NCBI GenBank assembly: GCA_004321905.1
Contig: SCQF01000014.1
Coordinates: forward strand, 567-64,566
DNA length: 64,000 bases
Source of the DNA: Verrucomicrobiota bacterium
GTDB lineage: Bacteria > Verrucomicrobiota > Kiritimatiellia > CAIQIC01
Direction of reading: 5' to 3'
In this document: piece after piece, positions 1 to 64,000 of the stretch
Numbering within the stretch: the stretch's first letter is position 1
How the letters are laid out: each line of letters opens with the position of its first letter
Program-made: the position numbers and the translations under genes
The notes under the pieces: model-generated
What the model saw: only the letters and a program-made list of their open reading frames with translations
Told to the model about the DNA's origin: nothing
Database searches by the model: none

Positions 1-194
1 CGGTGGCGTACGCCCGCACCGAGGATCGGCGGGTCGAGAAAGCTGGCGTGGTTGGAGACGATGATGCAGCCACCGGTCGCCGGCACATTTTCCGCGCCGC
101 GCGCCGTGAACCGATTCCACACCAACAGTCCGGCCTTGAGCAGGCGGCGCGCGATGTTGTAGTTCGGCTGGCTCGGATGATCTTTCAGCATCAT
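1..194 (-). CDS. 1-acyl-sn-glycerol-3-phosphate acyltransferase-like protein, N-terminal part (gene runs off the left edge)
   Basis: Minus-strand translation from ATG at 194 gives MMLKDHPSQPNYNIARRLLKAGLLVWNRFTARGAENVPATGGCIIVSNHASFLDPPILG..., which contains the H(X)4D acyltransferase motif (NHASFLD). ATGA overlap with the cmk stop. Confidence 0.6.
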   Translation of the reverse strand, partial: MMLKDHPSQPNYNIARRLLKAGLLVWNRFTARGAENVPATGGCIIVSNHASFLDPPILGAGVRH

Positions 195-877
195 GTGACC
201 ACCTTTGCCTGGCGGAGATCGGCAAGCATCAGGGCGACGACTTCCGCGATGCCCAGCTTGGTGGAATCAATCACGCGCGCGCCGAGTGGAATTTGTAGCG
301 GCGCGGTTTTGCGACCGCTGTCCTTTTGATCGCGCCGCGTGAGCGAATGTAAAACCTGATCCACATCGCCGCGGCCTTCGGCTTGCGCCAGTTCGGCGGC
401 GCGGCGGCGGGCGCGTTCGACTGGATCGGCATCAAGGTAGAACTTGAAGGGCGTGTCGGGAAACACCACGGAGCCGATGTCGCGGCCTTCCATCACCAAT
501 GAGCCAAAGTCCGTCATCTTGCGCAATTCGCCGACGATGAACGTACGCACTTCTGGAATGGCGGCGATGTCGCTGACCGCTTCGCGGACGAGTTCAGAGC
601 GGATTTGTTGGCCGGGGTCTTCGCCATCAATGGTGAAGCGGATGGCGTGTTGCTCATCAAAAAATTCCCACGTCAGTCGTGGCAGCAGAGCGATGACCTC
701 GGCGGGTTTGGTCGGATCCACGCCTTCGCGTAAGACTTTCCACGTCATGCCGCGGTAGAGCGCCCCGGAATCCACATAGACCCAGCCGAGCGCCTGCGCG
801 GTTTGCCGGGCGACGGTGGATTTGCCGGAGGCGGCGGGACCATCCACGGCGACAACAGTGACCGGTTTATTCGACAT
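191..877 (-). CDS. cmk: cytidylate kinase
   Basis: 228-aa ORF with P-loop VAVDGPAASGKST followed by YVDSGALYR, the typical Cmk N-terminus. Confidence 0.9.
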   Translation of the reverse strand: MSNKPVTVVAVDGPAASGKSTVARQTAQALGWVYVDSGALYRGMTWKVLREGVDPTKPAEVIALLPRLTWEFFDEQHAIRFTIDGEDPGQQIRSELVREAVSDIAAIPEVRTFIVGELRKMTDFGSLVMEGRDIGSVVFPDTPFKFYLDADPVERARRRAAELAQAEGRGDVDQVLHSLTRRDQKDSGRKTAPLQIPLGARVIDSTKLGIAEVVALMLADLRQAKVVT

Positions 878-2192
878 GGCCGCCGAGCGTTTTCAGATCG
901 TTCCAGAAACCCGGATAGGACGTTTGCACGCAGCCGACGTTATTGATGCATACCGGCTCCGGCGCGGAGAGCGCGAGCACGGCCATCGCCATCGCAATGC
1001 GGTGATCGCCGTAGCTGCGAACGCCGCCGCCGACTTTGAGTGCGGCCGGACCGCGTACGATCATGCCGTCTTCGCGCTCCTCGACCTCGACGCCCAGCAG
1101 GCGCAAGTTGGTGGCCATCGCGGCGATACGATCGGTTTCCTTGACGCGCAATTCGGCAGCGTCGCGGATCACCGTTTCGCCCTCGGCCAGCGCCCCCGCG
1201 ACGGCGATCACGGGCAATTCGTCAATCAAGTTGGGGATTTCATCGCCGCCGATTTCCGTGCCGCGCAGTTTGACGCCGTGGACGGAAATGGAACCGACCG
1301 GTTCTGCATCAGAATGCTTTCCGGGTGTGACGGTGACTTTGGCGCCCATGCGCTGGAGCACATTGAGCAACGCCGTACGGCGCGGGTTGAGGCCCACGTG
1401 ATCCAGCGTGACCTGCGCGCCGGGCCGCGCCGCCGCGGCGACCATCCAGAAAGCCGCAGAAGAAAAATCGCCCGGAATCTGCCACGCGCGCGCCGGCAGC
1501 GTCGGGCCTTTGGCGCCGAAACCGTGCATGGTGATGCGCAGGCCGTCAATCGTCATCGGCACGCCGAGTGATTGCAGCAGACGTTCGGTGTGATCGCGCG
1601 TGGGCCGCGGCTCGATGATGACCGTCGTGCCTTCGGCGTAGAGCGTGGCGAGCAGGATGCAGGATTTGACCTGTGCCGACGCCATCGGCAGCGCGTAGGT
1701 GATGCCTTTGAGGCCGCCGCCCTGAATGCGCAAAGGCGCGCAGTTGTTTTTGCCCAGCAATTCGATCTTCGCACCCATCAGCTCCAGCGGTTCCTTGATG
1801 CGGCTCATCGGGCGGGAGCGCAGCGACTCATCGCCGGTCATTTCCACCTTGATGGGCATGCCGGAGATCAAGCCGGCCAGCAGCCGCAGGCTGGTTCCGG
1901 AGTTGCCCAAATCGAGCGGCCCCGCGGGCTCCAGCATCTTGCCCGCCGTGCCGTGAACAACGAGGTCGCCGGCGTCGGAATAAAACGACCGCGCGCCGAG
2001 CGCTTCCATCGCGCGCATCGTGTTCACGCAATCTTCGCACGGTAGAAAATTTTTCACCGTCGTTTCGCCCGTGGCCAACGCGGCGAGCATCGCCACGCGG
2101 TGCGAGATGCTTTTATCGCCCGGCATCTGCTTCAGATGTCCGCCGAACAACGTGGCCGGATGTACGATCACCGATTGGGTTCCTTGACTCAT
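867..2192 (-). CDS. aroA: 3-phosphoshikimate 1-carboxyvinyltransferase (EPSP synthase)
   Basis: 441 aa with the LPGDKSISHRVAMLAALA signature and EPSP synthase length and layout. Confidence 0.92.
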   Translation of the reverse strand: MSQGTQSVIVHPATLFGGHLKQMPGDKSISHRVAMLAALATGETTVKNFLPCEDCVNTMRAMEALGARSFYSDAGDLVVHGTAGKMLEPAGPLDLGNSGTSLRLLAGLISGMPIKVEMTGDESLRSRPMSRIKEPLELMGAKIELLGKNNCAPLRIQGGGLKGITYALPMASAQVKSCILLATLYAEGTTVIIEPRPTRDHTERLLQSLGVPMTIDGLRITMHGFGAKGPTLPARAWQIPGDFSSAAFWMVAAAARPGAQVTLDHVGLNPRRTALLNVLQRMGAKVTVTPGKHSDAEPVGSISVHGVKLRGTEIGGDEIPNLIDELPVIAVAGALAEGETVIRDAAELRVKETDRIAAMATNLRLLGVEVEEREDGMIVRGPAALKVGGGVRSYGDHRIAMAMAVLALSAPEPVCINNVGCVQTSYPGFWNDLKTLGGHVE

Positions 2193-3073
2193 ACTTCACC
2201 TCTTGCATGGTTGCTCCGCGCGGCCAACAACGCGCGGCGTGCGGCGCGGCCGTCTTCGAGAAACTGGCGCAGCCCGGCCTCGTTGCCGTGCTCCAGTTCC
2301 ACCAACACTTCCGCCAGCCGGTCTTGCAGCGCGCGTAATTCCTCCGCCAACGCCGGCCGGTTGCTCTGCAAAATATCCAGCCAGACCTCCGGCGAACCTT
2401 CCGCCACGCGCGTCACGTCGCGGAAACCCGGCCCACAGAATGCGCCGATCTGCTCCGTGCCGTTCGTGCGGCCCACCGTCGCTGCCACCAGCGCCGCCGC
2501 CACGTGCGGCAAATGGCTCGTACGCGCCATGACCCGGTCATGCTCCGCCGGATTCATTACGCGCACCACCGAGCCGACGCTGCGCCAGAAGGCGCCGATT
2601 TTTTCGACCGCCGCTTGCGACTCGCCGCCGTCGCTGGTGACGATGGTCACCGCATCCTGATAAAGATCGGCCAACGCCGCCGCCAAGCCCTGCTGCTCGG
2701 AACCGGCGATGGGATGGCTGCCGACGAACACGGCGTTGGAACCGCGCAACGATAGCCGGATTTGCTCCGTCAGCCAAGCCTTGGTGCTGCCGACGTCCGT
2801 GACCAGCGCGCCCGCGCGCAACCCGGGCCGACACGCCGCCGCCAGCGCCGGCAGGGAAAATACCGGAGCGCACAGCACGATCAAGTCCGCGCCGCGTACG
2901 GCTTCGGCGGGATCAGCAAAGACCGCGTCCACCGCCTTGAGTCGCAGCGCCTCGGCGCGCGTCGCCTCGCGGCGCGCGTAGCCGGCAACGACCTTGCAAC
3001 AGCCGCGCGCTTTCAACGCGAGGCCAAGCGACCCGCCCATCAAACCCAAGCCCACTATGGCAACTTTTTCCAT
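2189..3073 (-). CDS. tyrA: prephenate/arogenate dehydrogenase
   Basis: ORF 2189..3124 trimmed to ATG 3073 (MEKVAIVGLGLMGGS Rossmann start). The 5' extension (..FSKPWK..) is read-through of a palindromic repeat. ATGA overlap with the aroA start. Confidence 0.8.
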   Translation of the reverse strand: MEKVAIVGLGLMGGSLGLALKARGCCKVVAGYARREATRAEALRLKAVDAVFADPAEAVRGADLIVLCAPVFSLPALAAACRPGLRAGALVTDVGSTKAWLTEQIRLSLRGSNAVFVGSHPIAGSEQQGLAAALADLYQDAVTIVTSDGGESQAAVEKIGAFWRSVGSVVRVMNPAEHDRVMARTSHLPHVAAALVAATVGRTNGTEQIGAFCGPGFRDVTRVAEGSPEVWLDILQSNRPALAEELRALQDRLAEVLVELEHGNEAGLRQFLEDGRAARRALLAARSNHARGEV

Positions 3074-3086
3074 TTTTTGTTTCGTT

Positions 3087-3133
3087 TTCCAAGGTTTGGA
3101 AAAACCGCACTCCGCCTTTTCCAAGCCTTGGAA
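3087..3133. repeat. dyad doublet
   Basis: TTCCAAGGTTTGGAA-N17-TTCCAAGCCTTGGAA. Lies 3 nt after the DAHP synthase stop and 13 nt before the tyrA start. Confidence 0.9.
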
Positions 3134-3136
3134 AAG

Positions 3137-4174
3137 TCAGCCCACTTTTCGTCCCAGCACCTGCGCGACGCGATGAAGTTCGTCCATCATACGCAAAAAT
3201 GTTTTCGGCAACAGCGCCTGCGAACCATCGGACAGGGCTTCTTCGGGATTCGGGTGGATTTCCACCATGACGCCATCGGCGCCGGCGGCGACCGCCGCGC
3301 GCGCCATCGGCACCACCAAATCCCAGTGACCTGTGCCGTGGCTCGGATCGGCGATCACCGGCAAATGACTCTCGCGTTTGAGCACCGGCACGGCGGCGAG
3401 GTCGAGCGTATTGCGCGTCATCGGCTCGAACGTGCGAATACCGCGTTCGCAGAGGATGACCTCGTGATTGCCCTCGCTCATCACATATTCGGCGCTCATC
3501 AGTAGCTCTTCGATCGTGTTCGCCAAGCCGCGCTTGATCATCACTGGCTTGTGCAACTTGCCGATTTCCTTGAGCAGCGTGAAATTTTGCGTGTTGCGCG
3601 CGCCGACCTGCAAGATATCGGCCACGGCGGCCACGGCCTCAAGATCGCGCACGTCCATGACCTCGGTGATCACATGGATGCCGACTTTCGCGCGCGCTTC
3701 GGCCAGCAGCCGCAGTCCTGCGTAACCCATGCCTTGGAATGAGTAGGGCGAGGTGCGTGGCTTGAAGGCGCCGGCGCGCAGAATTTTGCCGCCAGCCTTC
3801 TTCACCAGCCGCGCGATATCGAGCAACATCTCCCGGCTCTCGATGGAACACGGCCCGGCCATGACGACCACTTCCGGCCCGCCGATAACCACCGGGCGTC
3901 CACCCTTTTTGATCGGCGCAAGTCGAATCTGCGTACGACCGATGCGGGCCTCGGCGGCGGCAAGTTTGTAGGGCTTGAGCACCGCCAGCACGGACTCCAC
4001 GCCCGGCAGCATATCCAGCGGTTTGGAGCGGATTTCGGTTTCGTCGCCGATCAATCCGATGATCGTGCGTTCCACGCCGCGGCTGACGTTGGCCTTGAGA
4101 CCCCACGCGCGTGCCGAGGCCAAAATATGTTCGACCTGTTTTTCCGTCGCGCTTTTTTGCAGAACGAGAATCAT
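3137..4174 (-). CDS. 3-deoxy-7-phosphoheptulonate (DAHP) synthase, class I-beta, with N-terminal regulatory extension
   Basis: 345 aa. Core motifs GPCSIES, GAFKPRTSPYSFQG and ADPSHG. The roughly 80-aa N-terminal extension resembles Thermotoga-type enzymes. Confidence 0.8.
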   Translation of the reverse strand: MILVLQKSATEKQVEHILASARAWGLKANVSRGVERTIIGLIGDETEIRSKPLDMLPGVESVLAVLKPYKLAAAEARIGRTQIRLAPIKKGGRPVVIGGPEVVVMAGPCSIESREMLLDIARLVKKAGGKILRAGAFKPRTSPYSFQGMGYAGLRLLAEARAKVGIHVITEVMDVRDLEAVAAVADILQVGARNTQNFTLLKEIGKLHKPVMIKRGLANTIEELLMSAEYVMSEGNHEVILCERGIRTFEPMTRNTLDLAAVPVLKRESHLPVIADPSHGTGHWDLVVPMARAAVAAGADGVMVEIHPNPEEALSDGSQALLPKTFLRMMDELHRVAQVLGRKVG

Positions 4175-4204
4175 ATTTTCTTTCTAAATTTTCGAACCGC
4201 ACAT

Positions 4205-4258
4205 GGTAGGGACGGCTCTCCGAGCTGTCTGCGGCGCTCGCGGCGCGAGCGCCCTACC
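4205..4258. repeat. composite palindromic element bracketed by GGTAGGG...CCCTACC
   Basis: Two internal hairpins, GACGGCTC-TCC-GAGCTGTC and GGCGCTCGC-GGC-GCGAGCGCC. Lies between the hisC stop and the DAHP synthase start. Confidence 0.7.
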
Positions 4259-5367
4259 TATTTCTTCAACACCGTTTTCAGCGCGCGCAGGAAATGCGCG
4301 TTTTCGCGCGGCAGACCCACCGTCACGCGCACATATTCCGGCAACCCGTAGCCATCCATCGGGCGCACAATCACGCGCTGGCGCTCCAGCGCCTTGCAGC
4401 TTTCGCGGCCACGGCCAACTTTCACCAAAATAAAATTCACCACCGAGGGCACATAGTCCAAACCTAATTCAGCAAACCCTTTTTCCAACTGCGTCAGGCC
4501 GTTGGCCACCATGCGGCGCGTACGCTGGACGTATTTTTCGTCGCCCAGTGCCGCCGCGGCGGCAGCCAGCGCCATCGCGTTGACGTTGAACGGCTGGCGC
4601 ACCTTGTTCAGCAATTCCACGCCCGCGTGTGGGCCGATGGCATAGCCGACACGCAGGCCGGCCAGCCCGTAGGTCTTCGAGAAGGTTCGCAGCACGAACA
4701 CGTGCCGGCCCTCGCGGACGTAGCGGAGCGTATCCGGCTGCTGCTCCGGCGGCAAGAGTTCGATGTAGGCCTCGTCCAGTACCACGACCACGTGCTTCGG
4801 CACACGCCGCATAAAGCGGTCGAGCGCCGCGCCATCCACCATCGTGCCCGTTGGATTGTTCGGGTTGGAGATGAACACCAGCTTGGTGCGTGGCGTGATC
4901 GCCTTGAGCATCGCGTCGAGATCGTGCGTAAAGTTCTGCATCGGCACAGCGATGGTTTTCGCGCGAAACGCGTCGGCCACCAGCCGATAGACCACGAACG
5001 CGCGGTCGGCCATGACGATGTTTGTGCCCGGCTTCAGAAACGCCTGCCCCAGCAGCGCAATGATCTCGTTACTACCGTGGCCGGTCATGATCTGATTCAT
5101 CTCGATGTCGAGCCGCTTGGCCAGCGCGCGCCGGAGATAAAACGCGCCGCCATCGGGATAGAAATGCATCCGCGGCACCATGCGCCGCATGGCGGTCATC
5201 GCCTTGGGCGAAGGACCGAGGGCGTTCTCGTTCGACGCCAACTTGATGATCTCTTCGGCGTCGGCAAAGCCCAGCTCGCGCGCCACCTCTTCGATGGGCC
5301 GACCCGGCTCATAGACCGCCAGCGACCGCACCCATGGGTGCGCCAATTCATGGATTTTCTTCTTCAT
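4258..5367 (-). CDS. hisC: histidinol-phosphate / aromatic aminotransferase
   Basis: ORF trimmed to ATG 5367 (MKKKIHELAHPWVR). Class-II aminotransferase pattern (LASNENALGPSP, NPNNPTG, FSKTYGLAGLRVGY). Sits in the aromatic amino-acid operon. Confidence 0.8.
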   Translation of the reverse strand: MKKKIHELAHPWVRSLAVYEPGRPIEEVARELGFADAEEIIKLASNENALGPSPKAMTAMRRMVPRMHFYPDGGAFYLRRALAKRLDIEMNQIMTGHGSNEIIALLGQAFLKPGTNIVMADRAFVVYRLVADAFRAKTIAVPMQNFTHDLDAMLKAITPRTKLVFISNPNNPTGTMVDGAALDRFMRRVPKHVVVVLDEAYIELLPPEQQPDTLRYVREGRHVFVLRTFSKTYGLAGLRVGYAIGPHAGVELLNKVRQPFNVNAMALAAAAAALGDEKYVQRTRRMVANGLTQLEKGFAELGLDYVPSVVNFILVKVGRGRESCKALERQRVIVRPMDGYGLPEYVRVTVGLPRENAHFLRALKTVLKK

Positions 5368-5433
5368 GACTGCTGTCGAAGGCCGAAACGATAGCCGAAC
5401 CCGCCCCACCTGTCGAGGCGGCAGGCGGCCTCG

Positions 5434-5446
5434 CCGCACGCCCAAT
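5434..5446. repeat. left copy of the imperfect direct repeat flanking the R-M islet
   Basis: CCGCACGCCCAAT, matching 12 of 13 positions with 7820-7832. An AGGCGGC block lies just upstream of both copies (5423-5429 and 7804-7810). Confidence 0.5.
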
Positions 5447-5520
5447 TTCTAGGGTTTGTTTGGTCGATAATACTGCTGCGTGATGATATTGTTCCTTGCA
5501 TAGAGAAATCTGGTTACATA

Positions 5521-5549
5521 TTGACTTTGTTGCTGGCTACGGGATAACT
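5521..5549 (+). promoter_or_regulatory. candidate sigma-70-type promoter for the R-M pair
   Basis: TTGACT (5521-5526), 17-nt spacer, ATAACT (5544-5549), in the AT-rich gap upstream of the endonuclease ORF. Confidence 0.25.
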
Positions 5550-5618
5550 GATGCATATGAGTTTGCTCGATCAGCCAAGTTGTTCAAAACTGATAAAAAA
5601 GAGGGATGAAAAGATCGT

Positions 5619-6272
5619 ATGAAAGTTACGCTCACAGTTGAAAGGCTTGTTCATGAGGCGAAAGACTTCGCTCTATGTGAATCACAGCACCGTGAGCGCA
5701 GCTTGTTCGGGGTAACGGATGGCAAGGCTGTCGGCACGTATTTGGAGCACAAGTTTCAAGATTGCTTTCAAAGGAAGTACACATATGCGAAGGGGTCGTC
5801 AGCCAAGGGGATCGACTTCCCGAACCTCGGTGTTGACATCAAAGTCACCAGTATTCGGCAGCCACAGTCTTCGTGTCCTTTCAAATCCGCTCGTCAAAAA
5901 GTTTATGGTCTCGGTTATTCCTTGCTGGTTTTCGTCTACGACAAGAAGGACGACCGGAAAACACGTACTGCAACACTCCGTATAAACCATGTCGTTTTTG
6001 TTGAGGCTGGGCGAACGGCTGATTACCAGACAACGACCGGCATTCTCAGAATTCTTGATAACACTGGTAATGCAGACGATCTCGTGGCCTTCATGTCGGA
6101 ACGGTTCCTACCACTTGATGATATACAGGCTCGCCAACTCGCTGATGAAATACTGAAGAAGAGACCCGCGGTCGGATATCTCACGATCTCGAATGCCCTT
6201 CAGTGGCGGCTTCAGTACAGCCGCGTGATCGAACACGCCGGGAAAGTGGCTGGCGTCCACAGGGTTGTTTAA
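5619..6272 (+). CDS. putative type II restriction endonuclease (PD-(D/E)XK-like)
   Basis: 217 aa in the AT-richer islet. GIDFPNLGVDIKVTS fits a D...(D/E)XK catalytic pattern. TAATG stop/start overlap with the adjacent methyltransferase. Confidence 0.5.
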   Translation: MKVTLTVERLVHEAKDFALCESQHRERSLFGVTDGKAVGTYLEHKFQDCFQRKYTYAKGSSAKGIDFPNLGVDIKVTSIRQPQSSCPFKSARQKVYGLGYSLLVFVYDKKDDRKTRTATLRINHVVFVEAGRTADYQTTTGILRILDNTGNADDLVAFMSERFLPLDDIQARQLADEILKKRPAVGYLTISNALQWRLQYSRVIEHAGKVAGVHRVV

Positions 6273-7792
6273 TGATCGCAACAAAGAAAATCGAGTTTGG
6301 GGATTTCCAAACCCCACCCGGTCTTGCCCGCGAGATCGCTGACTTTCTTCGGGACAGCGGGGAAACCGCTGATATCGTTGTCGAACCAACCTGCGGGCGA
6401 GGTAGTTTTGTCGCGGCGGCTATGACCGCCTTCCCCCGGGCGAAGGCCATTTATGGATTCGACATCAATCCTGCGTATGTGTGTGAGGCCGCAAACGCTG
6501 CCGGCCAACAGGACGGCCGGAAACTTCATCTTGAACGCCGAAACTTTTTTCAGATTGATTGGACGGAATTCTTTTCGATGCTAACAGGTACTGTTCTTGT
6601 CATTGGCAATCCCCCGTGGGTAACAAATTCCGCGTTGGGTACGCTCGAAAGCGACAATCTGCCTGAGAAGACAAACTTTCAAGGTCACAATGGTTTTGCC
6701 GCCAAGACCGGTAAGGCCAATTTCGACATTTCTGAATGGATGCTGATCAAACTCACGGGAGCACTACACCGTCGCGTTGGTTGTATCGCGATGCTTTGTA
6801 AAACGTCTACGGCGCGCAAGTTATTGCGGTATGCATGGCTGAATAGATTGAACATCGGACGGTGTTCGCTACACTTGATTGATGCCCAAAAGCATTTCGG
6901 AGCATCGGTGAACGCCGGTCTGCTTATTGTGCACACGGGTACGGTAGGGTGCGCGACGACGGCCTGTGTTTATCCGAATCTTTCTTTCAATAGAAAAAGT
7001 TCAACTTTTGGTCTTGCCGGCAAAGAACTGGTTGCGGACGTTGACGAGTATCAGCGACTACAGGACCTTGATGGTGCCTCGTACTATACGTGGCGTTCTG
7101 GCGTTAAGCATGACGCGGCAGGAGTCATGGAATTCAAGCATGAGAACGGCCAGTTCACCAATGGACGTAATGAAATATGTAACTTAGAGCTGACGTATCT
7201 TTTTCCTCTCTTGAAATCCTCGGACATTGCCAATGGGCGCCTGACGCCTGATAGATATGTGCTCGTCACTCAGCGAACACCATCCGACGACACGGCGAGC
7301 GTTATGAGGAACGCCCCCAAGACATGGTCTTATCTGCTGGCGCACGCAGATGCGCTCGATCAAAGACGGAGCGTCATTTACGCAAAGCGACCGCGCTTTT
7401 CCGTGTTCGGTATTGGTGACTACACCTTTGCCCCTTGGAAGGTTACTATATCCGGTCTGTATAAAAACTGTCGCTTTAATGTCATTGGCAAACACCACGA
7501 TAAGCCCATTGTTTTGGACGACACCTGCTACTTCATCCCTTGTGCATCCGAAGCAGAAGCTTGTTTGGTCTGTGATTTATTAAATTCCGATATTTGCCAG
7601 CGATTCCTGCGCTCGCAGGTCTTCCTAGATGCCAAGCGCCCTGTTACGGTCGATATCTTAAATCGGATTGACCTAAAAAAAGTCGCGGAGCATGTAAACA
7701 GGTCGTTAGAAGCACAGCAGTATCTGTCTGCCGCGGCTGGGTTTAACGACAAACAGCCGCTCCTCGTCTTTGCAGGAAAAACGGGCTACTGA
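6272..7792 (+). CDS. gamma-class N6-adenine (or N4-cytosine) DNA methyltransferase with C-terminal target-recognition region
   Basis: Start set at ATG 6272 (MIATKKIEFGDFQTPP). SAM motif VEPTCGRGSF followed by catalytic GNPPW. Confidence 0.8.
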   Translation: MIATKKIEFGDFQTPPGLAREIADFLRDSGETADIVVEPTCGRGSFVAAAMTAFPRAKAIYGFDINPAYVCEAANAAGQQDGRKLHLERRNFFQIDWTEFFSMLTGTVLVIGNPPWVTNSALGTLESDNLPEKTNFQGHNGFAAKTGKANFDISEWMLIKLTGALHRRVGCIAMLCKTSTARKLLRYAWLNRLNIGRCSLHLIDAQKHFGASVNAGLLIVHTGTVGCATTACVYPNLSFNRKSSTFGLAGKELVADVDEYQRLQDLDGASYYTWRSGVKHDAAGVMEFKHENGQFTNGRNEICNLELTYLFPLLKSSDIANGRLTPDRYVLVTQRTPSDDTASVMRNAPKTWSYLLAHADALDQRRSVIYAKRPRFSVFGIGDYTFAPWKVTISGLYKNCRFNVIGKHHDKPIVLDDTCYFIPCASEAEACLVCDLLNSDICQRFLRSQVFLDAKRPVTVDILNRIDLKKVAEHVNRSLEAQQYLSAAAGFNDKQPLLVFAGKTGY

Positions 7793-7819
7793 AGAAGGCG
7801 TCAAGGCGGCGTGAGAAAT

Positions 7820-7832
7820 CCGCACGCCTAAT
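7820..7832. repeat. right copy of the imperfect direct repeat flanking the R-M islet
   Basis: CCGCACGCCTAAT. See 5434-5446. Confidence 0.5.
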
Positions 7833-7859
7833 CTTCGCTTCCGCTCATTCTGGGCTCGG

Positions 7860-7906
7860 TTCCAAGGGTTGGAAATGGGGATTACGGGTTTTTCCAAGCC
7901 TTGGGA
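7860..7906. repeat. TTCCAA-N3-TTGGAA dyad doublet
   Basis: TTCCAAGGGTTGGAA-N17-TTCCAAGCCTTGGGA. Ends 61 nt upstream of tRNA-Tyr. Confidence 0.9.
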
Positions 7907-7924
7907 AGTCGCACCCGTCGCCGC

Positions 7925-7953
7925 TTGCCAAGCGCCGGCTGCTGTGCTAAAAC
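7925..7953 (+). promoter_or_regulatory. candidate tRNA-Tyr promoter
   Basis: TTGCCA, 17-nt spacer, TAAAAC. The -10 ends 14 nt before the mature tRNA 5' end. The other two tRNA genes show the same geometry. Confidence 0.4.
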
Positions 7954-7967
7954 GCCGCGCCCCTTGT

Positions 7968-8053
7968 GGCGGGGTAGCGAAGTGGTCAAACGCATCAGAC
8001 TGTAAATCTGACGCCTCACGGCTTCGTAGGTTCGACTCCTACCCCCGCCACCA
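7968..8053 (+). tRNA. tRNA-Tyr (anticodon GTA), long variable arm, CCA encoded
   Basis: Hand-folded: acceptor GGCGGGG/CCCCGCC, anticodon stem TCAGA/TCTGA with loop CTGTAAA, T-arm GTAGG-TTCGACT-CCTAC, then A-CCA. Confidence 0.9.
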
Positions 8054-8072
8054 TTTTCAAAATGAGGTCATT

Positions 8073-9305
8073 ATGTCCACCACAGAACAGCAGGCGCTGA
8101 ACGAACTGGCCAAACTCGCCCAACAATCCGGGTTGCAAGTAAGCGGCGGCAAGATTCGCCGGACATCGTCGCGGTTTTGCCTCGGCGTGGAACACGGCGA
8201 CTATAACGGCACCGCGTTGTTCGGCGTCGGCACCGACCGCTTCATCTGGATGGCCTATAAGCCCAACGGCACCGACCGCGTCCGCCTGCTCAGCGGTAAT
8301 TTCCCCCACGATGGCCTTGTTGAATTCACACTCGGTACGGTGCCGTCGCCGAAGTCCGCGGCGATTGCGGATACGTGGGCGCGCTTTCCGTTCGGCGTGG
8401 ACTTCATCCTGCGTCGCGCGGGTTTCAAGCTGGAGCAGGGTTTCGACGCCGTACTGTGGGGCAACATCCCCGGCGGCGGCATGTCGCGCTCCGCCTCGCT
8501 GGCGATCAACCTGCTGCTGACATTTTTCGAGGTCAACGGCCTTGCCCCGCGCAACGAAATGGATGTGGTTGACCTCGCGCAGGCCGTCGAGAACGATTAC
8601 ATCGGCTCGCCGTGCGGCAAGTTGGATCAGATCATGATCTACTTTGCCAAAGACGGCATGGGCACCTACTACGATCCGAAAAACCGCAAGATCAGCTATG
8701 TACCGCTCGGCCAAGGTGCGCTTGATTTTCGCATCGTCAGTCTCGATACCGGCACGGTGCGGCCCGGTCTCGAAAAATCCACCTACCGCGTGCGCCGCGC
8801 CGAGTGCGAGCAACTCGCCGCGCTCGCCAAGCCCGACTTCGGCATCACCTGCCTGGCCGACGTGAAAGACGCAGCGCTCTACCAGAAGATCATGGCGCAT
8901 TTTGGCCCGAAATATCCGAACCTTTGCGAGCGCTTGGACTACATCTTCCACGCCCAGCAGCGCTTCTACCAGATGATGGACGCGTGGAAACGTGGCGATA
9001 TTGAAACCGTGGGCCGCATCTTCCGCCAAGACGGCGTTGGCCTGCGCGACGACTACAAAATTTCCGGCCCCGAACTCGAAACCATGTGCGACATCGCGCG
9101 CGCCGTGCCCGGCGTGCTCGGCGAGCGCATGCTCGGCGGCGGCGATAAAGGCGCAAGTGGCGCGCTCGTTCGCGCCGAGGCTGTGAATGCACTCCAAGCC
9201 GCGGTGGATTCCGCCTATCCGCGCAGCCGCCCGGCTTACGCCGACAAGTACGCGATGCATGTCTGTCGCGTCGTCGAAGGCGTCAAAGTCCTACCGGGCT
9301 TGTGA
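8073..9305 (+). CDS. galK: galactokinase (GHMP kinase family)
   Basis: ORF trimmed to ATG 8073 because the upstream part reads through the tRNA and a repeat. Motifs GVEHGDYNG, PGGGMSRSASL and GGGDKGASGALV. Confidence 0.8.
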   Translation: MSTTEQQALNELAKLAQQSGLQVSGGKIRRTSSRFCLGVEHGDYNGTALFGVGTDRFIWMAYKPNGTDRVRLLSGNFPHDGLVEFTLGTVPSPKSAAIADTWARFPFGVDFILRRAGFKLEQGFDAVLWGNIPGGGMSRSASLAINLLLTFFEVNGLAPRNEMDVVDLAQAVENDYIGSPCGKLDQIMIYFAKDGMGTYYDPKNRKISYVPLGQGALDFRIVSLDTGTVRPGLEKSTYRVRRAECEQLAALAKPDFGITCLADVKDAALYQKIMAHFGPKYPNLCERLDYIFHAQQRFYQMMDAWKRGDIETVGRIFRQDGVGLRDDYKISGPELETMCDIARAVPGVLGERMLGGGDKGASGALVRAEAVNALQAAVDSAYPRSRPAYADKYAMHVCRVVEGVKVLPGL

Positions 9306-9331
9306 ACGATCCAACCGGTCGGTTCACTTTT
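9302..9331 (+). terminator. weak hairpin plus T-run after galK
   Basis: GTGAAC...GTTCAC stem (9302-9327) followed by TTTT, which merges into a solo dyad core. Confidence 0.3.
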
Positions 9332-9344
9332 CCAAGGTTTGGAA
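9330..9344. repeat. solo TTCCAA-N3-TTGGAA dyad core
   Basis: TTCCAAGGTTTGGAA. No partner at +/-32 bp. Confidence 0.8.
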
Positions 9345-9461
9345 ACGTCAGTGCAGTTCGATGCTCTGCGTGGCCTGCAGCGTCACCGGGCCGAGTAGGC
9401 CGGAGGGCAATCGGTCGTTTTTGAGATGCTTCTTTTCCGCCTGCAGCGAACCCCAGCCGTT

Positions 9462-12338
9462 CTAATGCTGTTTCCACGTCGCACCGTAACGGGCCTGCAA
9501 TTCTTGCGGAATCGGCGTGGGCTTGGTCAATCCGGCCGCGTAATTCCACAACAAGTTCGCCACCGTGATCTGGATTTTGTTCGTACCGGGCTTGAGCAAT
9601 TTGGTCACGTCCACTTGATAGGGCTGCATCCAAACTTTGCCGGCAGCCACGCCATTGATCCACACCTGGGCGACTTCGTGCACCTCGCCCAGATCAAGGA
9701 GCACGATCTTGTTTTCGGACGCGAGTTTGGCGGGCAACTCCACGTCGAGGGCGTATTGCGCAGTACCGGAAAAGTTCTTGAGTTCCGGCAGCGTGGTCCA
9801 GTCCACCAATTTCGGCAGCTCTAGCTGTTTCTGGATGCCGCCCAAGCCATTGAATTCCACCGCCCAAGTTCCCGTTACCGGAAGCAATGTTTCCGGGCGA
9901 AGCTCGCGCGCCGGTCGCAGGGTTTCATCCGGTTGCGCGGTGAGGAGCGTGAAGCAGGATTCCCACGGGTGCAAATCCACAGCCAGCGCGAGGCGTCCGT
10001 CCGCGGTCACGCGGGATTTCGCCGCGGCATGGATCTGCCCCGTCATTGGATTCCAGATTTGCGGATAGCGTTCCTTGGTGTTTAGAATGACTTCCGTCTG
10101 CACCGCGTTGGTTTGCAGATTGCAGACGAACCAAGTGTCTACGCTGCCGATGCGGGTATGACGGAAAGTCAGGCCGTCGCTCAACGGTTTGTCGGCGATC
10201 TCGAAATCCGGTGTCAATCGTTCACGCAGCGCGGCGATGAATTTCGCATAGGCCGGATTCAACGGCTCGGTGGCTGACCACTCAACCGATCCCGGCGACC
10301 ATTTCGTCAAATAATCAAACCCGTCGCAGTCGGGCAGAAAATAGGTCAGGCCCGCGCCGACTTCTTTCGCGCCGCTCTTGGTGTCAAACAGCGTCTCAAT
10401 CATCGCGGCCAGTTGCTGCTCGTGCTCGACATGTTGGAGCAGGCCGATGGCTTTCTGCGGCAGGGTGTTCAAGGCGAACACCGTTCCGCCGCCGCGCGCA
10501 AAGCGTTCGACAACGGCCAGCGTTTCCGGCGCCAGAAAACGGACGCGCGGCAGGATCAACACAGCATAGGCATAACCATTGATGACCAGTTTTCCATCGC
10601 GGACTTCGGCGTGGTGCTGGAGCAGGTCATCGTTCACGCAGTCAAAGTCGTAGCCGCTGGCGATGAGTATCTTTGGCAGTTTTCCAAACGGCACATCCCG
10701 CACGTTGCTGCAGGGAAATTCCGCCCGCTCCGACCACACGGTCGGCATCGGCGAATAGAGCAGCACACCCGCTTCCGCCCGGCCCTGCCGACTGAGGTAC
10801 GCCGCACGCGCCTGATAATCGGCCAGTCCGCGATACCACGGCCACCACGTATTCACGTGGCTGATGCGGTTCATCCAAATGAGATCGCGGGCAGGGGCGA
10901 GTTCCTTTTCCGGTGTGTAGAAATAGCCGTGGTTATAGAATTGCGTGATGCCGTCGCGTAAAAACAAATCCGTCCCTTGTTTGATCTGCTCCAGCGTGGT
11001 GCGGTATTTGGTATTGATGAACGTGAAGGCCTCGGCGGATACCCAACGTTTGTCCTTCGAGGGATACAGTTGTGCGCCGCTGGTCGTCAGTTTGTGCCAG
11101 AATATCGGGTCGAAACTACGCTTCGTGTTTTCCGTCTCCGGACGCTGGAAGCGGCCCGACGCCTCGATCAGCTCGGCGGTGAAACGGTAGTGCGATTGCT
11201 GCCGCATCTGTACGCCAATTTCAGCGCAATAATCCGTCAACACGTCAACGGCGGCCTCCATGCCTAGTAAGTGTTGAAAATGTCCGAAATCGTAACGCAC
11301 ATAAGGTGTTTCCGGTGCGCCGTCATATTTTAGCAACGGCAGATAAGGACGCAGGTCATAGCCCATCTCCTTCTGAAAGCGCTCGAATAGATTCGCGCTC
11401 CACAAAAAGTCTTCCTGTTTCAATTCGTAACTATCGCCGAAAAATGAATCCACGGTCTGGCCAAAGTGTTCTCCGAGCAGAGCGCGGTAGCGTTCGCCCG
11501 TAGTTTCCACATATTGCCGGACCGCTTTCTTGTCGAGGTGATCCACCACGGCGGAGGGCGGGTCGTAATCTTCGCAGGCGCACTTTTGCCCGGTAAACAC
11601 GGTCCAGAAGCTCATGATTTTCCAGCGGCCCACCGGCAGATCAGTGGTCACCTGATTTTGGGGCCGGGGTGAAAATTCTTTGGCCCCTTTGATGCCCGCG
11701 CTCAAATCCACCCGCTGACTGCAGTCCGGCTTGCCTTGGGCGTCCAGTTTCACCGCGACTACGGCCTCCAGCTTGCGCCCCTGCCGGACATAATCTGTCG
11801 GCGCCTTCACTTCACAATCCACCGCCTGACCACCCTTGAGTTCCTGCTCTGCCATCACCAGTACCTTGGAGCGGTTTTCTTCCTTCACCCAGGCATGGCC
11901 ATGATTCCAGCCCGGCCCGAGCGGCGGCGTCACTTCCAGCCCCAGTTCCTGCGCCTTGGTTACGGCGTAATGCACCATGTCGAAAAATTCCGGCGACCCG
12001 AACTCGATGTTCCCTTTCTCGTAAATCTTGAGAAAGCTCATGATCTCCACGCCGCCGAACCCTTTTTCCTTCATCTGCTCCAATTGCCAGGCAATCCCCT
12101 CCTTGGTGACCGCATTACCCGGCCACCACCAACGCGTATGCGGGCGATAGGTCGCCGGCGGATTGTCCCAGCCCGCTTTGAGCGCGGCGAGCGTCTCCGC
12201 CATCGTTTTGGCCTGATCCAGTTGTGCCGCGAGCGTCTCCGCGCGCTGGTGTTCCACATTGATGCACGGCGCCGCAACCACGGTCCCATACCCAAGCACT
12301 GCAAATACCGCCAACAGGCCGAGGATATTTTTTTTCAT
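9462..12338 (-). CDS. secreted glycoside hydrolase, GH106-like N-terminal region with C-terminal GH2-type sugar-binding jelly-roll
   Basis: 958 aa. Signal peptide MKKNILGLLAVFAVLGYGTVVAAP. RWWWPGNAVTKEGIAWQLEQMKEKGFGGVEI block. C-terminal WINGVAAGKVWMQPYQVDVTKLLKPGTNKIQITVANL. The family call is from memory of PF17132-type proteins. Confidence 0.55.
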   Translation of the reverse strand: MKKNILGLLAVFAVLGYGTVVAAPCINVEHQRAETLAAQLDQAKTMAETLAALKAGWDNPPATYRPHTRWWWPGNAVTKEGIAWQLEQMKEKGFGGVEIMSFLKIYEKGNIEFGSPEFFDMVHYAVTKAQELGLEVTPPLGPGWNHGHAWVKEENRSKVLVMAEQELKGGQAVDCEVKAPTDYVRQGRKLEAVVAVKLDAQGKPDCSQRVDLSAGIKGAKEFSPRPQNQVTTDLPVGRWKIMSFWTVFTGQKCACEDYDPPSAVVDHLDKKAVRQYVETTGERYRALLGEHFGQTVDSFFGDSYELKQEDFLWSANLFERFQKEMGYDLRPYLPLLKYDGAPETPYVRYDFGHFQHLLGMEAAVDVLTDYCAEIGVQMRQQSHYRFTAELIEASGRFQRPETENTKRSFDPIFWHKLTTSGAQLYPSKDKRWVSAEAFTFINTKYRTTLEQIKQGTDLFLRDGITQFYNHGYFYTPEKELAPARDLIWMNRISHVNTWWPWYRGLADYQARAAYLSRQGRAEAGVLLYSPMPTVWSERAEFPCSNVRDVPFGKLPKILIASGYDFDCVNDDLLQHHAEVRDGKLVINGYAYAVLILPRVRFLAPETLAVVERFARGGGTVFALNTLPQKAIGLLQHVEHEQQLAAMIETLFDTKSGAKEVGAGLTYFLPDCDGFDYLTKWSPGSVEWSATEPLNPAYAKFIAALRERLTPDFEIADKPLSDGLTFRHTRIGSVDTWFVCNLQTNAVQTEVILNTKERYPQIWNPMTGQIHAAAKSRVTADGRLALAVDLHPWESCFTLLTAQPDETLRPARELRPETLLPVTGTWAVEFNGLGGIQKQLELPKLVDWTTLPELKNFSGTAQYALDVELPAKLASENKIVLLDLGEVHEVAQVWINGVAAGKVWMQPYQVDVTKLLKPGTNKIQITVANLLWNYAAGLTKPTPIPQELQARYGATWKQH

Positions 12339-12403
12339 ATTTCCTTTTCAAGGCACTGCGATCAATACGACAACGGACACCACCGATGATTATTGCCGAA
12401 GTT

Positions 12404-12418
12404 TTCCAAGGCTTGGAA
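12404..12418. repeat. solo dyad core
   Basis: TTCCAAGGCTTGGAA, 3 nt after the stop of the 12422..15817 gene. Confidence 0.8.
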
Positions 12419-12421
12419 AAG

Positions 12422-15400
12422 TCACCGCACTTCGCTCGTTTGTGCCGCGCGCAGTACCACCGGGCCGGACAAACCGGACGGCAAGAGGTGCTCGCGGGGC
12501 GTACGTGGTGCCGAGGTCGTGAAGGTCGTGCGCTGTTTTTCCGGCAACGTTGCATCACCCGCCAGCCGGTTCCACCAGTTGTTCGTCACTTTGACTTGCA
12601 GCGTGTTCGCGCCGGGCTGGGCGGCGGCGGTGATGTCGAGCGCGTAGGGTGGCTTCCAAAGCACGCCCAAGTCGTGACCGTTGAGGCTGACTTCCGCCAG
12701 CATTTCCACGCGACCGAGGTCGAGCTGGAGCTGGTGGTCTGCGCGCAAAAAGTCGGCGGGCACGGTGAGCGTGGTTGTGTAGGTGGCGGTGCCGGAGAAG
12801 TGACGCACGGCCGCATCGGCGTGCTCGTTCCACAACACAAGTTGCGCGAGTTCAATTTTTTCCGGCGCGCCGGAACCGGCCGGGAAACGTAGTTGCCACG
12901 GGCCGGCGACGACGCGCGGCGCGGGCAGTTGCGTCGCGTTCAACGTCATCTGCTGGCCGCTGGAACTGGTCAGTTGATAGACGCCGGCTTGCGTCACGGT
13001 GGCCAGCAACCGGCCATCGGCGGCGCGCTCGACGCCGATCGGGCAGGCGCCGCTCAGCGGCTGATGGTCTTTTTGTACCGCCACGACGGCGGGCGCGGTG
13101 AGCGGTTTGCGGAACACGATGAAAGCCGAGCCGTGCGCGTCGAGTGCGACGGGTACGCGGGTTCGGTCGCCTTCGGGCGCGAACCAGGCCGTGTTTTCGA
13201 TGCGCCCGCTATCAGCCCGCCAGATTTCCGGCGTACGGCCGGCGACACGGAACGAAGCGTTCACGAGCACCGGTGCGCTTTTCTGATTCGAGACAAAGAA
13301 AATTTCGGCAGCGTCGCTGTGGCGCTGCGTCCAGAGAATTTCCTTGGGCACCATGACCGCCGGTGTCGCGCCGAGGCGCTGGAGCACGGCCGCCAAATCC
13401 GCGCCGTAGCAGACGCGGCCTTGACCCAGCGCGTGTTCGGTGACGCGCCGGCCATCGCAGTCACCCCAGAGTTCGGCGGCGAGCCGGCGCACTTCGGCGT
13501 CGCAGGTGGGATAGTTTTGCAAACTGGGTGAGCGTTTCGGCGGCGGGCCGAGGATCGTGGCGCCGGCTTCCACCAAGTCGCGGAGCTTGCGCAGCAGTTC
13601 GGGCCGCATCGTCTCCATCGGCGGCAACACCAACAGGCGATAGGCCGGGCCATTGGGCATCGCGAGCCGGCCATTTTTCACGCGCGCGCGGGTCAGCAAG
13701 CTTTCCGCGTTGATATAATCATAGTCATAACCGGGTGGCAGTTCCGGCTGGCGGGTGCCGGTCATTTTGGGCGCGTCTTCACCGATGAAGTAGGCGACAT
13801 CGGCCACGCTGTGCCCGTGTTGCAGCAAGAAGTGGCAGCGGCGTAGATAATCAACCCACGACTTCGCCTGCTCGAACCACGTGTTGTGCCGGTTGAACTC
13901 CGTGCCAAACCAGGCGTTCACGCCGGGTTTGCGATCTTCCCACGGTTGGTGGATATAAACATGCAGCACAAAGTGGTTGATGCCCTGGCAGTAGGCCCAG
14001 TCGCCCAGCGCTTTGATATCGGCGGGATAGTCGCGGAACGAGCGCGGCGAAGTGAAGGCTTCGGCGTGCACGACGCGTTTGCCGTAAAGATGTGCCGAAG
14101 AGGAAGCTGCGCGCAGTTCGATGCTGCCGAGATCAGGGACACCATCGGTACCGCGCATCCAAAATTCGCCGGCCACATCGTCGCTTTGTCCGCCGTATTG
14201 CAAAAATTCGGCCGGGTAGCCCCAGTGGCCATAATTCTCCAGCCAGAGCCGTAGCCCTTTTTCGTGGGCGGCATCGCGCAGGCCGCCCACGTAATCATAG
14301 GCAACGCGGTCGGCGACCAAGCGGCGCAGATCCCACAAAAAGCGATCCGATTGCTCCGCCGTGCCGACCATGCGGCCGGTGAGCACCGGTAGCCACGGGC
14401 GCGGATCATAGCCCATGGTCTTGCGGAATTGTTCGGTGAAGCCGTCTGTCCAATTTTGCGGACCGACTTCGTAGCTATCAATCACCACATGCTGCAATGC
14501 GGTGCGCTGCCCGGCGGGCATCCGCTCCGCCAGTTTGCCAACCATCGCGCGGAAATGTGCTGTGATGGCCGCGCGATTCATCTTGTCCACTTCCGGCCCA
14601 CGGCCTTCGTTGGTCGTCGGATGATTCACCGCGCCGGTCGGCGTCATGCCGGAGCGCAAAATAATCCACTCGCCCGCCGGCACGTCCCACGCGAGCGTGC
14701 CATCGGCCGCGAGTTTATCGCTCAAATTGATGATGTGTTCGGGTGTGATCGCCAGCGCAGGCTGGTCGGGCTCGGTGGCCGCCGGCCAGCGATAGCAGTC
14801 CCACGGCACGTTCGGCGTTGGATGCATTTTGCCGAGTTGCTTGTCAACATACCAATCCAACCGTGCCGCGCCCGCGAGATCAATTTCTGCCAAGCCACCT
14901 TTTCCTTGCAGACCGGTCAGCACCAGTCGAAATTTTCGCGCCGTCACCGGCGCGAAGGCGACCACGGCCGGCCCTTTGATCATCGGCCCAACGTTCACTT
15001 TGTGATCTGGCGCCGGGCCGCGCCGATCCAGCGAAAACTCACGAACGGCGTGGAACACACCATTTGTATCAGCCGCCTGCAACTCGCAATTCACGGCAAA
15101 CTCGCCATCGTGCGGATAGAGCGCAAGACTGCGCGTGGTGAACGGCTTTTCAGTTTCCAGGGTCACGCTGAGCGGCTTGGCGGCGCCGGCCGTACCCTTT
15201 GGAAATACGATACCGGTGTCGGGATTGCCGTCGCAGAGCAATTGCGCCGCAGCCACCGCCGGCGCACACTGCACGCGTGGCGCGAGCTTGGCGATGTGTT
15301 CGCTATCGGCGGCCGGCGCGGGAAAGGCGAGCACCGCAATATCTTGAAACGGCATCTTCGGCGTGGGCAACTTACCGGAAAAATGTTGCGGCCCGGTGAC

Positions 15401-15817
15401 GTGCGTTTCCGCCGAAACCACGTAGCGCATCGTCTGCGTCGCCGTGACCCACGGCCCGCCCGACTGGCTCCAGCCGGGGCTGTTGAACAGGCCGATCTTC
15501 ACCCCCAGCCGCGCGCCTTCGCGCACGGCATGTTCGGTGGCCTCCCACCATTGCGGAGTGAAAATGTGCACGTTGCCGGGCGGTGTGCTCTCGTCCACGA
15601 TGTTACCGATCAGCGCCTCGCCAATGCCGACGCGCGCCATCGCTTCGAGGTCGTGCGTGATGCCCGCTTTCGAGACGTTGTCGCTGATCCAGTACCAGTA
15701 GCACCAGGGCTTGGTTTCTTCCGGCGGATGGGTAAACCCGGCGGCCAAATCATCCGCCGCCTGTGCGGCCCTGCTCAACGCGAGAGCCGCTAACACGATC
15801 AGCATTATTTTTTTCAT
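12422..15817 (-). CDS. secreted glycoside hydrolase, GH106-like paralogue
   Basis: 1131 aa. Signal peptide. FTHPPEETKPWCYWYWISDNVSKAGITHDLEAMARVGIGE block. C-terminal SLNGHDLGVLWKPPYALDIT...VKVTNNWWNRL. Confidence 0.55.
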   Translation of the reverse strand: MKKIMLIVLAALALSRAAQAADDLAAGFTHPPEETKPWCYWYWISDNVSKAGITHDLEAMARVGIGEALIGNIVDESTPPGNVHIFTPQWWEATEHAVREGARLGVKIGLFNSPGWSQSGGPWVTATQTMRYVVSAETHVTGPQHFSGKLPTPKMPFQDIAVLAFPAPAADSEHIAKLAPRVQCAPAVAAAQLLCDGNPDTGIVFPKGTAGAAKPLSVTLETEKPFTTRSLALYPHDGEFAVNCELQAADTNGVFHAVREFSLDRRGPAPDHKVNVGPMIKGPAVVAFAPVTARKFRLVLTGLQGKGGLAEIDLAGAARLDWYVDKQLGKMHPTPNVPWDCYRWPAATEPDQPALAITPEHIINLSDKLAADGTLAWDVPAGEWIILRSGMTPTGAVNHPTTNEGRGPEVDKMNRAAITAHFRAMVGKLAERMPAGQRTALQHVVIDSYEVGPQNWTDGFTEQFRKTMGYDPRPWLPVLTGRMVGTAEQSDRFLWDLRRLVADRVAYDYVGGLRDAAHEKGLRLWLENYGHWGYPAEFLQYGGQSDDVAGEFWMRGTDGVPDLGSIELRAASSSAHLYGKRVVHAEAFTSPRSFRDYPADIKALGDWAYCQGINHFVLHVYIHQPWEDRKPGVNAWFGTEFNRHNTWFEQAKSWVDYLRRCHFLLQHGHSVADVAYFIGEDAPKMTGTRQPELPPGYDYDYINAESLLTRARVKNGRLAMPNGPAYRLLVLPPMETMRPELLRKLRDLVEAGATILGPPPKRSPSLQNYPTCDAEVRRLAAELWGDCDGRRVTEHALGQGRVCYGADLAAVLQRLGATPAVMVPKEILWTQRHSDAAEIFFVSNQKSAPVLVNASFRVAGRTPEIWRADSGRIENTAWFAPEGDRTRVPVALDAHGSAFIVFRKPLTAPAVVAVQKDHQPLSGACPIGVERAADGRLLATVTQAGVYQLTSSSGQQMTLNATQLPAPRVVAGPWQLRFPAGSGAPEKIELAQLVLWNEHADAAVRHFSGTATYTTTLTVPADFLRADHQLQLDLGRVEMLAEVSLNGHDLGVLWKPPYALDITAAAQPGANTLQVKVTNNWWNRLAGDATLPEKQRTTFTTSAPRTPREHLLPSGLSGPVVLRAAQTSEVR

Positions 15818-15836
15818 CGTGCTCCTTTACGGCATT

Positions 15837-15882
15837 TTCCAAGCCTTGGAAAGCGCAAAGCACGTTTTTCCAAAGCTGGGAA
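15837..15882. repeat. dyad doublet (second core degenerate)
   Basis: TTCCAAGCCTTGGAA-N16-TTCCAAAGCTGGGAA. Confidence 0.8.
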
Positions 15883-15911
15883 AGGTTAAAAACCAGCCAA
15901 CGCCGGCGCGC

Positions 15912-17099
15912 TCATTTATTTTCTTTTTGTAGCTTCACATTGGCTTGTTGAACGAGGTCAAGCATCCAAGCGCGTTGGTTGGTGAAGGTAATAGTGCAGT
16001 CGTGTTGATTGGCGAGATCGAAGACCCAGAACGCGGCCAGCGAGACGTGTTCCCGCGCGATGGCCTCGAGCATTTCAGCGAACATTACCCGATGCTGTTC
16101 GGCCGGGAGTTGATCCGTCGAAACCCCAAACTCACCGATGAACAGCGGTTTGTCCGCTTGCTGCGCATAATGTTGCGCCAGAGCCACGGCCGCCTGATAA
16201 TTTGTAGTGCCACCGCTGTAGCGGTGTTTTTGATTGGGATAGAGATGGATGCAAATAGTGTTGAAGGGGTCGGGGTTATCGCGCAGCAACATCTCGCCAA
16301 ACTGCGCAGCCGTATCGGCTTTCCAGGTTTTCTCATGCAGGTTGTGCCAGGCTGCGGGACGCGGGACAGCATTGCCTGTGGTTATAAAACGAGTGCGGTC
16401 AAAACGCCGTACTGTTTCTGTGAAAGCGGCAAAGGCAACGCCAACGGCTGAAAAGGTCAATTCATCGTGAGTGGTGCGATAGGCTGGTGTGCCCTGGCGC
16501 AGAGCGACCATCGGCCGGTGTTGGGCAGGATTGGGCAGATCGCACGCCAGATTGTATTCGTTACCGAATTCCCAGCCCCAAATCGCAGGTGAATCTTTGT
16601 AGCGCGTGACTACTTCCGCAGTGTAGCGTCGGATAAACGCGATGGTCTTGCTTTGCGGATTACCGAGTTCATTCACCGGTTCGCCCACGATATCTGGCAC
16701 CATCGCCAATTGCCAGAAGAGCGACGGGATCAGGCCGATGCCGTTGGTCTCCGCGCAGCGTACCACGCGGTCGAGCCGGGCAAAATATTCGGTGCGGTTG
16801 GTCAGATAGAGTTGCTGATCCACCGGCCAAAAACCGGTACACATGAAGCGTACGAACGGAATCCGGGCGCGTGCCAGCGCTGCCAGATTGGTCAGCGACG
16901 CAGTATCGTCGGGGTCTTTAATCAACCGCGAAAATAATGAAAAATAATTTGCGCCGATACCCCGATAGGGTTGACCGTCTTTCAACAGCACACCATGCTG
17001 CGCGGTCAGTCCCGGCGGCGTACGAATGGGCTGCAAAAGCTGGTAACCGCCAGCGGTCAGCAAAAACGTGCTCATGGCCAAGATAATTTTTTTCGTCAT
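15912..17099 (-). CDS. glycoside hydrolase family 5 (cellulase/mannanase-type)
   Basis: ORF trimmed to ATG 17099 (MTKKIILAMSTFLL signal-like start). GWEFGNEYN acid/base motif and FIGEFG nucleophile motif. Confidence 0.7.
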   Translation of the reverse strand: MTKKIILAMSTFLLTAGGYQLLQPIRTPPGLTAQHGVLLKDGQPYRGIGANYFSLFSRLIKDPDDTASLTNLAALARARIPFVRFMCTGFWPVDQQLYLTNRTEYFARLDRVVRCAETNGIGLIPSLFWQLAMVPDIVGEPVNELGNPQSKTIAFIRRYTAEVVTRYKDSPAIWGWEFGNEYNLACDLPNPAQHRPMVALRQGTPAYRTTHDELTFSAVGVAFAAFTETVRRFDRTRFITTGNAVPRPAAWHNLHEKTWKADTAAQFGEMLLRDNPDPFNTICIHLYPNQKHRYSGGTTNYQAAVALAQHYAQQADKPLFIGEFGVSTDQLPAEQHRVMFAEMLEAIAREHVSLAAFWVFDLANQHDCTITFTNQRAWMLDLVQQANVKLQKENK

Positions 17100-17110
17100 A
17101 TTTTGCCTTT

Positions 17111-17157
17111 TTCCAAGCCTTGAAAAACGAAACCTGTCATTTTTCCAAGGCTTGGAA
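17111..17157. repeat. dyad doublet
   Basis: TTCCAAGCCTTGAAA-N17-TTCCAAGGCTTGGAA. Confidence 0.85.
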
Positions 17158-17164
17158 AAGTTGT

Positions 17165-20100
17165 TCACGGCTGCGCCGCAACTTGCACCGCCGTCCGCAG
17201 CAGCACTGGGCCAAACAGGCCGGACGGCAGCGGCTGGTCGGCTTGGGTCCAGTGGTGCCACGTGGTGAACGTAAAGCGGCCCGTCGGGCTGGGCTTGCCC
17301 GCGAGCACCCACGGCGGCCATTTTTTGAGTTGGATGCCGTTCCATTCGCGGTCGTCCGGTAGTTGTTCGTCACCGATCAAGCGATTCGGCCAAAGATTCG
17401 TGATACGCACTTCGAGTTCATTTTGGCCGTCGCGCAAGGCGTCGGTGACCTCGATGCGGAACGGCGGCTTCCAGAGAATACCGAGGTCGTGACCGTTGAG
17501 TTTGACTTCGGCGATATTCTTGAGCAGGCCGAGATCGAGAAAGATTTTCGATTTCAAATTTTGAGGTTTGAACTCGAGGTTTTTCCGATAGGTCGCAGTA
17601 CCGGAGAAATATTTTACGCCGGCGTCCGGATGCTCCGTCCACGAGATCAGCTTGTCGAGCATGACCTTGGCGGGCGCGCCCCAATTCGGCGGGAAGGAAA
17701 GCTCCCACGGGCCGGTGATCTCCTGCGGCGCAGGTACCGTCTGTGCTTCGGCCTTGAGCGTCTGGCCGGCAGCGGTGGTCAGCTCAATCACACCGGGCTG
17801 CCACGCCAGCACTTCGGTTTTGCCGTTGACGATGAGGTCATAGGCGGGCGGCGGCGTGGGCCGCTCGTTTTCATCCGGTAGCGTCAGCGTTTTGTTCTCG
17901 CTGACGTGGACGATTTTTTGAACACTGCCGACGCGATATTCCACGCGTAATTCCTTGACGACCATCGGCGCGGGATCGTGGCCGGTGAGTTTGTTGTTGG
18001 CCATCACGACCAGTGCGCCATCCTTGACGAGACCGGCGAGCTTGGCGGTGACGTTGGCTATATGCGCGGACGGCTCGGTTTCGTTCCCCAATACGCCATA
18101 GCTGGCGTGGAGGACTTTGGCGTTCGCGGGCAATTCCAGTGTTTGGCCTTCCGACACCGTCTGGACTTTGCGTTTACCGCCGGTAAGGAACTCGATGCGC
18201 AATTCCTTGGCGTCGCCCGGCGCAGGATCGTGAGCCAGCGCATTGCCGGCCAGGATGCGGCGCTGACCTTGGCCGACCAGCTGCTTGACGGCGGTCGTGA
18301 CATCAACGCCTTCATCGTTGGTGGTGCCGAAGAAACCATATTCCGCTTTAACGATCGCCAGCTCTGGCGGCGGCGTGGTGGTCGTGTTTGCGGGTGTGTA
18401 GTGTGCGGCGACGATGTGAGCGGCGTCCGCTGGTTGGCGGAAGACGACGAAGACCGAACCGGCGGGAGCGAAGCGCAGTGGCACCGTCGTGCGGCCGGCT
18501 TGTTCGGTGAACACCGGTGCTTTTTCGATCACCCCGGTGTCGGGGTGCCACAATTCCGGTTGCTTGCCGCTGATACGGAAGGTGCAGGAAACTTCGCCGG
18601 CCACTTCTTTTTGGTTTGATACGAAATAAATGTCCGCCCCTTCCGCGACGCGATGGATATAGGTCAACTTCGCGCTGGCATCCGCACAAACAAAGTCCGG
18701 TTTTATGCCCAGTGCGGTGAGCGCTTCGGTCGCGGTTTTGTTTTGGATGCTCTTGCGCCAGAGTTCATCGGCCAGTTGCCGCACCTCGGCGTCGCATTGC
18801 GGCCAACCGGTGAGGCTCGGCGATTGCGCCGGCTTGGAGCCGACAATCGTCGCGCCAGCGTCCACGAGTTGCTTCAGCTTGCGTAACAGGGCCGGAGTCA
18901 TCGCGCCATCGTCGGGCAACGCCAGCACGCGATAACTCATGCCGCTGGGGAACACGAGGCGCCCGTCTTTGACGCTGACCAGATTCAGGAGCGCCTCGGT
19001 GTTGCACGTGTCATAATCATAACCCGGAGCAAGCTCGCCGGCGCGACCGCTGTTCGGCGCGCCTTCGCCGGCGAAGAAAAGGACATCGCCAACAAAGAGA
19101 CCCGATTGCAGCAGATACTGGCTGCGCGCGATGTATTTGAGCCACGCGCTGCCCTGTTCCCACCACGTCAGCGTGCGTTCGAAATGCGTACCCCACTGGC
19201 CCATCGTCATGCCGGGAAAGCGCGTGGGGTTGGTCCACGGCTGATGCGCGTAACGGTGGAAGATGAAGCGGTTGACGCCGCTGCACCAGACGAGATCGCC
19301 TTGCGCTTTAAGAGAATAGGGGTCCTTGAGCCATTTACCCACTTCGGGCCCGGCGGTGAACGATTCCGCGCCGACGAACTTGCGGCCATAGACGTGTCCG
19401 AGTGCCGCGGCGTGCTTGGCATTACCGGGATTGCCGCCGCCGGGCCAGAATTCGCTCATCGGGATATCGGCATATTCGCCGTACTGCAAATCGTCGGAGG
19501 GACAGTTACCATACGGCTCAACGGAATAGAGCATCCCGTTCTGATGCGCCAGCTCCGCGAATTTTTTGGAGTAATTTTCGGCAAACAGATCGGCGATGGT
19601 GCGCCGGAAATCCCAAAGGAAACGGTCGGTGATGGCGGGGCTATCCACAATGCGACCTGCGAGCACCGGCAGGAAACGCACGAGGTCATAGCCGCGCCGT
19701 TTCTGAAACTCCCCGCGGAATTGGGTGGTCCAGTTCTGCGTGCCGACTTCATAACTATCAATCAGCACATTGTTCAGCACCTTGCCGGCAAGCGGGCCGA
19801 GTTCGGCGATCAGCTTGCCCATGCCGCCATCCCAATGCGCCTGCGCGGCCTCGGCGGAGAGCTTGTCGCACTCGAGCCCTGTGCCGCTCTTCGGCGCGGG
19901 ATGATTACTGCGGCCATTGGGCGTGTACCCGAAGCGCACGACCGTCCAATCGCCTTCCGGCGCGGCCCACACCAATCGTCCACTCTTATCCATTTTCCCG
20001 CTCAGATCGAGCAACGCTCCGCTTGGGATGACCTCGTCGGGTTGGGCTGTCGCCGCAGTGGTGCCATGCACATCGCTGCCGCGATCATAGAACGCTTTGC

Positions 20101-21037
20101 CGGCGAAGTCTTCGATGCCGAGCCGCGGCGCAAGCTCGAGCGCGCGCAGCGTGAGCGCCTTCATCTTTGATCCGGTGCTCAAGAAAAGCACGCGGAAGAA
20201 ACGCGCGGATACCGGCGCGAAGGTGAAGATGCGGATCTCATCCCCTTTGGGCAGCGTAAAAGACTCGATCTCGCGGAACTTTTTGCCGTCGTCGGAGCTT
20301 TCCAACCGACCACGACATCCGCGCATTCCACCGGCGGGCTTGAGGCTCAGCATCCGCGCGGTGAACGGCTGCGCAAATTCCAGCTGAATAAACTGTGGCT
20401 CCTGGGGTGTCGGCAAGGCGAAAGTTAAGGCGGTGCCTTCTTTGCCTGTAATCAAGTTGGCCGCGTTGCCGTGCTTGGCGCTGCTGGTCACCTTGGGCGC
20501 GCACTGTTTCATCGTCACCAGTTCCGTCGCCGGCGTTGGCCAGGCGAGTACGGCGATGTCGCGATAGCAATCAAACTGGGTCGGTGGCTGTGGCAACTTG
20601 GCGTCGAACTTGGTCGGCCCCTTGACCCGCGTCTCGCTGGTGACGACGATCTGCATCCCGTGTTCCGGCGTATTCCACGGTGCGCCGCTGCTCGACCAGC
20701 CCGCGCAGTTGTGAATGCAGAGTTCGAGACCGAGCCGTTGCGCCTCGGACGCCGCGTGCTTGACCAGTTCGCGCCATTCCGGACTGTTATATTGAACGGG
20801 GCCGATCGGGATACCGCCCGCCGCATTGAAAATCTGCGCGCCACCCACGCCGACGCGCGCCAGCGCGTCCAAGTCGGCGGTGATGCCTTCCTTGGTGATG
20901 TTGCCATCCATCCAGTGCCACCACGTATGCGGCTTGGCCGATGCCGGCGGATTGACGAAACCTGCCGCCAAATCTTCCGCCGCCACCAGCCGCGCGCCCA
21001 ACATGAGCAACGCCAACAACCCGATCATTTTTTTCAT
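17165..21037 (-). CDS. secreted glycoside hydrolase, GH106-like paralogue (largest)
   Basis: ORF trimmed to ATG 21037 (MKKMIGLLALLMLGARLVAA). FVNPPASAKPHTWWHWMDGNITKEGITADLDALARVGVGG block. C-terminal KLNGHDLGILWKPPFRIEVT...VRITNLWPNRL. Confidence 0.55.
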   Translation of the reverse strand: MKKMIGLLALLMLGARLVAAEDLAAGFVNPPASAKPHTWWHWMDGNITKEGITADLDALARVGVGGAQIFNAAGGIPIGPVQYNSPEWRELVKHAASEAQRLGLELCIHNCAGWSSSGAPWNTPEHGMQIVVTSETRVKGPTKFDAKLPQPPTQFDCYRDIAVLAWPTPATELVTMKQCAPKVTSSAKHGNAANLITGKEGTALTFALPTPQEPQFIQLEFAQPFTARMLSLKPAGGMRGCRGRLESSDDGKKFREIESFTLPKGDEIRIFTFAPVSARFFRVLFLSTGSKMKALTLRALELAPRLGIEDFAGKAFYDRGSDVHGTTAATAQPDEVIPSGALLDLSGKMDKSGRLVWAAPEGDWTVVRFGYTPNGRSNHPAPKSGTGLECDKLSAEAAQAHWDGGMGKLIAELGPLAGKVLNNVLIDSYEVGTQNWTTQFRGEFQKRRGYDLVRFLPVLAGRIVDSPAITDRFLWDFRRTIADLFAENYSKKFAELAHQNGMLYSVEPYGNCPSDDLQYGEYADIPMSEFWPGGGNPGNAKHAAALGHVYGRKFVGAESFTAGPEVGKWLKDPYSLKAQGDLVWCSGVNRFIFHRYAHQPWTNPTRFPGMTMGQWGTHFERTLTWWEQGSAWLKYIARSQYLLQSGLFVGDVLFFAGEGAPNSGRAGELAPGYDYDTCNTEALLNLVSVKDGRLVFPSGMSYRVLALPDDGAMTPALLRKLKQLVDAGATIVGSKPAQSPSLTGWPQCDAEVRQLADELWRKSIQNKTATEALTALGIKPDFVCADASAKLTYIHRVAEGADIYFVSNQKEVAGEVSCTFRISGKQPELWHPDTGVIEKAPVFTEQAGRTTVPLRFAPAGSVFVVFRQPADAAHIVAAHYTPANTTTTPPPELAIVKAEYGFFGTTNDEGVDVTTAVKQLVGQGQRRILAGNALAHDPAPGDAKELRIEFLTGGKRKVQTVSEGQTLELPANAKVLHASYGVLGNETEPSAHIANVTAKLAGLVKDGALVVMANNKLTGHDPAPMVVKELRVEYRVGSVQKIVHVSENKTLTLPDENERPTPPPAYDLIVNGKTEVLAWQPGVIELTTAAGQTLKAEAQTVPAPQEITGPWELSFPPNWGAPAKVMLDKLISWTEHPDAGVKYFSGTATYRKNLEFKPQNLKSKIFLDLGLLKNIAEVKLNGHDLGILWKPPFRIEVTDALRDGQNELEVRITNLWPNRLIGDEQLPDDREWNGIQLKKWPPWVLAGKPSPTGRFTFTTWHHWTQADQPLPSGLFGPVLLRTAVQVAAQP

Positions 21038-21071
21038 GTTTTCTCCCCTTGCAACAAAGCACGGCGACCTT

Positions 21072-21118
21072 TTCCAGAGTCTGGAAAATGGAAGCAACAT
21101 TTTTTCCAAGCTTGGGAA
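21072..21118. repeat. dyad doublet
   Basis: TTCCAGAGTCTGGAA (a compensated change that keeps the dyad)-N17-TTCCAAGCTTGGGAA. Confidence 0.8.
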
Positions 21119-21183
21119 ACCACGCGACGAGAAAACGGCCCGACGCTACATTTATTGTGAGTTTTTTTGCGGGAAAAAGAAAC

Positions 21184-21260
21184 TGGCGAGGACAACGGGG
21201 CTCGAACCCGCAACCTCCGCCGTGACAGGGCGGCGCTCTAACCAATTGAGCTATGTCCTC
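21184..21260 (-). tRNA. tRNA-Asp (anticodon GTC), CCA encoded
   Basis: Reverse complement GAGGACATAGCTCAATTGGTTAGAGCGCCGCCCTGTCACGGCGGAGGTTGCGGGTTCGAGCCCCGTTGTCCTCGCCA folds as a cloverleaf with anticodon loop CTGTCAC. Confidence 0.9.
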
Positions 21261-21274
21261 GCGTGGGACGGCGG

Positions 21275-21303
21275 ACTAAATCACAAAACGCCTGCGCTGG
21301 CAA
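21275..21303 (-). promoter_or_regulatory. candidate tRNA-Asp promoter
   Basis: On the minus strand: TTGCCA, 17-nt spacer, TTTAGT. The -10 ends 14 nt before the tRNA 5' end. Confidence 0.35.
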
Positions 21304-21322
21304 CCGAAAATCACATTTCCCG

Positions 21323-21369
21323 TTCCAGGCCTTGGAAAAGCGTACGACTGCTTTTTCCAAGGCTTGGAA
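21323..21369. repeat. dyad doublet
   Basis: TTCCAGGCCTTGGAA-N17-TTCCAAGGCTTGGAA. Lies 62 nt upstream of the tRNA-Asp 5' end and 2 nt after the stop of the ABC exporter gene. Confidence 0.9.
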
Positions 21370-21371
21370 AA

Positions 21372-23168
21372 TTATTTGACGACGGGCTCCGGCGTATCGC
21401 GGAACTGGAGATCGTAAAGACGTTTATAGACGCCGCCACGCGTGAGCAATTCCTGATGCGTGCCGGTTTCCACGATGCGTCCGTTTTCCAATACGACGAT
21501 TTGGTCGGCGTGCATGATGGTCGAGAGGCGATGCGCGATGGCGAGCACGGTGCGGTGCGCCATCAGCTCATCGAGCGCAGCCTGTACGGCGCGTTCGCTT
21601 TCGGTGTCGAGCGCGCTGGTGGCTTCGTCGAGGATCAGGATCGGCGGATTACGCAAAATCGCGCGGGCGATGGCGAGGCGCTGGCGCTGGCCGCCGGAGA
21701 GCCGGACGCCGCGCTCGCCGATGTGCGTATCATAATCCTCCTTCATTTCCATGATGAAGTCGTGGGCGTGCGCGCGCTTGGCCGCCGCGATGATCGCGGC
21801 GCGGTCGGCGTTGGCGGTGCCATAGGCGATGTTGTTGGCCACCGTGTCGTTGAAGAGGATCGTGTCCTGCGTGACCATGCCGATCTGGCGGCGGAGCGAT
21901 TCCTGCGTGAGGTCGCGCAGGTCGTGGTCGTTGAGCAGAATCCGGCCGGCGGTCACGTCGTAGAAGCGCGGGACGAGGCTGACGAGCGTGGATTTGCCCG
22001 CGCCGCTGCTGCCGACGAAGGCATAACATTGGCCCGCGCCCACCGTCAGGTTGATGTTTTGCAAAACCTGCTCGTGGGCGTCGTAGGCAAAACCGACTTG
22101 CTCAAAAGCGATGCGGTGCACCGGTTCGTTGAAGGTGATCGCGTTCGGGCGGTCGGTGACGCTGGCCGCGGTGTCGAGCAGTTCAAAGATGCGGTCAGCG
22201 GCGGCGGAGCTTTGTTGGATGGCGAGGTGCAGCTTGCTCAATTTCTTGACCGGCTGATACATGATGAGCATCGCCAGCGCAAAGGTGAAGAGGTCGGCGC
22301 CGGACATATGGGTCCACTGCTTATAGAACATGACGAGCGCGAGGCCGAGGGTGGAGAGGAACACGATGATTGGTTCGATGGAGGCGTTGGCGCGCGTGAC
22401 CTTCATGGCGCGTGAGAAGGTCGCCTTGGCCTCTTCGCTGAAGCGCTGGCGCTCATAGTTCTCCATGCCGAAAGCTTTGACGATGCGCATGCCGACGAGC
22501 GCTTCCTGTAAAATCGCGGCCAGATTGGCCAGCCGCGCCTGACCTTCGCGCGCGGCGCGGCGGACTTTGCGGCCAAAATAGGCGACCGGCAGGATGCAGA
22601 CGGGGAAGAGCACGAGGCTGATCAGTGCGAGCTTCCAGTTCAGCCACAGGATGTAGCCCACGCCGCCGATCAGCACGAACGGCTCGCGGATGAGGTCGCC
22701 GATAAACGTGCTGACCGCGTTTTCGATCATCATCGTGTCGTTGGTGATGCGGCTCATCAACTCACCGCTGCGGCTGCGGGTGAAGTAACCCATCGAGAGC
22801 GTGAGCGTGTGGTCAAAAAGTTTTTCGCGGATGTCGCGTACGACGCGCTTGCCAACCCATTCGATCAGGTAACGGCTGGCGAAGTCGCCTAGTCCGCGCA
22901 ACGCGGCGAGGATCGGCAGCAGCACCGCCACACCGATGAGTAGGTTCCACGGCAAGTCTTGGTGCTCAAAAAAATTGCTGAAATTTTTCTGAATGGCCGG
23001 CAGCAGGCCCGTGGTCGAGCCGCCGAAAAGAATGCCGAAGAAGATGCCGAGCAGCAGCCGGCGCCAATAGGGCTTGGCGTAGCTGAACAGCCGCAGCCAG
23101 ACGGCGCGCTGTGGGGCAGTTGCGGGTTGAGTGGTTTGGTTCAAGGTTTGTCTGGCTTTCCGCCGCAC
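21372..23168 (-). CDS. ABC transporter, fused permease/ATPase (MsbA-like lipid exporter)
   Basis: 598 aa. Six-TM N-terminal half. Walker A GSSGAGKST, signature LSGGQRQR, Walker B ILILDEATSALD. Confidence 0.8.
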   Translation of the reverse strand: MRRKARQTLNQTTQPATAPQRAVWLRLFSYAKPYWRRLLLGIFFGILFGGSTTGLLPAIQKNFSNFFEHQDLPWNLLIGVAVLLPILAALRGLGDFASRYLIEWVGKRVVRDIREKLFDHTLTLSMGYFTRSRSGELMSRITNDTMMIENAVSTFIGDLIREPFVLIGGVGYILWLNWKLALISLVLFPVCILPVAYFGRKVRRAAREGQARLANLAAILQEALVGMRIVKAFGMENYERQRFSEEAKATFSRAMKVTRANASIEPIIVFLSTLGLALVMFYKQWTHMSGADLFTFALAMLIMYQPVKKLSKLHLAIQQSSAAADRIFELLDTAASVTDRPNAITFNEPVHRIAFEQVGFAYDAHEQVLQNINLTVGAGQCYAFVGSSGAGKSTLVSLVPRFYDVTAGRILLNDHDLRDLTQESLRRQIGMVTQDTILFNDTVANNIAYGTANADRAAIIAAAKRAHAHDFIMEMKEDYDTHIGERGVRLSGGQRQRLAIARAILRNPPILILDEATSALDTESERAVQAALDELMAHRTVLAIAHRLSTIMHADQIVVLENGRIVETGTHQELLTRGGVYKRLYDLQFRDTPEPVVK

Positions 23169-23611
23169 CCGGCATGCGCTTGGATACGCTTCAGAAACTC
23201 CGCGTCTTGTAAATCTTGTGGGCGTCCTGCGCGCTGCTTGGATTCGATCAGATCAGCCAGTCCCAGACACCGCGTCGGGGTGCCGTTTTCGGTGGTGAGT
23301 TCCCGGGCCTGCTGTTCAGCTTGTTCAAAGACGGGTAGTCCGGGGCCGCCCAGATGAAATTGGACGACGCCCCACTGCGTTTGATAGGTCTGAATAGAGT
23401 TTTCGCCGTGCGGCCCCAGCGGCTCCAGCGGACAATCCAGTTCGGTGCCCAGTGCTTTTTCGATGCGGCGCAGATTGTCCGTATCATGGGGCGGAATATA
23501 AAAATCCCAATCCATGGAAAAACGTGGCAGGCCAGACAGTCGCACCGCTTGTCCACCAATCAGCAGGTATCGCACTCCGGCTGCGCGGAAACGTTGAATC
23601 ACTTCGTCCAC
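23141..23611 (-). CDS. minimal nucleotidyltransferase-fold (MNT-like) protein
   Basis: 156 aa. LIGGQAVRLSGLPRFSMDWDF fits the G[GS]...DxD pattern of the pol-beta NTase fold. C-terminal ADLIESKQRAGRPQDLQDAEFL. Confidence 0.45.
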   Translation of the reverse strand: MDEVIQRFRAAGVRYLLIGGQAVRLSGLPRFSMDWDFYIPPHDTDNLRRIEKALGTELDCPLEPLGPHGENSIQTYQTQWGVVQFHLGGPGLPVFEQAEQQARELTTENGTPTRCLGLADLIESKQRAGRPQDLQDAEFLKRIQAHAGCGGKPDKP

Positions 23612-23793
23612 TGTGCGCCTCCGTGGGCGGCTAGTTCAGCCAGCAGGGCTTGCTTCCAGCGGTTCAACTCGGCATGGGAATTGAATTTCTTGTGACCAAA
23701 GCGCGGCAGATTGGTCAGCCGGGGTAACGTTGTGACCCGAGGCTTGGCCGCCCAGAAATCTAACTTGGCGTTTATGTCATTCGTGCGCTTCAT
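23599..23793 (-). CDS. small hypothetical protein, upstream partner of the MNT-like gene
   Basis: 64 aa. Overlaps the MNT-like gene by 13 nt. No motif recognised. Confidence 0.35.
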   Translation of the reverse strand: MKRTNDINAKLDFWAAKPRVTTLPRLTNLPRFGHKKFNSHAELNRWKQALLAELAAHGGAQWTK

Positions 23794-23862
23794 GGAACAA
23801 AAATCCGTGCGAGAAGATTAGCACAGCTGAACCGCACGTAAAGCGTGACGTTCGTGCCCTGA

Positions 23863-24864
<1,002 letters not shown>

Positions 24865-24897
24865 TCAGCAACCGCCGTCAGGTGAAAGGAAAAAGTC

Positions 24898-25275
24898 ATG
24901 GATATCCTCAAAGACATGTTCGAGAAACAGGCCGAGCTTAATCGTCGCATTGGGATAGATACCACCGCCTTGCCGGAAAGCGAGCAGCCCAAGTGGATTT
25001 TAAACTACTGCCGCGCCATGAATCAGGAAATCGCCGAACTGACCGATAGCGTGCCGTGGAAGTGGTGGGCGAAGTATCAAACGTATGACAAGCAGAACGC
25101 CCGCGTTGAGATTGTGGACCTGTTCCACTTCTTGATTTCGCTCGCGCAGGTCGCCGGCCTGACCGCCGAAGACGTCCACCGTCTCTACATGGAAAAAAAC
25201 AAGGTCAACTTCCAACGGCAGGACTCCGGCTACGTCGTCAAAGATCACGACGACAGCAAACACATCGGCGCCTGA
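24898..25275 (+). CDS. all-alpha NTP pyrophosphohydrolase (dimeric dUTPase / MazG-like)
   Basis: 125 aa. QEIAELTDSVPWKWW...EIVDLFHFL pattern, as in dUTPase_2/MazG-type proteins. Confidence 0.45.
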   Translation: MDILKDMFEKQAELNRRIGIDTTALPESEQPKWILNYCRAMNQEIAELTDSVPWKWWAKYQTYDKQNARVEIVDLFHFLISLAQVAGLTAEDVHRLYMEKNKVNFQRQDSGYVVKDHDDSKHIGA

Positions 25276-25283
25276 CACGCCTT

Positions 25284-25330
25284 TTCCAAGAGTTGGAAAA
25301 ACGGCGGCGCGACTTTTCCAAACCTTGGAA
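25284..25330. repeat. dyad doublet
   Basis: TTCCAAGAGTTGGAA-N17-TTCCAAACCTTGGAA. Confidence 0.9.
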
Positions 25331-25348
25331 ACATGGTAGCTTCCCAGC

Positions 25349-26704
25349 GTGACGCTGCGTATTGCCAGCTTTGGAGTGCGGGGCTTCGTCGGCACATCGC
25401 TGACGCCGAAGGTGGCGATGGATTTTGCCGGCGCGTTCGCAGCGCATCTCAGCGGCGGGCGTGTGCTGCTGGGGCGCGATACGCGTGGTTCCAGCCGGAT
25501 GCTGCACTCGGCGGTCAGCAGCAGCTTGATGGCGGCGGGCTGCGAGGTGCTCAACTTCGGCATTTGCCCCACGCCGATGCTCCAGTTTTCCGTGCGGCCC
25601 TACGGCGCGGCGGGCGCGATCTCGATTTCCGGCGGCCATAACGCGATGGGCTGGAATGCGCTGACGTTCATCGGCGCCGATGGCGCGTTTCTCGATCCGA
25701 TGGGTGGCGAGGCGGTGCTCGATCACTATCACGCCGGCTCTTTTTTGCCGGCCGATTGGGCGCATATGGGCGCATTACGTGAGGAGCGCGGTTTTGCCGA
25801 ACCCTATTTTACCGCGTTGGAAAAACGGTTGGATGTGGCGGCGATTCGCGCGGCCAAGTTGACGGTGTTGATGGATCCGGTCGGCGGCGCAGGTTGTCCG
25901 TTCCTTGAAGAATTTGCGCGGCGGCTGGGCTTCCGGCTGGTGCCGATCAACGCACAGCTTTCCGCCTATCTCGCACGCGAAGCGGAACCGCGGCCGCGGA
26001 GCGCGATGCAGATGGCGGGGATCATCCGGCAGCTTGGCGGCGACGCGGGCTTCTTGTTTTCCAGCGATCTCACGCGGCTTTCGCTCGTCACCGAGGCCGG
26101 CGAACCGGCCAGCGAAGAATTCACCTTCGCCGTGCTCGCCAACCATGTGCTGGGGCAGCGCGCCGGCACGGTGGTGACCAATAGTTGCACGACGCGGATG
26201 ATTGACGACATCGCGCGGCAACGCGGTGTGCCACTGGTCAAAACGCGCGTCGGTCAGGCGTACATTGTCTCCAAACTGCTCGATGAACAGGGCGTGCTCG
26301 GCGGCGAAGGCAGCGGCAGCGCCGTGGTGCCGGATTTCAGCCGTGCGTTCGATGGCTTTCTGATGGTCGGGCTGGTGCTGGAGGCGATGGCACAGCACGG
26401 CAAGAAGCTCTCAGAACTGCTCGGCGCCTTGCCGCGCTATCACATCGTCAAGCGACAGGTGCGGTGCGATTCGCGGCATGGTTATCGCGCGTTGGACCTC
26501 GCGCAGGAGCAGATGTTGGCACATCGCGACGGCGGACAGGCCGATTTGACCGATGGTCTCCGCATGGACTGGCCCGATGGCTGGGTCCATGCGCGCGCGT
26601 CGCAGACCGAGCAGTTGGTACGGGTGATTTCCGAGGCAAAAACCCGCGCAACGGCGGAGCACCGCGCGGATGAACTGGTACGGCTGATTGAGCAGGAAGT
26701 CTAA
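25349..26704 (+). CDS. phosphohexomutase-family paralogue lacking the catalytic motifs (probable pseudoenzyme)
   Basis: 451 aa, GTG start. Aligns by eye with the downstream paralogue, but carries SISGGHNAMGWN instead of TASHN, FLFSSDLTRLS instead of DPDGDR, and RASQTEQ instead of RRSNTEP. Confidence 0.6.
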   Translation: MTLRIASFGVRGFVGTSLTPKVAMDFAGAFAAHLSGGRVLLGRDTRGSSRMLHSAVSSSLMAAGCEVLNFGICPTPMLQFSVRPYGAAGAISISGGHNAMGWNALTFIGADGAFLDPMGGEAVLDHYHAGSFLPADWAHMGALREERGFAEPYFTALEKRLDVAAIRAAKLTVLMDPVGGAGCPFLEEFARRLGFRLVPINAQLSAYLAREAEPRPRSAMQMAGIIRQLGGDAGFLFSSDLTRLSLVTEAGEPASEEFTFAVLANHVLGQRAGTVVTNSCTTRMIDDIARQRGVPLVKTRVGQAYIVSKLLDEQGVLGGEGSGSAVVPDFSRAFDGFLMVGLVLEAMAQHGKKLSELLGALPRYHIVKRQVRCDSRHGYRALDLAQEQMLAHRDGGQADLTDGLRMDWPDGWVHARASQTEQLVRVISEAKTRATAEHRADELVRLIEQEV

Positions 26705-26715
26705 ATGCAGGTTTC

Positions 26716-28071
26716 ATGAAAGAGTCCTTAAAAGTTGGCGTATCCGGCGTGCGCGGCGTGGTCGGCGAGAGCTTCACGCCGCAATTAGCTGCGGCGTTCG
26801 CGCAGGCGTTCGGCACGTTCGTCGGGCGTGGCCCGGTGGTCGTAGGCCGCGATACGCGTCCCTCCGGCCCGATGCTGGAGCACGCCGTGATCGCCGGACT
26901 GCAAAGCGTCGGCTGTACGCCGGTCTTGTTGGGCATCGTGCCGACACCGACGCTGCTGCTGGCCACCAAGGAATCCAGCGCGCGCGGCGGCATCGCGATC
27001 ACCGCCAGCCACAACGCCGCGGAATGGAACGCGCTCAAATTTGTGGATCGTAAGGGCCTGTTTCTGGATGAAATTCGCGCGGGTGAATTGTTCGATATTT
27101 ATCATCAAGGTGATTTCCCGCTCGTGCCGGAAAGTGAGTTGCCGGGGGCGACGCTTATGACCGACGCCTTCCAGCGCCACGCGGCGCGCATCGCCGGCTA
27201 TGTGGACGCGGCGGCGATCCGTGCGCGGCATTGCAAGGTGGTGGTGGATTGCGTCAACGGCGTCGGCGCGCTATTCACGCCGGCGTGGCTGCGCGATGAC
27301 TTCGGTTGTGAGGTCGTGGCGCTGCATGACCAGCCCACCGGCGTTTTTGAGCGCGGACCGGAACCGGTGGCGGAAAACTTGGAGAAGTTGTGCGCGGCGG
27401 TTCGACAACACGGCGCGGCGGTCGGTTTTGCACACGATCCGGATGGCGACCGGCTGGCCATCGTGGATGAGCGCGGGCAGCCGATTGGCGAGGATTTCAC
27501 CTTGGCACTGGCGGCGTGGCAGGTATTGGAGCGGCATGCCCGTGGGCCGTTGGTGATGACGGTGGCCACGAGCCTCTGCGTGGCGGCCGTGGCCCGCGCG
27601 CACGGCGCGGAAGTGATCCGCACGAAAATCGGCGAAATCAATGTGGTCGAGGCGATGCTCAAGGCCGGCGCACCCATCGGCGGCGAAGGCACGGGCGGTG
27701 TGATTGTGCCCGCCATTCATCCGTGCCGCTGTTCCTATGCCGCGATGGCATTGGTGCTGGAACTGCTCGCGCAGTCCGGGCGTACGGTGGCGCAGTTGCG
27801 CGCAGAGCTTCCAGAATTTCACGTCGTCAAAACCAAGTTGCCGATCCGCGGTGACGAAGCGCCGGAAAAATTGCGCGGTTTGCGACGTTATTTTGAAGAG
27901 CGCGGCGCGCGCGTGACGCTGCTGGATGGCGTACATGCGGATTTTGGCGACCGCTGGATCAATGTTCGGCGCTCCAACACCGAGCCGGTGCTGCGCCTGA
28001 CCGCCGAAGCGGCCACGCCGGCGGCGGCGGAAGGGTTGCTGCGTACGGCATTGAGTGAAATACAGCCATGA
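26716..28071 (+). CDS. phosphomannomutase / phosphoglucomutase family enzyme
   Basis: 451 aa with all four family motifs: TASHNAAEWN, HDPDGDR, GGEGTGG, RRSNTEP. Confidence 0.8.
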   Translation: MKESLKVGVSGVRGVVGESFTPQLAAAFAQAFGTFVGRGPVVVGRDTRPSGPMLEHAVIAGLQSVGCTPVLLGIVPTPTLLLATKESSARGGIAITASHNAAEWNALKFVDRKGLFLDEIRAGELFDIYHQGDFPLVPESELPGATLMTDAFQRHAARIAGYVDAAAIRARHCKVVVDCVNGVGALFTPAWLRDDFGCEVVALHDQPTGVFERGPEPVAENLEKLCAAVRQHGAAVGFAHDPDGDRLAIVDERGQPIGEDFTLALAAWQVLERHARGPLVMTVATSLCVAAVARAHGAEVIRTKIGEINVVEAMLKAGAPIGGEGTGGVIVPAIHPCRCSYAAMALVLELLAQSGRTVAQLRAELPEFHVVKTKLPIRGDEAPEKLRGLRRYFEERGARVTLLDGVHADFGDRWINVRRSNTEPVLRLTAEAATPAAAEGLLRTALSEIQP

Positions 28072-28099
28072 TGGTACGACACCTCGTGGGCAGGGATTT

Positions 28100-28175
28100 T
28101 GTAGGGGCGCAGTCTTGCTGCGCCCGGTGTGCAGGGCAGGAGCGAAGTTGGGCGCAGCAAGACTGCGCCCCTACA
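28100..28175. repeat. 26-bp perfect inverted repeat doublet (GTAGGGGCGCAG... family)
   Basis: TGTAGGGGCGCAGTCTTGCTGCGCCC (28100-28125) is the exact reverse complement of 28150-28175, with a 24-nt loop. Each arm is itself a hairpin (GGGCGCAG-TCTTG-CTGCGCCC). Confidence 0.85.
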
Positions 28176-28195
28176 TTCAACACAAAGGAAAATCC

Positions 28196-29170
28196 ATGAA
28201 GAGCAAAATCGGCGGATGGCTATCGGTGCTGATGTTGACCGGGTCGGGCGCCCAGGCCATGCACGCGGGCGATGGTTTGCCGGTCACATCAAACGCCTAT
28301 GTTGCGCTCAGTGTGCAGGGTTCGGTCGGCCTGCTCAACGGCAGCGCGCTGGAGACCGTATACACCGGCGTGGAGGGCTCGCGCTACAAAGTGAGCGAAC
28401 TCGACTGGGACATCAAAAACGTGGTCATGGTGGGCGCCAACCTGTCCGTTACCCTGCACAATCAAATCTGGCTCAACGCCGGTTTGTGGGGCGCGGCCAC
28501 CCACGGCAGCGGCCAGATGAACGACTGGGATTGGTTGTTGGGCGAGCAAGGCTCGCCGTGGACGGACTGGTCGCTCAGCGAGGTGGATGTTACGCGCGCC
28601 AGTTTGCTTGATCTCAACGTGGCGGTCGAAGTCCTCCGCGTCGGCGATTGGGGCCTCCGCGGCATCGCCGGCTATAAATACAACGCGTGGCAATGGGAAG
28701 ACCACGGCGTCCGGCACATCTATTCCAGCAATCCCGCCGTGCCCGGCGGCTTTCGCAACGACGTCGCGGAAGAAAACGGCCACACCGGCATCATCTATGA
28801 GCAGTGGTTTCACATTCCCTATCTCGGCGCGGGTCTGAACTACACCAACGGCGGCTGGGTGGTGGATGGCTATGCGCTCGTCGGGCCGTATGTGATCGCC
28901 AGCGACCGCGACCAGCATCTCAATCGTCGCCTATTGTTTGAAGAAGATTTTTCCGGTGGCCAGTATTTTGGCGCCGGCGTGCGGGCGGCCTACGTTTTTC
29001 AAAGCGGCCTTTTCCTAGGTGCCGCGCTCGATGGCCAGGCGATTCCGGAAATCATTGGCGATACCACGATCGTGGACCAACGCACCGGCGCGCGCTCAAC
29101 CAGCGGCAACACCGCCGGTATTGCCAACCAAGCGTGGATGCTCGCGCTCTCCGGCGGCTATAAATTCTGA
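28196..29170 (+). CDS. omptin-family outer-membrane protease
   Basis: ORF trimmed to ATG 28196 (signal-like MKSKIGGWLSVLMLTGSGAQA). YKVSELDWDIKNV, MNDWDW (Asp pair), AGYKYNAWQW, DRDQH (Asp/His pair) and terminal GGYKF parallel the OmpT motifs. Confidence 0.75.
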   Translation: MKSKIGGWLSVLMLTGSGAQAMHAGDGLPVTSNAYVALSVQGSVGLLNGSALETVYTGVEGSRYKVSELDWDIKNVVMVGANLSVTLHNQIWLNAGLWGAATHGSGQMNDWDWLLGEQGSPWTDWSLSEVDVTRASLLDLNVAVEVLRVGDWGLRGIAGYKYNAWQWEDHGVRHIYSSNPAVPGGFRNDVAEENGHTGIIYEQWFHIPYLGAGLNYTNGGWVVDGYALVGPYVIASDRDQHLNRRLLFEEDFSGGQYFGAGVRAAYVFQSGLFLGAALDGQAIPEIIGDTTIVDQRTGARSTSGNTAGIANQAWMLALSGGYKF

Positions 29171-29185
29171 CGGCAGGGCGGAATT

Positions 29186-29200
29186 TTCCAAGCCTTGGAA
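29186..29200. repeat. solo dyad core
   Basis: TTCCAAGCCTTGGAA, 15 nt after the omptin stop. Confidence 0.8.
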
Positions 29201-29264
29201 ACGGGCTTGCGCCCGCTGCGGCATTGGGGCAAACTTTCCGCCGGGCGATGAGCGGCGGAGGGGC

Positions 29265-31298
29265 ATGACGGCGGTCCATGAATCAAATCCAGCGCTGACA
29301 CGATACGGGCGCTGGTTCGTAGGGTTGGGTCTCTTGACGCTGGCGGCCTTTGGCCTGCGCACCATCAGTAATTCCGATTTTTGGTTGTCGCTATCCTGTG
29401 GGCGTTGGATCGCAGCGCATGGCCTTCCGCATGCCGATCCGTTCTCGTTGACACGCGCCCAAGCACCATGGATGGACACGTCGTGGCTCTATAATTGGCT
29501 GGTGTACTGGCTCTGGTCGTCCGGTGGCGCCACGTTGGTGACGCTGACCCATGTGGCGGTGATCGTCGTGGCGTTCTGGCTGTTGGCGCGGATGGCGCGT
29601 AACTTCGGCGACCCCGTTTCCATCACGTTTGCGTTGCTGGTCAGCGCGTGGTTGCTGGCCCCGGCGTTTGTGACGCGTCCGCGGTTGTTGACCCTGATTT
29701 TCCCTGCCGTGTTCATGTTTTGTCTCTCCACCGGTGGCCGTCGCTGGTGGCCGTGGTTGGTGCTATTGCCGGCCGAGGTGCTGTGGGCCAATATGTTTCA
29801 TACGTTCCGGCTGGGGCCGGTGATTTGCTTGTGTTTTGCGGCGCAACAATTCGCGCGGTGGCGGCGGGTGCAACGGGGTGAGGCGGGCGCCGAAGAAGGT
29901 GAAGCCAGCCGGGAGGCGTGGCTCAATCCGCTGCTGTTGGCTGGCGGCACGCTGGCTGTCACGCTGATCAATCCTTACGGCTGGGAATTGCACCGGGAAG
30001 TCATGGGCATCGGGCTGGGCGCGACTGGCCCCCGGATAACGGAAGATGTTTCCGTCTTCAGTCATTTGTTTAGCGCGGCTACCACGGGCCAGTTGGTCTG
30101 GCTCGCGGCGGCGGTCAACATCATGGGCCTATTGGCGGAAAAGCGGCGGCTGCCGTTGGGGTTCACCCTATGGGCGGTGCTGGGCACCGGCCTCGCCATG
30201 TGGTCGCCCCGTTATGCCCTGCTGATGGCGGTGCTCTCGTTTCCCTTTTTTGTGCTCAGCCTTCGCGCCGCCGGCCTTTTCCTGCGCGATGCGTTTAGCG
30301 ATGTGGTGGATCGGCAGTCGGTCTGGTTCACGCGTCTGGCGGCGGCGGGTATCTTGGTGATCCCTGCCGTGACGCTGGGCCGGCTGGTCTCCAATCACTA
30401 TTACTATGCCAATGGCAGTGCCTCCTGCTTTGGCCTTGGCGTCAGCGAGGAAGCCTATCCCGCCGCGGTCACGCCCGTGCTGGCGCGTCCTGATTTTCCG
30501 GCGGTGGCGGTGAACAATCCGTTGGATGGCGGTTATCTGATCTGGCGCGTGCCGCAGCGGCCGGTATTCACGGATGCACGCCTGAGCCTCTACGGCGTCA
30601 CACTGCTGCAATTGGTCTCCCGCGGTTTGGCCGGTGATTTGCAGGCGTGGCAACTGCTGGAGAGTCGGCTCGCTCCCGGCGCCGTATTACTGAATTGTTG
30701 TCAGGCGCAGTCGGCCGTCGGTCTGCGCAACCTGCTGTCCACCGGGCGCTGGGCGGTGAAATATTTCGATGGCGTCACCGCCCTGCTGTTGCGTAACACG
30801 CCGGAAAATCGCGCGCTTTTGCAGGATGCGCAGTTGCAGGCGTTTGGTTTGAATAATCTGGAGCTGGCGCGACGCGCCTACGAACAGCGCGTGGCGCGCC
30901 ATTGGTTCCCCGCGCACTCGCCCGCGCTCATCGGGGCCGGTAACATGTTGATGGTGCTGAACCAATACACAGAGGCGGAGAAAGTTTACACATTGCTGGC
31001 ACGGGGCGCGCCGAACATGGCCGACGCGTGGCTGGAGTTGGGTATTTGCCGGTGGAATCTCAAGCGACCGAAGGAAGCGCTTGCCGCGGTGGAACGCGCC
31101 ACAGAATGCGCGCCACGGAATGCGTTGGCGTGGCTCTGGTATGGCCAGGTTTGCACGGAACTCGGCTTGCCGCAGGAAGCCGGGGAAGCCTGGCATCGCG
31201 CCCAAAAATTGAACCCCGTACTCGCCGCGTCGTTCATGACGCAGGTGCAAACGCGCACCACCAACAATGTGTCGCCGGCGCTACGCGGGCGGAAATAA
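29265..31298 (+). CDS. polytopic membrane protein with C-terminal TPR repeats
   Basis: ORF trimmed to ATG 29265. Many hydrophobic segments. The C-terminal ~150 aa have a TPR-like pattern (AEKVYTLLARGAPNMADAWLELGICRW..., ALAWLWYGQV...). Confidence 0.45.
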   Translation: MTAVHESNPALTRYGRWFVGLGLLTLAAFGLRTISNSDFWLSLSCGRWIAAHGLPHADPFSLTRAQAPWMDTSWLYNWLVYWLWSSGGATLVTLTHVAVIVVAFWLLARMARNFGDPVSITFALLVSAWLLAPAFVTRPRLLTLIFPAVFMFCLSTGGRRWWPWLVLLPAEVLWANMFHTFRLGPVICLCFAAQQFARWRRVQRGEAGAEEGEASREAWLNPLLLAGGTLAVTLINPYGWELHREVMGIGLGATGPRITEDVSVFSHLFSAATTGQLVWLAAAVNIMGLLAEKRRLPLGFTLWAVLGTGLAMWSPRYALLMAVLSFPFFVLSLRAAGLFLRDAFSDVVDRQSVWFTRLAAAGILVIPAVTLGRLVSNHYYYANGSASCFGLGVSEEAYPAAVTPVLARPDFPAVAVNNPLDGGYLIWRVPQRPVFTDARLSLYGVTLLQLVSRGLAGDLQAWQLLESRLAPGAVLLNCCQAQSAVGLRNLLSTGRWAVKYFDGVTALLLRNTPENRALLQDAQLQAFGLNNLELARRAYEQRVARHWFPAHSPALIGAGNMLMVLNQYTEAEKVYTLLARGAPNMADAWLELGICRWNLKRPKEALAAVERATECAPRNALAWLWYGQVCTELGLPQEAGEAWHRAQKLNPVLAASFMTQVQTRTTNNVSPALRGRK

Positions 31299-31310
31299 AC
31301 GCCTCGCGCT

Positions 31311-32129
31311 TTACGTCGCGGCCGGATAGTTCAATTCGCCTTGGAAAACATATTGCGCTGGACCGAGCAACGTCACGTCACGCGCGCCGTCGGGCGTCAG
31401 GACAAAATGCACTTCCAACTCGTCGCCACTGGCGGGCTGCACGCGTACCGGCGGTGTGGTGCGGCCCAGCTTGCCGGCGATCAGCGCGCACGCCACCATG
31501 CCGGTGCCGCACGCCAGCGTCTCCGCTTCCACGCCGCGCTCGAAGGTGCGCACGCGCACAGCGTGATCGGGTTCGACGTGGATAAAATTCACGTTCGTTC
31601 CACGCGGCGCAAACGCCGCGTGCCGCCGGATCGCCGCGCCCACCCGCGCCACGTCCACGACGGCCAGATCATCGGCTTCCAACACGACGTGCGGCACGCC
31701 CGTGTTCACGAAATGATAGGTCCATGCGCGCCCTTCCGCCGTCAGCCGCTGGTTGAGTTGCCAGTCGCGCGGTGGCGGCATATGCAGCCGCACGCGTGCG
31801 CCGAGAATATCCGCGCGGACTTCGCCGGCCACGGTCTCGATCTGCATGTTCGCCGGAGCCACGCCGCGGTCGTGCGCGAAGCGGGCGATACAGCGCGCGC
31901 CGTTGCCGCACATTTCCGCCTCGCCGCCGTCCGGGTTGAAAAACCGCATCCGAAAATCCGCCTGTTGGGACGGTTGGACGAGCAGTAAACCTTCCGAGCC
32001 GATACCGGTGTGCCGCGCCATGATCTGCGCCAGCCACGCCTGATCGGCGGCGGGAAACGTCTGCGCCCGATCATCCACGAGGATGAAGTCGTTGGCCGCG
32101 CCGTGCATTTTCCAAAACGGAATTTTCAT
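31311..32129 (-). CDS. dapF: diaminopimelate epimerase
   Basis: 272 aa. FWKMHGAANDFILVDDR start. Catalytic Cys motifs MCGNGARC and ACGTG. Confidence 0.9.
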   Translation of the reverse strand: MKIPFWKMHGAANDFILVDDRAQTFPAADQAWLAQIMARHTGIGSEGLLLVQPSQQADFRMRFFNPDGGEAEMCGNGARCIARFAHDRGVAPANMQIETVAGEVRADILGARVRLHMPPPRDWQLNQRLTAEGRAWTYHFVNTGVPHVVLEADDLAVVDVARVGAAIRRHAAFAPRGTNVNFIHVEPDHAVRVRTFERGVEAETLACGTGMVACALIAGKLGRTTPPVRVQPASGDELEVHFVLTPDGARDVTLLGPAQYVFQGELNYPAAT

Positions 32130-32164
32130 ATGCGCCTCAAAAACGCGGCGTAATCTACCACATT

Positions 32165-32211
32165 TTCCAAGGCTTGGAAAATCCCCACCGCGGTTTTTCC
32201 AAACCTTGGAA
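32165..32211. repeat. dyad doublet
   Basis: TTCCAAGGCTTGGAA-N17-TTCCAAACCTTGGAA. Ends 63 nt upstream of tRNA-Leu. Confidence 0.9.
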
Positions 32212-32232
32212 ACCGCGCGCCCCGAAAAACCC

Positions 32233-32261
32233 TTGCGCGGCCCGCGACCGCACGCTATGTT
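32233..32261 (+). promoter_or_regulatory. candidate tRNA-Leu promoter
   Basis: TTGCGC, 17-nt spacer, TATGTT. The -10 ends 13 nt before the tRNA 5' end. Confidence 0.4.
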
Positions 32262-32274
32262 CCCCCGGCTTTCC

Positions 32275-32358
32275 GCTCGGGTGGTGGAATGGCAGACACG
32301 TATGTTTGAGGTGCATATGGCGCAAGCCGTGGGGGTTCAAGTCCCCCCCCGAGCACCA
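32275..32358 (+). tRNA. tRNA-Leu (anticodon GAG), long variable arm, CCA encoded
   Basis: Acceptor GCTCGGG/CCCGAGC, anticodon stem TATGT/GCATA with loop TTGAGGT, T-arm GGGGG-TTCAAGT-CCCCC, then A-CCA. Confidence 0.88.
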
Positions 32359-32408
32359 CAACCCGCCGGTTTCTCTCGTGACGTGCGGCGGAAGAACAGG
32401 AGTACAGC

Positions 32409-33131
32409 ATGAGTTGGTTGAGCAAGTTGTTCGGTGGTCGCGTTAATGCGGCGACCCGCATATTGGTGGATGGTTCCCGCTGGTCGGATGGACGTGGTGG
32501 CGACCGGCAGTCGCCCCGCGATCAGGTCCAAATTCTGCAGATGATCGCGCGGTTTGCCAAGCAGGAGAAGATCGCAGCCTTGGTGGTGTTCGAGGGCCGT
32601 CCGCTCCGCGAAGTTTCCGAGGATGGCGAGTATAGCGGCCTGAAAGTTTACTTCACCGAAAAGCAGGGCAGCGCCGGCGATCTCGTGGTGTCGCGAGCGC
32701 GTAGTGCCGGCGCGCGCGGCTTGATGGTGTTCACGGCCGATCCGGCGGTGGAGCAAAAAGTTTCCGGGCTGGGTTGCAGCGTGATGCATCCTTCCACGTT
32801 GCGCAAGGCCATCGAAGGCGGTGGCGCGCAGGGTGGTGAGCACGGCGGCATGTTCGGCATGCGTGGCGGCAATGGTGGCGGCCAACGCCGTCGGCCCATG
32901 GGCGGCGGTCGTCCGCCGATGCGTCAGCAGCAGCGGCCCGCACCATCCGCCGAAGGCACACCGGCTCCCGCGGCTCCGCAGCCCCCGGCCCAAACGTCGA
33001 ACCAATCGGTGCGTAATCTGATTGATTTGGTCGAGGAACCCGTGCGCCCGGCGGCTCCGCCGCCTGCACCTGCGCCGGTGGTGGAAGCCGCACCCGCGCC
33101 GCAACCGTCGCCGGAAAATCCGCCGGCCTAA
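32409..33131 (+). CDS. NYN/YacP-like domain protein with Gly/Pro/Ala-rich disordered tail
   Basis: 240 aa. ILVDGSRW...VVFEG...VYFTEKQGSAGD resembles the YacP-type NYN layout. The last ~110 aa are low-complexity. Confidence 0.35.
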   Translation: MSWLSKLFGGRVNAATRILVDGSRWSDGRGGDRQSPRDQVQILQMIARFAKQEKIAALVVFEGRPLREVSEDGEYSGLKVYFTEKQGSAGDLVVSRARSAGARGLMVFTADPAVEQKVSGLGCSVMHPSTLRKAIEGGGAQGGEHGGMFGMRGGNGGGQRRRPMGGGRPPMRQQQRPAPSAEGTPAPAAPQPPAQTSNQSVRNLIDLVEEPVRPAAPPPAPAPVVEAAPAPQPSPENPPA

Positions 33132-33685
33132 GTTTCCTGCGCTTTGCCGGGGAATGTTACGCAGGCGATGTGCGGCAACTCACGGTAGCGCCCGTCGTAG
33201 TCGAGGCCATAGCCAACCACAAAGCGATCTGCGATGGTGAAGCCGACATAATCCGCTTGGAACGGCACCACCCGTCGCGCAGGTTTATCCAGCAAGGCGC
33301 AGGTGCGCACCGTGCGTGCGCCCAGCGTCAGCAGATGTTGCCTGGCAAAGCTCAACGTGCGGCCGGTATCGAGAATGTCGTCCACCACCAACACCGCGGT
33401 GCCCGCGAGGTTCAGGCCCACATCTTTGGCCACGCGCACGACGCCGGACGATTCGGTGCCGCCGCCATAACTTTCCAGCGTCATGAAATCAATCCGCGGA
33501 TGCACCTCGTGCCGGTAAAGTTCGCGCACGAGATCGGCCAGAAAAATAAAACTGCCGCGCAGAATACCGATCATCACGCAATCAGTGCCCCGACAACCAT
33601 CCGCCATCTCGCCCACCAACGCATCCACGCGGTTTTGAATCTGCTCGGCCGTGAGCAGTACCTCGCGGATGTGATGCGGCTTCAC
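33128..33685 (-). CDS. hpt: hypoxanthine phosphoribosyltransferase
   Basis: ORF trimmed to GTG 33685 (GTGA overlap with the stop of the upstream zinc-ribbon ORF). PRPP motif VLVVDDILDTGRTLS. Confidence 0.85.
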   Translation of the reverse strand: MKPHHIREVLLTAEQIQNRVDALVGEMADGCRGTDCVMIGILRGSFIFLADLVRELYRHEVHPRIDFMTLESYGGGTESSGVVRVAKDVGLNLAGTAVLVVDDILDTGRTLSFARQHLLTLGARTVRTCALLDKPARRVVPFQADYVGFTIADRFVVGYGLDYDGRYRELPHIACVTFPGKAQET

Positions 33686-33930
33686 CGGCGGCCGCCCAAC
33701 CGCATCTGCGATCCCGGCGCACGCGCCGGACGCGGTGGCGGCATACGCGTTGCGCCCAGCGGCGGCCCTTTGACTTCCCGCTGGCCCAGCGAAGAAGCGC
33801 AAGCCACGCAGCGGTATTCATAGAGTTCCGCGTGCGGCAACACGAGCAGCAGCCGCTCGCGGACCGGCTGCGCGGTCCGGCATTTCGGGCAGAAGAGTTC
33901 TGTCGCTTTGAGTTGATCGAATTGGCGCAT
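33682..33930 (-). CDS. small zinc-ribbon protein
   Basis: 82 aa from ATG 33930. CPKC...CVAC four-cysteine pattern. Apparently translationally coupled to hpt. Confidence 0.45.
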   Translation of the reverse strand: MRQFDQLKATELFCPKCRTAQPVRERLLLVLPHAELYEYRCVACASSLGQREVKGPPLGATRMPPPRPARAPGSQMRLGGRR

Positions 33931-34029
33931 GGCGGAAAAGATAGCGACGCGAGGCGGCGGACGCAAGTCCGCCGGGTGGAGGGCGTTCACCGAACGCGCT
34001 TAAACACGTCGGCCCGACGCGTTCCACCT

Positions 34030-34539
34030 TCACCATGCCGTGCTGAACAAGGTTACGACTTCGTCCGGCGGCAGGCTTTCCAAGGTTTGGAAAACCGTTT
34101 GCTTTGCACCCGGCAAGACCAAATCCGGCCGCACGTCGGCCAGCGGCTGGAGCACAAACCGGCGCCCGGCCCAGCGTGGATGCGGAATAATCACGCCACC
34201 ATCGTCGCAACACAGGTCACCGACATACAGGACATCAATGTCCAGCGTACGTGGTGCGAACTTGTCATCCGAACGGACGCGACCGAGGTCGTCTTCGATC
34301 TGCGCGGTGAGGCGTCGCCATGCGGCGGGCGGGAAATCGCCGGTCACAATCAACACGGTGTTCAGAAAAGCCAAATGACGATATTCGGGTTTCACGCCAA
34401 CCGGCTCGGTTTCGTAGATCGGCGCGCTGGTCACGAGGCGTACGCCCGGCAACGCAGAGATGCACTGCCGGGCCGCGCGCAGATTCGCCAGCCGGTCGCC
34501 GAGGTTCGAGCCAAGACTAAGTCCCGCTTCCGTTATCAT
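34030..34539 (-). CDS. folK: 2-amino-4-hydroxy-6-hydroxymethyldihydropteridine diphosphokinase
   Basis: 169 aa. SLGSNLGDR, SAPIYETEPVG, RTLDIDVL and IPHPRW motifs. The C-terminal tail contains a dyad core (VFQTLES). Confidence 0.85.
   Translation of the reverse strand: MITEAGLSLGSNLGDRLANLRAARQCISALPGVRLVTSAPIYETEPVGVKPEYRHLAFLNTVLIVTGDFPPAAWRRLTAQIEDDLGRVRSDDKFAPRTLDIDVLYVGDLCCDDGGVIIPHPRWAGRRFVLQPLADVRPDLVLPGAKQTVFQTLESLPPDEVVTLFSTAW
34078..34092. repeat. dyad core inside the 3' end of folK
   Basis: TTCCAAGGTTTGGAA, read as FQTLE on the coding strand. Confidence 0.75.
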
Positions 34540-34559
34540 TGCGGTGAACTATACCGGTT

Positions 34560-34638
34560 TTCCAAACCTTGGAAAATGCGGAAGGTGGTTTTTCCAAGGT
34601 TTGGGAAAAAGGGACATTTGCTTTTCCAGGCCTTGGAA
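34560..34638. repeat. dyad triplet (the only 3-unit array in the window)
   Basis: TTCCAAACCTTGGAA-N17-TTCCAAGGTTTGGGA-N17-TTCCAGGCCTTGGAA. Confidence 0.9.
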
Positions 34639-34651
34639 ATCGAACCGCATT

Positions 34652-36130
34652 TTAGACCGTCCAGCCGTCGCGATAGGTTCCGTGCACCAGCGGCGCGACT
34701 TCCGGCGTGTTCGGCGAGCGCATGTTCGGGCCGTCCCACGCGATTTTTTTGCCGGGCAAGCGGAGGGCGATGCAACCCATCAGTACCATCTCCGTGAGGT
34801 AGGCCGCGATTTCGAAGCGTGAATAGGGCAGCTTGGGATTGCCCGCGACGCAGGCCTCCACCCATTCCCGATAGTGATTGCCGACGCGTGGTAGTGACAC
34901 CGGAATCGGCAGGCACGCCTCGTGTTTGGTGACACTGCGGAGTTTGGCTTCGTTGTTCATGCGCATGAACGTCGAGCCACCGTAGTCACTGGTGGAAACA
35001 AAGCGCCCTTTTTCACCGACGAAATAGATGCCGGAATGCGGCATTCCTGCGCGCAAATCCACCAAGTCCTGGACCAGCTCTTTGGGCGGGAGCCAGCCGC
35101 CTTCGTACCACCACAAGGTGACGGGTGGTTTGGTTCCGCGTTGTGGATATTGAAAGCGAACCCTAGCGTGCGCGGGATAACTTTCGGGCATCGCGCCTGC
35201 GACCTGCGCTTCGACTTCGGTGGCGTAGCCCAAATCCAAGGCGCGGAACGGTAAATTGACCGCATGGCAGGCCATGTCGCCAAGTGCGCCGGTGCCGAAA
35301 TCGTGCCAGCCGCGCCAGTTGAACGGGTGATAGACATGGCCCTTACGCTCAGCGTTTTTCCCTTTGGCGGGCGCGATCTCTTCGGGATATTTGTCCTTGA
35401 AGGGCCGGAATGGCGCGATGCCGAGCCAGAGATTCCAGTCGAGATGGGGCGGTACCGGATCTTCGCCTGCGGGTCGCGCGACGCCTTGCGGCCAAATCGG
35501 CCGGTTCGTCCAAACATGTACCTCGCGGACCGGGCCAAGGACACCGGCCTGCAACACTTCCACGCCACGGCGCAATTCATCGGAGGCGCTGCCTTGGTTC
35601 CCCATTTGCGTGACGACGCCGCTGGTCTTGGCCAACTCACGCAACTGACGGGCCTCCCAGATCGTGTGGGTCAAGGGTTTCTGGCAATAGACGTGCAAGC
35701 CCATCCGCATGGCCAGCGCGACGATGGGCGCGTGCATGTGATCGGGGGTTGAAACGGTAACCGCGTGGATCTTGCCCTTCTCCTTCTCTAGCAGTTCGCG
35801 GTAATCGTGATAGAGGCGGACACCTGGGAATTTCTGACGGACCTCGGCGGCTTTTTTTTGCAACGTGATATCGTCCACGTCGCATAGGGCGCCAAGGCTC
35901 ATGCCGGCTTCCATCATTTCCGTGATGTCACCATTGCCTTTGCCGCCACAGCCGATGCCGGCGAGAAACATCTGGGCCGCCGCCGGATTGGCCGGCGCAA
36001 CAACCTTGGTGGATTTATTTTTCTTGGGCGCGGCATAACCGTTCAGCGCCAGTGCGCCGGCCGTTAGCAGGGAGCCGCGCAAAAAATCACGACGGGAGCA
36101 ACCGGACGGGACAATCATTTGCTCGGTCAT
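34652..36130 (-). CDS. Gfo/Idh/MocA-family oxidoreductase with twin-arginine signal
   Basis: 492 aa. SRRDFLRGSLLTAGALAL TAT motif. Rossmann IGCGGKGNGD. C-terminal ...WDGPNMRSPNTPEVAPLVHGTYRDGWTV shared with the next paralogue. Confidence 0.8.
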   Translation of the reverse strand: MTEQMIVPSGCSRRDFLRGSLLTAGALALNGYAAPKKNKSTKVVAPANPAAAQMFLAGIGCGGKGNGDITEMMEAGMSLGALCDVDDITLQKKAAEVRQKFPGVRLYHDYRELLEKEKGKIHAVTVSTPDHMHAPIVALAMRMGLHVYCQKPLTHTIWEARQLRELAKTSGVVTQMGNQGSASDELRRGVEVLQAGVLGPVREVHVWTNRPIWPQGVARPAGEDPVPPHLDWNLWLGIAPFRPFKDKYPEEIAPAKGKNAERKGHVYHPFNWRGWHDFGTGALGDMACHAVNLPFRALDLGYATEVEAQVAGAMPESYPAHARVRFQYPQRGTKPPVTLWWYEGGWLPPKELVQDLVDLRAGMPHSGIYFVGEKGRFVSTSDYGGSTFMRMNNEAKLRSVTKHEACLPIPVSLPRVGNHYREWVEACVAGNPKLPYSRFEIAAYLTEMVLMGCIALRLPGKKIAWDGPNMRSPNTPEVAPLVHGTYRDGWTV

Positions 36131-36167
36131 GCGTTTTCTCTTGTTCTATGGGCCGTTGATAAACCGC

Positions 36168-36200
36168 AGACAGCAAGAGCTGCCGGCAGCTCCGCTGTCT
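36168..36200. other. intercistronic GC-rich hairpin
   Basis: AGACAGC-AA-GAGCTGCC|GGCAGCTC-C-GCTGTCT between the two oxidoreductase paralogues. No U-run follows it. Confidence 0.3.
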
Positions 36201-36232
36201 TCCGGTAGTCGAGCGTTCGCCGCCCTAACGGC

Positions 36233-37720
36233 TTAGACGGTCCAGCCCGGACGATAGGGGCCGCGCACGAGCGGGGCGACTTCCGGCGTATTTGGCGAAC
36301 GCATGTTCGGGCCGTCCCATTGGATTTTCTTGCCCGGCAGGCGCTGGGCGATGCAGCCGATCAGAATGATTTCCGTCAAATAGGCGGCGATCTCGAAGCG
36401 TGAGAAAGGCCTTTCAGGTTTACCGGCCAGACAGGCATCCACCCATTCCTGATAGTGATCGGTATCCTGCCCTTTGAGCCGCGGCAAAACTTCCGGGACG
36501 TTTTTACAGGTCTCGTGTTTCTTCACGCTGCGTAATTTTCCCTCATTATTGAGCCGCATCGTGTTGCCGTCGCCATAATCGCCGGCGGAGAACAGTCGGC
36601 CTTTTTCGCCGACGAAGTAGCACCCCGCAATCGGTGTTTCGCCGCGCAGAGTCGTCACATCTTCAATCAGCTGGTCTTCGGGTTTCCACCCGCCGTCGTA
36701 CCACCAAAGCGTGAGCGGTGGTAGCAAGACTCCGGGCTTAACGGGGTTTGGGCGCGCCGGAAATTGGAAGCGAACCTTCGACATCTTCGGATAGGTTTCC
36801 TTGGCCGCACCCTCCACCTGCGCCTCGACTTCCGTGGCATAGCCCATGTTCAGCGCGCGAAACGGCAGGTTGGCGGTGTGGCAGGCCATATCGCCCAGCG
36901 CGCCGGTGCCGAAATCGTGCCAGCCGCGCCAGTTGAAGTGGTGATAGGCGCCAAAGCCCTGCTGGTGATAAATTTTCTTGTCCGCCACCAGTTTGTCGTT
37001 GCCGCCCACATAGGGTCGCGCCGGGGCGACGCCGAGCCACAAATTCCAGTCGAGCGAATCCGGCACGATGTCGGCGCGGGTGGGACGCGCGATGCCTTGC
37101 GGCCAAACCGGGCGGTTCGTCCAGATATGCACTTCGCGCACCGGTCCGATGACGCCGGCTTGCAACAATTCCACGCCGCGCCGCAACTCGCCGGTGGCGC
37201 TGCCTTGGTTGCCCATCTGCGTCACGACGCCGGTTTGCTTGGCCAGCGCGCGCAACCGGCGCGCCTCCCAGATCGTGTGCGTCAGCGGTTTCTGGCAATA
37301 GACGTGCTTGCCCAACCGCATCGCCAGCGCCGCCGCCGGGGCGTGCATGTGGTCGGGGATCGAAATCGTGACCGCATCAATGAACTCTTTTTCGCGCTCC
37401 AGCATCACACGGAAATCGCGATAGAGCCGCACGGCGGGGTTGTTCTTCGCGCGCACTTCTTCGGCGCGTTTGAGCAAATCGGTTGCTTCCACATCGCATA
37501 GCGCCACGACACGTGCGCCGGCTTCCATGACGCCGTTGATATCGGCCTCGCCCTTGCCGCCGCAGCCGATGGCGGCGATGCTCAGCTTCTCGCCGGGTAA
37601 ACGTACGCGCGGCCTGAACACCGGCGCTGTTGTCGCGCACCCACCGAGCGCCAGCGCGCCGGTGGTGAGCAATGAACGGCGCAGAAAATCACGGCGGGAA
37701 AACGCAATGGTAGGCTTCAT
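36233..37720 (-). CDS. Gfo/Idh/MocA-family oxidoreductase with twin-arginine signal (paralogue)
   Basis: ORF trimmed to ATG 37720 (MKPTIAFSRRDFLRRSLLTTGALALGG). Collinear with 34652..36130. Confidence 0.8.
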   Translation of the reverse strand: MKPTIAFSRRDFLRRSLLTTGALALGGCATTAPVFRPRVRLPGEKLSIAAIGCGGKGEADINGVMEAGARVVALCDVEATDLLKRAEEVRAKNNPAVRLYRDFRVMLEREKEFIDAVTISIPDHMHAPAAALAMRLGKHVYCQKPLTHTIWEARRLRALAKQTGVVTQMGNQGSATGELRRGVELLQAGVIGPVREVHIWTNRPVWPQGIARPTRADIVPDSLDWNLWLGVAPARPYVGGNDKLVADKKIYHQQGFGAYHHFNWRGWHDFGTGALGDMACHTANLPFRALNMGYATEVEAQVEGAAKETYPKMSKVRFQFPARPNPVKPGVLLPPLTLWWYDGGWKPEDQLIEDVTTLRGETPIAGCYFVGEKGRLFSAGDYGDGNTMRLNNEGKLRSVKKHETCKNVPEVLPRLKGQDTDHYQEWVDACLAGKPERPFSRFEIAAYLTEIILIGCIAQRLPGKKIQWDGPNMRSPNTPEVAPLVRGPYRPGWTV

Positions 37721-37742
37721 CTTTTTCCTTTTTGTTGTTGGT

Positions 37743-37789
37743 TTCCAAGGCTTGGAAAACGTGTTCTTCCACTTTTCCAAGCCTTGGGA
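37743..37789. repeat. dyad doublet
   Basis: TTCCAAGGCTTGGAA-N17-TTCCAAGCCTTGGGA. Confidence 0.9.
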
Positions 37790-37817
37790 AGATCGCCGCC
37801 GCCACGTTGCGCGGGCT

Positions 37818-38492
37818 TTATTTCGCCGCGCGGCCCCAGACTTCCACTTCGGTGTAGTGGTTCATGTTGTTGCTGGTGTTGCCGTTGCTCCACAGGCGGA
37901 CGTAGCGGCCCTTCACGCCTTTGGCGTCAATCAGCTTGCCCTGGTAATTTTCGATCACGCCGGGGTCTTTGCCCACGCCGAGGCCGAGCGAGTTGTCGGT
38001 GTCGGTGTTATAAACCGTTTTAACTTCTTTAGCGAAGGCCGGATCGTCGCTGATTTGGACGACCGCGTCGTGATAGACGCGCTTCTGGGAGTGGAAGCGC
38101 CAGACGAGGATCGCGTAGATTTCGCTGCTCTGGCCAAGGTCAATCTGCACCCACTGCTTGCCCGCGGCGAGTTCGACGTAGGAACCTTCTTCGGCGGACT
38201 TGTCGCCGTCGGTGATCAGCGTGAGTTCGCCGACAACGGGTTCTTTGTCGCTGGCCGTGACCGTTTTATTGGAAGCGAGGTTGGAGCAGCCCGCTGGAAT
38301 CATGAAGTCCGGGCGCTTGCCGGTCAGTTCCGGTTCGAGATTTGGGAGCGTGATCGGCTTGGGTGTGCCAGCCAGCATCGGCTTGGGCAATTCGGTTTTG
38401 AGCGGCACTTTTTGGTCATCCGCCGCCCGCGCGGTGATGAGCAGCGCGACCGCCAAGGTTGCGCCGAGAAACAGACGGGTAATCTTTTGCAT
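37818..38492 (-). CDS. secreted F5/8 type C (discoidin / CBM32-like) domain protein
   Basis: 224 aa. Signal peptide. ...WVQIDLGQSSEIYAILVW...GRYVRLWSNGNTSNNMNHYTEVEVWG is a discoidin-domain pattern. Confidence 0.6.
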   Translation of the reverse strand: MQKITRLFLGATLAVALLITARAADDQKVPLKTELPKPMLAGTPKPITLPNLEPELTGKRPDFMIPAGCSNLASNKTVTASDKEPVVGELTLITDGDKSAEEGSYVELAAGKQWVQIDLGQSSEIYAILVWRFHSQKRVYHDAVVQISDDPAFAKEVKTVYNTDTDNSLGLGVGKDPGVIENYQGKLIDAKGVKGRYVRLWSNGNTSNNMNHYTEVEVWGRAAK

Positions 38493-38495
38493 ATT

Positions 38496-39848
38496 TTATA
38501 TCTCCGTGTCTTGCGGGTTGATTTCGATCGTGCGGCGTGCGGCGATGGCTTCGTTGGCCTTGAAAATCACCACCTCGCTGCCAAAGGCTTCGTCGGCGGG
38601 GCAATTGAGTTTGGCCTCGCCGCGAACCGCTTTGAAAAAGTTTTCCAGATGCGGCTGGTGAATCGCTTTGTTGAAGCTTATCGGCAACGCATAGGCTTCC
38701 AGCTTCTTGCTTTCGCGCACATCCACCTTGGCGCCTTCTTCGGCGGCGGCGGGCGCGGCCTTCATCGCCAGATAATTTTTCTGCACGTAGGGACCCCAAT
38801 CCGGCATGTTCTCCATCGGCGGATTATCGCGGAAAATCTGGGTGACGCTCGGATTTTCAGAAATCTTGATCGAACCCTGATCGCCCATGAAATATTCCCA
38901 ATAGCCGCCGCCCGCGCCGGTGGTGGTTTGGACTTGGTAGAACGCGCGCGCCACGCCTTCCGGCAGCGCGAATTCATAGATCACCATCGCGTTGTCATAC
39001 CACTCGTAATCTTTGTAATAGTCCACGCCGCCAGCCGCCGTCACCGCGCGCGGCTTGACGCCGAAGAACCAGTTGAAGATGTCAATCTGGTGCGCGCCGA
39101 GGTCGGAAAGCGGGCCGCCGCCATACTTTTTGAACCAGCGCCAGTTGCGGAACTGCCGCATGTCGTCGAAGCCGTAGCGCTTGAGCACGTCGGGCTTGAT
39201 CTGCACGCTCTTGGCCGCGCCCAGCTCTAGCGTCACTGTGCGATTCCACTGCGCGTTGGCGCAGGTCAGGCGCCCGCACAGCTTGAGTTCGCGCAAGAGG
39301 TGGTTGAGCGTGAAAAGATAGCGCGGATTGCTGCGGCGCTGGTGGCCGATTTGCAAAAGTTTCTTGGTCTCGCGCATCGTCTGCACCATGGAGCGCGCGC
39401 CCGCGATGGTGTTGGACATCATCTTCTCGCAATAAACGTTCAGGCCGGCCTTCATACAGGCGTTGCTGACCGGGGCATGCCAGAAATCCGGCGTCGCCAC
39501 GACCGCGGCTTGAATATCTTTCTCCGTGGCGAGCAAGTCTTCGAAGTCCTCGTAGACTTTGACTTCGATGCCAGCCTTCTTCAGGCCCTTTTGGGCGCGG
39601 TCGCGGGCGTATTTCCAAATATCGCAGACGGCGACGATCTCGATGCCTTCGATCTTCATCAAGGCATCCAGCAAAACGTTGCCTTGCGCGCCCGCACCGA
39701 TCAGCGCGTAGCGGATGCGACCGTTCGGCGACGTTTTCTTCGGCGCGGCGGTTTGCGCGTTGGCGTTGCCAGTCAGCGCCAGCCCCGCTCCGGCAGCGAC
39801 CGCCGTGCTCAAGAAATTCCGACGGGTAAAATCAAATTCGGGTGCCAT
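38496..39848 (-). CDS. Gfo/Idh/MocA-family oxidoreductase with twin-arginine signal
   Basis: ORF trimmed to ATG 39848 (MAPEFDFTRRNFLSTAVAAGAGLAL). Rossmann YALIGAGAQG. Confidence 0.8.
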   Translation of the reverse strand: MAPEFDFTRRNFLSTAVAAGAGLALTGNANAQTAAPKKTSPNGRIRYALIGAGAQGNVLLDALMKIEGIEIVAVCDIWKYARDRAQKGLKKAGIEVKVYEDFEDLLATEKDIQAAVVATPDFWHAPVSNACMKAGLNVYCEKMMSNTIAGARSMVQTMRETKKLLQIGHQRRSNPRYLFTLNHLLRELKLCGRLTCANAQWNRTVTLELGAAKSVQIKPDVLKRYGFDDMRQFRNWRWFKKYGGGPLSDLGAHQIDIFNWFFGVKPRAVTAAGGVDYYKDYEWYDNAMVIYEFALPEGVARAFYQVQTTTGAGGGYWEYFMGDQGSIKISENPSVTQIFRDNPPMENMPDWGPYVQKNYLAMKAAPAAAEEGAKVDVRESKKLEAYALPISFNKAIHQPHLENFFKAVRGEAKLNCPADEAFGSEVVIFKANEAIAARRTIEINPQDTEI

Positions 39849-39856
39849 CGGAATCC

Positions 39857-40393
39857 TCACCACTTCTTCAGAATGCAGAGTTTGTTGTGTTTGGCGAGCG
39901 TCAGCGCCACGGCGATCAAAGCGACGTGAATCGCCAGCCACGCCACGCCGTCATCGGCTTTGATCAAAATCAGCCCGGCGGTCAGCGCGATATAAATGAT
40001 GCCTTGGGCGAAGAGCGAAATCCGCGTGCCGATGCCGACCCACAGCATGACACCGAGCAAAATCAGCGCCGGGCCGAGACCGATATAAAACGGCTTGAGC
40101 AGCGCGGCTGGCAGCAACGGCTCACTGGCGAATTTGTCTTGGAGCGACTGCGGGATCGCCGCGTAGTTGGTCAGTGAATAGATTTTCTGTGTGGCTTCGA
40201 TCATTGCGCCATTGGGATCGGGCTGCCCGGTCGTCGGGTCCACCCACGGTTTCATGACTTTGCCGATGGCCGCATATTTTTCCAAGCCTGTGACAATCGC
40301 GCGCAGGCCCAGCCAACCCCGCAACAACCAAAACGCCAGCGTGGCGTCCCAATTCACCGGCATCCGCGCCGTTTCGTTTTGATCACTCATCAC
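39857..40393 (-). CDS. small polytopic membrane protein (DoxX-like?)
   Basis: 178 aa with about four hydrophobic segments. First gene of the oxidoreductase cluster. Confidence 0.35.
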   Translation of the reverse strand: MMSDQNETARMPVNWDATLAFWLLRGWLGLRAIVTGLEKYAAIGKVMKPWVDPTTGQPDPNGAMIEATQKIYSLTNYAAIPQSLQDKFASEPLLPAALLKPFYIGLGPALILLGVMLWVGIGTRISLFAQGIIYIALTAGLILIKADDGVAWLAIHVALIAVALTLAKHNKLCILKKW

Positions 40394-40523
40394 ACAATTC
40401 CTTTCGTTGGTGAACTTTTACTAAAAGCCCCCCCGCAGCGTCCAGCGGTCTTTCGCTGTCATCCAGAGCCGAGTCAAAAACGCAGCACCGCGAAATATAT
40501 TGTGCAGAATTTTCGGCCCCGTT

Positions 40524-40570
40524 TTCCAAGCCTTGGAAAATTGCGTGGTTTGTGTTTCCAAGGTTTGGAA
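40524..40570. repeat. dyad doublet in a divergent intergenic region
   Basis: TTCCAAGCCTTGGAA-N17-TTCCAAGGTTTGGAA. Confidence 0.9.
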
Positions 40571-40632
40571 AACTCCGCTGACTTTGTTATACAGCCGGCA
40601 TGGTGACGGGGGATTCCAAAGGTGCAGGAGCT

Positions 40633-42090
40633 ATGCGGTGGAAGATTCTGCTGTGGCTGAGTGTGTTTATACTCGCTTTGTTGCTGCGCCTGCTGCAACT
40701 CGCCGCGCGGCCGATGCACACCGACGAGACGGTCAACGCCTACCTCGTCGGCCAGTTGCTCGCCGGCGAGGGCTATCACTACGACCCACAAGATCGGCAC
40801 GGTCCGGCGTTGTATGTCGCGGCTTTGCCGTTGGTGCGGTTGGCCGGCGAAAAAACTTTTGCGGCATTGCATGAGCGCACGTTGCGTCTTGTGCCGGTGC
40901 TGATGGGCGCGCTGGCGGTGTTCCTGTTTCTGCCGCTGGCGCGCGCCGTGGGCTGGTCGGCTTGGACCGCGGCGCTGCTTTGGGCGGTCGCGCCATTACC
41001 ACTTTATTACAGCCGTTACTTTATCCATGAAACCGGATTCATCGCCGCAACACTCGTCGTAATGGCTGGCGGCCTGCGCGCGGCGTTGGCGACCGGTGTA
41101 CGCGCGGTCGTGTGGACGGTGTTTGCCGGAATCGGCGCAGGGCTGATGTTGGCGTTCAAAGAAACCGCGGTACTCAACTTCGCGGCGTTGGGCCTCGCAA
41201 CGCTGGTTGTGGCACGGCCAACGTGGCGTTGGGTGCAACACGGATTACTTGGCGCGGGCGTGGCCGTGGTGGTGGCGCTGGGTTTTTACACATGGGGCTT
41301 CACGGAATGGCAGGGACCGGTGGATTTTGTGAGATCGTTTGCGCGTTTCGCGGCACGCGCCGGCGGCGAAGGCCACGAAAAACCGTGGTGGTATTTCCTG
41401 TTGCTGCTCGGTGGCGGAAAATCCGGTGCGCTGTTTCTTGTGCTGGCGGTTTGGGGTGGTTGGCTGGCGTGGCGCGCGGGCGACTGGCGTGGACGATTCG
41501 TGGTCGTCTATGCCGCGGTCATTTTCGTCATTCACAGCACTATTCCTTATAAGACACCGTGGTTGGCGCTCAATTTTTGGTTGCCGCTGGCGTTGTTGGC
41601 GGGTTGGACTTGCGCTGTGTTGCATGCGCAGCGTCGGTTCATTGCCTCTGCTTTTATCGCCGCCGTATTACTGGTGACACTGGCGCGGGACGTGCAAGCG
41701 CGCGTATTCCGCGAGCCGGCAGGCGATCGCAATCCCTACGCCTACGCGCACACGGCTGCAGACGTGATCCGATTACAACAACGCGTGGAGGCGGTGGCAG
41801 AAAAAAATCCGGCGGGACGTGCGCTGCGTATTGCCGTGGTCATGGACGATGCCTGGCCACTGCCGTGGTATTTGCGGCAATTTAGTCAGGTCGGTTTTTG
41901 GCGCGCGGCGGATGATCCCGGTTCGGCGGAAGTGTATGTCACCAGTTCCGATTGTCCGGAGCACTTGCACGCGCGGCTGCAAGGCTATACGCCGGAGTTT
42001 TTCGGCCTGCGCCCCAATGAACTGCTGTTGCTTTGGACAAAAACAGAAAATTTGCCACAAAAAGGCACAAGCAGCACAGCGGAGAAATAG
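40633..42090 (+). CDS. GT-C-fold membrane glycosyltransferase-like protein (ArnT/PMT/TIGR03663-like)
   Basis: Start taken at ATG 40633 (MRWKILLWLSVFILAL); 40600 is also possible. RPMHTDETVNAY motif near the first loop. About 11 hydrophobic segments. Confidence 0.45.
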   Translation: MRWKILLWLSVFILALLLRLLQLAARPMHTDETVNAYLVGQLLAGEGYHYDPQDRHGPALYVAALPLVRLAGEKTFAALHERTLRLVPVLMGALAVFLFLPLARAVGWSAWTAALLWAVAPLPLYYSRYFIHETGFIAATLVVMAGGLRAALATGVRAVVWTVFAGIGAGLMLAFKETAVLNFAALGLATLVVARPTWRWVQHGLLGAGVAVVVALGFYTWGFTEWQGPVDFVRSFARFAARAGGEGHEKPWWYFLLLLGGGKSGALFLVLAVWGGWLAWRAGDWRGRFVVVYAAVIFVIHSTIPYKTPWLALNFWLPLALLAGWTCAVLHAQRRFIASAFIAAVLLVTLARDVQARVFREPAGDRNPYAYAHTAADVIRLQQRVEAVAEKNPAGRALRIAVVMDDAWPLPWYLRQFSQVGFWRAADDPGSAEVYVTSSDCPEHLHARLQGYTPEFFGLRPNELLLLWTKTENLPQKGTSSTAEK

Positions 42091-42124
42091 TCTTGTGATT
42101 TTTGTATCTCTTGGTGGCTAAAAG

Positions 42125-42976
42125 ATGACTATGTCTGCCATTCAAACCTTTCGACATCCGGCGATGGCCGCCGAATTTCAGGTGCGTATCGCCGGCGAAG
42201 AACCGACCTACGCGGCGCAGGCCGCGCAGGCCGCGTTTGCGGTGACCGACCGCCTCCATGACTTGCTCAGTCGCTTTCGTGACTCCAGCGAAATCCAGCA
42301 AATCGCCGCGTTGCGGCCCGGCGAAGCGCTGGCGCTCAACGAAATGACCTTCGCATGTCTGCAAATCGCCCGCGCGGTGGAGGAGCGGACGCACGGCGCG
42401 TTCGCCATCACCGCGACCGCGGCGCGTACGGCGGATGAACCGCCGCCGCACTGGCGGCTGGAGCCGGAAAATCTGCTGATCCACGGCGACGAAGGCCGGT
42501 TGCAATTCGATCTTGGTGCGATTGGCAAGGGCTACGCGCTCGACCGCATGGCGGCGGAGTTGGCCGACTGGGAATGCGCCGCGTTTTTGCTGGTTGCTGG
42601 TGGCAGCAGCGTACTGGCCGGCGCCGCGCCGCCCGGCACCGCCGGCTGGGATGCCGGACTCGGTTTGCCCGGCGGCGTCGCCCGTCGTTTCGCGTTGACG
42701 CACGGCTCGCTCAGCGGTTCCGGTATTTTCGAGCAGGGCCGCCATATTTTGGATCCGCGCACCGGCCAGCCGGCGCAGTTGCGCGACCGTGCCTGGGCCT
42801 TCGCGCCGACCGCCGCGCTCTCCGACGCGCTCTCCACCGCGGCGATGGTGCTGACCGATGCCGAATTGGCCGAAGCGCTGGCCGGTTATGCGGAAGGCGC
42901 GGTGGTGCTCGGCGACGGTGGGACGTGGCGCACCTATGGCGGCTGGCCGCTGCCACCGGAAATTTCTGCAAGCTAA
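42125..42976 (+). CDS. apbE: FAD:protein FMN transferase
   Basis: 283 aa. DLGAIGKGYALDRMA, SLSGSG and HILDPRTGQP motifs. Confidence 0.85.
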   Translation: MTMSAIQTFRHPAMAAEFQVRIAGEEPTYAAQAAQAAFAVTDRLHDLLSRFRDSSEIQQIAALRPGEALALNEMTFACLQIARAVEERTHGAFAITATAARTADEPPPHWRLEPENLLIHGDEGRLQFDLGAIGKGYALDRMAAELADWECAAFLLVAGGSSVLAGAAPPGTAGWDAGLGLPGGVARRFALTHGSLSGSGIFEQGRHILDPRTGQPAQLRDRAWAFAPTAALSDALSTAAMVLTDAELAEALAGYAEGAVVLGDGGTWRTYGGWPLPPEISAS

Positions 42977-42992
42977 TTAGAGGGGGTGAAAA

Positions 42993-43718
42993 GTGAAAGA
43001 AAACTGGGATAAGAATATTTCACTGATCTCGCGTGGGACGCGTTATCAGGTGCAAGTGGCCACCGCGCTAATGGGCGTCATCCCCTTGCTGGTAGTGTAT
43101 TTTTTTGTGCTGACGGTCTCTTCTCCGCACAGCATCTATTCCGGGATCGGCCAGCTTATCATCGTCAGTCTGACGTTTTTGCTGGCGGTGAGCGGCTATG
43201 CGCTGTTGTGCAAGTACCCCACCAACATTCTGAAGCTGCGTCAATATCTGCGCCAAATCGCCGAGGGCGAACTGCCGGAGAAAGTCGCGCTGGATAACTC
43301 CGCGGATGATATCCGGGCCATTGAAGGCTATCTGAACCAAGTGCTCACCGCGCTACGCGACAAAGTGCAACGACTTGAGCAGCAATTACAATTGGCCTGC
43401 GAAATGAAGAGCGCTCTCGAAGTCAATCAACGGGAGTTGCTCGCGGCGGAGCGCCATCGCGTCATGATCCAAAGTCTGGGCGCGGCCTGCCATCACATCG
43501 GCCAGCCGGCCACGGTGCTGCGCACGCATCTACATTTTCTCAGGAACCAAACGGTCATGCCGCGTGAGCTCGACGAGATTGCGGAGTGTGAGCGGGCCGT
43601 CGAGGCCATCGCCGCCGTGCTCGAAAAGCTACGCCACGTCAGCGCCTACCGCACCACACCCTATCTTGCGGTACCTGCTGGCAGCACCGAGGACGTGATT
43701 TTGGACATCGGACGTTAA
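42993..43718 (+). CDS. membrane-anchored HAMP-like / DHp-like protein without a kinase ATPase domain
   Basis: 241 aa, GTG start after a GGGGG SD-like run. Two TM segments, a coiled linker, and an H-box-like ERHRVMIQSLGAACHHIGQPATVL. The ORF ends before any N/G1/G2 box. Confidence 0.4.
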   Translation: MKENWDKNISLISRGTRYQVQVATALMGVIPLLVVYFFVLTVSSPHSIYSGIGQLIIVSLTFLLAVSGYALLCKYPTNILKLRQYLRQIAEGELPEKVALDNSADDIRAIEGYLNQVLTALRDKVQRLEQQLQLACEMKSALEVNQRELLAAERHRVMIQSLGAACHHIGQPATVLRTHLHFLRNQTVMPRELDEIAECERAVEAIAAVLEKLRHVSAYRTTPYLAVPAGSTEDVILDIGR

Positions 43719-45694
43719 CGCTGGGGCCGCCAGCCGAGACCGACAAACGTCGCGCCAGGGCCACTGACGCCGAGACCGAGCGGCGCGTTTTCCAGGCGCA
43801 TTTTTTCGTCACGCAAGATTTGCTCGCGATTTACCAAATATTCCACGCCGTTCGTGCCGGTACGTACACCGAGGCGATAGTCACTACCAATCCGCACCGG
43901 CGCGCCACGCGCCACGACGATGTGGAAGTCGCCGTCGCGGACGTGTGCCAGCGTCCAACCACTGGTTTCGCCAATCAAGCCGAAGAAATCGAAATTCTTT
44001 TCATCGCGGACATTGAAGACCAGCCCGGCGCGCGCCGGTTGCGTCAGCGAGGCCGCGGTCGGCGTCAGCGTCACGGCAATTTCCTGCGCCGCAACGGAAG
44101 CGCCGGCGATCGCGCACCCATTGGAAGCGCTGAAACTGATCGCGCCGGTGGATTTTCTCTCGAGTTTTCCAAGGGTTGGAAAATCGGCGGAGAATTTTTC
44201 CAAGCCTTGGAAACCGGGCGGCTCCGGCGGTGGCACGGCACGTACGAATGGTCGCTCCTCGGCTGTGATGGGTGTGAGTTGCATGTGGTCGCGTGCGAAC
44301 TTGGCGGTGGCTTGGGCCGAAAAACGGATTTCGTCGCCGAACTCGGCGACGGCCAGCAGCCGGTGCGGTCCATCGGGCAATTGGGCCGTGTTGAAAATCA
44401 GGCCGGGGCGGTTGGCATCGTGCTCAAGGCAGCGTCCGTCGAGAAAAAAGCTGTAACGCAGCACGACGTTGGTGGGCGCGCCGGTCACCGTGAGCATGGC
44501 GGCGAGTTGGTTGCTCACGCTATGGACGCCCAGCCGCGCGGTGAGCGGCGGCGCGAACGGCGCAGCCAGCGGATCGCCCACCGGCAGCAGTTGGAACGGG
44601 CAAAACGTGCTCAAGGCGAAACACTCGATCGCGGAACAACCGCGGACTTGGTGGGCAAAAAACCGCGCGTTCGGAAATTTCGTCCAGATCGAATACGGCT
44701 CGCTGACGGTGCCGGAGGTGAGCGTCGCCCCGGCGCGCGGCCAAAGCGTCAACTTGGTTTGGTCGGCGGAGTGGAAGAGCGCGCCGAAGCTGGTGAGATG
44801 ATCCGCGTAAGCGCCGGGCGCGAACGAAAAGCGCGGCGGCGCGGGCCACGCGGTGCCGCACAGCAGGCCGAGCACGGGCGTGCCCGCCATAGCCCCCGGA
44901 GCGACGGCGGGCGGCGCGTTGGTGATGATGGCGGTCATGCCGAGTGCGGCGAGTTCGGCTTGCGCGGCGGGAAATTGCCAGGCGCGCATTTTCGAGCGGA
45001 TGTCGTCGCTGGTGATGAAATAAAACGCGGCGTTTTCCCACCTTCGCTCAAGCTTCGGCGGGCAAGTCCAAGACTTGGAAAAGGGTTGCGCCGCTTTTTC
45101 CAAGCCTTGGAAAACTTCATCGAGTTCGAGGCCGCGCGCGCCGGTGTGGGCGAGCAGCATCGCCGGCAGCGGTAAAAGTTGCTGCGGTGCGGCGGCGCGA
45201 AACCAGCCGAGCGAGCGGCTGCCGGCGGTGGGGCCGTTGGCTTGAAACGGGCCGGCAAAAAATACGGAACGGAAACTACCGGTGGTGATCAAACCGGACG
45301 GCGGGACTTGGTTGCGCGTGAAGGTCAGGCCCGTGAGCGACATCGGCGGCGAAGTGGTGACGCGCACCGGGAAATCGGCGGAATAGGCGACGGCGAGGAT
45401 TCGTCCGAGCAGGCCGCGTTCCCGCAAGGCTTGATCGAGCGGCTGCCAGATGTAGCGCGTGAAGTCGGCGGGCGAAATTTCCGCGGCGGGCGCGCGGGCG
45501 GAATCCGGCACGTCGAGCGCGACGATGTTCTCCGGCGGCACGCCGCGAAGCGCCGTATAGCGGTTGGCAAGTTCGAGCGAGCGCGGCGAGTTCTGGTTGA
45601 CGAGTAGGAGTAATTCGTGCGGTGCGAGCGCGAAAGAAGACGAACAACAGAGGGCGAATAGCAGATGGCAGGCAATAAAGAGCGCACGATGCAT
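43715..45694 (-). CDS. TIGR03790-like exosortase-locus protein with extra C-terminal domains, carrying two in-frame dyad doublets
   Basis: 659 aa. Signal-like start. LLLVNQNSPRSLELANRYTALRGVPPENIV and GTVSEPY...VGDPLAAPF, as I recall for the TIGR03790 family. The doublets are translated as FQGLEKAAQPFSKSW and FQGLEKFSADFPTLGK. Confidence 0.5.
   Translation of the reverse strand: MHRALFIACHLLFALCCSSSFALAPHELLLLVNQNSPRSLELANRYTALRGVPPENIVALDVPDSARAPAAEISPADFTRYIWQPLDQALRERGLLGRILAVAYSADFPVRVTTSPPMSLTGLTFTRNQVPPSGLITTGSFRSVFFAGPFQANGPTAGSRSLGWFRAAAPQQLLPLPAMLLAHTGARGLELDEVFQGLEKAAQPFSKSWTCPPKLERRWENAAFYFITSDDIRSKMRAWQFPAAQAELAALGMTAIITNAPPAVAPGAMAGTPVLGLLCGTAWPAPPRFSFAPGAYADHLTSFGALFHSADQTKLTLWPRAGATLTSGTVSEPYSIWTKFPNARFFAHQVRGCSAIECFALSTFCPFQLLPVGDPLAAPFAPPLTARLGVHSVSNQLAAMLTVTGAPTNVVLRYSFFLDGRCLEHDANRPGLIFNTAQLPDGPHRLLAVAEFGDEIRFSAQATAKFARDHMQLTPITAEERPFVRAVPPPEPPGFQGLEKFSADFPTLGKLERKSTGAISFSASNGCAIAGASVAAQEIAVTLTPTAASLTQPARAGLVFNVRDEKNFDFFGLIGETSGWTLAHVRDGDFHIVVARGAPVRIGSDYRLGVRTGTNGVEYLVNREQILRDEKMRLENAPLGLGVSGPGATFVGLGWRPQR
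44167..44212. repeat. dyad doublet inside a coding sequence
   Basis: TTCCAAGGGTTGGAA-N16-TTCCAAGCCTTGGAA. Confidence 0.9.
45066..45112. repeat. dyad doublet inside a coding sequence
   Basis: GTCCAAGACTTGGAA-N17-TTCCAAGCCTTGGAA. Confidence 0.85.
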
Positions 45695-45712
45695 CCGATG
45701 TTCCCTGCGCGG

Positions 45713-47257
45713 CTAGTAAGCGCCCTCGGCCTTGAATACGGCCCGGAAGGTACGCACCAAAACGACGGCGTCCAGCCAAACCGACCAGTTGCGGACATAA
45801 TAAAGGTCCCAGCGTTCCAAGCCAGCGTTGCCGGCGTCGCTACGGCCGGAGACCTGCCATAGACCGGTGATGCCGGGGCGAACGCGGTGGCGAATTTCAC
45901 GGATACGTGGCGGCAGTTTTTCTTCGTGGTAGGGCGGCAACGGACGCGGGCCCACCAGCGCCATGTCGCCGGCCAATACGTTGAAGAGTTGTGGCAATTC
46001 ATCAAGCGACGTGCGGCGCAGCAGGCGACCAATCCACGTGATGCGCGGATCGTTCTTGAGCTTGCAGTGCGTTTCCCATTCGGCGCGCAGTTGGGCATCC
46101 TCAGCCAGCCGGTGGCGGAGCACGTCTTCGGCATTCCGCACCATGGAGCGCAATTTGAAGGCGCGGATGCGGCGGCCCTGATAGCCGATGCGCTCCTGGG
46201 CGTAGAACGGCGAGCCGCGATCTTCCGCCCAGACCAGAAAAGCGAGCACGGCCAGCAACGGCAGCCAAAGCGGCGCCAGCAACAGCACCAACAGCAATTC
46301 GAGCGTACGCTTGAGAATGCGATCGGTGGGCTTGAGCAGGTTGTTGGAAATTTCCAAGCCGATGACGCCGATGAATTCACGCGGGCGCACCCACAGGGAC
46401 GGCGCATCCAACAGGTCGGGGACGATGATGACGTTGCGATAGGCGGCCAACGGGCCTTCGATCAGGCGACCAATCTGCTCGCGCGGAAAGTCGGCCGCGG
46501 CCAGAATGGCGCAAGGTGCGCGGGGTGTGCTTTCCTGCATGGGGCCGAGGACGGGCAAGCCGGCGATACGTGTGCCACGTGGTGCGGCATCATTGAACAC
46601 GCCGACAGGCCGATAACCGAGACCGCTCTCTTGACGAAGCACGGTCGCCACATGTTCAAGTATGGTGCCCCAGCCGTAGAGCACCACCGGAATGCCCCAG
46701 CGATGACGACGAATCAAGGTGGCCTTGGCCACGCCACGCGCCACACCAACCAACGGCATCGTCAGCGCGCAGGTGCTCAGCATCGCAATACGGCTGGCGG
46801 CATCGGTGGTATGGGTGACGAACAATGCAAAGCTCATAAAAGCGGTGACGGCCAGCGCCAGCAACGTCATCCGCCGGATTTCTTCCACCGCGCTTACGCC
46901 CCAGCCGGGCGTCAGGCGTAGCGCAATGGCACCGAGCCACCAAGCAGGGAGGAGCAGCTCACCTATGTCGGCCATCAGGAAGGCACCGCGCAAGGCGTAG
47001 CGTATCAGGCCGCCCAGCAAGAGGGCCAGCAGGAGCGCCAGCGCTTCGGCGAACATGAGGGTTGCCGCGTTGATCGCCAGGCGCAGGTAATAAGAAAAAT
47101 CTGTCGTCGAGTGCTCCAGCTGAAAGGTGTCGAAGAAGGGGTCGTGCAACTGGGTGGCGGGCCAGCCGGGCGCGGAAACTTTGCCCGCAGGTGGCGGGCG
47201 GGCTTGGGCGCGAGCCAGCAAGGCTTGCTGGAGTGGATCTGGTTGCGCGCCACTCAT
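45713..47257 (-). CDS. polyprenyl-phosphate glycosyl-1-phosphate transferase (WbaP/EpsB-type priming sugar transferase)
   Basis: ORF trimmed to ATG 47257 (ATGA overlap with the EpsI stop). C-terminal bacterial sugar-transferase domain: PFYAQERIGYQGRRIRAFKLRSM, DELPQLFNVLAGDMALVGPRP. Confidence 0.8.
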   Translation of the reverse strand: MSGAQPDPLQQALLARAQARPPPAGKVSAPGWPATQLHDPFFDTFQLEHSTTDFSYYLRLAINAATLMFAEALALLLALLLGGLIRYALRGAFLMADIGELLLPAWWLGAIALRLTPGWGVSAVEEIRRMTLLALAVTAFMSFALFVTHTTDAASRIAMLSTCALTMPLVGVARGVAKATLIRRHRWGIPVVLYGWGTILEHVATVLRQESGLGYRPVGVFNDAAPRGTRIAGLPVLGPMQESTPRAPCAILAAADFPREQIGRLIEGPLAAYRNVIIVPDLLDAPSLWVRPREFIGVIGLEISNNLLKPTDRILKRTLELLLVLLLAPLWLPLLAVLAFLVWAEDRGSPFYAQERIGYQGRRIRAFKLRSMVRNAEDVLRHRLAEDAQLRAEWETHCKLKNDPRITWIGRLLRRTSLDELPQLFNVLAGDMALVGPRPLPPYHEEKLPPRIREIRHRVRPGITGLWQVSGRSDAGNAGLERWDLYYVRNWSVWLDAVVLVRTFRAVFKAEGAY

Positions 47258-48051
47258 GAACCTGTGCCCGCGGGTGGAGGCGCTTGCCCGTTGAGGCTCA
47301 ATTCCGGATAGAGCTGTTTGACGAATGATTTGATCTGTTCCTGAAATTGCGCCGCGGCATCGCGCCGGCCGGCAATGGCGATATAGGCCCACTTATGGGA
47401 GACGCTGTGGATAATACGATCCCAGCCCAGCCAAAACATACGTTCCCAGTGGAGCGGAGTTTCGCGGCCTTGCCCGGCGAACCAATAAGCGTAATAGCCG
47501 GGTAATTCCCGTTTGCCGGAATGTATATCCAAGGGACGGGAAGTTTCGAGCACCATCACCCCGAGCGGTTCGCGTCCGGTGAGCGGCACGTCCAGCACAT
47601 AACTCTTGTTGATGCTATTGCCCTGGCCCACCAGGCAACGTTCGGGACGGTGAATACTCTCGCGCTCCCGCCCGCTGAGCACCAGCGAGGCAAACACTTC
47701 CGCGCCCACCGCGTTCGTGTAGCGGCCTTTGAGAAATTGGGTGTCTTTGGGCAGGCCTTCGTACTCCGCCAAGCTCATCGTATGCAGTTCCGCGCCGCAG
47801 ACCGGGCATTTATCCGGCTCGGTCAGTTGATCCACGGTGAATTCCTTCAGACAGGCGGCGTTATGGCAAAACCGCAATTCGGTGCCCTGCCATGCTCCAA
47901 GTTGCGCGGGCAACACCATCCGAATACCTGCTTGATCGGCGATATTGACGTCCACGGTGAACGTCAGCGCCAAGGCCGCCAGCGCCAACAACACGATGAC
48001 CGTCAAAAAAGGTCGCACATTCACAAGGCTCGTTCCCTCGTTACTACTCAT
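47254..48051 (-). CDS. exosortase-associated EpsI-family protein with an inserted Cys4 zinc-ribbon-like segment
   Basis: 265 aa. N-terminal TM. HRPERCLVGQGNS matches the EpsI H-P-x-x-C-L-x-G-x-G signature. CHNAAC...CPVCG lies at residues 62-85. Confidence 0.6.
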   Translation of the reverse strand: MSSNEGTSLVNVRPFLTVIVLLALAALALTFTVDVNIADQAGIRMVLPAQLGAWQGTELRFCHNAACLKEFTVDQLTEPDKCPVCGAELHTMSLAEYEGLPKDTQFLKGRYTNAVGAEVFASLVLSGRERESIHRPERCLVGQGNSINKSYVLDVPLTGREPLGVMVLETSRPLDIHSGKRELPGYYAYWFAGQGRETPLHWERMFWLGWDRIIHSVSHKWAYIAIAGRRDAAAQFQEQIKSFVKQLYPELSLNGQAPPPAGTGS

Positions 48052-48172
48052 GCTTCAACGCAAAGTTCAAACGGACGACACCACACTTTTTCCTGGCGCC
48101 TTCTCCCGGCCTTCGCGTCTTTGTGTCAAATTCTGGTCCGTGCTCATCCGTAATGCGTAATTACGCCGCGCC

Positions 48173-49189
48173 TTACTCCACGGTTGGCTCCTGCGCCGTC
48201 AGCCAAGCCTTAAACCGTCGCCACAATTGGTGGTAATCGGCATTCATCAACATACCTGTGCCCACCATCAAACTGAACGCCACAATGAACATGATATAAC
48301 CCGACCAATCGTGGATTTTCATCGCCGCCTTTTCGCCGAACGCTGCTGCGGAAATGATGATGCTGAGAATGCGTGCGCTGTTGCTTGCCATGGCCAAGGG
48401 GATAAAGGTGAGAAATAGAAGCCATTTCTTGATTTGTGTTTTCTGCGTTGCATAAGCATAAACCGCTGTCAGCGCTGCCATCGCCAGTAGTGAACGTAGC
48501 CCGCTGCATGCGTCGGCCACGTCAAAACTGAAGCCGCCCAACGCGTCCGACATGATGCGTGAGCCGGCGCTATAGACGCCGATGCCCAGCGTGTTGGCCA
48601 GGTGCGTTGAGACGGACGTTACGAAAATACGCAGCGGGAACGAGAACGTGTCCAGGAACGTCAGCGGAATACAGAAAATCAAGTAGGCACACGGAAAGAT
48701 CAGTAATTTGCCCATCTGCCAGCCATAGAAATAGAGTGGCACGCCCCAGACCAATAAGATCAGCGCTAACAGCGAGAGACGCGTCTGCTGAATCTTGGCA
48801 CCCAGCCAGTGGATCGCCAGCGCGACCACGATTACCGCCAGCCCCCACTGACAAACCGCTCGCGGTGCCATTATTAGTTCGCGTCGCTTGACCCAGATTA
48901 CCCCTAAACTCACCAGCGGCATCAACCAGCCAAAAGACCAGTCGGCCCCACCATAGGAAATATTGTCATTCCAGCGCGACAGCATCCACACGAATGCCGA
49001 CCGACTATTGACGTTGTGTTCCACCGCATTGCCCAGCAGATGGAACAAGATATAGATCAAACCGATGATGACCGCCATGAAAGCCAGCTGGGTCACCACC
49101 GGACGCTCCAGCGTGGCCAAGCGCCACCGTTCACTGAAGATGCCGTGTGCCAGCGCGGGCTCCTGCTTGCTCATTGACTGCATGCCCAT
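48173..49189 (-). CDS. exosortase-family transmembrane protease
   Basis: 338 aa, polytopic. Contains ADACSGLRSL, the conserved Cys motif of exosortases. Visibly lower G+C than its neighbours. Confidence 0.7.
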   Translation of the reverse strand: MGMQSMSKQEPALAHGIFSERWRLATLERPVVTQLAFMAVIIGLIYILFHLLGNAVEHNVNSRSAFVWMLSRWNDNISYGGADWSFGWLMPLVSLGVIWVKRRELIMAPRAVCQWGLAVIVVALAIHWLGAKIQQTRLSLLALILLVWGVPLYFYGWQMGKLLIFPCAYLIFCIPLTFLDTFSFPLRIFVTSVSTHLANTLGIGVYSAGSRIMSDALGGFSFDVADACSGLRSLLAMAALTAVYAYATQKTQIKKWLLFLTFIPLAMASNSARILSIIISAAAFGEKAAMKIHDWSGYIMFIVAFSLMVGTGMLMNADYHQLWRRFKAWLTAQEPTVE

Positions 49190-49230
49190 ATCTTAACGGA
49201 ACGGCCGCCGTTCTACAAGCGTCGCTGCGG

Positions 49231-49353
49231 GCGCTGTTCAAGATGAGTCCGCGGCAACACTGCTACGGGCTGTCCGACCCGCAGTGCGAGGAACTGGAGT
49301 GCAAGTGTATCTGTTGGAATCTCAAACGGCTGGTCAACGCCGCGGCGGCGTGA
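49231..49353 (+). pseudogene. possible relic of an IS5-family (InsH-type N-terminal domain) transposase
   Basis: LRALFKMSPRQHCYGLSDPQCEELE resembles the LMFKxLxLQxxYxLSDxxxE block of IS5-family transposases. The fragment ends ...NLKRLV after only about 40 aa. No intact ORF and no inverted repeats identified. Confidence 0.25.
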
Positions 49354-49581
49354 ACAAGCAAGCCGCCGCAGCCGGTAGGCGGGCGGTTACCCGCTCTGGG
49401 CTCACCGCGTAGACCGTCCGGAGCCTTTACGCTACGGCACGGCGTGCGAGTTTCACTGCAAGCGCGCACAAAATCACCGCTTTTTCATCGCGGTATCCTG
49501 TCACCACCTTTTGCAGTGGTCTCAGGCTTGGAAAACATGCTCGCCCATAGCGACCCTAATCGCTATTCTAACGCGCGACTT

Positions 49582-50334
49582 ATGACGGAATGGATTCAAG
49601 AATCGTTATTGCTCATTCCCGCGTTCAACGAGGAAGCCTCGCTCGGGGCGTTGCTCGATGAAGTTGGCACGTTGTTTCCCGCGTTGGATGTTGCGGTGAT
49701 CAACGACTGCTCGGGTGATCGCACGGCGCACGTCGCCCGCACGCATGGCGTGGTCGTGCTGGATTTGCCCTGCAACCTTGGTGTGGGCGGCGTGATGCAG
49801 GCGGGTTTTGAATATGCCTGCGCACGCGACTACCGCTACGTCATGCGTTGCGATGGTGATGGCCAGCATCCGCCGTCAGAAATTCCCAAACTCGCCGCCG
49901 CGATGCAGGCCAACAACGCCGATGTCGTCATCGGCTCGCGTTTTCTCGGCCCGCACGCCTACACCAGCACACCTTGGCGCAACGTGGGTATCGCCGGCCT
50001 GGCCGCGCTCCTGTCGTACGCCTGCCGCCAACGCGTCACCGATCCGACCAGCGGCTTTCAGTTGATCAATCGGCCCGCCCTGCACTTTTTCGCCAAAACG
50101 TACCCGTCCGATTACCCAGAACCGGAATCGCTGGCCCTCCTGACGCGCCAAGGCTATCGCGTCTGCGAAACCGCCGTTGACTTCCGTGCGCGCCAAGGCG
50201 GCTGCTCTTCCATCGGCAAACGCGCGGCGTTATTTTATGCCATGAAAGTCACGCTGGCCTTACTGGTGGATCGCGCGCGGGCCGCTGATCCGCGCTTTAG
50301 TCGCCAAAACATGCTGGAGCAACTCGCGCCATGA
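49582..50334 (+). CDS. family 2 glycosyltransferase (polyprenol-phosphate glycosyltransferase-like)
   Basis: Start taken at ATG 49582 (MTEWIQESLLLIPAFNEE); 49537 is also possible. DCSGDRT and RCDGDGQH motifs. Confidence 0.7.
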   Translation: MTEWIQESLLLIPAFNEEASLGALLDEVGTLFPALDVAVINDCSGDRTAHVARTHGVVVLDLPCNLGVGGVMQAGFEYACARDYRYVMRCDGDGQHPPSEIPKLAAAMQANNADVVIGSRFLGPHAYTSTPWRNVGIAGLAALLSYACRQRVTDPTSGFQLINRPALHFFAKTYPSDYPEPESLALLTRQGYRVCETAVDFRARQGGCSSIGKRAALFYAMKVTLALLVDRARAADPRFSRQNMLEQLAP

Positions 50335-50933
50335 AAGCGTTGCTTGAATTATTGAGTGTGGGACTGGTCCTGATCAGCGGTTTGTTGTTCGTCGCCGGCC
50401 GCAAGCAGAACCGCTTTATCGCCAGTTGCTGGCTGCTGCTCGGTGTGGCGCTGGTGCTATTTCTCGCCGGCGTCACCTTCACCGCCCAGGATAAAATGAT
50501 GACGATGGATCTCAAGCTCCGCGCGGTCACGGGCCTTTTGAGTTTCTTCGTGTTGATCGCCACGATGGAAGCCGTCCGCCGCACCCAGATGCGTGAACGC
50601 TATGCCCTGCTCTGGCTTGGCATCGGCCTCGTCATTCTCGTCTTCGCGATCTATCCCACCGCCACCATTGCGTGGCTGCAAAAAGTCACCGGGATGCAAT
50701 ACGTCACCGCCATCGTCGTGGTCATCTTTGGTTTTTTGTTGTTGGTTACATTTCATTTTTCGGTGGAATTTTCCCGCCTGCACGATAAATTGGGCCGCCT
50801 AACGCGGCGGTGCGCGCTGCTCGAACGGCGTATCGAGGAACTGGAGCACGCCGTTCCAAGGTCTGGAAAAACCAGCGCGCACCAGTTCCACGCCTTGGAA
50901 AAATCCACCCCACCACCCTCCCGACCTGCATGA
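50331..50933 (+). CDS. small membrane protein (DUF2304-like) commonly paired with GT2
   Basis: 200 aa. ATGA overlaps at both ends. The C-terminal ~25 aa (..AVPRSGKTSAHQFHALEKS..) are encoded by a dyad doublet. Confidence 0.4.
   Translation: MKALLELLSVGLVLISGLLFVAGRKQNRFIASCWLLLGVALVLFLAGVTFTAQDKMMTMDLKLRAVTGLLSFFVLIATMEAVRRTQMRERYALLWLGIGLVILVFAIYPTATIAWLQKVTGMQYVTAIVVVIFGFLLLVTFHFSVEFSRLHDKLGRLTRRCALLERRIEELEHAVPRSGKTSAHQFHALEKSTPPPSRPA
50854..50900. repeat. dyad doublet forming the 3' end of a CDS
   Basis: TTCCAAGGTCTGGAA-N17-TTCCACGCCTTGGAA. Confidence 0.85.
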
Positions 50934-51835
50934 AAATTCTCATCACCGGCGCCAACGGCCAGTTGGGCCGCGATTGTCAGGCGGCTCTGCAGCCGAATCA
51001 TGCGGTCATTGCCACCGACTTGCCCGAATTCGATGTGACCGATGGCGGGCAGGTGCACCGTCAAATCGCAGCGCATCGGCCAGAGGTGATCCTCAACTGC
51101 GCGGCCTTTACGCGCGTGGATGATTGCGAAACGAAGAAGGACTTGGCCTTCCGCGCCAACGCCGAGGCACCAAATTTTTTGGCACAGGCGGCACGCGCAA
51201 CGAACGCGCGGCTTGTGCACCTTTCCACCGACTATGTTTTTGACGGTATGCGCACGCCGCCACAGCCCTACACAGAAGACGACGCGCCGCGGCCGGTGTC
51301 GGTTTATGGCGCATCCAAACTCGCGGGCGAAGAAGCGGTGCGCGCCAGTGGCGCGCGGTTCGCCATCGTACGCACCGCGTGGCTCTACGGACGGTACGGC
51401 GGCAATTTCCCCAAAACCATGTTGCGACTGGCACTCCAGCAGCCGGAGCGCGAGTTGCGTGTCATCAACGAACAATGGGGTTCACCGACTTGGTCGTGGC
51501 GCTTGGCGGAGCAAATCAAGGTCGTCATCGAAACCCGTGCGGAGGGCTTGTTCCACGCTACCGCCGAAGGCTGCACCACGTGGCATGGTTTTGCCACGGC
51601 TTTTCTGCAAGCCATGAACGTGCCACACCGTCTCGTGCCCTGTCGTACGGTGGATTATCCGACGCCCGCCCGTCGCCCAGGGAATTCCATCTTGGACAAT
51701 AGACAGTTGAAGGCGGCCGGCTGGAACGTGATGCGTCCGTGGGCGGCGGACGTTGCGGAATTTGTTGCGCGGTATCGCGACGAATTGCTAGAAGAAGCCC
51801 GTTCGGCATGGGCAACCGCCGTGCCACACCGATAA
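50930..51835 (+). CDS. rfbD: dTDP-4-dehydrorhamnose reductase
   Basis: ORF trimmed to ATG 50930 ([13 protein letters not shown]). STDYVFDG and YGASKLAGE motifs. Confidence 0.85.
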
Positions 51836-51848
51836 ACAGCGAGGAACT

Positions 51849-52715
51849 ATGAAGGGCATTGTCTTGGCGGGTGGCGCGGGCACGCGACTCTATCCCATCA
51901 CGCGTTGCCTCAGTAAACAGTTGTTGCCGGTGTATGACAAACCGATGATTTATTATCCGCTGTCGGTCCTGCTGCTGGCCGGCATTCGTGATATTCTGAT
52001 CATCTCCACACCGCACGATCTGCCGAAGTTTATCGAACTGCTGGGCGACGGCGCGCAATGGGGCGTCCGCTTTGCCTACGCGGAACAGCCCCGCCCGGAA
52101 GGGTTGGCCCAAGCCTTTGTCATTGGCCGTGAATTTATCGGACACGATTCAGTCTGTCTGATTCTGGGTGACAATATTTTCTTCGGCCATGGTCTTACGG
52201 AGGTGCTCCATCGCGCGGGACAACTGAAACATGGCGGCCTGATTTTTGGATATCCCGTACAGGATCCCGAGCGCTACGGCGTCGTGGAGTTTGATGCCGG
52301 CGGACAGGTGGTCAGCCTTGAAGAAAAACCAAAAAAACCAAAATCTCATTATGCCGTGCCCGGCCTGTATTTCTATGACCATACGGTCGTGGATGTCGCC
52401 GCCCACCTGAAGCCCTCGGCCCGCGGTGAGCTGGAAATCACCGACCTCAACCGCGTCTTCTTGGAAGCGGATCGCCTGCGTGTGGAATTGTTGAGTCGCG
52501 GCTTCGCGTGGCTGGATACCGGCACGCATGAATCTCTGCTCCAAGCTTCCAATTTTGTGCAGACAATTCAAGAGCGGCAGGGGTTACAGATCGCCTGCCT
52601 CGAGGAAATTGCATTTACGCTAGGGTATATCAATCGTGACCAATTGCGATTCGCCGTGCGCGGCTTGGAAAAAAATGCTTACGGGCGCTATCTGCTGCGA
52701 TTAGCCAAAGAATGA
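51849..52715 (+). CDS. rfbA: glucose-1-phosphate thymidylyltransferase
   Basis: 288 aa. [18 protein letters not shown]...[18 protein letters not shown]. Confidence 0.92.
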
Positions 52716-52728
52716 GCGAGGAAAAAGC

Positions 52729-53307
52729 ATGTCTGACCTAGTCTGTGTTCCCACCCGTTTCCCGGAAGTCAAAATTTTGCGCCCCAAAATGTGGCCCGAT
52801 GCGCGCGGTTTCTTTCGGGAGACATTCAACGCCGCCAAACTGGCGGAGGTCGGCATCCAGCGTACCTTTTGCCAAGACAATCATTCGCGGTCGGTGCGTG
52901 GCGTATTGCGCGGACTGCACTATCAGGTGCGCTATCCGCAGGCCAAACTGGTGACGGTGGTGCGTGGCACTATTTTTGATGTGGTTGTGGATATTCGACG
53001 CGGTTCGCCTGTGTTTGGACAGCACGAGAGCATCATGCTCTCCGATGAAAACCAACAGATGTTGTTTGTCCCCGAAGGCTTTGCCCATGGCTTTTGCGTA
53101 CTTAGCGATGTTGCTGATGTCCTCTACAAGTGTACTGATTACTACCATGCGGACGACGATGGCGGCCTTTTGTGGTCCGATCCCGGTCTTGGCATTTCTT
53201 GGCCGATAAAAAAACCTATTTTATCCGCCAAGGATCAAACCTATCTGCACCTCACGGGCATCGCCCAAGAAAAGTTGCCGTGTTATCAACCATCCGCTGG
53301 GGCCTGA
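52729..53307 (+). CDS. rfbC: dTDP-4-dehydrorhamnose 3,5-epimerase
   Basis: 192 aa. DARGFFRETF, RGLHYQ and FVPEGFAHGF motifs. Confidence 0.9.
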   Translation: MSDLVCVPTRFPEVKILRPKMWPDARGFFRETFNAAKLAEVGIQRTFCQDNHSRSVRGVLRGLHYQVRYPQAKLVTVVRGTIFDVVVDIRRGSPVFGQHESIMLSDENQQMLFVPEGFAHGFCVLSDVADVLYKCTDYYHADDDGGLLWSDPGLGISWPIKKPILSAKDQTYLHLTGIAQEKLPCYQPSAGA

Positions 53308-53312
53308 CGAGT

Positions 53313-54320
53313 ATGGCTGATTGCCACGTATCATTCGTGATTCCGGTGCTGAACTCGGAAAAGCTATTGACCGACTGCCTGCGCTCGATTCGTCGTCAAG
53401 ATGCGCCACACATCACCTATGAGATTCTCATTGCCGATGGTGGTTCGCACGATCGTTCGGTGGCGGTTGCCCAAGAATATGGTTGCCGGGTACTGGTCGC
53501 CACCGGTTTGATGGCGGAGGCGGCCAAACAAATGGCTTTTCGTGAAGCCCGCGGTGAATACATTGCCCTGCTCGACGCGGACAATGAAATCGCCGGCACG
53601 GATTGGCTCCGTGTGGCGCCGGCCGCGCTAGAGCGGCATCCCGACGCGTTGGGCTTTGAATCCTACTACGTCAAACATCCGCGCCATACGCACTTGAACT
53701 GTTACCTCACCGGTTGCCTGCAAATCAGCGATCCGTACGCCCGGTTCCTCGCCGGACGGGTACGCTTGGAAACGCGTGAACCCGACGGGACGGAGGTCTT
53801 TGAACTGCCCGCGGATGGTTCCTATCCCACCGGAGCCAATGGTTTTATCTTCCATCGCCACTTGCTGGAAAAGTTGCCATCAATACACGGCTATCATGAA
53901 GCGGTTTTTTTCCCACAGCTTATACGCACGGGCTTCCGCAAACTGTTAAAAAACCCGACCTGCGGCGTACATCATCATTATGTGACCACGTGGGGTGATT
54001 ATTTTCGCAAACGCCAACGCGCAATGGTCATCTATATGCTGCGCCGTGAAGAGACACCCGCCGCATGGGACGCCGGTGGACGAGGCGGGAGGCAATGGCT
54101 GGCCTTGGCATGGTTTGGCACGGTACTGGGGCCACTCTTGGCCGGCACATGGGAAGCTATTCGCCAGCATGATCCTGATTGGTTGCTGCATCCCTTGGCC
54201 GGCGCGGTTTCGACCATGGGCAACAGCCTCGGCATCTTGCGTTATAAACTCGGGACCGACCGCGCCCGCCGTATTGCGCTGACCCAAGCTCTACACAACA
54301 AAATGAACCCTCCGACCTGA
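53313..54320 (+). CDS. family 2 glycosyltransferase
   Basis: ORF trimmed to ATG 53313 (MADCHVSFVIPVLNSEKLL). ADGGSHDRS and LDADN motifs. Confidence 0.7.
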   Translation: MADCHVSFVIPVLNSEKLLTDCLRSIRRQDAPHITYEILIADGGSHDRSVAVAQEYGCRVLVATGLMAEAAKQMAFREARGEYIALLDADNEIAGTDWLRVAPAALERHPDALGFESYYVKHPRHTHLNCYLTGCLQISDPYARFLAGRVRLETREPDGTEVFELPADGSYPTGANGFIFHRHLLEKLPSIHGYHEAVFFPQLIRTGFRKLLKNPTCGVHHHYVTTWGDYFRKRQRAMVIYMLRREETPAAWDAGGRGGRQWLALAWFGTVLGPLLAGTWEAIRQHDPDWLLHPLAGAVSTMGNSLGILRYKLGTDRARRIALTQALHNKMNPPT

Positions 54321-54394
54321 TGTTTCCGCATTTGCCCGCCTCGACTTTAACCCGTCCCCTGTGCTATGGATAACTTCATCAATCGTGGAACAAT

Positions 54395-55348
54395 ATGAAC
54401 TGTTTTGTGACCGGCGGCGCGGGCTTTATTGGCAGCAACTTGGTGGATCGGTTGTTGGCGATGGGCCATGCCGTGATCGTCTTTGATAATCTTTCGACCG
54501 GGCGGCAAGAGTTTCTGGCTGGCGCTGAAAAAAACGCCAGCTTTCGCTTGGTTCAAGGCGATGTACAAGACATTGCCGCACTGCAGACCGCCATGCGCGG
54601 TTGCGATGTGGTGTTCCATCTCGCAGCCAATGCGGATGTCCGTTTTGGCACTCAACATCCGCGGAGGGATTTGGAGCAAAACACCATCGCCACCTTTAAT
54701 GTGCTGGAGGCGATGCGCAGCAACGGCATCCGCCGGATCGCGTTCTCCTCCACCGGCTCCGTTTATGGCGAAGCAAATGTTTTTCCAACCCCGGAGAACG
54801 CGCCATTCCCTGTGCAAACCTCGCTTTACGCTGCATCGAAACTTGCCGGTGAGGGTCTGCTGCAAGCCTATGTTGCCGGTTTTAATTTTCAGGTGTTCAT
54901 CTTTCGCTTTGTTTCCATTCTTGGCGAACGTTATTCACATGGCCATGTCTTCGATTTTTATAAGAAGCTGACGGCCAATCCGCATGAACTACCGGTGCTG
55001 GGTGACGGCCACCAGCGGAAATCCTATCTCTATATTCAGGATTGCTTGGATGCCATACTGCTGGCCTTGGAACGTTCGCAAGAGCGGGTGAATATTTTTA
55101 ACTTGGGGACAGATGAATATTGCGAAGTGAACAGTTCGATCGGCTGGATTTGCCGGCGGCTAGGGTTGAAACCGAAATTGGTTTACGCCGGCGGACAGCG
55201 TGGTTGGATCGGCGATAGTCCGTTTATCTTTCTCGACTGCCAAAAAATTCGCGCCTTGGGCTGGAAACCGAAATTGACCATTCAGGACGGCATCATTCGC
55301 ACCTTGGATTTCTTGCGAGCCAATCCGTGGGTTCTGGAACGGGCATGA
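54395..55348 (+). CDS. NAD-dependent nucleotide-sugar epimerase/dehydratase (extended SDR)
   Basis: 317 aa. VTGGAGFIGSNLVDRLL and YAASKLAGE motifs. Confidence 0.75.
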   Translation: MNCFVTGGAGFIGSNLVDRLLAMGHAVIVFDNLSTGRQEFLAGAEKNASFRLVQGDVQDIAALQTAMRGCDVVFHLAANADVRFGTQHPRRDLEQNTIATFNVLEAMRSNGIRRIAFSSTGSVYGEANVFPTPENAPFPVQTSLYAASKLAGEGLLQAYVAGFNFQVFIFRFVSILGERYSHGHVFDFYKKLTANPHELPVLGDGHQRKSYLYIQDCLDAILLALERSQERVNIFNLGTDEYCEVNSSIGWICRRLGLKPKLVYAGGQRGWIGDSPFIFLDCQKIRALGWKPKLTIQDGIIRTLDFLRANPWVLERA

Positions 55349-56220
55349 ACACTGGCCGACCATTGCAAAATTGCAACGCCATTATCACCGGCGCTTCGCG
55401 CGGTTTGGGTCGGGCCATCGCCGAGGCGTTCTGGCGTGAAGGCGCCAACCTCTTGCTCGTGGCTCGTTCCACAGCCAAGCTGGAGCAAGTGGCACACGCT
55501 CTGCCGACACAGACTGATCAGCACGTTCATGTTTTTGCAACAGACCTCGCCAACACTGATGCTCCGGCACAAATCGTGACGGCAGCGCGAAAGCATTTTG
55601 AACACCTCGACATTCTGGTGAATAACGCTGCGGTTCAAGAGCCGATCGGTTTGGCGTGGGGATGCGATACCGTCGCGTGGCAACAGGCGTTGCACGTAAA
55701 TCTGCTCGCGCCGGTCGCCTTGTGCCAAGCGGCGATGCCGTGGCTGGCCACCGCGCGGCGCGGAAAGATCGTCAACCTTTCCGGCGGTGGCGCGACGGGG
55801 CCCCGTCCAAATTTTTCGGCCTACGCCACGGCCAAGGCCGGCTTGGTGCGATTCAGCGAAACGCTGGCTGTCGAGGCGCAGCCGCTCAATGTGGACGTCA
55901 ATTGCATCGCGCCCGGCGCCATGGGTACCGACATGATGCGCGCGGTGCTCGCCGCCGGTCCCGAAAAAGCTGGCGCGCGCGAATATGAAAATGCGCAGAA
56001 GCTCTTGGCACAGCACGGCGGCGTGGAGCAACGCGCGGTGGACTTGGCGGTTTTTCTCGCCTCCGCCGCGAGTGATGGGCTGACGGGCAAACTGATCAGC
56101 GCGGTCTGGGATGCGTGGGAAAAAATCCCGGAACAGCTGGAAAAAGTACAGCAGAGCGACGTGTTTACGCTGCGGCGGATCACGCCGCGCGAGCGCGGTT
56201 TCCAAGGATTGGAAAAGTGA
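55345..56220 (+). CDS. short-chain dehydrogenase/reductase
   Basis: ORF trimmed to ATG 55345 (ATGA overlap). ITGASRGLGRAIA and YATAKAG motifs. The last residues, GFQGLEK, are encoded by a dyad core. Confidence 0.8.
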   Translation: MNTGRPLQNCNAIITGASRGLGRAIAEAFWREGANLLLVARSTAKLEQVAHALPTQTDQHVHVFATDLANTDAPAQIVTAARKHFEHLDILVNNAAVQEPIGLAWGCDTVAWQQALHVNLLAPVALCQAAMPWLATARRGKIVNLSGGGATGPRPNFSAYATAKAGLVRFSETLAVEAQPLNVDVNCIAPGAMGTDMMRAVLAAGPEKAGAREYENAQKLLAQHGGVEQRAVDLAVFLASAASDGLTGKLISAVWDAWEKIPEQLEKVQQSDVFTLRRITPRERGFQGLEK

Positions 56221-56246
56221 AACGATGGTTTTTCCAAGGGTTGGAA
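56200..56246. repeat. dyad doublet spanning a stop codon and ending 4 nt before the next start
   Basis: TTCCAAGGATTGGAA-N17-TTCCAAGGGTTGGAA. Confidence 0.9.
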
Positions 56247-56250
56247 AAAG

Positions 56251-57249
56251 ATGAGCGATGAAGTTCCAAACATTGGAATTGTTGGTTGTGGGCTGATCGG
56301 CAACAAGCGCGCGGCAGCGCTCGCCGGCGCAAAGCTCGTTGCCTGCGCCGATGTTGTCCGCGAGCGCGCCGAAACGCTGGCAAAAAAATCCCCCGGCGCG
56401 ACGGCGTTCAGCGATTGGCGCGAGTTGATCGTGCGCCGCGACGTGGACGTGGTCGTGGTGGCGACGACGAATGATTTGTTGGCGGAAATTTCCTGCGTCG
56501 CGCTGGAGGCCGGCAAGCACGTGCTGGTGGAAAAGCCGGCGGCGCGCAGCGTGGCGGAATTGGATCGCGTGATCGCGGCAGCACGGCGCGCGAAAAAACT
56601 GGTGCGCGTTGGCTTCAATCACCGCTATCATCCGGCGCTACGGAAGGCGCACGAGTTGTTCGAAAGCGGCGTATTGGGGCCGCTGATGTTCGTGCGCGGA
56701 CGCTATGGCCACGGCGGGCGGCTCGGTTATGAAAAGGAATGGCGCGCGAATCCGGTGCTGTCCGGTGGTGGGGAGTTGATGGACCAAGGCGTGCATCTGA
56801 TTGACTTGGCGCGCTGGTTTCTTGGCGAGTTTACCGGCGTTGCGGGGCATGCGGCGACGTATTTTTGGAAGATGCCGGTGGACGACAATGCGTTTCTGAC
56901 GCTGCGTACGACAGGCGGTCAGACCGCATTTTTGCACGTCAGTTGCACGGAGTGGAAGAATCTTTTTTCGCTGGAAATCTATGGGCGGGATGCGAAAGTG
57001 CACATCGAAGGTTTGGGCGGCAGTTATGGCATGGAGCGGCTGACCTACTATAAAATGCTGCCGCAGATGGGCCCGCCGGAGACAACGTGCTGGGAATATC
57101 CCGGCGCGGATGGTTCGTGGGCTGACGAATTCGCCGAATTTTGGGAAGACATTCGGTTGCACCGCGAGCCGTCTGCGGGATTGCCGGCGGCGCGCGCGGC
57201 GTTGCAGGTGGTCGAAAATATTTACGCCCAGTCGAGGAGTCGCACATGA
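56251..57249 (+). CDS. Gfo/Idh/MocA-family sugar dehydrogenase (cytoplasmic)
   Basis: 332 aa. IGIVGCGLIGNKRA Rossmann motif and EKP motif. No signal peptide. Confidence 0.8.
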   Translation: MSDEVPNIGIVGCGLIGNKRAAALAGAKLVACADVVRERAETLAKKSPGATAFSDWRELIVRRDVDVVVVATTNDLLAEISCVALEAGKHVLVEKPAARSVAELDRVIAAARRAKKLVRVGFNHRYHPALRKAHELFESGVLGPLMFVRGRYGHGGRLGYEKEWRANPVLSGGGELMDQGVHLIDLARWFLGEFTGVAGHAATYFWKMPVDDNAFLTLRTTGGQTAFLHVSCTEWKNLFSLEIYGRDAKVHIEGLGGSYGMERLTYYKMLPQMGPPETTCWEYPGADGSWADEFAEFWEDIRLHREPSAGLPAARAALQVVENIYAQSRSRT

Positions 57250-57863
57250 GTTTGAGTTTTACACAGCAATATCTCGCAGAAGCCGCCGAAGTCATTCGGC
57301 GATTGGACGCGCAGGCCATCGAGAAAACCGTCGCGGTGCTCGCGGATGTGCGTGCGCGCGGCGGGCGGGTGTTCTTTTTGGGCGTCGGCGGCAGCGCAGC
57401 AAATTGTTCGCATGCGGTGAACGATTTTCGTAAGCTTTGTGGCATCGAGGCCTATGCGCCGACCGACAATGTTTCCGAGCTGACGGCGCGCATCAATGAC
57501 GATGGCTGGGCGGGCGTCTTCGCTGAATGGCTTAAGGCCAGCCGGCTACGTCACGAGGATGCTCTATTCATCATGTCGGTGGGTGGCGGTGACTTGGAAA
57601 AAAACGTCAGTCCGAATTTGGTCGAGGCGATCAAGCTGGCCAAACAGGTCGGCGCAGCGGTGGTTGGCATCGTGGGACGTGACGGCGGTTATACAGCGCG
57701 TATGGCGGACGCCTGCGTGATTGTGCCCACGGTTACGCCAGCAGCGATCACGCCGCACACGGAAGCATTTCAGGCGGTGGTTTGGCACTTGATGGTGTCG
57801 CATCCCGCGCTCAAGCGCCAGGAGACCAAGTGGGAAGCCGTCAGTAAATCCGTTCCAAAATGA
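57246..57863 (+). CDS. SIS-domain sugar-phosphate isomerase (GmhA-like)
   Basis: ORF trimmed to ATG 57246 (ATGA overlap). FFLGVGGSAANCSHAVNDF motif. Confidence 0.6.
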   Translation: MSLSFTQQYLAEAAEVIRRLDAQAIEKTVAVLADVRARGGRVFFLGVGGSAANCSHAVNDFRKLCGIEAYAPTDNVSELTARINDDGWAGVFAEWLKASRLRHEDALFIMSVGGGDLEKNVSPNLVEAIKLAKQVGAAVVGIVGRDGGYTARMADACVIVPTVTPAAITPHTEAFQAVVWHLMVSHPALKRQETKWEAVSKSVPK

Positions 57864-57870
57864 AAACGTC

Positions 57871-58602
57871 ATGAGCACCAACGTTAAAAATATATTGGCT
57901 GGTTTGCGGATCAAAATTTTCTCCGATGGTGCAGACCTTGATTCGATCAGCGAGGCCTATCAACAAAAGCTGGTTAAAGGATTCACGACCAATCCGACGT
58001 TGATGGCACGAGCGGGCGTGACCAACTATCTGACATTTGCCAAAGAAGTGTTGCGGATTGTCCCCGATCTGCCGGTCTCATTCGAAGTGTTTTCCGATGA
58101 TTTTGTGGAGATGCGCCGTCAAGCCCTGCTGCTCGCCGACTTGGCGCAGAATGTGTATGTGAAAATTCCCATCACCAACACGCGCCGGGGATCTGCCTGT
58201 GCCTTGATTCATGAGCTGTCGCATCGTGGGATCAAGCTGAACATCACCGCGATGATGACCTTGCCGCAAGTGCGCGACGTAGCGGCGGCGTTGCATCCCG
58301 ACTCCTCGGCTTTTATCTCGGTGTTTGCCGGCCGCATCGCTGATGCGGGGCTTGATCCGTTGCCGGTTATGCGGGAGGCACTGGAAATTCTCAAGCCGCT
58401 GCCCAAAGCGGAACTGCTCTGGGCCAGTCCGCGGGAAGCGCTGAACATCATTCAGGCCGAACAGATGGGCTGCCACATCATCACCGTCACGCCCGATCTA
58501 TTGGCAAAGGCCAAGAACTTCGGCAAAGATTTGAATGACTTTTCGCTGGAGACGGTGAAGATGTTTTATAACGATTCCGTGAAGAGCGGGTTTAGTTTGT
58601 GA
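57871..58602 (+). CDS. transaldolase / fructose-6-phosphate aldolase family protein
   Basis: 243 aa. GFTTNPTL, YVKIPIT (Schiff-base Lys) and SVFAGRIAD motifs. Confidence 0.7.
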   Translation: MSTNVKNILAGLRIKIFSDGADLDSISEAYQQKLVKGFTTNPTLMARAGVTNYLTFAKEVLRIVPDLPVSFEVFSDDFVEMRRQALLLADLAQNVYVKIPITNTRRGSACALIHELSHRGIKLNITAMMTLPQVRDVAAALHPDSSAFISVFAGRIADAGLDPLPVMREALEILKPLPKAELLWASPREALNIIQAEQMGCHIITVTPDLLAKAKNFGKDLNDFSLETVKMFYNDSVKSGFSL

Positions 58603-58615
58603 GGGAAGAAACAAC

Positions 58616-59644
58616 ATGATTATCACGCGCACTCCTTTCCGCATCACACTGGGCGGTGGCGGTACCGACCTGCCTTCCTTTTATCAGGAGCATGGCGGCT
58701 TTGTTTTTGCGATGACGATCAACAAGTACATGTATCTGATGTTGCACCGGCTGCCGGTGACCGAACGCAAAACCATCGTCCGCTATACGCAGGTGGAATA
58801 CGTCAATGCACCCGAGGAAATTCAGCATCCGTTGGCCCGTGAAGCGCTGAAGCTGCACAACGTGCGCGAATATGTCGAACTGGCGAGCATGGCAGATTTG
58901 CCGGCGAAGACGGGTTTGGGCTCTTCCGGCGCTTATCTGGTCGGCTTGTTGACCGCGATTCGCGCCTATCAGCGCAAGCCGCTGGATGTGGCGCAGATTG
59001 CCGAAGAAGCCTGTCACATTGAGATGGACATCCTCAAGGAACCGGTGGGCAAGCAAGATCAATATATGGCCGCCTACGGAGGTTTCCAAACCTTGGAAAT
59101 CACGCGCGATGGGCGCGTGACGGTCAGCGCCGTGCCGGTGGATTTCACCACCGCCACCGAGCTTTCGCATAAAGCACGCATTTACTACACCGGTATTCAG
59201 CGCTCCGCCACCAGCGTGCTGAAAAACCAGGATACCGCCTCGCGCGACAAGCGCAGCCCAGAACATAACCGCGTGGTGGAGTCTTTGTGCCAAATCAAAG
59301 AAATCGGCCAGCAGATCAAACAGGCATTTTTGAAACACGACCTCGATACCTTTGGACGTTTGATGGACAAACACTGGCAAGCCAAACAAAAACTGTCCAA
59401 GAACGTCAGCTTGAACTTTCTCGATGAACTTTATGCGCGCGTGAAGAAGGAATTTGATGTTTTGGGTGGGAAGGTCATTGGTGCCGGCGGCGGTGGCTTC
59501 TTAATGCTCTACACCCCCCAACGCGTTCGCGAGTTAGACGCTTTTATGGTCCAGCAAGGGCTGCCACCGGTAAGCTATTTTCCGGCCATGCAGGGCGCGC
59601 ATGTGGTTAGCGATTTGACGGTTTCCGACGAGTTTGCTTCCTAA
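58616..59644 (+). CDS. GHMP sugar kinase (D-glycero-D-manno-heptose 7-phosphate kinase, HddA-like)
   Basis: 342 aa. MIITRTPFRITLGGGGTDL, GLGSSGA and GKQDQY motifs. Confidence 0.65.
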   Translation: MIITRTPFRITLGGGGTDLPSFYQEHGGFVFAMTINKYMYLMLHRLPVTERKTIVRYTQVEYVNAPEEIQHPLAREALKLHNVREYVELASMADLPAKTGLGSSGAYLVGLLTAIRAYQRKPLDVAQIAEEACHIEMDILKEPVGKQDQYMAAYGGFQTLEITRDGRVTVSAVPVDFTTATELSHKARIYYTGIQRSATSVLKNQDTASRDKRSPEHNRVVESLCQIKEIGQQIKQAFLKHDLDTFGRLMDKHWQAKQKLSKNVSLNFLDELYARVKKEFDVLGGKVIGAGGGGFLMLYTPQRVRELDAFMVQQGLPPVSYFPAMQGAHVVSDLTVSDEFAS

Positions 59645-59654
59645 AATCTATAGC

Positions 59655-60977
59655 ATGATGCAAGTAGTCATTTTAGCGGGCGGGGTGGGCACACGCATTC
59701 AAGCGATGGCTGGAGGCTTGCCCAAGGCATTGATACCGGTGGCAAGACGCCCCTTCATCGAGCACCAGTTTACGCTACTAGCTAAAAATCAAATTCGCGA
59801 TGTGGTGCTCTGTGTTGGCCATCTGGGCCACCTCATCGAAAAGCATGTGGGAGATGGGTCTCGCTGGGGATTACGCGTGCAATATGCCCGCGAAAATCCG
59901 TCCGCATTATTGGGCACGGGTGGGGCCTTGGTGAATGCGCTCCCGTTGTTGCAGGACAAATTCATGGTCATGTATGGCGATTCCTATCTGCCCATTGATT
60001 ATGCAGCTTTTGTCCGTGCGTTCGAGCAGGGCCATTGCCCGGCTATGATGTCGGTCTATCGCAATGCCGAGCAATGGGATCACAGCAACACCCGCGTGGC
60101 AGAAGGACACGTGGTATTCTATGACAAGAAAGCCACAGCTGGAACCGCCAAATTTATTGATTATGGCCTGACGGCCTTCCGTCGCGATCTGATTCAACGC
60201 TACATTGGGTATCCTGTGCCGCTCGATATGGCCATCATTCTGCAAGATCTGGTCAAAGCTCATGCATTGGCTGCTTGGGAGGCCCCGACGCGATTCTATG
60301 AAATCGGCAAGCCGGAAGGGTTACGTGAATTGGAGACATTTTTGAACAGGATGGATCATGCCGATACAACGCGACATCCAGCCATCTTTCTCGACCGCGA
60401 TGGCACCATCAACGAAATGGTGTATGACGAAACACACGGCTTACTTGATTCGCCACGTCGTCCTGAACAGGTTGTCTTGATCCCCGGTGCGGCGGAATTC
60501 ATGTGCCATGTGCGAAGGTTGGGTTATAGGATTGTCGTCGTGACCAACCAACCCGGAATTGCGAAAGGCACATTGACCCTCGCAGAGCTAGAGGCGGTCA
60601 ATCAGCGCCTGGCCGAACTGCTGGCGACCGAAGGTGCCCAGTGGGATGCTTTGTATTTTTGTCCACACCATCCACAGGGCTGGCCGGGATTTTCATCGCC
60701 ATATGTGAGAAATTGCGACTGTCGCAAACCCAAGCCGGGACTCTTACTCCGCGCAACCCATGAGCATGATCTTGATTTAACAAAAAGTTGGATGATCGGG
60801 GATGGCAGCAACGACATCGAAGCTGGAAATGCAGCAAAGTGCCAAACCATGTTGATCACCAAGTTAAAAATCGAACAAATTGAAAGATTTTATACTCTGG
60901 AGAGTGCCGTACCAACGGTGATTGCCACGAACTTCACAGAAGCGACTAGTATCATTTTAAGCGCGCAACCCCTTTAG
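59655..60977 (+). CDS. fusion protein: sugar-1-phosphate nucleotidyltransferase (HddC-like) plus HAD heptose-bisphosphate phosphatase (GmhB-like)
   Basis: N-terminal half VVILAGGVGTRI...LPKALIPV. C-terminal half FLDRDGTIN, VVTNQPGIAKG, CDCRKPKPG, MIGDGSNDIEAG. Confidence 0.65.
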   Translation: MMQVVILAGGVGTRIQAMAGGLPKALIPVARRPFIEHQFTLLAKNQIRDVVLCVGHLGHLIEKHVGDGSRWGLRVQYARENPSALLGTGGALVNALPLLQDKFMVMYGDSYLPIDYAAFVRAFEQGHCPAMMSVYRNAEQWDHSNTRVAEGHVVFYDKKATAGTAKFIDYGLTAFRRDLIQRYIGYPVPLDMAIILQDLVKAHALAAWEAPTRFYEIGKPEGLRELETFLNRMDHADTTRHPAIFLDRDGTINEMVYDETHGLLDSPRRPEQVVLIPGAAEFMCHVRRLGYRIVVVTNQPGIAKGTLTLAELEAVNQRLAELLATEGAQWDALYFCPHHPQGWPGFSSPYVRNCDCRKPKPGLLLRATHEHDLDLTKSWMIGDGSNDIEAGNAAKCQTMLITKLKIEQIERFYTLESAVPTVIATNFTEATSIILSAQPL

Positions 60978-61021
60978 ATATCTGAAAATATTTCCACTTT
61001 GTAGAACGGTCAACAGATGTG

Positions 61022-61767
61022 ATGAAAGCAATGATTTTAGCCGCAGGAAAAGGAACGCGCTTATATCCGCTGACTTCGGCCTTACCCAAGCCCATGTTAC
61101 CAATAGCCGGCGAACCGGTATTGCACCACATCTTACGTTGGTTACGTCGGTACGGAATTCAGCAGGTGGCGATCAACTTGCACCACCACGCAGACGCCAT
61201 CCGGCAGGATCTTGGGACCGGAAAATGCTTCGGGGTACAAATTCGTTATTCAGAAGAAAAGCACCCCTTAGGAACAGCCGGGGGCGTGAAGCGTATCGCG
61301 GATTTCTTCGATGATTCGTTGCTTGTGATTTATGGTGACGTGTTGACTGACCTTGATCTGGGTGTGCTTGTGGCTTTTCATCGAGCACAAGGCGACGGCT
61401 TGTCCCACGCAACGCTAACACTTGATCGCCGTCCTGATGCGGCACAATGTGGCATGGTTGAATTGCGGACTGACGACCGCATTGTTCGCTTCGCCGAGAA
61501 ACCAAATACCACCGAGATTCGGTCACCCTGGGTAAATTCCGGCATCATGGTGCTCGACCGTGCGCTTTTGGATTTATTACCCAGTGACCAGCCATATGAT
61601 TTTGGCCGGGAAGCGTTCCCCGCATGGCTCACGCGTGGGATTCCCCTGTTCGGATGGCGACTCCCCGACTCGGCATACTTGATTGACATGGGCACCCCGG
61701 AAAAATACGCTCAAGCCAATCGCGACTGGCCGGAGCGACTCCAAAGAATTTCGGGTGGTAAAAATTA

Positions 61768-61768
<1 letters not shown>
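61022..61768 (+). CDS. sugar-1-phosphate nucleotidyltransferase
   Basis: MKAMILAAGKGTRLYPLTSALPKPMLPI. GTG 61019 is also a possible start. Confidence 0.75.
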
Positions 61769-62744
<976 letters not shown>

Positions 62745-62748
<4 letters not shown>

Positions 62749-63725
62749 TTATCACCCGCACCCCATTGCGTGTCAGCTTTGCTGGTGGTGGAACCGACTT
62801 ACGCGCATTCTATGGGCGAGAACGCGGCGCAGTGTTAAGCACAGCAATCAATAAGTACATTTATATCACCGTCAACCGGAAGTTCGATCAGAAAGTGCGC
62901 GCCAGTTATTCCGTGACGGAGATCGTGGAACGCGCGGACGATCTCAAACACGAACTAATCCGTGAAGCTCTCAAACTGGTCGGCCTTTCCGGTGGCGTCG
63001 AGATCACTTCTATCTCTGATGTGCCATCACAAGGCACCGGCTTGGGGTCTTCAAGTAGTTACACCGTCGGCCTGCTCAACGCACTCTACGCCTTCACGGG
63101 CCAACTGGTCAGCGCTGAACGGCTCGCGCGCGAAGCCTGCCAAATCGAAATCGAAATTTGCGGCAAACCCATCGGTAAGCAGGATCAATATATTGCCGCC
63201 TATGGCGGCTTGCAGCATATCCAGTTCAATTCGGATGAATCCGTTTTTGTGGATCCCATTCCGGCCGGTGGCGAGATACGGACCCAACTCCAACAAAATC
63301 TGTTGATGCTATACACCGGCGTCACCCGCTCAGCCAATGACGTTTTGGGCGAACAACGGAAGAACACCGAGCAAAATGGCGCGGCCATGGCCGGTTTGCG
63401 CCAAATGTGCACGCTGGCCGATCAACTCCGCGCCGCGCTTTGCGCCGGCCAACTCGATGGCTTTGGCGAAATACTGCATACTGGCTGGATGCTCAAACGC
63501 ACGCTGGCCACCGGTATCAGTAACCCCGCCATTGATGGTTGGTACGACACCGCGCGCCGCCATGGTGCGTTGGGCGGAAAATTACTCGGGGCGGGCGGCG
63601 GCGGCTTCCTGCTACTCTACGCGCATCCCGACCGACAAGCCGCCATTTGTCGGGCACTATCAGATCTGCGCCCCATACCGTTCTGCTTTGAACCGCAGGG
63701 TAGTAAAATCATTTTCATCGAGTAA
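62745..63725 (+). CDS. GHMP sugar kinase (HddA-like, second copy)
   Basis: ORF trimmed to ATG 62745 (ATGA overlap). MIITRTPLRVSFAGGGTDL, GLGSSSS and GKQDQY motifs. Confidence 0.65.
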
Positions 63726-63727
63726 CT

Positions 63728-63774
63728 TTCCAAGCATTGGAAGTAGCACCGGCGGGCCTTTCCAAACCTTGGAA
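63728..63774. repeat. dyad doublet
   Basis: TTCCAAGCATTGGAA-N17-TTCCAAACCTTGGAA. Begins 2 nt after a stop and ends 12 nt before the next start. Confidence 0.9.
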
Positions 63775-63786
63775 ACAAAGGGAAAC

Positions 63787-64000
63787 ATGAAAACGAAGAA
63801 AAACGTGGTTGTTGATTTTGCACGCCAGTACCTGGCCGGCCTGCAACGCGTAATCGAGCGCGTGAATGTGGCGCAAGTGGCGGGATTGATTCGCGATCTC
63901 CAGCAGGCCTATGATGCCGATCAGCAGATTTTCATCATTGGCAATGGCGGTAGCGCCGGCACGGCATCGCACATGGCGTGCGATCTGGCCAAGACCGTAC
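63787..64000 (+). CDS. SIS-domain isomerase (GmhA-like, second copy), 5' part; runs off the right edge
   Basis: Hand translation MKTKKNVVVDFARQYLAGLQRVIERVNVAQVAGLIRDLQQAYDADQQIFIIGNGGSAGTASHMACDLAKTV contains the GNGGSA...H motif. Confidence 0.65.
   Translation, partial: MKTKKNVVVDFARQYLAGLQRVIERVNVAQVAGLIRDLQQAYDADQQIFIIGNGGSAGTASHMACDLAKTV

Follow-up and report, generated by a model that had tools for sequence, protein, structure and literature searches.

HIP1 (GCGATCGC) of cyanobacteria is a highly iterated palindrome that is held at the DNA level in both coding and non-coding DNA, where codon choice is sacrificed to it. It is 8 bp long, lacks a phase and shows no concentration after stop codons, and in these respects it is unlike the palindrome family described here. 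The intergenic copies of uptake sequences are often inverted pairs that follow genes. In coding regions, the USS of Pasteurellaceae and the DUS of Neisseriaceae arise by substitution, occupy poorly conserved residues and show a frame bias (Findlay & Redfield 2009, PMC2817400). Rickettsia palindromic elements (RPEs) are elements of ~150 bp with a conserved peptide in each family (review, PMC10969869). Here we compare with these systems two pairs of palindromic dyads (doublets) that are read in frame within one gene of a Verrucomicrobiota bacterium. The gene lies in a stretch of 64,000 nucleotides, which is referred to as the window.

A palindrome family and its host gene

The dyad is a palindrome of 15-19 bases that is very common throughout the genome. 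Its 15-base reference word is TTCCAAGNCTTGGAA, and the fuller form of the genome-wide site is the 19-mer TTTTCCAAGGCTTGGAAAA, paired at 32 or 31 bp. There are 38 dyads in the window, compared with 0.09 expected from shuffles. Genome-wide, we found 433 doublets with dyads 32 bp apart, 188 of which (43%) begin 0-30 nt past a stop codon, with a mode of 0-3 nt; these and the other genome statistics are based on gene calls from our own crude ORF scorer. Doublets show an overall two-fold symmetry, the 32-bp phase also holds for dyad triplets, and the palindrome word is free of stops in all six frames. In the 391 doublets compared, spacers and flanks are without conservation (one spacer was found twice, all others being unique), and the family thus contains no insertable element. 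A palindromic spacer was considered and rejected because spacer pairing was no better than in shuffled controls. Dyad clusters located deep in genes are at a median distance of 1838 bp from other clusters, as opposed to 1129 bp for random intragenic points (0/1000 randomisations), and the gaps between clusters, with a coefficient of variation of 0.68, are more regular than in a Poisson process. The FQGLE frame is used by 83 of the 134 deep intragenic dyads. On the sense strand, G.U is in weak excess over A.C (63:41); this excess and the placement after stops would also fit a role at the RNA level. A full-text literature search for the palindrome word found no paper containing it, and the family therefore appears to be undescribed.

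The host gene (43715..45694, minus strand) is an open reading frame of 659 aa that includes a signal peptide, and its product is an exported protein of a polysaccharide locus. The upstream part of the same compact operon (45713..49189, minus strand) comprises, according to Pfam matches, the genes for exosortase EpsH (48173-49189), EpsI/DUF3485 (47254-48051) and a priming sugar transferase (45713-47392). The dyad map places no dyads between these upstream genes, and only 18 nt separate them from the TIGR03790 gene, the 3' end of which overlaps a convergent gene (42993-43718) by 4 nt. Minus both doublets, the locus would show a dyad gap of 10.3 kb, corresponding to the 99th percentile.

The protein scores 83.8 bits on the NCBIfam profile TIGR03790 (cut-off 67), matching in two stretches, and a Pfam search identified no domain in it; a full-text literature search for TIGR03790 returned no papers. 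On the minus strand, the TIGR03790 domain (residues ~25-380; 44555-45622) is followed by an Ig-like beta-sandwich (residues 385-475; 44270-44542), a linker (residues 476-510; 44165-44269) and a C-terminal CBM66/ConA-like jelly roll (residues 511-657; 43724-44164). An AF2 model of the protein had a pLDDT of 85.4 and a pTM of 0.88. In a Foldseek comparison with the PDB, the lectin-like C-terminal domain was the only part matched (CBM66 4b1l, TMt 0.66), so that no solved relative of the TIGR03790 fold was among the top hits.

An earlier note on this DNA had described two doublets in frame inside a single gene, as opposed to a fusion of genes, and this description was borne out. We confirmed the dyads and their translation, as ...LELDEVFQGLEKAAQPFSKSWTCPP... 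for doublet 1 (45066-45112) and ...PPGFQGLEKFSADFPTLGKLERK... (residues 494-510) for doublet 2 (44167-44212), and all four dyads have 0-1 mismatches to TTCCAAGNCTTGGAA. We found 168 homologues of the protein, and a profile built from 100 homologues without FQxLE aligns without a break to residues 1-468. As the note had proposed, doublet 1 falls within one TIGR03790 domain that is read in a single frame, with LLLVNQNS (29-36) upstream and GTVSEPY (328-334) and VGDPLAAPF (372-380) downstream. A gene fusion, in which a doublet would be the relic of an intergenic terminator, was rejected because the C-terminal domain is contiguous in dyad-less orthologues of the sister genus and in more distant ones; at doublet 1 it is also ruled out by the position of the doublet inside a single domain.

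Doublet 1 is written over the codons of an existing helix and loop

Dyad a of doublet 1 (45098..45112; TTCCAAGGCTTGGAA on the coding strand) is read as F195-Q-G-L-E199, and dyad b (45066..45080; TTCCAAGTCTTGGAC, one mismatch), at a spacing of 32 bp, as (F)S-K-S-W209. In the AF2 model, dyad a is positioned within alpha-helix 191-202 of the TIGR03790 domain (pLDDT ~93), where it retains the nearly invariant Leu198, and dyad b in the loop after this helix, with residues 207-212 at a pLDDT below 50. The earlier note had interpreted doublet 1 as an in-frame insertion into a loop that parallels RPEs, and here it has to be corrected, given that dyad a encodes a helix, that no length was added and that spacer and flanks are not conserved. 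The segment between anchors is 55-58 aa long in 96 of 97 homologues; the window protein, with 67 aa as a result of a 30-nt indel, is the sole outlier. With shorter anchors, the doublet-1 segment is 53-55 aa long in 11 orthologous loci. Moreover, the match states of the motif-less profile run through dyad a. Homologous residues in a genome without the repeat, which the note had itself named as speaking against insertion, are present in a repeat-free Victivallales orthologue, which has ILAALEKAA (ATT CTC GCG GCG CTG GAG AAA GCG GCC) at the sites of VFQGLEKAA in the window (GTT TTC CAA GGC TTG GAA AAA GCG GCG), and its helix 189-201 is modelled as the same helix as that of the window protein. Repeat-free comparators were taken from Victivallales, Lentisphaerae, Planctomycetota and one Kiritimatiellae genome, outside the other Kiritimatiellia families because these hold 100-226 sites with up to 2 mismatches. 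The word of doublet 1 was thus written over existing helix and loop codons by point substitution and without added length, in a frame, FQGLE, that preserves the hydrophobic pattern of the helix and its near-invariant Leu. The occurrence of the same helix with and without the DNA word separates genomic words that are written in from inserted mobile elements such as RPEs.

The only real gain in length at the doublet-1 site is the 30-nt indel, an insertion of 10 codons (TCPPKLERRW; 45038..45067, minus strand) directly after dyad b. It splits the edge of dyad b between TTGG and AAAA, is flanked by TGG...TGG, and was seen in this MAG only, being missing from the closest orthologue, P0002 (76% nucleotide identity), and from all other orthologues; the motif-less profile places an 11-residue insert state at this position. 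Its sequence is unique in the genome, and a repeat or mobile piece was therefore rejected as its source. The indel is a lineage-specific event separate from the doublet.

Dyad a of doublet 2 (44198..44212; TTCCAAGGCTTGGAA) is read as F495-Q-G-L-E in the interdomain linker, and dyad b (44167..44181; TTCCAACCCTTGGAA) as (F)P-T-L-G-K510. Their spacing of 31 bp is kept in the examined orthologues that still have both dyads, and dyad b uses the rare codons CCA (10%), CTT (8%) and GGA (7%), which are retained in orthologues. The AF2 model and Foldseek agree with the earlier assignment of doublet 2 to a linker, modelled with low-to-moderate confidence, that precedes a beta-rich C-terminal domain. This linker is remodelled, with 30 aa fewer than its counterpart in the sister genus, and residue homology is ambiguous, with MAFFT pairing FQGL with WCQPL/WFQPL and BLASTP pairing GFQ with EFQ. 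Based on these alignments, it is thus possible that doublet 2 arose through a deletion-linked replacement or another indel.

In orthologues from the genus, the doublet-1 dyads are found at offsets 54 and 86 with 1-4 mismatches. In the sister genus there are 3-4 mismatches at the first of these positions and at least 6 at the second, and in other families no match closer than 6 mismatches was found anywhere in the segment. This gradient in dyad integrity broadly follows the genome-wide site counts (1278, 2504, 1407, 720, 42 and 39). Both doublets are kept in 6 of the 8 genus loci fetched; in these six loci the flanking operon genes contain no dyads, and dyads outside the TIGR03790 gene occur in locus L095 only, at least ~2 kb downstream. 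Measured against the window, dyad codons are 85-91% identical in nucleotide sequence in the five best-preserved genus orthologues, as opposed to 68-76% gene-wide, and 72-80% identical in three genus orthologues with decayed dyads. The corresponding values for the sister genus are 43-53% in dyad codons and 61-62% gene-wide. Pairs with the same residue share an identical codon in 85% of cases in dyad codons and in 58% elsewhere, a difference matched by 0 of 2000 random column sets, in a test in which the orthologues are phylogenetically related but the control columns come from the same tree. The origin of both doublets dates to the ancestor of this genus, or possibly of the family, and their DNA sequence has been preserved since then, down to silent positions and rare codons, within a protein segment that is otherwise poorly conserved. 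At the level of a single gene, this is a clean example of codon and residue choice within a folded domain being overridden by a nucleic-acid signal. Annotators should be aware that FQGLEK, SKPW and FPxLGK peptides in these genomes are DNA-driven.

What may hold the doublets in place

We favor the interpretation, with a probability of roughly 70%, that the doublets are local copies of a phased genome-wide palindromic site, of which doublet 1 was substituted into codons, and that they are held by a sequence-specific factor. The constraint would most likely come from a DNA-binding protein docking as a dimer of dimers with a separation of three helical turns, a mechanism that we infer from symmetry, phasing and conservation. 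Sites of this putative factor would normally be located just past stop codons, at intervals of ~2.8 kb. The compact epsH-epsI-transferase-TIGR03790 operon offers no intergenic DNA, and the sites would for this reason have been accommodated in tolerant coding segments. More tentatively, and in our view rather doubtful as a whole, the genus may need a docking site about every 3 kb for a putative cooperatively binding protein, usually after stops; in compact operons, selection would write the pair into tolerant codons, even those of a structured helix, and would go on to preserve it through speciation. If so, protein sequence would be dictated in part by a code that organises the chromosome or marks transcription units. 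The TIGR03790 gene is a concrete locus for asking what reads the phased palindrome.

A role in RNA is unlikely. Such a role would be REP-like: a long hairpin at mRNA 3' ends would stabilise, terminate or process transcripts or stall ribosomes, and intragenic copies would be processing or pause sites or tolerated by-products. Consistent with this, doublets frequently start shortly after stops, the sense strand shows the slight G.U excess given above, and each doublet of this gene can fold as a single hairpin (predicted -21 to -25 kcal/mol, and -41 kcal/mol for the consensus doublet). The centre bases of paired dyads also covary as complements (odds ratio ~3). However, arm mismatches are mostly uncompensated (97-114 of 418), the inter-dyad ratio of G.U to A.C (101:80) is not significant, and doublets exhibit neither a strand bias in fold energy (74 vs 68) nor a T-tract (18 vs 18). 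Sequence rather than pairing is conserved, and the 32-bp phase extends to triplets. A stable terminator within an essential part of an ORF would be costly, yet the doublet is conserved. The canonical intrinsic terminator was rejected for want of a T-tract and of strand bias.

We consider it improbable that the word reflects molecular drive with no local function, spreading by biased uptake and recombination, as for USS/DUS, or by biased repair or conversion, and persisting in tolerant codons. Uptake sequences show the same pattern, with motifs gained by substitution where residues are poorly conserved and with a frame bias (PMC2817400), which here favors FQGLE; by comparison to the sister genus, residues encoded by the dyads have below-average conservation. 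However, uptake sequences do not form palindromic pairs with a strict phase of three turns, and the over-dispersion of intragenic clusters and the regularity of gaps are not expected from pure drive; moreover, most of the diverged orthologous loci examined retain both doublets. Finally, RPE- or MITE-like mobile palindromes that inserted in frame and extended the protein by a peptide, in a surface loop at doublet 1 and in a linker at doublet 2, are highly improbable, and for doublet 1 already refuted: the word is palindromic and stop-free, the linker around doublet 2 is variable and remodelled, and a true insertion adjoins dyad b, but doublet 1 adds no length, dyad a falls in a conserved helix whose residues are present in repeat-free genomes too, the family offers no insertable unit, the 30-nt indel has no second copy and no relation to the repeat, the palindrome that flanks the RAYT-like gene of the genome is another one, and RPEs measure ~150 bp and carry a family-specific peptide (PMC10969869).

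Relation to described repeat systems

As in RPEs, a repeated palindrome is translated in frame inside functional genes. RPEs lengthen their host protein, whereas doublet 1, part of which is helical, leaves the length unchanged, and the linker at doublet 2 is shorter than in the sister genus. In place of a conserved element of ~100-150 bp with its peptide, as in RPEs or in-frame MITEs, only two 19-mers are conserved here.

Like REP/BIME/REPIN sequences, the palindromes are extragenic for the most part, just 3' of genes, and typically form inverted doublets capable of folding into one long hairpin. They differ from these sequences in the lack of shared spacers, in the strict three-turn phase and in copies that are written over codons. 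With a single spacer recurring among 391 doublets, there is no sign of a doublet that replicates as a unit with its spacer. The only strong gene for a Y1-transposase (RAYT-like) in the genome, which is its best PF01797 match (83 bits, C36:73437-73778), is bordered by another palindrome, AGCCTAGGGC...GCCCTAGGCT, and the nearest dyad is 1.1 kb away; a RAYT link was therefore rejected.

Similar to HIP1, the palindromic word of this genome is maintained at the DNA level at a cost to codon choice. By comparison to USS and DUS, both are short words over-represented hundreds to thousands of times, and coding copies are substituted, not inserted, at poorly conserved residues and with a frame bias. Particular peptides are enriched in both, which in this genome are FQGLE, SKxW and PxLGK. 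Unlike in USS/DUS, each site here is a 15-19-bp palindrome, the sites are grouped in pairs and triplets at exact distances of 32 or 31 bp with spacers of random sequence, 43% of the doublets begin within 30 nt after a stop, and sites are distributed along the chromosome more regularly than expected by chance. The likeness lies in the sequence pattern. On the best reading, the doublets resemble uptake sequences or HIP1 more than they resemble RPEs.

Host gene and protein

The open reading frame at 43715-45694 (minus strand, 659 aa) reads in frame through four copies of TTCCAAGNCTTGGAA, and the translations quoted in the earlier note are exact. The product scored 83.8 bits against the NCBIfam model TIGR03790 (cut-off 67), a Pfam search of it matched no domain, and its 168 homologues, several of which bear the name TIGR03790, come chiefly from Kiritimatiellota and Lentisphaerota MAGs. 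When 100 motif-free homologues were combined into a profile, it aligned continuously to residues 1-468 and resumed at 512-656, in agreement with the earlier view of one gene rather than a fusion. The AlphaFold2 model (pLDDT 85.4, pTM 0.88) comprises an N-terminal signal peptide, an alpha/beta TIGR03790 domain (residues about 25-380), an Ig-like sandwich (385-475), a linker (476-510) and a C-terminal jelly roll (511-657; 43724-44164, minus strand). In Foldseek the jelly roll matched CBM66/ConA/galectin-type lectin folds (4b1l, TMt 0.66), a likeness suggesting that the TIGR03790 protein of the exosortase locus may bind carbohydrate.

The gene is the last of a compact minus-strand operon of the order epsH (48173-49189), epsI (47254-48051), priming sugar transferase (45713-47392) and TIGR03790 gene, and relatives show the same gene order. 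Because it overlaps a convergent 241-aa gene (42993-43718) by 4 nt at the stop codons (43715-43718), intergenic DNA is absent at its 3' end. In four relatives (loci L095, L096, L098 and L099), a same-strand gene of 715-925 aa is next instead, also with a 4-nt overlap. In the protein alignment A1 (columns about 558-640), the window protein P0001 and its closest orthologue P0002, both 659 aa long, were compared with P0003-P0016: they are without an Ig-like repeat of ~58 aa that occurs in the 710-717-aa genus orthologues. Sister-genus proteins carry an additional segment of ~45 aa (PPVI...DPDGDP) in this alignment.

Substitution over native codons at doublet 1

Doublet 1 consists of copies of TTCCAAGNCTTGGAA at 45098-45112 (dyad a) and 45066-45080 (dyad b), with a start-to-start spacing of 32 bp. 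It had been proposed to be an insertion into a loop. Of 97 homologues, 96 have a segment of 55-58 aa from anchor P.P[AS]..L to anchor R..R.WQF (56 aa in 78 of them), and the window protein alone has 67 aa; with shorter anchors, the same segment in the DNA of 11 orthologous loci measures 53-55 aa. Same-genus orthologues have the dyads at identical offsets (54 and 86), each departing from the word at 1-4 positions. The sister genus has 3-4 mismatches at the first position and nothing closer than 6 at the second, and in orthologues of other families the whole segment holds no match closer than 6 mismatches. Dyad integrity broadly tracks genome-wide site counts (for the genus, 1278, 2504, 1407 and 720; for the sister genus, 42 and 39).

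The earlier note had named homologous residues in a repeat-free genome as evidence against insertion, and such residues were found in a Victivallales genome, in which the word shows no excess (12 sites versus 12 in the control). Its orthologue encodes I-L-A-A-L-E-K-A-A (ATT CTC GCG GCG CTG GAG AAA GCG GCC) where the window at dyad a encodes V-F-Q-G-L-E-K-A-A (GTT TTC CAA GGC TTG GAA AAA GCG GCG). In the structure models, dyad a (residues 194-200) lies inside a helix (191-202, pLDDT about 93) that is also present in the Victivallales orthologue (189-201), and dyad b (205-209) lies in the loop that follows, so that the predicted loop position held for dyad b only. The same helix with matching residues in a repeat-free orthologue indicates that the word was overlaid on native codons. 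The frame used is the only one in which the near-invariant Leu198 and the hydrophobic i/i+3 pattern are both preserved. Doublet 1 did not arise by insertion; roughly half a dozen base substitutions wrote the word over codons.

The sole true length gain at doublet 1 is a 30-nt insertion (45038-45067, minus strand) of ten codons, TCPPKLERRW, which is bounded by TGG...TGG and interrupts the TTGG|AAAA 3' edge of dyad b. HMMER placed an 11-residue insert state over 'fskswtcppkl'. The insertion is missing from P0002 (73% aa and 76% nt identity) and from all other orthologues, and DNA comparison with P0002 identified dyad b as orthologous and placed the indel after it. There is no second copy in the genome, and the insertion is known from the assembly sequence of this one MAG alone. 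Indels seem to cluster at doublet edges in the TIGR03790 gene.

Doublet 2 and retention of the dyads

Doublet 2 (44198-44212 and 44167-44181, also copies of TTCCAAGNCTTGGAA) encodes residues 494-510, and the earlier placement in a linker before the C-terminal domain, here the jelly roll from residue 511, was correct. Its unusual 31-bp spacing occurs in all examined genus orthologues still carrying both dyads. There is no length gain: from the EI.RA anchor to the FSTTN anchor the linker has 34 residues, 30 fewer than the 64 of the sister genus. MAFFT paired FQGL of doublet 2 with W(C/F)QPL, where TTCCAGCCGTTGCCG and the word share 8 of 14 positions; BLASTP pairs GFQ with EFQ instead, so residue homology is ambiguous here. 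Doublet 2 may have arisen by replacement linked to deletion, and its insertion is unproven. The orthologous locus L029 of genome G001 has its own 10-codon insertion, GAVQRSLGAG, directly before doublet 2.

Across nine genus-clade orthologues, paired residues of the same amino acid were encoded by an identical codon in 85% of cases in dyad codons versus 58% elsewhere, a level reached by none of 2000 random column sets. Nucleotide identity of dyad codons to the window was 85-91% where the dyads are well kept (five orthologues) and 72-80% where they have decayed (three orthologues), compared with 68-76% over the remainder of the gene; spacer codons varied more (50-92%) and did not show the consistent excess seen in dyad codons. 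Rare codons are kept in the dyads (CTT, 8% of Leu; GGA, 7% of Gly; CCA, 10% of Pro). Against the sister genus, dyad columns fall below average (43-53% against 61-62%), and the stretch is thus poorly conserved without the word. The analysis shows that the dyads are retained at the nucleotide level and that the doublets originated in an ancestor of the genus (or family).

A family of phased palindromes

The window contains 38 dyads of TTCCAAGNCTTGGAA at ≤2 mismatches (0.09 expected from shuffles), and the genome (2.53 Mb, 59% G+C) contains 1278, arranged as 433 doublets, 7 triplets and 391 singlets, with dyads spaced 32 bp apart in 391 cases and 31 bp apart in 42. What is conserved is the 19-mer TTTTCCAAGGCTTGGAAAA. 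Neither the 13-nt spacer nor either flank is conserved, and just one spacer is present in two copies among 391 doublets; given this variation there is no copied element, and the family is a pair of sites in a fixed phase of ~three helical turns. We found no paper containing the palindromic word, and the family is apparently undescribed. Nine genomes of other Kiritimatiellia families (G007, G017, G023, G025, G009, G045, G047-G049) carry 96-226 sites at ≤2 mismatches (controls, 6-22), with exact GSC-centre sites nearly absent and GGA/TCC the commonest centre in G048; the palindrome family therefore predates the genus, with lineage-specific centre triplets. Elsewhere in the genome, the best RAYT/IS200-like Y1 transposase gene (locus L101, contig C36:73437-73778; PF01797, 83 bits) has a different palindrome, AGCCTAGGGC-N3-GCCCTAGGCT, on either side, which suggests a second, classical REP-type family.

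Deep intragenic clusters lie a median of 1838 bp from the nearest other cluster versus 1129 bp for random intragenic positions (0 of 1000 randomisations), and inter-cluster gaps average 2.8 kb (CV 0.68), these statistics being based on crude gene calls. Removal of both doublets would leave the locus with a gap of 10.3 kb, in a size class (≥10 kb) that holds only 8 of the 776 gaps; this argument is post hoc. At six orthologous loci keeping dyads the flanking operon genes are dyad-free, and dyads outside the TIGR03790 gene occur only at L095, at least about 2 kb downstream. The pattern is consistent with selection for sites at roughly regular intervals, put in tolerant codons where intergenic DNA is absent. 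The dyads would then be read by a sequence-specific factor, the simplest candidate being a DNA-binding protein docking on a pair of palindromes separated by three turns.

A serious rival is a role at the RNA level, as a REP-like hairpin at 3' ends, and it is favored by the location of doublets after stop codons: 188 of 433 start 0-30 nt after one (mode, 0-3 nt). By our own ORF scorer the majority are intergenic or at gene edges, with the highest density in convergent intergenic regions. The centre bases of paired dyads covary as complements (G..C 195, C..G 57, G..G 66, C..C 55; odds ratio about 3). Compensation of arm mismatches is mostly lacking, doublets show no T-tract and equal fold energy between strands, and the excess of G.U over A.C is only weak. 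Spread of the word by a pure uptake-type drive matches the substitution pattern known for uptake sequences (PMC2817400), but leaves the strict phasing and the over-dispersion of clusters unexplained. The parallel drawn earlier with the Rickettsia palindromic elements (RPEs; PMC10969869) fails, since these differ from the window doublets in both element structure and length gain. Genomic words superimposed on codons are a known phenomenon; here, the word comes from an apparently undescribed family of phased palindromes.
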